A stretch of 63,075 nt of DNA, the filler included, from Olpidium bornovanus S191 (Eukaryota; Fungi; Olpidiomycota): NCBI GenBank assembly GCA_017911155.1. It is 33 parts of 33 records of this genome, joined end to end, with 100 filler letters (N's around TTAATTAATTAA, not from the genome) between each part and the next. Parts side by side here need not be neighbours in the genome. Positions count along the whole stretch, not along the records: positions 55,694 to 56,800 come from JAEFCI010012574.1; 32 more parts are not named here. One strand, written 5' to 3'. The notes beneath the pieces are model-generated. The model had not been told where the DNA came from. It searched no databases and worked only from the letters and a program-made list of their open reading frames with translations. Of this stretch, positions 1 to 63,075 are shown one piece after another. Within the stretch, counting starts at the first letter, position 1. Every line of letters begins with the position of its first letter. A program made the position numbers and the translations under genes.

Positions 1-139
1 ACCACCAGACTGCTGCAGCATCATTGCCTCCGCCGTTGCCGTCCGCCACACCTGCTCCGACCGCCCTTTCGCCGCCCGCGCCGTCGAGCTGCGCGCCCTC
101 GATCTTCTCGAAGATGGGCGAAATGCCAGTTTCGTACTG

Positions 140-178
<39 letters not shown>

Positions 179-355
179 GTTTCGACCTTGGACTTTGAAA
201 AGGTTACACTTTTGTCAAGGATCGTTGCAACTTCAACTGCGCAGGCCCCGATCCACAAATTCTATGCGGGGCCGACCACCAGACTGCTGCAGCATCATTG
301 CCTCCGCCGTTGCCGTCCGCCACACCTGCTCCGACCGCCCTTTCGCCGCCCGCGC
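1..355 (+). repeat. 81-bp exact direct repeat (1-81 = 275-355)
   Basis: accaccagactgctgcagca...gccgcccgcgc occurs at both positions. Confidence 0.95.
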
Positions 356-1526
356 TGGACTCATCGGACGGGCGCATGGTCATCCAGCTGACTATTCCGC
401 TTGTTTTAGGACTGGGGACATCCGTCATTATGATAGCAGCCGCCGCTGCTGTCTGCTGCTTCTACATGGCAAAGAGGCGTTACCAGGTCACATCGGTTAA
501 GCAGCCGCCGTCGATGCCGGCAGACGTACCATACAACGCCGCCGGGGGCCGGGACAGGAAGGCGACCATAGGCGGGGTGATGGAACAGGGAGATGAGTAC
601 AGGGCCGTCCTGTCGTTCGATGGTCGGAAGGAAGACGAGCTGGACTTGCGCCGTGGCGACCTCGTTACTGTGAGCCACACGCATACCGACGGGTGGGTTA
701 CCGGACGTTCCCGCGTTACTGGACGGGAAGGCGTGTTCCCGCTTGCGTGCGTCGAGCCGGTGGACGGTCAGAAGCGAGTCCCATCCAGTCTCCTCAGGCG
801 TATGTCCAAGCCGTTACGCGGCGGGATGATACCAAAGCGCACCACATCCCACATCCGCCGAGAGAGCCGCGACAGATGGGAAGAGGAGGACGAGTACTTT
901 TCAGAGGTGTACCCCATCGACGTGCTCGCCGGGCGAGGGAGGGAGGACTTCGATAACTCGGACAGTGGGCAGGATCTCGATAATCTCGACGAAAGCGGGG
1001 AAACGAGCATCTACAGCTCCGGCATGTCCGAGACCATGCCGCTCGACGGGGAAGGCGCGAGAAACAGGATGGTCGCCGGTCTGCCTGGCGAAATCGAAGC
1101 CAACGGGCGAGCCACCGTTGCCCAGCCGGGCGCACCATCGGAATCTGCCTATTCCGGCTTTGCTCGCGAACGCGCCGCGAACGCCATGCTGCGGTCAACC
1201 AGCATTTTGGACGTTTCGGGAACGGGTGTCGAGCCGTTTTCAACACAGCCAAACAATGCGTCGCCGGGATCTCTAATCGTTGACGGTCCGGCCCATCTGG
1301 AAAGTGTCGTGCTACCAAGCGACCTAGCCCGCGCTCCCCTGGGGCACCCTCCTCCAACGCCGGAGAACCTCCCGGGCGCGTTTGCGTCGCCGGTAGCACG
1401 ACCGGAGGGGCACACTGCCGCGCCATTTGCGGTGTTCCTACCTCGTGATCTGCAGGTGCGGGTAGAATCGTTGGCGTCCGAAGAGGTGGTGTCCCCATCG
1501 GCTGAAGAAGCGGGCCACGACATGCA
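203..1526 (+). CDS. Single-pass membrane protein with cytoplasmic SH3 domain, possibly preceded by a WSC-like Cys motif (partial)
   Basis: Hydrophobic helix LVLGLGTSVIMIAAAAAVCCFYM followed by KRR. SH3: YRAVLSFDGRKEDELDLRRGDLVTVSHTHTDGWVTGRSRVTGREGVFPLACVEP. In-frame upstream DRCNFNCAGPDPQILCGA. Runs into the gap. Confidence 0.8.
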
Positions 1527-1626
1527 NNNNNNNNNNNNNNNNNNNNNNNNNNNNNNNNNNNNNNNNNNNNTTAATTAATTAANNNNNNNNNNNNNNNNNN
1601 NNNNNNNNNNNNNNNNNNNNNNNNNN
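1527..1626. other. Artificial contig-joining linker (44 N + TTAATTAATTAA + 44 N); first of 32 identical linkers
   Basis: Identical 100-bp structure recurs at 3332, 5062, 7497, 8785, 10106, 12457, 14272, 15687, 17501 and onward to 61342. The 12-mer is palindromic and gives stops in all six frames. Confidence 0.98.
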
Positions 1627-1699
1627 AGGCTTGACTTCTTTTTTTCAAAAAAAAACCATAAAAAATAAAAAAAAATAAAAAACCTACGTTCAGTCAACA

Positions 1700-3331
1700 G
1701 AGGTTGACGGCATATCTGAAACGGATTTGATCGCGGCCCAGCCCATGCGGGACTTCGTCGGGCTCGAAGAGGGGGACACGGACATGACGAAGGCCATGAT
1801 GGATTTCAGTTACTTCCTCACCGTCGGAAACATGGACGAGGCCTTCAGAGTAAGCCCGCGCGCGTCTGCTGGGTTTTCAGCGAGCCTTTAGGAGCGAAGT
1901 CCCGGCGCGTGTGGGGCTTGACGACCCCTTTTGTTTTCTCGTTGCGTCCCCCCACCCCAACGCACCCCTTTTCCCACGCTTCCCGCGCGCGCGCGCGGAC
2001 GACATCCGCTGCGGCCCAGGCTGTAAAATTCATCCGGTCAAACACGGTCTGGGAGAACATGGCCCGGTTGTGCGTGAAAACTGGGAGAGTCGACGTCGCG
2101 TCGGTTTGCCTCGGCAATATGGGCAACGCTCAGGCGGTGGCCGCGTTGCGGAGCGCATCGAAGGAGAAGGAGCCGGAGGTCAAATTGGCGGTCGTCGCGA
2201 TACATCTAGGTCAGGGATTTTTTTTCCGGCTGCTCAAATCACGTGCTTGTTTTGTTTTTTGAAGAAGGGGGAAACCGTTGGAATCATGTTTTCTTTCTTT
2301 TTGCTCTTTTTTTTGCACACGTCGGGCAGAAATTCTTCTATCTTATGATGTTTTTTGTTGATCTGCCGCTTCGCCCGCCACATCCCCCACGTCACCAGAG
2401 ATTCGGAGCGTTCCTGGACATTCCACCTGAACGTTTTGGTCCGAGACTAATTTCTTCTCCCCTCCCACCTCCCCCCCCTCCTTCTCCCCCTCCTCCTCCC
2501 CCCGTCTGACGTTTGGGCGGCTCGCGACGGAACGATGAAACAGGGCTGTACGATGACGCCATCCGGCTGTACGAGTCCTGCGGCCGCTGGGATTTGCTGA
2601 ATCATCTTTATCAGGTACTGGGGAAGAGATTTTGCCCAGGAGTGTGGGAGGAGAGGGCCGCGTGACCGGTACTCACGTCCACGAAAATCTTCCCCGTTTC
2701 CTCGCAAACATGAACCTTGCCGTTCCTCTTCCCCCCCCCCCTTCCCCCGCTGTCCTCCCCACTTCCCACCCATTCAGGGGATGAACAGATGGCACAAAGC
2801 CCTGGAGGTTGCCGCGCAGCAGGACAGAATCGCACTGAGAACCACTTATTATAAATTTGCAAGGCATCTCGAGAGCTGCGGTGACCGCGTGGGCGCAGTA
2901 GCAGCGTACGAGAAGTCCGGAACGTACATGTGAGGTGGAAAAAAAAAGAAAAAGAAAGCGTAACGGGTGGACGGGTAACCGCCGATTTTCTCTTCCAATA
3001 ACATCGCAGCGGATGGGGTGATTCGGTCACTCCAACAAAAAATTTTGGGCATTTGTGACGGAACGAAACACAGGGTGGAAGTTCCGCGAATGTTGTTGGA
3101 CGACGAGGGCGAGCTGGAGAAGTACATGCAGACGTCACAGGACAAAGTTCGCAAGCAAACGCGTTTTTTTTTCTTCTTGCGACTTCGGGCAGAAAGGTCC
3201 AAAAAAGACACATGCGCCGCAATTGACAAAAAAAACTTCTGCCCCCTTCAAGGAGATGCGGAAGTGGTGGGCGCAGTTCGCGGAGAGCAAAGGTCAGTAC
3301 GACGTCGCTCTGAAGCACTACGACCTCGCCG
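1700..3331 (+). CDS. IFT140: Intraflagellar transport protein 140 (internal exons, TPR-like region)
   Basis: Spliced GT-AG exons read PMRDFVGLEEGDTDMTKAMMDFSYFLTVGNMDEAFR / AVKFIRSNTVWENMARLCVKTGRVDVASVCLGNMGNAQAVAALR / LYDDAIRLYESCGRWDLLNHLYQ / VEVPRMLLDDEGELEKY / EMRKWWAQFAESKGQYDVALKHYDLA, matching remembered IFT140 sequence. Confidence 0.95.
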
Positions 3332-3823
3332 NNNNNNNNNNNNNNNNNNNNNNNNNNNNNNNNNNNNNNNNNNNNTTAATTAATTAANNNNNNNNNNNNN
3401 NNNNNNNNNNNNNNNNNNNNNNNNNNNNNNNACGGAAGATCTGGAAGGAATCGGCGCACGTGCCGCGAGAGCGGCCCTCCCATTCAGGAGAAAAAGGGGA
3501 GCACCCAGACGAGCGTGCACCGCTGGCTGTCGGACGGAGCGCCCGCTGCATGCACTCGTCGACCCCCGCCGGGTCTCCCCCCACCCCGCCCAACAGATTG
3601 CGGTCTTCCCCTGCAGCGCGCAGTTTTTACGCGGTCCCCGTGGATCTCTCACGGGACGAAAACTCCCCGAATTTCCAGGCAGGAATTCTTCACTCGCCAA
3701 GGGAAAACCTCCATCAACAAATGGAGAAACCCGCGACCCTTGATCTCTTCGCTTGAGCGAGGATGATTGCTGTAAATACATTATAAGGCGTTCTATGGTT
3801 ACGTGATGAAAGATGCACCCCTG

Positions 3824-5061
3824 TTTTAGATGATGCTGCGCGCGTAGCCTTGTCCCCATTGCAGACGCAAACAAGAAGAGGAGTAAAAAAATGAGTGTAA
3901 CGCTTTCCGGTTATCAAGCTCGGCGAGCCCCGAACGGCAAGAACTGTTCGCGGCGCTCTGCGAAAACAACAACCGCGTGTTCCCGCCACCAACAGAAACG
4001 GCCCGCAGGTTGCCGAAGAAAGCCCAACAAACGTCTGGGTGCGCTGCCGCGGACGTTTGCTCGCAAGCAGGCCAGCAGGGGGCAAAAACTGGCAAGCGAA
4101 GCTCTGCGCATCCCCAAAAGAGCAGGAGGAGAGCACAAAAGGGGCGCGAAAACAAAGGAAACAAGCGCGCGTGGGGGCAACCGGGTCGACGACGATGCAA
4201 ATAAATTTCGAACGGGTAGATAGCGCGAAGGAAAAGTAGACCAGGGGCCTACTCCGCTACCGGCTCGGCGGCAGCGGTAGCGCGTCACCGAATTCAGGCG
4301 GTCCTCCGAGAGTCGGCGAGAGCTGCGAAATGAGGTGCGGAAGGAGCTTGTTCCGCATCGAGCGGAGCTGGTCGGACGAGGTTTGGTCAGGGTCGCCTTG
4401 TTTGAGGTGCCCCCGAAGAGAACACAACGGAGGAAAGTGGCGGAGTGTCAGATTGACGGAACAACGGGGCCTCATAAGCGGGTTGGAAACGCGACGGGCG
4501 TTGGATATGTACCTTCGGCGAAAAAACGCCCATATCTCCGATCGTCTACCACCGATCCCGGCGAGCCTTTCCACGGCGGGGCGGCAGGGGCGACCACGTA
4601 AGAATGCTGCAAGCGGATACGTCAATCAGCTCGGGCAACCCGGCAGAGTCCACGCTTCCGGGCGCTAGCCACGCTGGAAACTATTTGAATAGTCACCTCA
4701 AAATACCACTGCGCTTGAGCGTCGTCCACCAGCGGCACATCCTCTTCCGATCCCGGCACTACCATCACAAACCGAACTTTCCGGGCAATGCTTGCTGCAA
4801 AAGAAGGCGTCGCGGACGACCGGGCATCTCGCGGTTGTTTTTACCGTCCCAAGACAGTTGGCGTGCCCGGCCTTTTCCCCTGGCAAAAAGCCCGCGGCCA
4901 CGTACGTCGCCGGCTGATCACTTCCGTCACGGCCTCGACGAGAGCTCCAGCGCATAAGAAGCATACCCGCTCCGCGCTTGAGTTTCTGATTTGAAGGTAA
5001 AAGTACCGACGCCCCGCCCGGATAATAACTGTTACGCCGATTACCTCCAGGTCAAAACATG
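3824..5061 (-). CDS. Multi-exon hypothetical protein, C-terminal part
   Basis: A phase-consistent chain of GT-AG exons gives HVLTWRNSSAERVCFLCAGALVEAVTEVISRRPSIARKVRFVMVVPGSEEDVPLVDDAQAQWYFEHSYVVAPAAPPW...RMRNKLLPHLISQ-like segment...RYARSII*. Family not recognised with confidence. Confidence 0.5.
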
Positions 5062-5558
5062 NNNNNNNNNNNNNNNNNNNNNNNNNNNNNNNNNNNNNNN
5101 NNNNNTTAATTAATTAANNNNNNNNNNNNNNNNNNNNNNNNNNNNNNNNNNNNNNNNNNNNAGCGGGGGGTGGGGTGCGTCGGAGATGCTTTTCCTCTGC
5201 GGGTTTTCTGGAAAGCACGAGGCAAACGAACGCCACGCCGGCTGCTCCGTCGGTAAGACGAAAAGATCGTCTCTTGCCATGGGCGGGGTGGGGTGGGGTG
5301 GGTGGGTGAGGGGGGGAGGGGAGGGGAAGGGGAAGCAGCGCGCGGTCCCGCCCATTCGGGCTCTCTTTGCGGTGTCACGTGGAACGCAAGGACAATGACG
5401 TGACTGCGCAAGGCCTACGGCGTAAACGAAAACCACCACCAAAACAACACCAGGACCTCCCCCCCTCTTCCTTCCCGGTCGCCCCCAGCCGCTCCGCCCA
5501 CTTTCCTTCTCCCCTCCTTTCTGCTCCGCCCCCCGCTCCGCCCAGAGAGAAAGCAAAA

Positions 5559-7496
5559 ATGGCCGAGAAGAAGCACCTGTCTATCGTCATCTGCGGCCAT
5601 GTCGACTCCGGGAAGTCCACCACCACCGGCCGCCTCCTGTTCGAGCTCGGCGGTACGCGGCTACCTTCTCGCCTCCCACCGTTTTCCCTTTTTCCCTCCA
5701 GCCTTGGCGCTCGCGTTCTTTCTTTCTTTTTTTCTCTTTTTTGTTTTCGTTTTTCGTTTCCGGCGCTTCCCGCCTCGTGCGTCGCCTATTTCCGCTTCCC
5801 CCGCCCGCTGACCGGAAACCCCCCCCCCCCCAACCGCTCCCCTTTCTTCCGCGTCACCGCCGCTCCCCGGCGCGTTTCGCAGGTATTCCCGAGCGCGAAA
5901 TGGAGAAGCTGCGGCAGGAGGCCGACGCCCTCGGCAAGTCGTCTTTCGCCTTCGCCTTCTACATGGACCGGCAGAAGGAGGAGCGCGCCCGCGGCGTGAC
6001 CATCTCCTGCACGACCAAGGAGTTCTTCGTGAGTTAGGAGCGGGACGCGCCGCCCGCGCGGGAAAATTTAAACATTGTATTTTTTTGCACGTACCCTATT
6101 CTTGAATCCGAAGCTGACCCTACTTTCTCCCCCACCGCTACCGCTGCTTTCCCCCACCACTCCCTTTTTTCCCGTGGAAATTTCAAAGACGGAACGGTGG
6201 CATTACACCATCATCGACGCCCCGGGTCACCGTGACTTCATCAAGAACATGATTTCCGGCGCCGCGCAGGCTGATGTTGGTCTTCTCATGGTTCCCGCCG
6301 GTATGTCGTTATCGGGGTGGGGATGGGGGATTTTTCCTTCTCTTTACTTTGCAGTTTGAAGCTCGGTCAGCCGTTAATTTTTCTTTTTGCGCTCTCAGAC
6401 GGTAATTTTACCACCGCCATCCAGAAGGGCGACCACAAGGCTGGAGAGATCCAGGGCCAGACCCGGCAGCATGCCCGCCTGCTCAACCTCCTCGGCGTGA
6501 AGCAGCTCGTCGTGGGCGTCAACAAGATGGACACGGATCCCGCCGGGCCCTACAAAAAGGAACGCTTCGACGAGATTTCCGCGGAAATGCGCGACATGCT
6601 CGTCAAGACCGGCTGGAAAAAGGAGTTCGTTGAGAAGTCTGTGCCCGTCATTCCCCTCTCCGGCTGGCAGGGCGACAATCTCATCAAGAAATCTGAAAAG
6701 ATGACCTGGTGGAACGGCCAGGAGGTTCTCAAGCCTTCAGACAACAAGTCCATCAAAGTTGTCACACTTCTCGACGTCCTCAACGAATTCGCGGAGCTGC
6801 CTCCGCGCAAGTCCGATGCCGCCATGCGCGTACCCATCTCGGGCATTTACAAGATCAAGGGCGTTGGCGATGTGCTTACCGGCCGTGTTGAGCAGGGCGA
6901 GGTCACCCCGAACAAGGATGTCATTTTCCTTCCCACCCACACGTGAGTGGAAGTTCCCAGGTTTTGGGGGGGGTGCGGTCCAGTTCATCCCGACCTGTCT
7001 GACGGTGCCGCTGTTTTCTCGCGCTCGCAGTTCCGCCACTCCGTGCGCCGGCAAAATCTTCACCGTGGAGATGCACCATAAGAAAATCGAAAAGGGTATA
7101 ACGGGCGACAACATCGGCATGAACATCAAGGGCCTCGATAAGCAGAACATGCCTCGTGCCGGCGACGTGATGATATACAAGGATGACACCACCCTGAAGG
7201 CTGTCAAGAGCTTCACTGCCCAAATCCAGACCCTGGACATCCCCGGGGAAGTCAAGGCCGGCTACTCCCCCATCGGCTTCGTACGGTGCGGTCGCTCGGC
7301 GTGCCGGATGAAGGAGATCAAGTGGAAGATTGGCAAGGAGACGGGCCGAAAGAAGCTGGAGTCTCCGCACTCGCTCAAGGCCAACGAGGCCGCCGAAGTC
7401 GTTTTCGAGCCGCAGCAGCCTCTCGTCGTCGACTCGTTCCAAAACTGCGAAGGCCTTTCCCGTATCGCCTTCCTTGACGGCAACTCGGCCGTCATG
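5559..7496 (+). CDS. EFL: Elongation factor-like GTPase (EFL); exons 5559-5652, 5883-6028, 6189-6300, 6399-6942, 7031-7496; 3' end in gap
   Basis: [83 protein letters not shown]-type segments [27 protein letters not shown] and [15 protein letters not shown]. All introns are GT-AG and keep frame. Confidence 0.96.
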
Positions 7497-8884
7497 NNNN
7501 NNNNNNNNNNNNNNNNNNNNNNNNNNNNNNNNNNNNNNNNTTAATTAATTAANNNNNNNNNNNNNNNNNNNNNNNNNNNNNNNNNNNNNNNNNNNNCCCC
7601 CCCCCCCGCCGCCGCCGCCATTCTCCGTCACCCGCAAGCAAGCAACGCAGACATCTTTCACTTTTCCCAACGCTAACTCATCTGGCTTCCCCCACCTCCC
7701 CAACAATCACCGCACTCAACCCGCCGCGGAAAGACCAACGCCGCCCGCCCCCGCCGATTTCCCGCCGTGCCGCGCAAACTCGGCCATTCTCCTCCTCACC
7801 GACGAAAAGCGCACGATGATTTAAAAGTCAGTTTGATTGATTCAAGATTAAAGACATTGCATTGTACATTAGATTGTATAATTGGAGTTTGCAAGATAGT
7901 TGAAAATATAGTGCAATGTGAGTTGTATTGTGAAGTTGAGTACATTGGTGTTTCGGGGAAGGACGATGGCGTGGAGGAGCAGTGGATTCGAAGGAGAGGA
8001 GGGGGAGGGGGGGGACCTCGGACCTCCGCTCCGAAGAGCCTCGGCTGCCTACGTACCCGGTTGCCCGGGATCAGAGATTTCGTAGTTCTATTCGATTATT
8101 AGAAGTAAACAATAACTAAAGTAAGGAAAGGGCCGAAAAGCCCCCACATAAGTACATTTTGATTCGGGAAGTTGAGTGTGAGTAGATGGAAAGGTGAAGG
8201 GAAATGTGGTGATTGGATGTGGTGAGGGAGTGCAGGGGAGTGCAAGGTAATCAGGGGAGAGGTGATGAGGGAAAGGGAGGGAGCGGACGGGAGAGTGGTA
8301 TGAGAGAGGGAGGAGGGAGCGGACGGGAGAGAGGTACGTGAGACGGAGGAGGAGGAGAGGGGGAGGGGGATCGAATAAACCTTCCGGAGTCCTAGGTGAG
8401 GGGCGGGGGAGGGAAGCGCTTGCACCGGGAAACTCTTTCAGTGGTGGAGGGAGAGCCCCGGCGGCGGCCGCTGTACCCCGGTGCTCCCGGCCGAAGGCCG
8501 CCTGGCGGTTCCGGCCGCCATTCGCCCTTGCCCCGAGGTGCCACTCCGCTCCGGGACCGCGGCCGAAGGCCTATATGGAAGGGCGAAAAGGACCAAGATC
8601 AGCTCAATTGAATTTTTCTTAATTGGTGGCGACAAACGGAAAAACATAAAAAAAGCGCGAGATGAAAACAAAAAAGAAACACACATTAGTCGCGCCGCGA
8701 CGATGTTTAGGCCCTGCCGGCCACAACCGGACTTAGGGGCCTGTCGCGGGGCGAGAGCGGTTTTGACACTCCCGGGCGACCTCCNNNNNNNNNNNNNNNN
8801 NNNNNNNNNNNNNNNNNNNNNNNNNNNNTTAATTAATTAANNNNNNNNNNNNNNNNNNNNNNNNNNNNNNNNNNNNNNNNNNNN

Positions 8885-9240
8885 AGGACCGCATATACCC
8901 GAGGATCTGTAAAGAGGAGCGCGAGGGCAACCTGTATGTTTGCTTACTTCTATTTCTTGCAGTGTCGAGAACGGTTTTTTTTTTTGTTGAAGAGGGGGTG
9001 GGAAGTTGAACGTTCTTTTTTAACCCGACCGTTCGCCGCGCTTTTCTGCACGTTTCCAGGATGGCGAACTGGCTCGCGTTTGTCGATTCGCACATGCTCC
9101 AGTACGGCTTTTTGAACAGCAAGGGCGAGATCCCGCCGTCCGCCGTCCTTGCGCCGGGCGAATCTGGTTCGCGTAATCGAAAAGCGGCGGGGGAGCGGAC
9201 GCCGGGGTTTGCGACAGTGGTACAGGCGGGCGGCGCGTGA
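8885..9240 (+). CDS. Last two exons of an unidentified protein (8885-8933, 9060-9240)
   Basis: GT-AG splicing gives DRIYPRICKEEREGNLMANWLAFVDSHMLQYGFLNSKGEIPP...GGA*. Confidence 0.45.
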
Positions 9241-9540
9241 CCGGGGGAACGAAGACGCGGGGCAGGCGGTGAAGGCGGCCGGAGTCGGAGGAGCTCCTAG
9301 CGGGGATGCGCCCGCCCTCCCTCCCTGAGGGCCCGTCGGGCATGGCGTACCCCGCCTCTCCCGAGAAATCGTCTGGACGGATGTGCCCGCTTTCGTCCGA
9401 AGAGCCGTCGGGTATTATTATCCCTCCCTCCCTCACCTTCCCAACAGGGTGAAAACGAAGGCGAACGTCACGTCATTGAACCGCACTTTGCAGGCGATGA
9501 CGTTTTAGAAAGTCACACGGCAACGGTTTGCCCATTTGTC

Positions 9541-9626
9541 AAAATACTGCATCCGGTCTAATCGAAAAAAAACTGCAGCCGGTCTAATCGAAAAAAAATT
9601 GCAGCCGGTTTAATCAAAATACTGCA
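9541..9626. repeat. Short degenerate tandem repeat, about 3.5 copies of (T/C)TGCAGCCGGTCTAATCGA(n)
   Basis: tactgcatccggtctaatcgaaaaaaaa / ctgcagccggtctaatcgaaaaaaaa / ttgcagccggtttaatcaaaa / tactgca. Confidence 0.85.
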
Positions 9627-9783
9627 AATTGGTTTTATGATTCTAAGACGTTCACGCCAAGTACAAATCGGGAGAGGTCGCTTCTGCAGACATGAATTTA
9701 GACTAGGGGATGGGGGAATTTCAAAAAAAAAATACATTGCCGTGTGTTGCTCTCGTCGAACAAAAAGAAAAAAAGTTTTTTTT

Positions 9784-10105
9784 TTAGCTGCAAGCGTAGC
9801 ACACGAGACCGTCGACGGCCTCCCGCAGCCACTCCTGCTGCTCCGCGGGGCCGGAGGCGCCGTCGAGTTCGGTGCGGCCCCCGTCGCGCACGGCGAAAAG
9901 CAGGGACGGCGCGCCGGCCTCGTCCATCATGGCCATCCTCTCGGCGACCGAGGGGGGGCCTTCCAGGACGACGGGCATGACGAACACGGCGGGGACGTCC
10001 TCCGGTCCGTCGCGGACGACGACCAGGTGGGTCGTCCGCCGCAGGTCCTGGGGGAGGGGCGCGTCGCCGACCGAGGGGACGGCCAGGAAGACGGGCACGG
10101 CGGGG
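9784..10105 (-). CDS. C-terminal exon of a hypothetical protein
   Basis: Open from the gap to a stop, with GC3-biased codons and an alpha/beta-like pattern (THLVVVRDG...AVFVMPVVLEGP...LLFAVRDGG). No family recognised. Confidence 0.45.
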
Positions 10106-10205
10106 NNNNNNNNNNNNNNNNNNNNNNNNNNNNNNNNNNNNNNNNNNNNTTAATTAATTAANNNNNNNNNNNNNNNNNNNNNNNNNNNNNNNNNNNNNNN
10201 NNNNN

Positions 10206-11317
10206 CGCAAGAAAGCGAACAAGCGAAAGAAAAAAAAAACTCGAACCTATTGCTTTCTTAGCGTCCGCCGGCGTTTCAAACAGAACAGTGCCGTTTCCTT
10301 TTGGCCGGCCGTTAGGAAGCATCATGATGTCCGCGCGAACAACAGCGAGACCTGCGAGGGGACGCGTAAGGAGGAATCGGCAAACCGCCTCGTCGCCAGA
10401 ACTGCGAGGCCGTTCGACGTACCGGCGTCGCGGAAAAGGTCCTTGAGATGCGTCCAAGTTACGGAAAACGGAATCTGGACGCCGGGGCAAACGTGAGCGC
10501 GTTTCGGCAGGTGACTTCCGCGCTGCAAACTCCAACTCGCGAATTGAATTCGGCCGCCTCGACGGCGCCCGCGCAAATATCCGGCTGACACCCACGTTCG
10601 AAACGAACACCTGGCAGTTTTCGGTCGCGCGGTTGTGACCGTATTTTACAGCTTCCTCGCGGTCCTGCAAAACGAGGCGTCAGGTCGCGCCGGGGCTTAC
10701 ACTCGAGATTTTCAATCGCCCAAGACCGAGAGGCCAGATACCTCGCGCACGAATACCGGCCGACCCATCAAATTTTTTTCGGTGAGCTCTCGAATAGCTC
10801 TTCTCGCCTCCTCAGGAGTCGAGTATTCGATAACGCTGCAACCAAAAAAAAGTTCTCCGTTGAGTGCAACGTTCGCGCCGGGGCACGTACAGCGCCGACA
10901 ACGATCACTAACCCACAACCCTAGCGTGAGAGATATGGCAAGAGTCAGAAGAGGAGGGGGTGAAGCGGGAGCGTCAAAAGGTAGACCGACGACGGGTTCC
11001 AGGATACATTTCGACAACGCACCTTAGATACGCCGGTAGCCGAAGTCAGCACATCGGCAGAAATAATCTTTCCGGCTGTGTGAAAGTAAAAAAAAGGACG
11101 GCGGCAAAAAAGGAAGCGAGTCAGCGCGACGTTCTTTCGCCAAGAACCCCAGAACAGAGTTGGACAGAGAGGCGTCCGCCAGGCAGAAACCAGAAATTAA
11201 CCGGAGACGCTAAGCGCGTCGCGGGAAAGGTGAGGGGGGTGACCATTCGACGGTTCTGCGCGGCCCAACAAAAACAATCGCCGCCCCCCGCCCTTCTTCA
11301 TCTCTCTCTCTCTCTAT

Positions 11318-11349
<32 letters not shown>

Positions 11350-11909
11350 TTTTCCCCCCCCCCCCCCCTTTTTCCCCCCCCCCCCTCCCCCTCGGATTCC
11401 CGCTTTTTCCCGGCCAGCCGGAACCGGTCCAGACGGGCGCCCTCCCCACCTTCGCTCATGAACCTCCGGAGGTCCGCGGGGCGCGTCTGGTAGGCGAGGT
11501 TGCCGACGTACACGCGACACTCCTTCCGGGAGTTCTGGCGCCGCTTCTCGTCGTCGGCGCCCTTCGCGTCGCCCTCGGTGGCTGCGGCGGCGGGGCGCTC
11601 CTTGCAGTCTTCGCCGGCGCCCGCGGCGTGGGCTGCGCCGTCGCCGTTGGAGACGGCGGGGGCGGGCTTGTTGGCGGACGCGCCGTCGGCGAGGCGGTCC
11701 TTCGCGGCGGCGGAGGGGAAGTCCCCTCCGGCGGCAGCGGCGCCGTTATCCGCTTTTGCGTCTTGGCAGCCGGCCGCGCCCTCTGCACCGGCGGCGGTGT
11801 GCCGGTCGGGGTTGTCCCTGTCGCCGTCGTCGTCGTCGATGTCGTTGCTGCGGCGGCGGCGGCGGTGGTGGTGGTGCTGAGAAAGGCGAGAGCGGCCGCC
11901 GCTGCTGCG

Positions 11910-11950
<41 letters not shown>

Positions 11951-12128
11951 ACACGCCGCCGTCCCCGCCACGGGCCCGGTCGTAGGAGGCGGAGGCGGGA
12001 AGTTTGACGTCGAGGTCGTGTTCGGAGCGCGGCGGCGGCGAGGCGCTCGTCCTCCGGGAGCGGGAGCGGGAGCGCGAGCGGGAGCGCGAGCGCAAGCGCG
12101 GGGGCGAGCGCGAGCGCGACAAGGCCAT
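10206..12128 (-). CDS. GBP2: SR-like multi-RRM RNA-binding protein, Gbp2/Hrb1 (hnRNP M-like) family, partial
   Basis: N-terminal RS tract. RRM1: CRVYVGNLAYQTRPADLRRFMSE...GCSVIEYSTPEEARRAIRELTEKNLMGRPVFVRE. RRM2: CQVFVSN/IPFSVTWTHLKDLFRDAG/VVRADIMMLPNGRPKGNGTVLFETPADAKKAI. Confidence 0.88.
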
Positions 12129-49062: not shown

Positions 49063-49798
49063 CTGCGTAGATTTGACGTAATTATACCAATATACATATA
49101 ATCACATTATATGATAATAATAAATTATTATTTTATCTAGAGCGGGTTATCATGATCTCTACGACTTGACCAACTTACCAATAGACATGATTAATGAGCG
49201 GAGAGCCGACAGCCGCGAAGTCTGACGCGAACTTACGCGGCTCTGGCTGAAAAGCTCAATCAAGAGAAACAAGGGGCCACGCCGCACTTCAGCTGGAACG
49301 GGAAANNNNNNNNNNNNNNNNNNNNNNNNNNNNNNNNNNNNNNNNNNNNTTAATTAATTAANNNNNNNNNNNNNNNNNNNNNNNNNNNNNNNNNNNNNNN
49401 NNNNNCATGCTCCAACCCAGACACGTGCAGGAAATCTCGTAAAATTCTCTGAATGATCCGCGCATTTTTGGGGCGAACGAGCCGCTTCCCGCCGAAGTAC
49501 CTCGCACAAACTGTCAAACAGCGGCGAAAGATCCAACGCCTTTTTTCGTCGGTTGCTTGCGCACATAGAACAAAAACGAGCAGAAACAAAAAAAGGACGT
49601 ACCGGCGTCACGGATGTTTTACGAAGGTGTCGCCGTCGCCGACGTTCCCCATGTGGGCAGCGAGCTCACCATGGGCAAGCCTCAGGCAGGACCGGCTGCC
49701 CCTCTCGGTACTGTCTTCTTTGGTCCGCAATAGAGCAGTGGCCCCGCTTTTCACCCTGCTCCTCCCGTCTTCGCCTGCGTTGTCTGTAAAGGAAAACA

Positions 49799-50625
49799 TC
49801 AGCTAAGGAGCCCGCGTCGGTCAAAAACCTGACCGGCCCCGTCTAATAACAAATACCGTCGGGTTGGCAACCTCTCCTCCGGTGGTGACCTATCCGGCGA
49901 CGCAAATTCCGCCTCCTCGCCAGCGGAATCGACTCTGGCACCGGAACGTCGCCGGCGCCTCCGGCGAGGCCTACGGTCGCGGCTGATTCCACTTCTGGCG
50001 CCCCCGACCTCCTGGTCAGAGGAATCGTCCCGGTCGCCCAAACGCCGCGAACGTTTCCGTCCCGGACTACGGTCGAGGCTGTTTCCCTCTCTGCCGTCCC
50101 GGACCTCCTCGTCAGCGGAATCGTCGTCCCTGGCACTCGAGCGTTTTCGAGGGTGTTTACGGCTCGGATTACGTTCGAGGCTGTTTCCTCTTCTGCCATC
50201 CCAAGCCTCCTCGTCAGCGGAATTGTCGTCCCTGGCGCCCGTGTGTTTTCGCGAGTGTTTCCGGCTCGGACTACGGTCGAGGCTGTTTTCTCTTCTGCCA
50301 TCCCAGACCTCGTCAGCTGAATCGTCGTCCCTGGCACCAAAGCGCCGTAGGTGTTTCCGGCTGGGGCTACGGTCCGGGCTGCTTCCTCTCATGCCATCGC
50401 AAACAGCACTTCCACTTCCGCTCTCACTTGCCGACCGTCTGCGGCAGCGAGGGCTCGTGTCGTCGGGAAGGCCGTCCCGATCTCGCGGCCGACGCGACCG
50501 GTGGTCGAGCTCCCGCAGTCGGTCGCTTGTCGCGTTCCTGGCCTGCCGCAGAAGCGCCCTGTTGTGGTCGTCCGTTCTCTTAACGACGTTAAACAGAAAC
50601 CGCTTGTTCGCTTTCGGCAGGTTGC
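49799..50625 (-). CDS. Arg/Ser/Asp-rich nuclear-type protein with internal ~33-aa repeats
   Basis: Conserved-looking motif ANKRFLFNVVKRTDDHNRALL, followed by 4-5 repeats of the type SLDRSPSRKHxRxxxARDDxSADEExxDGRxxN. Confidence 0.65.
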
Positions 50626-50921
50626 ACGGAGGGCTATTCCGCGGAAACGAAACGCGGATGTCAGCAAAACAACGTTTGACTCGACTCGGCGGAGCGAAGT
50701 GCACGCCACACAACTTCAAATCGAGTGCGACTGGGGGCGTTTGGGGAAGGAAGGGTGGGAGGGGGGGGGGGGGGGGGGGGGAAGGACGGGCAAAAAGGGA
50801 TCGCGGGGCAAAAAGTCGAGGNNNNNNNNNNNNNNNNNNNNNNNNNNNNNNNNNNNNNNNNNNNNTTAATTAATTAANNNNNNNNNNNNNNNNNNNNNNN
50901 NNNNNNNNNNNNNNNNNNNNN

Positions 50922-51445
50922 ATGGGAAGCACGGCAATACTGCGGTCACCTTGCGAGCGCTCGCTGTCTTGCACGCTGCGATCATGATAAGCACTGCCGG
51001 ATATCACCGCCGTTTCCGCAAATTGTCGTGTCCAACGGAAATTGAACGGGACAGCGAGTCGTAGAAACGCCGCGCCATAGCCGTGCACGTTTCCGTCAGA
51101 CCTTCGGCCGTTAAAGGCGGACCAGAAAAAAACGCGGAAGCGTCGGACGTACGCTCCATGTAGTTATCGTTGACGTGCCCGCAGCCGGACTGGATGATGT
51201 ACACATCCTGGTCTCGCACCGACTCCCCAATTTCGACGTTGGTCTCGTTATTTGAAAACTTGGAGAGTTTGACCTTCCCCAGCGGCTGGCCGAGACGTCT
51301 ACAAATCCTCTGAGATATAACGCCAACGCCCACGGTGAACGTGGCGAAACAAACGAAAGCGCGGGGCAGCGCATTGAACGCAATTCGGCCGTACCTCTGC
51401 AAGCTCCGGGTGGGACGAGCCCGAGAACACGACGATGTTCCGCAT
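50922..51445 (-). CDS. PRS5: Ribose-phosphate pyrophosphokinase (PRS5-like), N-terminal exons 51445-51395, 51309-51153, ~50993-gap
   Basis: [17 protein letters not shown]|[52 protein letters not shown]|[24 protein letters not shown]. The family is certain; the paralog assignment is less so. Confidence 0.9.
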
Positions 51446-51959
51446 GGCGGCCGACCTCCTTGCACTGTCCGCCGGCACAAACACGCTCAACTATTGTGGA
51501 AAGGCCAGCTTTCCAGCAAGCGCCGCCCCTGGACTACGACGGAAGCACGCGGAGCACGCGACGCCGACAACGAACAAGTTTTAGATGGACAGCACTCTTC
51601 AGGTCCCCGGGCCCAGCAGCCGGGAAACGCGGGCGCACGGAAACCTCGCCAAAAGCCGCCAGTTTCGGAATGTTGCGCCGCGGTACCACTTCGGCCGAAC
51701 GGCTCCCCGCGAGACACGCCACGTCCGCTTCCTGGCGCTCACCCGACTTCGCAAGGCGTGGACAGTTCTCTGTCACCAGCTCGCCCGGCTCAATCGCCCG
51801 ACCGGCCTTTATGAGAGGGACTCGTTTCTCTGCTTGATGTTGGCGCTTGGGAGAAAAAGGGAGGTGGCGGTGGGGCCCGAAGGGCGATGGAAAAAAAAAG
51901 AAAAAAAAAATCCAGGCTGAACGCTGCGGATGAACACCGGGATTTTTGTTACACCTCGG

Positions 51960-52760
51960 CGAGCTTTCCGCCCTCAGAGATAGCGCCTGGGTTTACCCTA
52001 GATTTTGCTTGCATTTGCCGGCAGACGGCAGGGTTAAGGCGGTGGGCGGCACAATGGGTGTTGAAGAGACAAGGACTGACTCCGCGTAGGTGGGCGGCCA
52101 GGCTGTTGTCCTTGCCGGTCATTGTTGATGTTCCAATGAGACTATTGTTCGGTGGTTGCCTGCAATATCTGTTCGCATTTGACAGACAGATATTGTCTGA
52201 ACCAAACCTAACCTATTCTGAACAGTTTTTGTCCGGCACAAAGGCATCTCGGATTGTTTTGAACAGAGTCGCCCCATGTTTCATTTCGACAAACAGCATG
52301 CCCACAAAGCAAGGCCTGAAGGCCCCAATTTATCAGAAAAGTGATACACCCTTGCCCAAACTAGCAATGCCAATATACCAAATTATTAGTCTTGTGCTGT
52401 GTCTCAAAAACAAGAGTAGACGATGAGGAGAGGCTGATCCGCGATGTCTTTTGATTGGTCAACCATGATGGGAAAACAGTTGGCTTGACGGATGACTTCC
52501 CAGACTTCATTCTCTGTCACATGCGACATCGCGACATGGAACTGGCACGCACCGACTGCATTGTCGTAGGGCGTGATTTTTTGGAACGCTCAGAATTGAC
52601 AGGGCTCCCTGCGCATGCTGAACTTGACCAAGCACATGTCGCGTAAAATCAGGAAACTGTCGAGCGGATGGTTTTTCTTGACCATGTAGTGGATTGACAA
52701 AGAAAAAATTGAAAAAATCACTGTGGCAGCCCTGAACTTTCTAAATCTGGCTGTTCAGTA
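51960..52760 (-). pseudogene. hAT-superfamily (ZNF862-like) transposase remnant
   Basis: Across stops and frameshifts: YMVKKNHPLDSF...YDNAVGACQF...VWEVIRQANCFPIMVDQSKDIADQPLLIVY (first catalytic D region) and GTSTMTGKDNSLAAHLRGVSPCLFNTHCAAHRLN (hAT CxxH motif). Confidence 0.8.
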
Positions 52761-52903
52761 CACCCCTTAGCCGTACTTAGACTGTACGTGGCGAAGAGGC
52801 CGANNNNNNNNNNNNNNNNNNNNNNNNNNNNNNNNNNNNNNNNNNNNTTAATTAATTAANNNNNNNNNNNNNNNNNNNNNNNNNNNNNNNNNNNNNNNNN
52901 NNN

Positions 52904-53959
52904 GCATGGCGAACAGCAGTGCAAACAACGGCGGCAGCGGCCAACCCGCGTCTTCCGCCGGCAGCGGAGCTGGGCCGACGAGAAAGGCGGACTACAACAT
53001 CCGGCTGTGCCGGCTGGCGCTCGTCCTCAACTCGTTCGACCTCCGGGTTTTCCAATCGACAGTGAACGCGCTGCAGAAAACTCGGATTCTGACCATGGAC
53101 AAGATCGAAGCCGAGATCAACATGCTACAGGCGTTTGCTGGGCAAGACCAGCGGTGCCCTCTTATATCAATTGATTGGGAGTCCGGTAAGCGACCGTAAA
53201 CCGTCTGTAAGGGGGCGAGCAGCGCATCAACACCCAAAAAACAGAAGAACAAAAATGTCTGGGCGTTATTCTTATCTCTCAATTTTTTTCTTTTTTTTGC
53301 TGGACAAAAAAAGATTACATTTTCTCAAATGGATATCGAGCCCCGCCGTGGCGGCAAGTCTACGGAGAGCTTGCATACATTGAAGTACAGCCTATGGACA
53401 GAGAAAAATTGATAATTACCGCTATAAAAAGCGGATATTATGCCATTAAGGGACACACCGATAACAAAGGTTGGCCGTATTGTCGTGCGGAAGAGAGCGG
53501 CCCGTATCTGCGTCGATGACCAATGGGCGTGCGGGACATTGTCAAAACGCAGCAACCGAACGGCTTAACTACGAAAAAGTGTCAGAGACATATCCCACAC
53601 TTGTTGACCTTCTTAAAGGCCAGAGCAAGCATTTTGCTGATCACATCGACCAGCAGACGTACCTGTACCAACCGGAAACAAGACTAGGTAGGAATTTATT
53701 TTCAAAGAAAGAAAAAAGAAAGAGACGAAACCTTTTTTGTCCCGTTTCATGTCCGGTGCCCCCGTTGTGCATCCCCGGGCGTGCTGACGGGGCGGCCGCC
53801 GCTTTTTGCACCCGGACAGGACCGACGACCATTGCTCAGAGCATCGTCGCCGACATCAAAAACGTCCGGGACGACGAGGAGACCGCGTCCCTGGACGACG
53901 TGGCGCGGGGAGACGCCAAAGACATCAACCTCGCCCGCAAGGGCGACCAGGGAAAGGAG

Positions 53960-53994
<35 letters not shown>

Positions 53995-55551
53995 GGGCCA
54001 GCTGCAGGGCGGCGTGCCGCCCAGCCAGCAGCCGCGGGGCGCCCGCAAACCCGGGCCGAAGGGCGCCGGGGCCGCCGGGAGCGGCGGCAAGGGCCACGGC
54101 GTGGGCCACGTCCCGGAGCCCTCGTCCAAGTGGAAAGCGCTCGGGTTCACGCAGGAGGAGGCGAACGGCGCGAAGCTCAAAACCCCGCGCGCCGGCGGCC
54201 GGGCTCCCTCGAAGAAGCGCTGCGGCGGCGGCGGCGGCGGCGGCACGGCGTCGGAGAAGGGCGAAAAGTGGCAGGCTAAGTGCGCCGAGCAGCCGGGAAA
54301 CAAGCGGTGGCAGAGGAGGGACGACCAGGAGGACGACTTCTCGGAGTCCGACAGCGGCGACAGCTCCGAAGAAGAAGTGCAAGAAAAGCGACAAGAGAGC
54401 TGTCAGTCGCTTTTTTGCCTCCTCCTCCCTCCACTCACGATTTATTTATCCGTTGCGGCTGTTCCGCGGAAAACCATTTTTCTTTTGCGCGCCAGCCCGG
54501 CTTGACGACCGGGTGCCGTTTTCTTTTTCTTTCCCCCCCGCAGCCGAACTCCCGGCAGAATATTGGCAGATACAGAAACTGGTCAAATATTTGAGAGTCG
54601 GCAACCAGACAGCCACGATAATCGCGATCTGCTCTCTCCGGGACTTTGACCTGAGGAACGAAACCAATCAGTTGGCGATAAGGGATGTCGGGGGCTTGGA
54701 GACGCTGGTGAACCTGCTGGATACGGACGACCCGAAGTGCAAGGTCGGGTCACTGCAAATCCTCAAGGAGGTATGCCAAAATGGTAGGCAAAAAAAAAAC
54801 AGATTTTGATCGGTTCAACCGCCAACGAAAAAGGGGAACCGCCATAGTGACTAACATTTTTTTTGTCGATTTCCCTCGCGAAGTGCAAATCCGCCGAGCC
54901 ATCGCCGAGCTCGACGGCATGCAGCCGCTGGTGGAGCTCCTGAGGGATCCGAACGAGGAGCTGAAATGCCTGGCCGCCGAGACGATCGCCCACTGCGCCC
55001 GCAACAGCACGAACCGGAGAATGGTCCGCAAGTACGGCGGCATCCGAGCGCTGGTGCGGCTCTTGAAGGCGACTGCGGAGAACAACGACGAGCGAGTTGC
55101 CATCAGCGGCGCGATGGCATTGAGCAGCTGCAGCAAAAGCGGTGCGGGCCTTTTCTTTTTGTTCTCCTCCCTTTCTTCCCCCCACCCAGTCCTTCGCCGT
55201 TTATTGCATTTTTTTTTTCCTTTTTGTTTCTGCAAGCAGTTGAGAGAGGCTCACCCGCCGCAAACACGTTATCTGATTGAACGGACAGCGAAGAACAAGG
55301 AAGCCATCCAGGCGGCGGGCTCGATCCCTCTCCTCGCGAAACTGCTTCAATCCAGTAACCAGAAGCTGCTGATTCCCGTGGTGGGCATACTCCAGGAATG
55401 CGCTTCCGACGAGTACTACCGCATCGCCATCCGGGCGAGCGGGATGATCAAGTTCCTGGTGGAGAACCTGAAGAGCAACAACGAGGAGCTGCAGACGAAC
55501 TGCGCCAGCGCGATCTTTAAATGCGCGGAAGACGGTTCGGTCCCCCCCCCC

Positions 55552-55588
<37 letters not shown>

Positions 55589-55593
55589 TTCGC
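52904..55593 (+). CDS. ODAD2: Outer dynein arm docking complex subunit 2 (ARMC4/ODAD2), partial
   Basis: [36 protein letters not shown]...[34 protein letters not shown]...[13 protein letters not shown], followed by further ARM repeats. Confidence 0.95.
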
Positions 55594-55739
55594 NNNNNNN
55601 NNNNNNNNNNNNNNNNNNNNNNNNNNNNNNNNNNNNNTTAATTAATTAANNNNNNNNNNNNNNNNNNNNNNNNNNNNNNNNNNNNNNNNNNNNAAGCGAA
55701 GGCGTCGGCCGCCGCTACGGGTCGAGCGGCGTCGGCTGC

Positions 55740-56620
55740 TCTCTCTTTTCCTCCTCCCGTCCTTTCTCGCGCAGCGTCGGCTGCGGAGTTCGAGGCCGCG
55801 TCGCAGCGCCATCGACGCCGAACCCGAGGGCGACGCGCACAGCCCGCCTGTCGACCGGGTCGCCCAGAGCTCCCTGCGGGCCCAAAGCCGGCTCTGCCCT
55901 CCCTGCCGCTCGGACCCGATCCGATTGCGGCCACGTCGGCTTCGTCGCCGACACTGTGCGGCTCCTCATTTGCGAAGAAGAAGAGAAGGTTTTCCTCCAG
56001 CTTGAAGTATACGCCGCGAGCTGGCAAGACGAATTTGTCCCCAGAAATGCCCGGTCCCTCCATGCAGAAAGCCGGGCACAGGTGATTTGCGTCGCCGTCA
56101 ACATGCATGCGGGGCTCGAGAATGGCAAAAAGCATGGCTTTGTCAGCCCCATGATCAAAGCATCGATAAACGCACAAGAAGACGCGCAACCAAAATCTAT
56201 CCCACCTGATAGTTGTGCGCCGTCCACATCGGCGGTGGTGCTGCAGGAAACGCCTTGTGGAAAGCCGAGAGCTCATCACTCAGGCACGAATCGTGAGCTT
56301 CAACGTAAGACAAAAACTCGCAAACGAGGCCATGTTGCGCAGTGCAGTTGGCGCGTGTATTAGTCCTTCCGGCGCAGCTCGAAGAGCTGGCTTCGCGAGG
56401 TAGTGAAGCTCCCGCACACTCCGCGGACTGGCCACGCCAAAGCCAGCCATCTTCCCACCAGCGCGATGTTGCCGACACGCCGAACGGCTCACTCCAAGCT
56501 GAGTTTGAAGCAAAACTTGGCACTTACGGAGCCAACAGTTAAAAGTTGCCGTTGGTGCGAAGTTCCGCTGGAAGCCCCCAACGACGGCCATGGTGTCGGC
56601 ATCAAAGATCCATCATTCTT
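55740..56620 (-). CDS. TET/JBP-like 2OG-Fe(II) dioxygenase (possibly frameshifted or pseudogenised)
   Basis: With a proposed intron at 56115-56205 (CTGAC branch site): MWTAHNYQ|PRMHVDGDANHLCPAFCMEGPGISGDKFVLPARGVYFKLEENLLFFFANEEPHSV. HxD to distal His spacing is 49 aa. Upstream GGKMAGFGV and downstream RVALGF lie in adjacent frames. Confidence 0.55.
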
Positions 56621-57154
56621 GCATATTGCCTCAGGCACGATAGAGAGATGCATTCCAATGTCGCAGGCACTTTCTCGGATGGCAGGCTGGACATGAATTT
56701 CCCCAGGCACTTGGCATGCAGCTCCGGTCGATGAGGAAGGATGAGGCAGACGGGAGCTCCTTGGCAGCACGCCAAGGCTCGTGGGTGCCCAGGCTTAGCA
56801 NNNNNNNNNNNNNNNNNNNNNNNNNNNNNNNNNNNNNNNNNNNNTTAATTAATTAANNNNNNNNNNNNNNNNNNNNNNNNNNNNNNNNNNNNNNNNNNNN
56901 CCACGAAAGCACAAAAGCGCATCAAGGAGCTGCTCGTTATCTGCATTTCGTTTAAACGCAACTTCTGTCAGGCTCAATTCTGGCTTCCCAGCTCTAGATA
57001 CGTTTTATTGGTCGAACATGGGGGAAAGCGAGCTAAAGCGGTGAAGCTGGCTTGAACAACGAAAAAACCTAATCAATTGAGAGAGCATGTCCACCTTTTT
57101 ACATTGACGTTTCTACTGGTGCCCATTTTCTGCAGCGGTTTCCGCGTTAGCAGT

Positions 57155-58363
57155 TCACCCGTGGTTACCGTTCAAAGCACCCGTCGCGTTCGCCCCCGGC
57201 GACGGCCCTCGGGAGCCGAATTCCGCCTTATCAACACGTTCGCCGTGAGACGTGCGCTGAGGGGAATAGCGGCCGACAGACCGGCCGCTGCGAGGAGGCG
57301 GGCTGCGCGACACGCTTCCGGGACGGAGGGAAGTCCGTCGCGGGCTCCTTGACCTGCCAAGCGGGACAGGCGACTTCGCACCGGGAGGAGAGACCGAGAA
57401 GTGGCGTCCCCGCGGCGCTCCCGGGGTGGGCGACCTGTCCGGAGACCGCCGGGAACGGCCACCGGTGCGTCGCCGTTTCGGCGGGGTCACACTTCTACGC
57501 CATCTCCCGCGAGATGCCGACCTGGCGCGCGGACTGCGGCTGGGCGACCTCCCCCGGGACCGTGAGCGACGAGATTGCCGGGACGGCGTCCGAGACCCAC
57601 CTCGAGGGCCTGGGCTGCAGTGCCGGCGGCCGTAGCGCGGGCCGGGGCTGCGGCTCCCGATACGGCCGTACGAGGAATCCCCGCGCGGTGGGGAGCGGTA
57701 CCGATCGTATGCTCGCGGACTGCGCGGCGGCGGAGTCCTGGAGCGATAGCGCCTGCGCACGAGCCACAAAGTTCAAAACGCGCTTTCGCGCTCACTCAGT
57801 CCGCTCAAAGAATCGCGTTTGCACATCCTCACCTGTAAGGAGGGTCCTTTGGTTTGTACCCTCTGCCTTGGCTGAACTCCACGGTTATTTTGTATCCCGG
57901 TTGGATATAGGTTCCATGCAGTTCCTTAATAACATACTCCGCGTCTCGACGGTTGCGGAAATCGACGAAGGCAAAGTCTGCGGCGAACAAGCGCAGCAAA
58001 AGCATAAAAGTAAGACGTTGAAGAGCCGCCGCTTGCGTCGTGGGCCGCGCGCGGATTGAAGCGCGGACATCGGAGACTTACTAAAATGCGGGCGAGGCTA
58101 CGTGAGCAAAAGAAAAAAGACCCTCCGTCAGTCTCGGTGCGCTTATTCGCCGGCTGCGCCGAAGGAGAAGGCAAGAAACCATCCCCCCCCCCCCTTTTCC
58201 CTCCCCCCACCCCCCTCTTCCCCAAACCGAAATGACCCATCGTCGACCTCACCTTGAAGTCTACATCGTCGTAGGGACCGTAGCCGGACACCAGCTGCTC
58301 AATGTCCTTCTTGTCGAAGCTTGTCGGCAGGCCGCCGAAGAAAACAGTGCCCGGTCGCGGCAT
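57155..58363 (-). CDS. SR splicing factor (single RRM + RS domain), includes a 16-nt microexon at 58082-58097
   Basis: MPRPGTVFFGGLPTSFDKKDIEQLVSGYGPYDDVDFK|PRPHF|NFAFVDFRNRRDAEYVIKELHG...ITVEFS, then an RS/SP-rich exon. Confidence 0.88.
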
Positions 58364-58819
58364 CTCCTGACGCGCGGTTCGGTCTCAAGCGCGCGCGCGC
58401 GCACGAGTCCCCGCCGGACTGCCACCCTCGCCGCACGCGGGGAAGCTCTGCCCTGAGGAGCCGAGAGCTCCCGCAGTTCTCGCTTCGGCGCGAAAACTCT
58501 TTTCTGTCGCCCCCACACCCTGCGCCGCCCGGACGCGACGGGGAAAAGGAGGAGGGGCGCGGCAACGGCGTGGACAAGTAGGACCCTTTTTCCTCCCCAC
58601 TTCCAGCGGAGCCGCCTGAATCGGCACCGCTGCGTTGGAAACTGGAGCCCAGCAAGCGCACGAGCGCTGTGTTGGGGTCCGCAGCGGGGGGGGGGGGGGG
58701 GGGGGGGTTCCGCCCCCCCNNNNNNNNNNNNNNNNNNNNNNNNNNNNNNNNNNNNNNNNNNNNTTAATTAATTAANNNNNNNNNNNNNNNNNNNNNNNNN
58801 NNNNNNNNNNNNNNNNNNN

Positions 58820-58931
<112 letters not shown>

Positions 58932-59386
58932 AAAAAAAAAAAAGACGCGGAAACATCCCCCCCCCTCCCCCCCGTGCCGCGCCGGCAAAAAAAGATCCCC
59001 CTTTGCTGCCGTCCCGCCCTCGTCCTTCCCGCCGAGAGGAAGCGTGCGGTGGGACGAACTGTATTGCGTTTAGATACGTCCAATTTAGTCAATTACATTC
59101 TGAAATTGCATTAACCGCGCATACCGCTTGATATATAACACCTTTAAAGGTGTAGGTATTTCATTAATCAATTGCCGGAATGCAAGAGGTATTCACAGAA
59201 TAAATAATAATATGTTAGGGGTAATCAGCTATTCTACGAGCCATTTCTTTTATGTGTAGTCTAATTGATAGAATAAGACCATATATATAAAATATAACAA
59301 TAATAATAATAATTAAAAATTAAATTATGAATAGATAGATTGCCGCCTTCTGAATGTATCGCCTAACGACCTCCAACAATGCACAG

Positions 59387-60309
59387 TTACATGAAGATAA
59401 AACCAAGAGATGAAGCTGCGTGGTTGGCTAGCTCTACTTCTTTCAGGATCTTTTCCTCAGCCAACACATCTTGCACGTCCCACAGCTCAACTTAGGTAGG
59501 TTAATGTCGTTAGTGAATTTGTTGACAGATTTACCTTTCCAACAAGCTTGTCTTGGCGTCCCAGGCCATTTTCTCAACTTACAGGTATCGCTGTGGCTCA
59601 GGAAGAGCGAGTTGTTGTTGAGGTACAGCTCGCCTGCCTATGCGGTGTTCCCAGCAGCGGGAACGTTGACGGGCCAGAACAAGCGACCTGTGGAGGGGAA
59701 GGGCGGCTAGTTTTATCTGGGAGGGTAATCCCCTCCGGCACCGTCAGAATTTACCTCGGAATCCGCAACTGCTTGAGAGCCTGCATCGGGATCGATTTGG
59801 TAACGACTATTTCTCTCGCCCGAGACGCTCGCCCGAGGTGCAGCAAATCTTCTCTCGGTTTCCCTGTGTGGGTTTGGTTTGACGTGTGATTCCCCGTCCC
59901 GAAATCAGATCTCGCTCACGCCGAGCGTGGACCACCCACCCGCCCCTCCGGCCCTCCCGCGCCCGCCGCCGCGCCCGCCACACCCGCCCCGGCCCCCTCC
60001 GCATCCCGCCGTACACGTAACGGTGAGACTGCGTGCGTTGCATAGCCAAACCTGGAGGCTGCGGCCGCAGGCGTCGCCCCTGTAGCGCTCATGTACCGGG
60101 CGCCTGCCTGCGCGTACAGCGATACGCCAACGCCGGACGCACGCCATGGCCACGTCGATGGCAATTGGCGACAGGAAAACCGTTACCGGACGGGCTCGGC
60201 CCATCCCTGCTGCCGACGCAACAAGACTGGCCGACAACCTTGTCGAGGGCGAGGCGGAGTTCTTTGTGACGCAGCGGGCCGGCAAGCTGTGAGGCAGAAT
60301 CTGTCTCAT
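59387..60309 (-). CDS. Four-exon unidentified protein
   Basis: Phase-consistent GT-AG chain reads ...TVFLSPIAIDVAMACVRRWRIAVRAG...LQVWLCN / KPREDLLHLG...EIVVTKSIPMQALKQLRIP / RSLVLA...PQRY / LELWDVQDVLAEEKILKEVELANHAASSLGFIFM*. Confidence 0.5.
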
Positions 60310-60384
60310 GTGCTCTCGTCACGCTTATTGCGGAGAGGCTTGCCGCCCTCTGAAGTGAACGACGCAAAACTCCTTCCCCTAGCA

Positions 60385-61341
60385 CTCAGTATGCCGAGGA
60401 GAAAGTCTTGCCGGCGATCCATGGCGAGGGATGGGACGGGACGACCGGCAGGTCCTCGGTTGGCCACTTAGCGAAAGTGAGAAAACTCAAATCTGACCTC
60501 AGCGCTGCCTCCCGCTGGGAGATCGCATAGAAACAAATCTCCATATTCGAGGTCGCGCAAGGACCACGGCGGACTCTGCAGTCGACGCTGCTCCTCCAGA
60601 AGAAGCGAGAGATGGCACGAGTGCAACACGAGCTCGAGCTGAAGCGCGCCGACTTTGCTAAGCGCATGGACGAGTGCCGGGAGAAGCAGGAGGAACTCCG
60701 CGCAAAGGTGTGCGCTGAAGTGGTGCCCGGGAGGAAGGAGGCATCGGGGCGGCAAGGTCGGCGGAGCTGTGATTTTCGCACCGGCTGGTGCTGAACGGAG
60801 CAATGATCCGCCTTGCAGCAAAGGCAAATCAGGGAGAGGGTCATCAAGTTCGAGAAATTCCTGAAAGAGAACGACGCGAAACGCCAGCGAGCGAACTCAA
60901 AAGCCTTGGCAGAAAAGCGGACGAGGGAACAAAAGGTCCGCAATCTGGAGCACGCCTGCCAGCCTCCACCGTGGCGAACTTTTGCTGAGTTTATGAAGCC
61001 CCTCCCCCCTTCCCCCCCCTCCCCGGCGTCGGTTAGGAGGAAGAGCTGGCAGCTCTTCAGCAGCAGCTCAAGGAGGAGATGCAGAAAACGCAGAACGTTA
61101 AGAAGATGATAGGTGCGTTTCATTTCGCATCACTGGGCTGCGTTTGGAAGATTATGTCCCGGCCATGTGCCGCCGTTTACGCCATGAGCTTACGGTCCTT
61201 GCGCGAACGGTAGGTAAATACATGGTGTACGAGCGCTACCTTCAATCCGTCGTCGACGTCTTGCCTCCAGATTACCTTGACGTGAACGAGCCCCACATCA
61301 ACGACATCCTTATGCGGCACAAGACGCTGGTGGAGACGAAC
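60385..61341 (+). CDS. CFAP73: Cilia/flagella-associated coiled-coil protein, CFAP73/CCDC42 (DUF4200) family
   Basis: STLLLQKKREMARVQHELELKRADFAKRMDECREKQEELRAK|QRQIRERVIKFEKFLKENDAKRQRANSKA...|KYMVYERYLQSVV...INDILMRHKTL. Confidence 0.88.
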
Positions 61342-61858
61342 NNNNNNNNNNNNNNNNNNNNNNNNNNNNNNNNNNNNNNNNNNNNTTAATTAATTAANNN
61401 NNNNNNNNNNNNNNNNNNNNNNNNNNNNNNNNNNNNNNNNNAACCGAGAAACGGTTCTGCGAAATTTGCCAATGTTAAGCAGCCGCCCGGCAGCACGTGT
61501 AATCCACGACGAGTAGCGGCTCCGGCGCGGAACTCTTTCTGTTTGGCTGTGGAAAGAGCATGCTTGTCGGATCGCATGTGAGCGGGAACATTCGCCACGA
61601 AAAAAATGAAAATACGAGCTTATCCCTTCAACTTTTTCGAAAGCCTTTTTTTTGCTTTCAGCATCGCGGGGCGGACTTTTGTGTCACCGTGACGGCGCGC
61701 CAAGTTCTCCTGGGGTGTATTTAACCGATTCCACTCTGTTTTTTGGTTTAGGACGCCTAACCTCTTTTTCCCTGTTCTCCTTACGAACACACCGCCTTTC
61801 CTTTCAAGCAACGGCAAGGAAGTTATCCAGAAACGGCGCTTTCTGAGCGGCAGCGCGA

Positions 61859-62497
61859 ATGCATCGCACCAGAGCGGTCCTCATCGCCCTGGCGGTGGTC
61901 CTGCCGCCGGCGACGCTGTCGACGCCAGGCGACAGCCGCGAGGTCGCGAAGGGAACGATGAGCCTGAGCTTTCCGAAGAGTATCGAAATCGGACGCCCCC
62001 TCAACTTCAACTACACCGTGGTCGGCGTGCCGTCGCGCAGGGGTCCGTTCCCGGTCGAGGCGCCACAAGCGCGCCTCCCGCTTAAGCTGAAGGACGGGAG
62101 CGGGGACGTGCTGGCGACCATCGACCAGGTCTCCGACAAGCTGAAGACGCTTAGCGCCAAAAACGGCGAGTACGCCGTGAGCGCCAAGATGAGGTGGCCG
62201 AAGATCGCGCCCGGCGCCAAGAACCTCACGCTCGACATCGACGTGTGGCCGGGCTCGCTGTCTGTCAACGGAGAGAGGTTCACCCTGAATGTCATCTCCA
62301 GCGGCGACAAGGGGTACCCGGGAGACCGCACCCTCGAAGGCGCGGCGGGCCCCGACACCATTGTCACGCCCAAGTCGGCCGCCCGGAAAAGCGCCGCCGC
62401 CGCCGCGGCGCACCCATTTTATTTCCCTCTCACCCGATCCGCGACGGCGGCGTGCGCCCTTCCCGCCCTCGCGGCGGCGGCGGGGTCGTTTTTCTGA
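61859..62497 (+). CDS. Intronless secreted, probably GPI-anchored surface protein with a beta-rich domain
   Basis: Signal peptide MHRTRAVLIALAVVLPPATLS, alternating beta-strand pattern, N-glycosylation sequons (NYT, NLT), and an S/A-rich linker followed by a hydrophobic C-terminus. Confidence 0.75.
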   Translation: MHRTRAVLIALAVVLPPATLSTPGDSREVAKGTMSLSFPKSIEIGRPLNFNYTVVGVPSRRGPFPVEAPQARLPLKLKDGSGDVLATIDQVSDKLKTLSAKNGEYAVSAKMRWPKIAPGAKNLTLDIDVWPGSLSVNGERFTLNVISSGDKGYPGDRTLEGAAGPDTIVTPKSAARKSAAAAAAHPFYFPLTRSATAACALPALAAAAGSFF

Positions 62498-63075
62498 CGA
62501 GAAGGGAGAGGGAACCGCGGAAAACGCCGGGAGCCTCTGTCTCTCCCTCATTTTTTTGGCCGCTCGCATCCTCTCCAAGGGAGAGCAGGTGCTGGTGGTG
62601 TCGGAAAAACTTAATCTAGCTCAGAACGCGACGGAACGCGCGAACTTGCTATTACGTCCAGACAAAAACCAACGTCAAACCCGCACGTGCATAAATAATA
62701 TGCCCTGAAATAAGACAACGCCCGCGAGAAGGGCAAGGGGCGCGGTTTGTGGTGCGCACGAATGGTCACGGCTGCGGTTGGTGAGAGAGATCGGTGCCGA
62801 CCGTATGTAACGAGTGGCCCTCGTATCAATCGCCGCCTGCCGGATTGCCGTCCCGAAGGCCGGAGTTTCCGTTTCCCCCGAATGTACTCTGCTTTCGGCC
62901 GTCGCCCGGCCGAGATCCGCGCTTAATGTATCTTAGTAAAAATCAGTTTCCCGTCATGTGCGGCTTGCAGCACAGCAAACAGACCAGGGCGGGTAAACAT
63001 TATCTCAGCATTCTGGTATTCAAACAGGAGGCGAAAATATATGTATATACAGCACAGCCGTTTTTGCAACCGCAT

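Follow-up and report, generated by a model that had tools for sequence, protein, structure and literature searches.

Gene structure at the locus

The window, by which we mean the whole 63,075-nucleotide stretch of Olpidium bornovanus S191 DNA that was analysed, includes one piece (positions 55694-56800, 60% GC) whose sole coherent coding signal lies on the minus strand and outlines two exons of a gene separated by a short intron (Table 1). The piece cuts this gene at its 5' edge (56799), at about residue 66 of an intact relative, P0023. The remainder of exon 1 is spread over three segments. Segment a matches residues 66-121 of P0023 at 60% identity (tblastn, E = 1e-16); segment b matches residues 102-216 of the same protein (E = 1e-54) as well as residues 1-85 of exon 1 on another Olpidium contig, L002. 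Segment b contains the ATG (56591-56589) that is the start in the annotated paralog model P0005 and, in frame 2, the conserved ..KM.G.G.. motif, present as GGKMAGFG (56459-56436). Codon-position statistics favor frame 1 from 56355 downward, and in this frame ...PPPMWTAHNYQ terminates at 56206. Exon 2 starts at 56114 in frame 2 with PRMHVDGD...GDKFVLPARGVYFKLEENLLFFFANEEPHSV; its core shares 72-91% identity with the products of exon 2 on L010 (the contig of P0023) and on L001, a further contig of Olpidium, and it keeps a complete Fe(II) triad: the HxD His (56105-56103) and Asp (56099-56097) and, 49 residues after the first His, the distal His (55958-55956). Alignment with the paralogs gives E = 7e-43 for exon 1 (segment b against L002) and 1e-23 to 1e-25 for exon 2, values that place the coding features of the window copy far beyond chance. 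An exact look-up of the 103-aa ATG ORF gave no record.

Table 1. Features of the window copy, in the order of the gene (frames are minus-strand frames; the asterisk denotes a stop codon)
Feature	Positions	Strand	Description
Exon 1, segment a	56626..56799	-	frame 1, AKPGHPRALACCQGAPVCLILPHRPELHAKCLGKFMSSLPS...SLSCLRQ
Lesion 1	56622..56628	-	~17 nt deficit at 56625; 4 nt vs 21 nt in L010; frame 1 to frame 2
Exon 1, segment b	56361..56624	-	frame 2, MQE*WIFDADTMAVVGGFQRNF...GGKMAGFGVASPRSVRELHYLAKPALRAAPEGL
Lesion 2	56613..56615	-	in-frame TGA; Cys in relatives (TGC in L010; QECW / HECW in P0023 / P0025)
Lesion 3	56357..56360	-	1-nt deletion vs L001, L002, L010; frame 2 to frame 1
Exon 1, segment c	56206..56355	-	frame 1, RANCTAQHGLVCEFLSYVEAHDSCLSDELSAFHKAFPAAPPPMWTAHNYQ; 81% identical to P0023 residues 217-268
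Phase-0 intron, 91 nt	56115..56205	-	GTGGGA...CTCGAG, canonical GT..AG
Exon 2 core, 53 aa	55956..56114	-	frame 2, PRMHVDGDANHLC...GDKFVLPARGVYFKLEENLLFFFANEEPH; = PRMHVDGDANHLCPAFCMEGPGISGDKFVLPARGVYFKLEENLLFFFANEEPH
Unrelated GC-rich 3' sequence	55694..55955	.	72% GC; stands in place of the family tail

Much of this had been seen in a preliminary description of the sequence, and its core is borne out: the strings NYQ, PRMHVDGD... and GGKMAGFG and the 49-residue spacing are all found on the minus strand, and the 91-nt intron (GT..AG, 56205-56115) occupies a position, after NY[QM], that is the same in seven relatives (L001, L002, L005, L007, L008, L009, and L010). That description had overlooked the homology that runs up to the 5' edge of the piece (56799), the ~17-nt deficit at 56625, and the TGA at 56615-56613.

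A small multicopy family and its intact form

Which gene is this a copy of? A word-indexed search returned a single protein, O. bornovanus BJ554DRAFT_499 (P0001), 87% identical over the core exon; its contig, L001, matches window positions 56408-55957 at 84% DNA identity, intron included, and is unrelated to the window on either side of this block. An exhaustive HMMER search of 1.84 billion representative proteins with a two-sequence core-exon profile gave 14 matches, 13 of them true relatives: three proteins of the O. bornovanus MAG (P0001 on L001, P0005 on L002, and P0002 on L003) and 10 unnamed ORFs from metagenome and SRA assemblies. The fourteenth, P0013, is a 1084-aa LRR/DUF285 protein and a false positive. 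An N-terminal (exon 1) profile search contributed P0023 and P0025. Word-indexed searches with two profiles, one of exon 1 and one of exon 2 led by a 364-aa protein, returned family members only; though meant to admit full-length TETs, they recovered no Pfam-labelled protein. The closest database relatives are the three O. bornovanus MAG contigs, plus a few environmental contigs, and the family is small, multicopy, and previously unnamed, made up of copies in the O. bornovanus MAG and on a few contigs of uncultured eukaryotes. Attribution of the family contigs to Olpidium rests on binning.

P0023 (L010) presents the gene in its intact form: a complete first exon of 270 aa in one ORF, a short phase-0 GT..AG intron, and an open second exon that begins at the HxD motif; it served as the guide for mapping the window copy. 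The first-exon consensus of the family reads ...CW[IL][FL]D.[DE][ST]M.V.GGF.R.FA...RW...(G/S).M.G.G....L..Y[LV].KP..R.EP.G... and continues as RAN....HGL..EFL....A.D..L.DE......P..P.MW....NY[QM], and the second-exon consensus is P[RK].H.D...[ND]HL.....(22 aa)GGEF[VI][LF]P..G..F.L.DN.L[FW][FW]F.N.E.HGT......(8-10 aa)GR.TMA.S.P..LW. In the family alignment most relatives keep the HxD...H triad; L003 departs from it with HxS, and P0011 and P0012 have Arg and Pro, respectively, where the distal His should be.

Lesions and loss of the C-terminal tail

Mapped on the window, P0023 follows a colinear path through three frames, and three independent lesions lie within 270 nt of this copy (Table 1). The in-frame TGA is supported by the DNA alignment and by tblastn, the 1-nt deletion by gapped blastn alignments and by adjoining tblastn HSPs in separate frames. 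A single frameshift had initially been placed near a T-run at ~56315; there L001, L002, and L010 read ...PEGL(T/M)(T/R)RANC(T/S)AQHGL... in one frame, and the actual 1-nt gap is at ~56358 (56357-56360). Should the ATG at 56591 be the true start, as it is in P0005, lesions 1 and 2 would fall upstream of the ORF; even then, the 1-nt deletion and the missing tail would persist.

The tail is lost abruptly. The His codon that ends at 55956 is the last point of similarity to L001, L002, L003, and L010; there the GC content steps from 56% upstream to 72% in the 262 nt beyond, and these 262 nt match no fetched relative locus. A family tail HMM detects the conserved tail, GT.V.D....GR.TMA.S.P..LW, in none of the six frames of 55694-55990: past FANEEPH, real frames score at most -1.6 bits, and shuffled sequences reach up to 10.8 bits. 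A read-through look-alike in frame 2, DVAAIGSGPSGR, compared with RWAIGSSVPSR of L008, is at chance level by the same HMM. The strings DEAD and RVALGF do occur in the 3' sequence, the latter in frame 0 near 55840, and had been joined to the core through a 61-nt intron after DEAD, with RVALGF as the downstream strand. Neither proposal finds support in the comparison: nine GT..AG combinations reach RVALGF, none of them backed by relatives or by the tail HMM, which matches no frame of 55694-55990 beyond FANEEPH.

An Arg disappears with the tail. In TET enzymes, a C-terminal Arg (Arg1896 in HsTET2, Arg289 in NgTET1) holds the C5 carboxylate of 2OG. A possible counterpart, an Arg on the strand that follows the distal His, is present in 10 of 14 family members and missing in the window copy, which has also acquired replacements of its own at conserved sites, a Leu to Pro change in HLCLA and an Asp in place of the second Gly of the GG pair. 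The window copy should not give an active enzyme, an expectation that follows from the broken reading frame and the lost C-terminal Arg strand; the proposal that repair of one frameshift would restore a possible enzyme finds no support, given at least three ORF-breaking lesions and the absence of that strand. It is all but certain that this locus does not encode a working enzyme.

Traces of selection in a broken copy

If the window copy is broken, why do its exons still look like those of a selected gene? Across the exons shared with L001, 27 of 37 substitutions fall at codon position 3 (dN/dS 0.087); segment c taken by itself has 2, 4, and 11 substitutions at the three codon positions (dN/dS 0.12), and the exon 2 core has a dN/dS of 0.064. 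When changes are polarised with L010 and L002 as outgroups, the synonymous to nonsynonymous ratio is 9:5 on the window lineage and 8:4 on the L001 lineage. This pattern implies that the frames are genuine coding frames and that purifying selection acted on both lineages for most of their divergence.

One answer would be that the gene is functional and codes for an active TET/JBP-like enzyme, with the lesions and the 3' junction being artefacts of a collapsed or chimeric short-read metagenome assembly. The genome was assembled with MEGAHIT from Illumina reads of non-axenic zoospores, and the contigs were binned by composition and similarity (PMC7865070). An assembly of this kind makes chimeric joins at repeats possible and single-base indel errors unlikely. 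The first property suits a functional gene: the family contigs are only 1-4 kb long and come from non-axenic material (PMC7865070), the GC jump coincides exactly with the homology break, as in a chimeric join, and the 3' junction at 55956 could indeed be an assembly chimera at a repeat; the intact HxD...H triad, the dN/dS of 0.09, and the lack of a nonsynonymous excess on the window lineage point the same way. The second property does not: single-base indels, a 17-nt deficit, and a nonsense substitution are rarely made by Illumina assemblies, and here three independent lesions crowd into 270 nt. Furthermore, the window-specific Leu to Pro and Gly to Asp changes hit conserved positions, and the three other Olpidium copies are broken independently, each in a different way. 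On this balance we regard a functional gene disguised by assembly as quite improbable.

Measured against the long form, none of the four Olpidium copies is undamaged. L001 is 5'-truncated, at residue 200. L002 is intact from an internal Met on, with a stop and a frameshift upstream and a Cys in place of the tail Arg; its public model, P0005, is mis-spliced and omits the catalytic HxD segment. L003 spans the whole gene and has in-frame stops, several frame changes, and HxS replacing HxD. Broken copies that differ mainly at synonymous sites would fit a model in which they are shed from a selected "master" lineage, and shedding of this kind is a pattern that may be expected when mobile elements carry a gene or are associated with it.

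Probable affinity to the TET/JBP clade

What would an intact member of the family do? Profile searches point to one group of enzymes. PF20515 (2OG-FeII_Oxy_6, Tet-like) is the top match in 9 of 16 exon 2 sequences (best E = 6e-5, with a best score of 23.6 bits against a gathering cut-off of 27), and PF12851 (Tet_JBP) matches four of the 16 (best E = 9e-4, 18.9 bits against a cut-off of 34.9). These matches always fall in one C-terminal register, at profile positions 168-208/211 and 104-161/164, respectively, and cover the C-terminal strands with the GG...H region, about 40 profile positions; the N-terminal parts of both profiles are unmatched by family members. Among 24,736 Pfam families, only these two recur in the 16 sequences (13 member-hits), three others giving one match each at E > 0.1. 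No family member attains a Pfam gathering score, and the window segments, each scanned alone, have no Pfam match.

A search of PDB sequences points to the same clade. The window core exon alone has no match in the PDB (phmmer), and the exon 1 profile has none either; across all PDB sequences, the family profile of exon 2 has a single meaningful match, CMD1 (7cy4; E = 0.0021, 21.3 bits), the only oxygenase matched. The alignment runs through GGEFVLP and the distal vHGT, and its register is coherent: the 49 residues between the two His residues of the family, plus a one-residue insertion and a two-residue alignment offset, make up the 52 of CMD1. Within the family, the stretch matched by CMD1, PF20515, and PF12851 corresponds to the exon 2 core of Table 1. 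The exons were searched and modelled separately throughout, and the models are poor. Exon 1 modelled alone (pLDDT 42) is too poor for a fold search; exon 2 modelled alone, as a half-domain, has seven strands and a helix (pLDDT 55), and fold searches with this low-confidence model list generic cupin/jelly-roll matches first. CMD1 is among the matches, with the highest query TM-scores (0.48-0.49, at 24-32% identity, with the same low-confidence model), and a weak superposition that sets model residue 1 on CMD1 residue 342 brings His4 and Asp6 onto His345 and Asp347. An atlas look-up of the window exon led to Basidiomycota clusters that partly carry Tet_JBP, with a PF13640 cluster at rank 10; for P0023, it gave noise only (a NiFe hydrogenase at 0.79). 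The 270-aa N-terminal exon has no match in any comparison run (profile against PDB, atlas look-up).

Could the resemblance be more superficial? The family might be a DSBH/cupin protein outside the TET/JBP clade, such as a 2OG oxygenase with a protein or small-molecule substrate, and the Tet-like matches would then reflect generic features of the HxD...H core alone. The sub-threshold Pfam matches, limited to ~40 C-terminal profile positions, a CMD1 match of just 21 bits, generic cupins at the head of the fold searches, and an unmatched N-terminal stretch of 270 aa are all compatible with this view. However, generic features do not readily explain why only two Tet-like families recur among 24,736, in one register; why no member has an AlkB, PF03171, or PF13640-type Pfam match, PF13640 appearing just as the rank-10 atlas lead for the window exon; why CMD1 is the one oxygenase that the PDB profile search matches, with its ligands spaced coherently; and why the atlas leads to Basidiomycota clusters partly with Tet_JBP. 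We consider both a placement outside the clade and its corollary, a purely generic match, unlikely.

From these sequence comparisons, then, membership of the family in the TET/JBP clade appears likely, with support of moderate strength; most probably it forms a divergent branch of this clade of Fe(II)-dependent nucleic-acid-base dioxygenases. The TET/JBP-like label given in the preliminary description is therefore moderately supported at the family level (PF20515 in 9/16, PF12851 in 4/16, CMD1 at E = 0.0021) and finds no support for this locus as an enzyme. What that description observed was confirmed in part, and its interpretation has partial support, which extends to the family and not to the window locus. 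The reading that we favor, and hold to be probable, is that the window carries a pseudogene relic of a two-exon gene from a divergent, TET/JBP-like multicopy family: a copy that has retained its triad, lost the continuity of its frame at two or three places, and lost its Arg strand.

Mobile elements and provenance

The environmental relatives have mobile-element genes as neighbors. L005 adjoins a Ty3/gypsy pol, L004 a gypsy-type integrase fragment, L007 a hAT transposase, and L009 a DDE_Tnp_4 (Harbinger-type DDE) transposase together with a DUF6818 protein. No transposase ORF is present on the 1.1-kb window piece or on the Olpidium contigs L001-L003 (contigs of 1.1-4.4 kb), and no transposon ends are seen on any Olpidium contig, these contigs being too short to exclude a KDZ (Kyakuja/Dileera/Zisupton) transposase nearby; none is found on the piece, on L001-L003, or beside the environmental relatives. 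A link to KDZ transposons, suggested earlier by analogy with other fungal TET/JBP genes, finds no support here: the 1.1-kb piece has no transposase, and the elements that adjoin the environmental relatives are hAT, Harbinger-type DDE, and Ty3/gypsy. The Olpidium copies may nonetheless have been spun off from a selected master lineage, the gene being carried by mobile elements or associated with them.

Do the contigs belong to Olpidium at all? They could derive from another organism in the non-axenic material, for example from a rust or from some other fungus that has transposon-borne TET genes, and the setting in a zoosporic fungus would then be mistaken. The genome is a MAG binned by composition, relatives turn up in unrelated metagenomes and SRA runs, and two environmental relatives lie beside hAT or Harbinger-type transposases, like the PU-type genes of rusts (PMC12730594). 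Against a foreign source, the authors' binning and fungal-hit filters retained four family contigs, the three nearest relatives in the databases all come from the O. bornovanus MAG, and GC content is uniform and introns are short across the contigs. A contig from another eukaryote in the sample is, in our estimate, rather unlikely.

Comparison with known systems

The closest solved relative by sequence is CMD1, the 5-methylcytosine-modifying enzyme 1 of Chlamydomonas reinhardtii (PDB 7CY4-7CY8), a TET/JBP homologue with the catalytic residues His345, Asp347, and His397 (PMC7854593). CMD1 is larger than the members of the family and has an elaborate DSBH (PMC7854593), and no similarity is detected between it and the N-terminal half of the family. 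CMD1 uses vitamin C rather than 2OG as its co-substrate, because Trp358 obstructs its Arg site. A Trp occurs within one residue of this position in many environmental members, but in the Olpidium clade the residue is Phe, Tyr, Val, or Cys. A bolder reading would see here an unannotated, CMD1-like, intron-bearing TET/JBP branch in Olpidium and its uncultured relatives, with intact, active members of the L010 type that are linked to mobile elements and possibly modify DNA bases in a non-canonical way or depend on some co-substrate besides 2OG; we regard this as a tentative idea, with the odds against it. To our knowledge, no TET enzyme has been described from the fungal lineages concerned, Olpidium and its uncultured relatives.

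Transposon-borne TET/JBP genes of the PU, AG, and PE types have been described only from Pucciniomycetes, Agaricomycetes, and Pezizomycetes and from no zoosporic fungus (Kojima, 2025; PMC12730594). The solved structures reported as nearest to the PU and PE types are CMD1, CcTET, NgTET, and TET2, and the PU-type genes of rusts lie beside hAT or Harbinger-type transposases (PMC12730594). A 2026 review gives the fungal TET repertoire as CcTet plus the transposon genes and names none in early-diverging lineages (PMC13297926). The present family shares with the PU, AG, and PE genes a multicopy state with many decayed copies and, like them, has hAT, Harbinger-type, and Ty3/gypsy neighbors among its environmental relatives; unlike the KDZ-borne TET genes, it has no KDZ transposase, TIR, or TSD observed in Olpidium. 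These parallels with the three types, including CcTET of Coprinopsis, were drawn by description only. The Olpidium family would extend the taxonomic range of a known kind of enzyme; it would not be a new type of system.

Functional members of the family are expected to bind Fe(II) through the HxD...H triad and would act on a DNA base that is flipped out and then oxidised or otherwise modified. The window copy has little value as an enzyme gene because it is broken; it is a pointer to the family and to the intact relative L010/P0023. That intact gene, together with the corrected gene structure, the list of lesions, and a flag on the mis-spliced P0005, is what can be put to use. A compact, divergent member of ~370 aa would allow a comparison with CMD1 and CcTET in terms of co-substrate and base specificity. 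Olpidium is the zoosporic lineage closest to the terrestrial fungi. A related family in Olpidium would broaden the known range of fungal TET/JBP genes, which in the cited papers comprises Basidiomycota, with CcTET and the transposons of rusts and mushrooms, and Pezizomycetes (PMC12730594, PMC13297926).

Gene Models and a Possible Retrocopy in the TET/JBP-Like Family

Two public annotations of family copies in Olpidium bornovanus (table) depart from the conserved two-exon structure. In the MAKER model of P0005, the donor site that follows ...MHNYQ is ignored and the reading frame runs on past it before splicing into ...FILLGHGAFF, leaving out the Fe-binding HxD segment, PRVHIDHDANHLCLAVCMERSGIVGSE. 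An alternative is available on the same contig: a GT..AG intron at ~529-608, homologous to the window intron, leads directly into conserved exon 2. P0002 fuses the extreme N-terminal part of the long form (..ALEVLLADREGLQAW..) straight onto exon 2; between its two parts lies a family copy with frameshifts and stops, in which HxS replaces HxD. The annotation of L003 also places an overlapping 614-aa model on the other strand.

The copy on environmental contig L004 has no intron at the NYQ/P junction, across which MFLTCNYQPKTHQD runs uninterrupted, and carries a frameshift between ...SDEFTAL* and the following ORF. A gypsy-type integrase-like ORF (..GHHGHRKTYHRLATNYVWP..) occupies about 1767-2354 of the contig. 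This copy could be a processed (retrocopied) pseudogene, or the contig could be RNA-derived.

Family copies and adjoining mobile-element genes
Feature	Location	Source or type
P0002 / KAG5462590.1	L003:1495-2665	JAEFCI010001930.1; annotated "partial" protein
P0005 / KAG5457519.1	L002:121-1344	JAEFCI010009937.1; public MAKER model
L004 family copy	L004:1365-1923	Logan SRR31067991
hAT transposase (Dimer_Tnp_hAT + ZBED RNase-like)	L007:4108-5898	neighbor of family member
DDE_Tnp_4 (Harbinger/PIF type) and DUF6818 proteins	L009:624-2030 and 4178-5308	neighbors of family member
Complete Ty3/gypsy pol with chromodomain	L005:755-3487	neighbor of family member

Genomic Surroundings

Directly after the homology break, the window has a stretch of 262 nt (55694-55955; 72% GC), with minus frame 2 open up to the contig edge (SVGDEADVAAIGSGPSGREGRAGFGPAGSS...). 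This segment matched none of the fetched loci; it may stem from an insertion, a rearrangement, or an assembly chimera. On three environmental contigs, the genes adjoining family members are mobile-element genes (table). Rust PU-type TET genes are carried by hAT and Harbinger elements (PMC12730594), and the neighbor genes of the environmental relatives resemble these carriers.

A Possible Clue to Co-Substrate Use

The 2OG C5-carboxylate site of CMD1, the Chlamydomonas TET homolog, is obstructed by Trp358. At about column 25 of the exon 2 family alignment A3 (exon 2 residue 16), at most one residue from the position aligned to Trp358, a Trp (..L.[LV][AV]W..) occurs in most environmental members, and Phe, Tyr, Val, or Cys in the Olpidium clade. 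The register of the alignment is uncertain by 1-2 residues; within that uncertainty, the residue found here may hint at which co-substrate the family uses.
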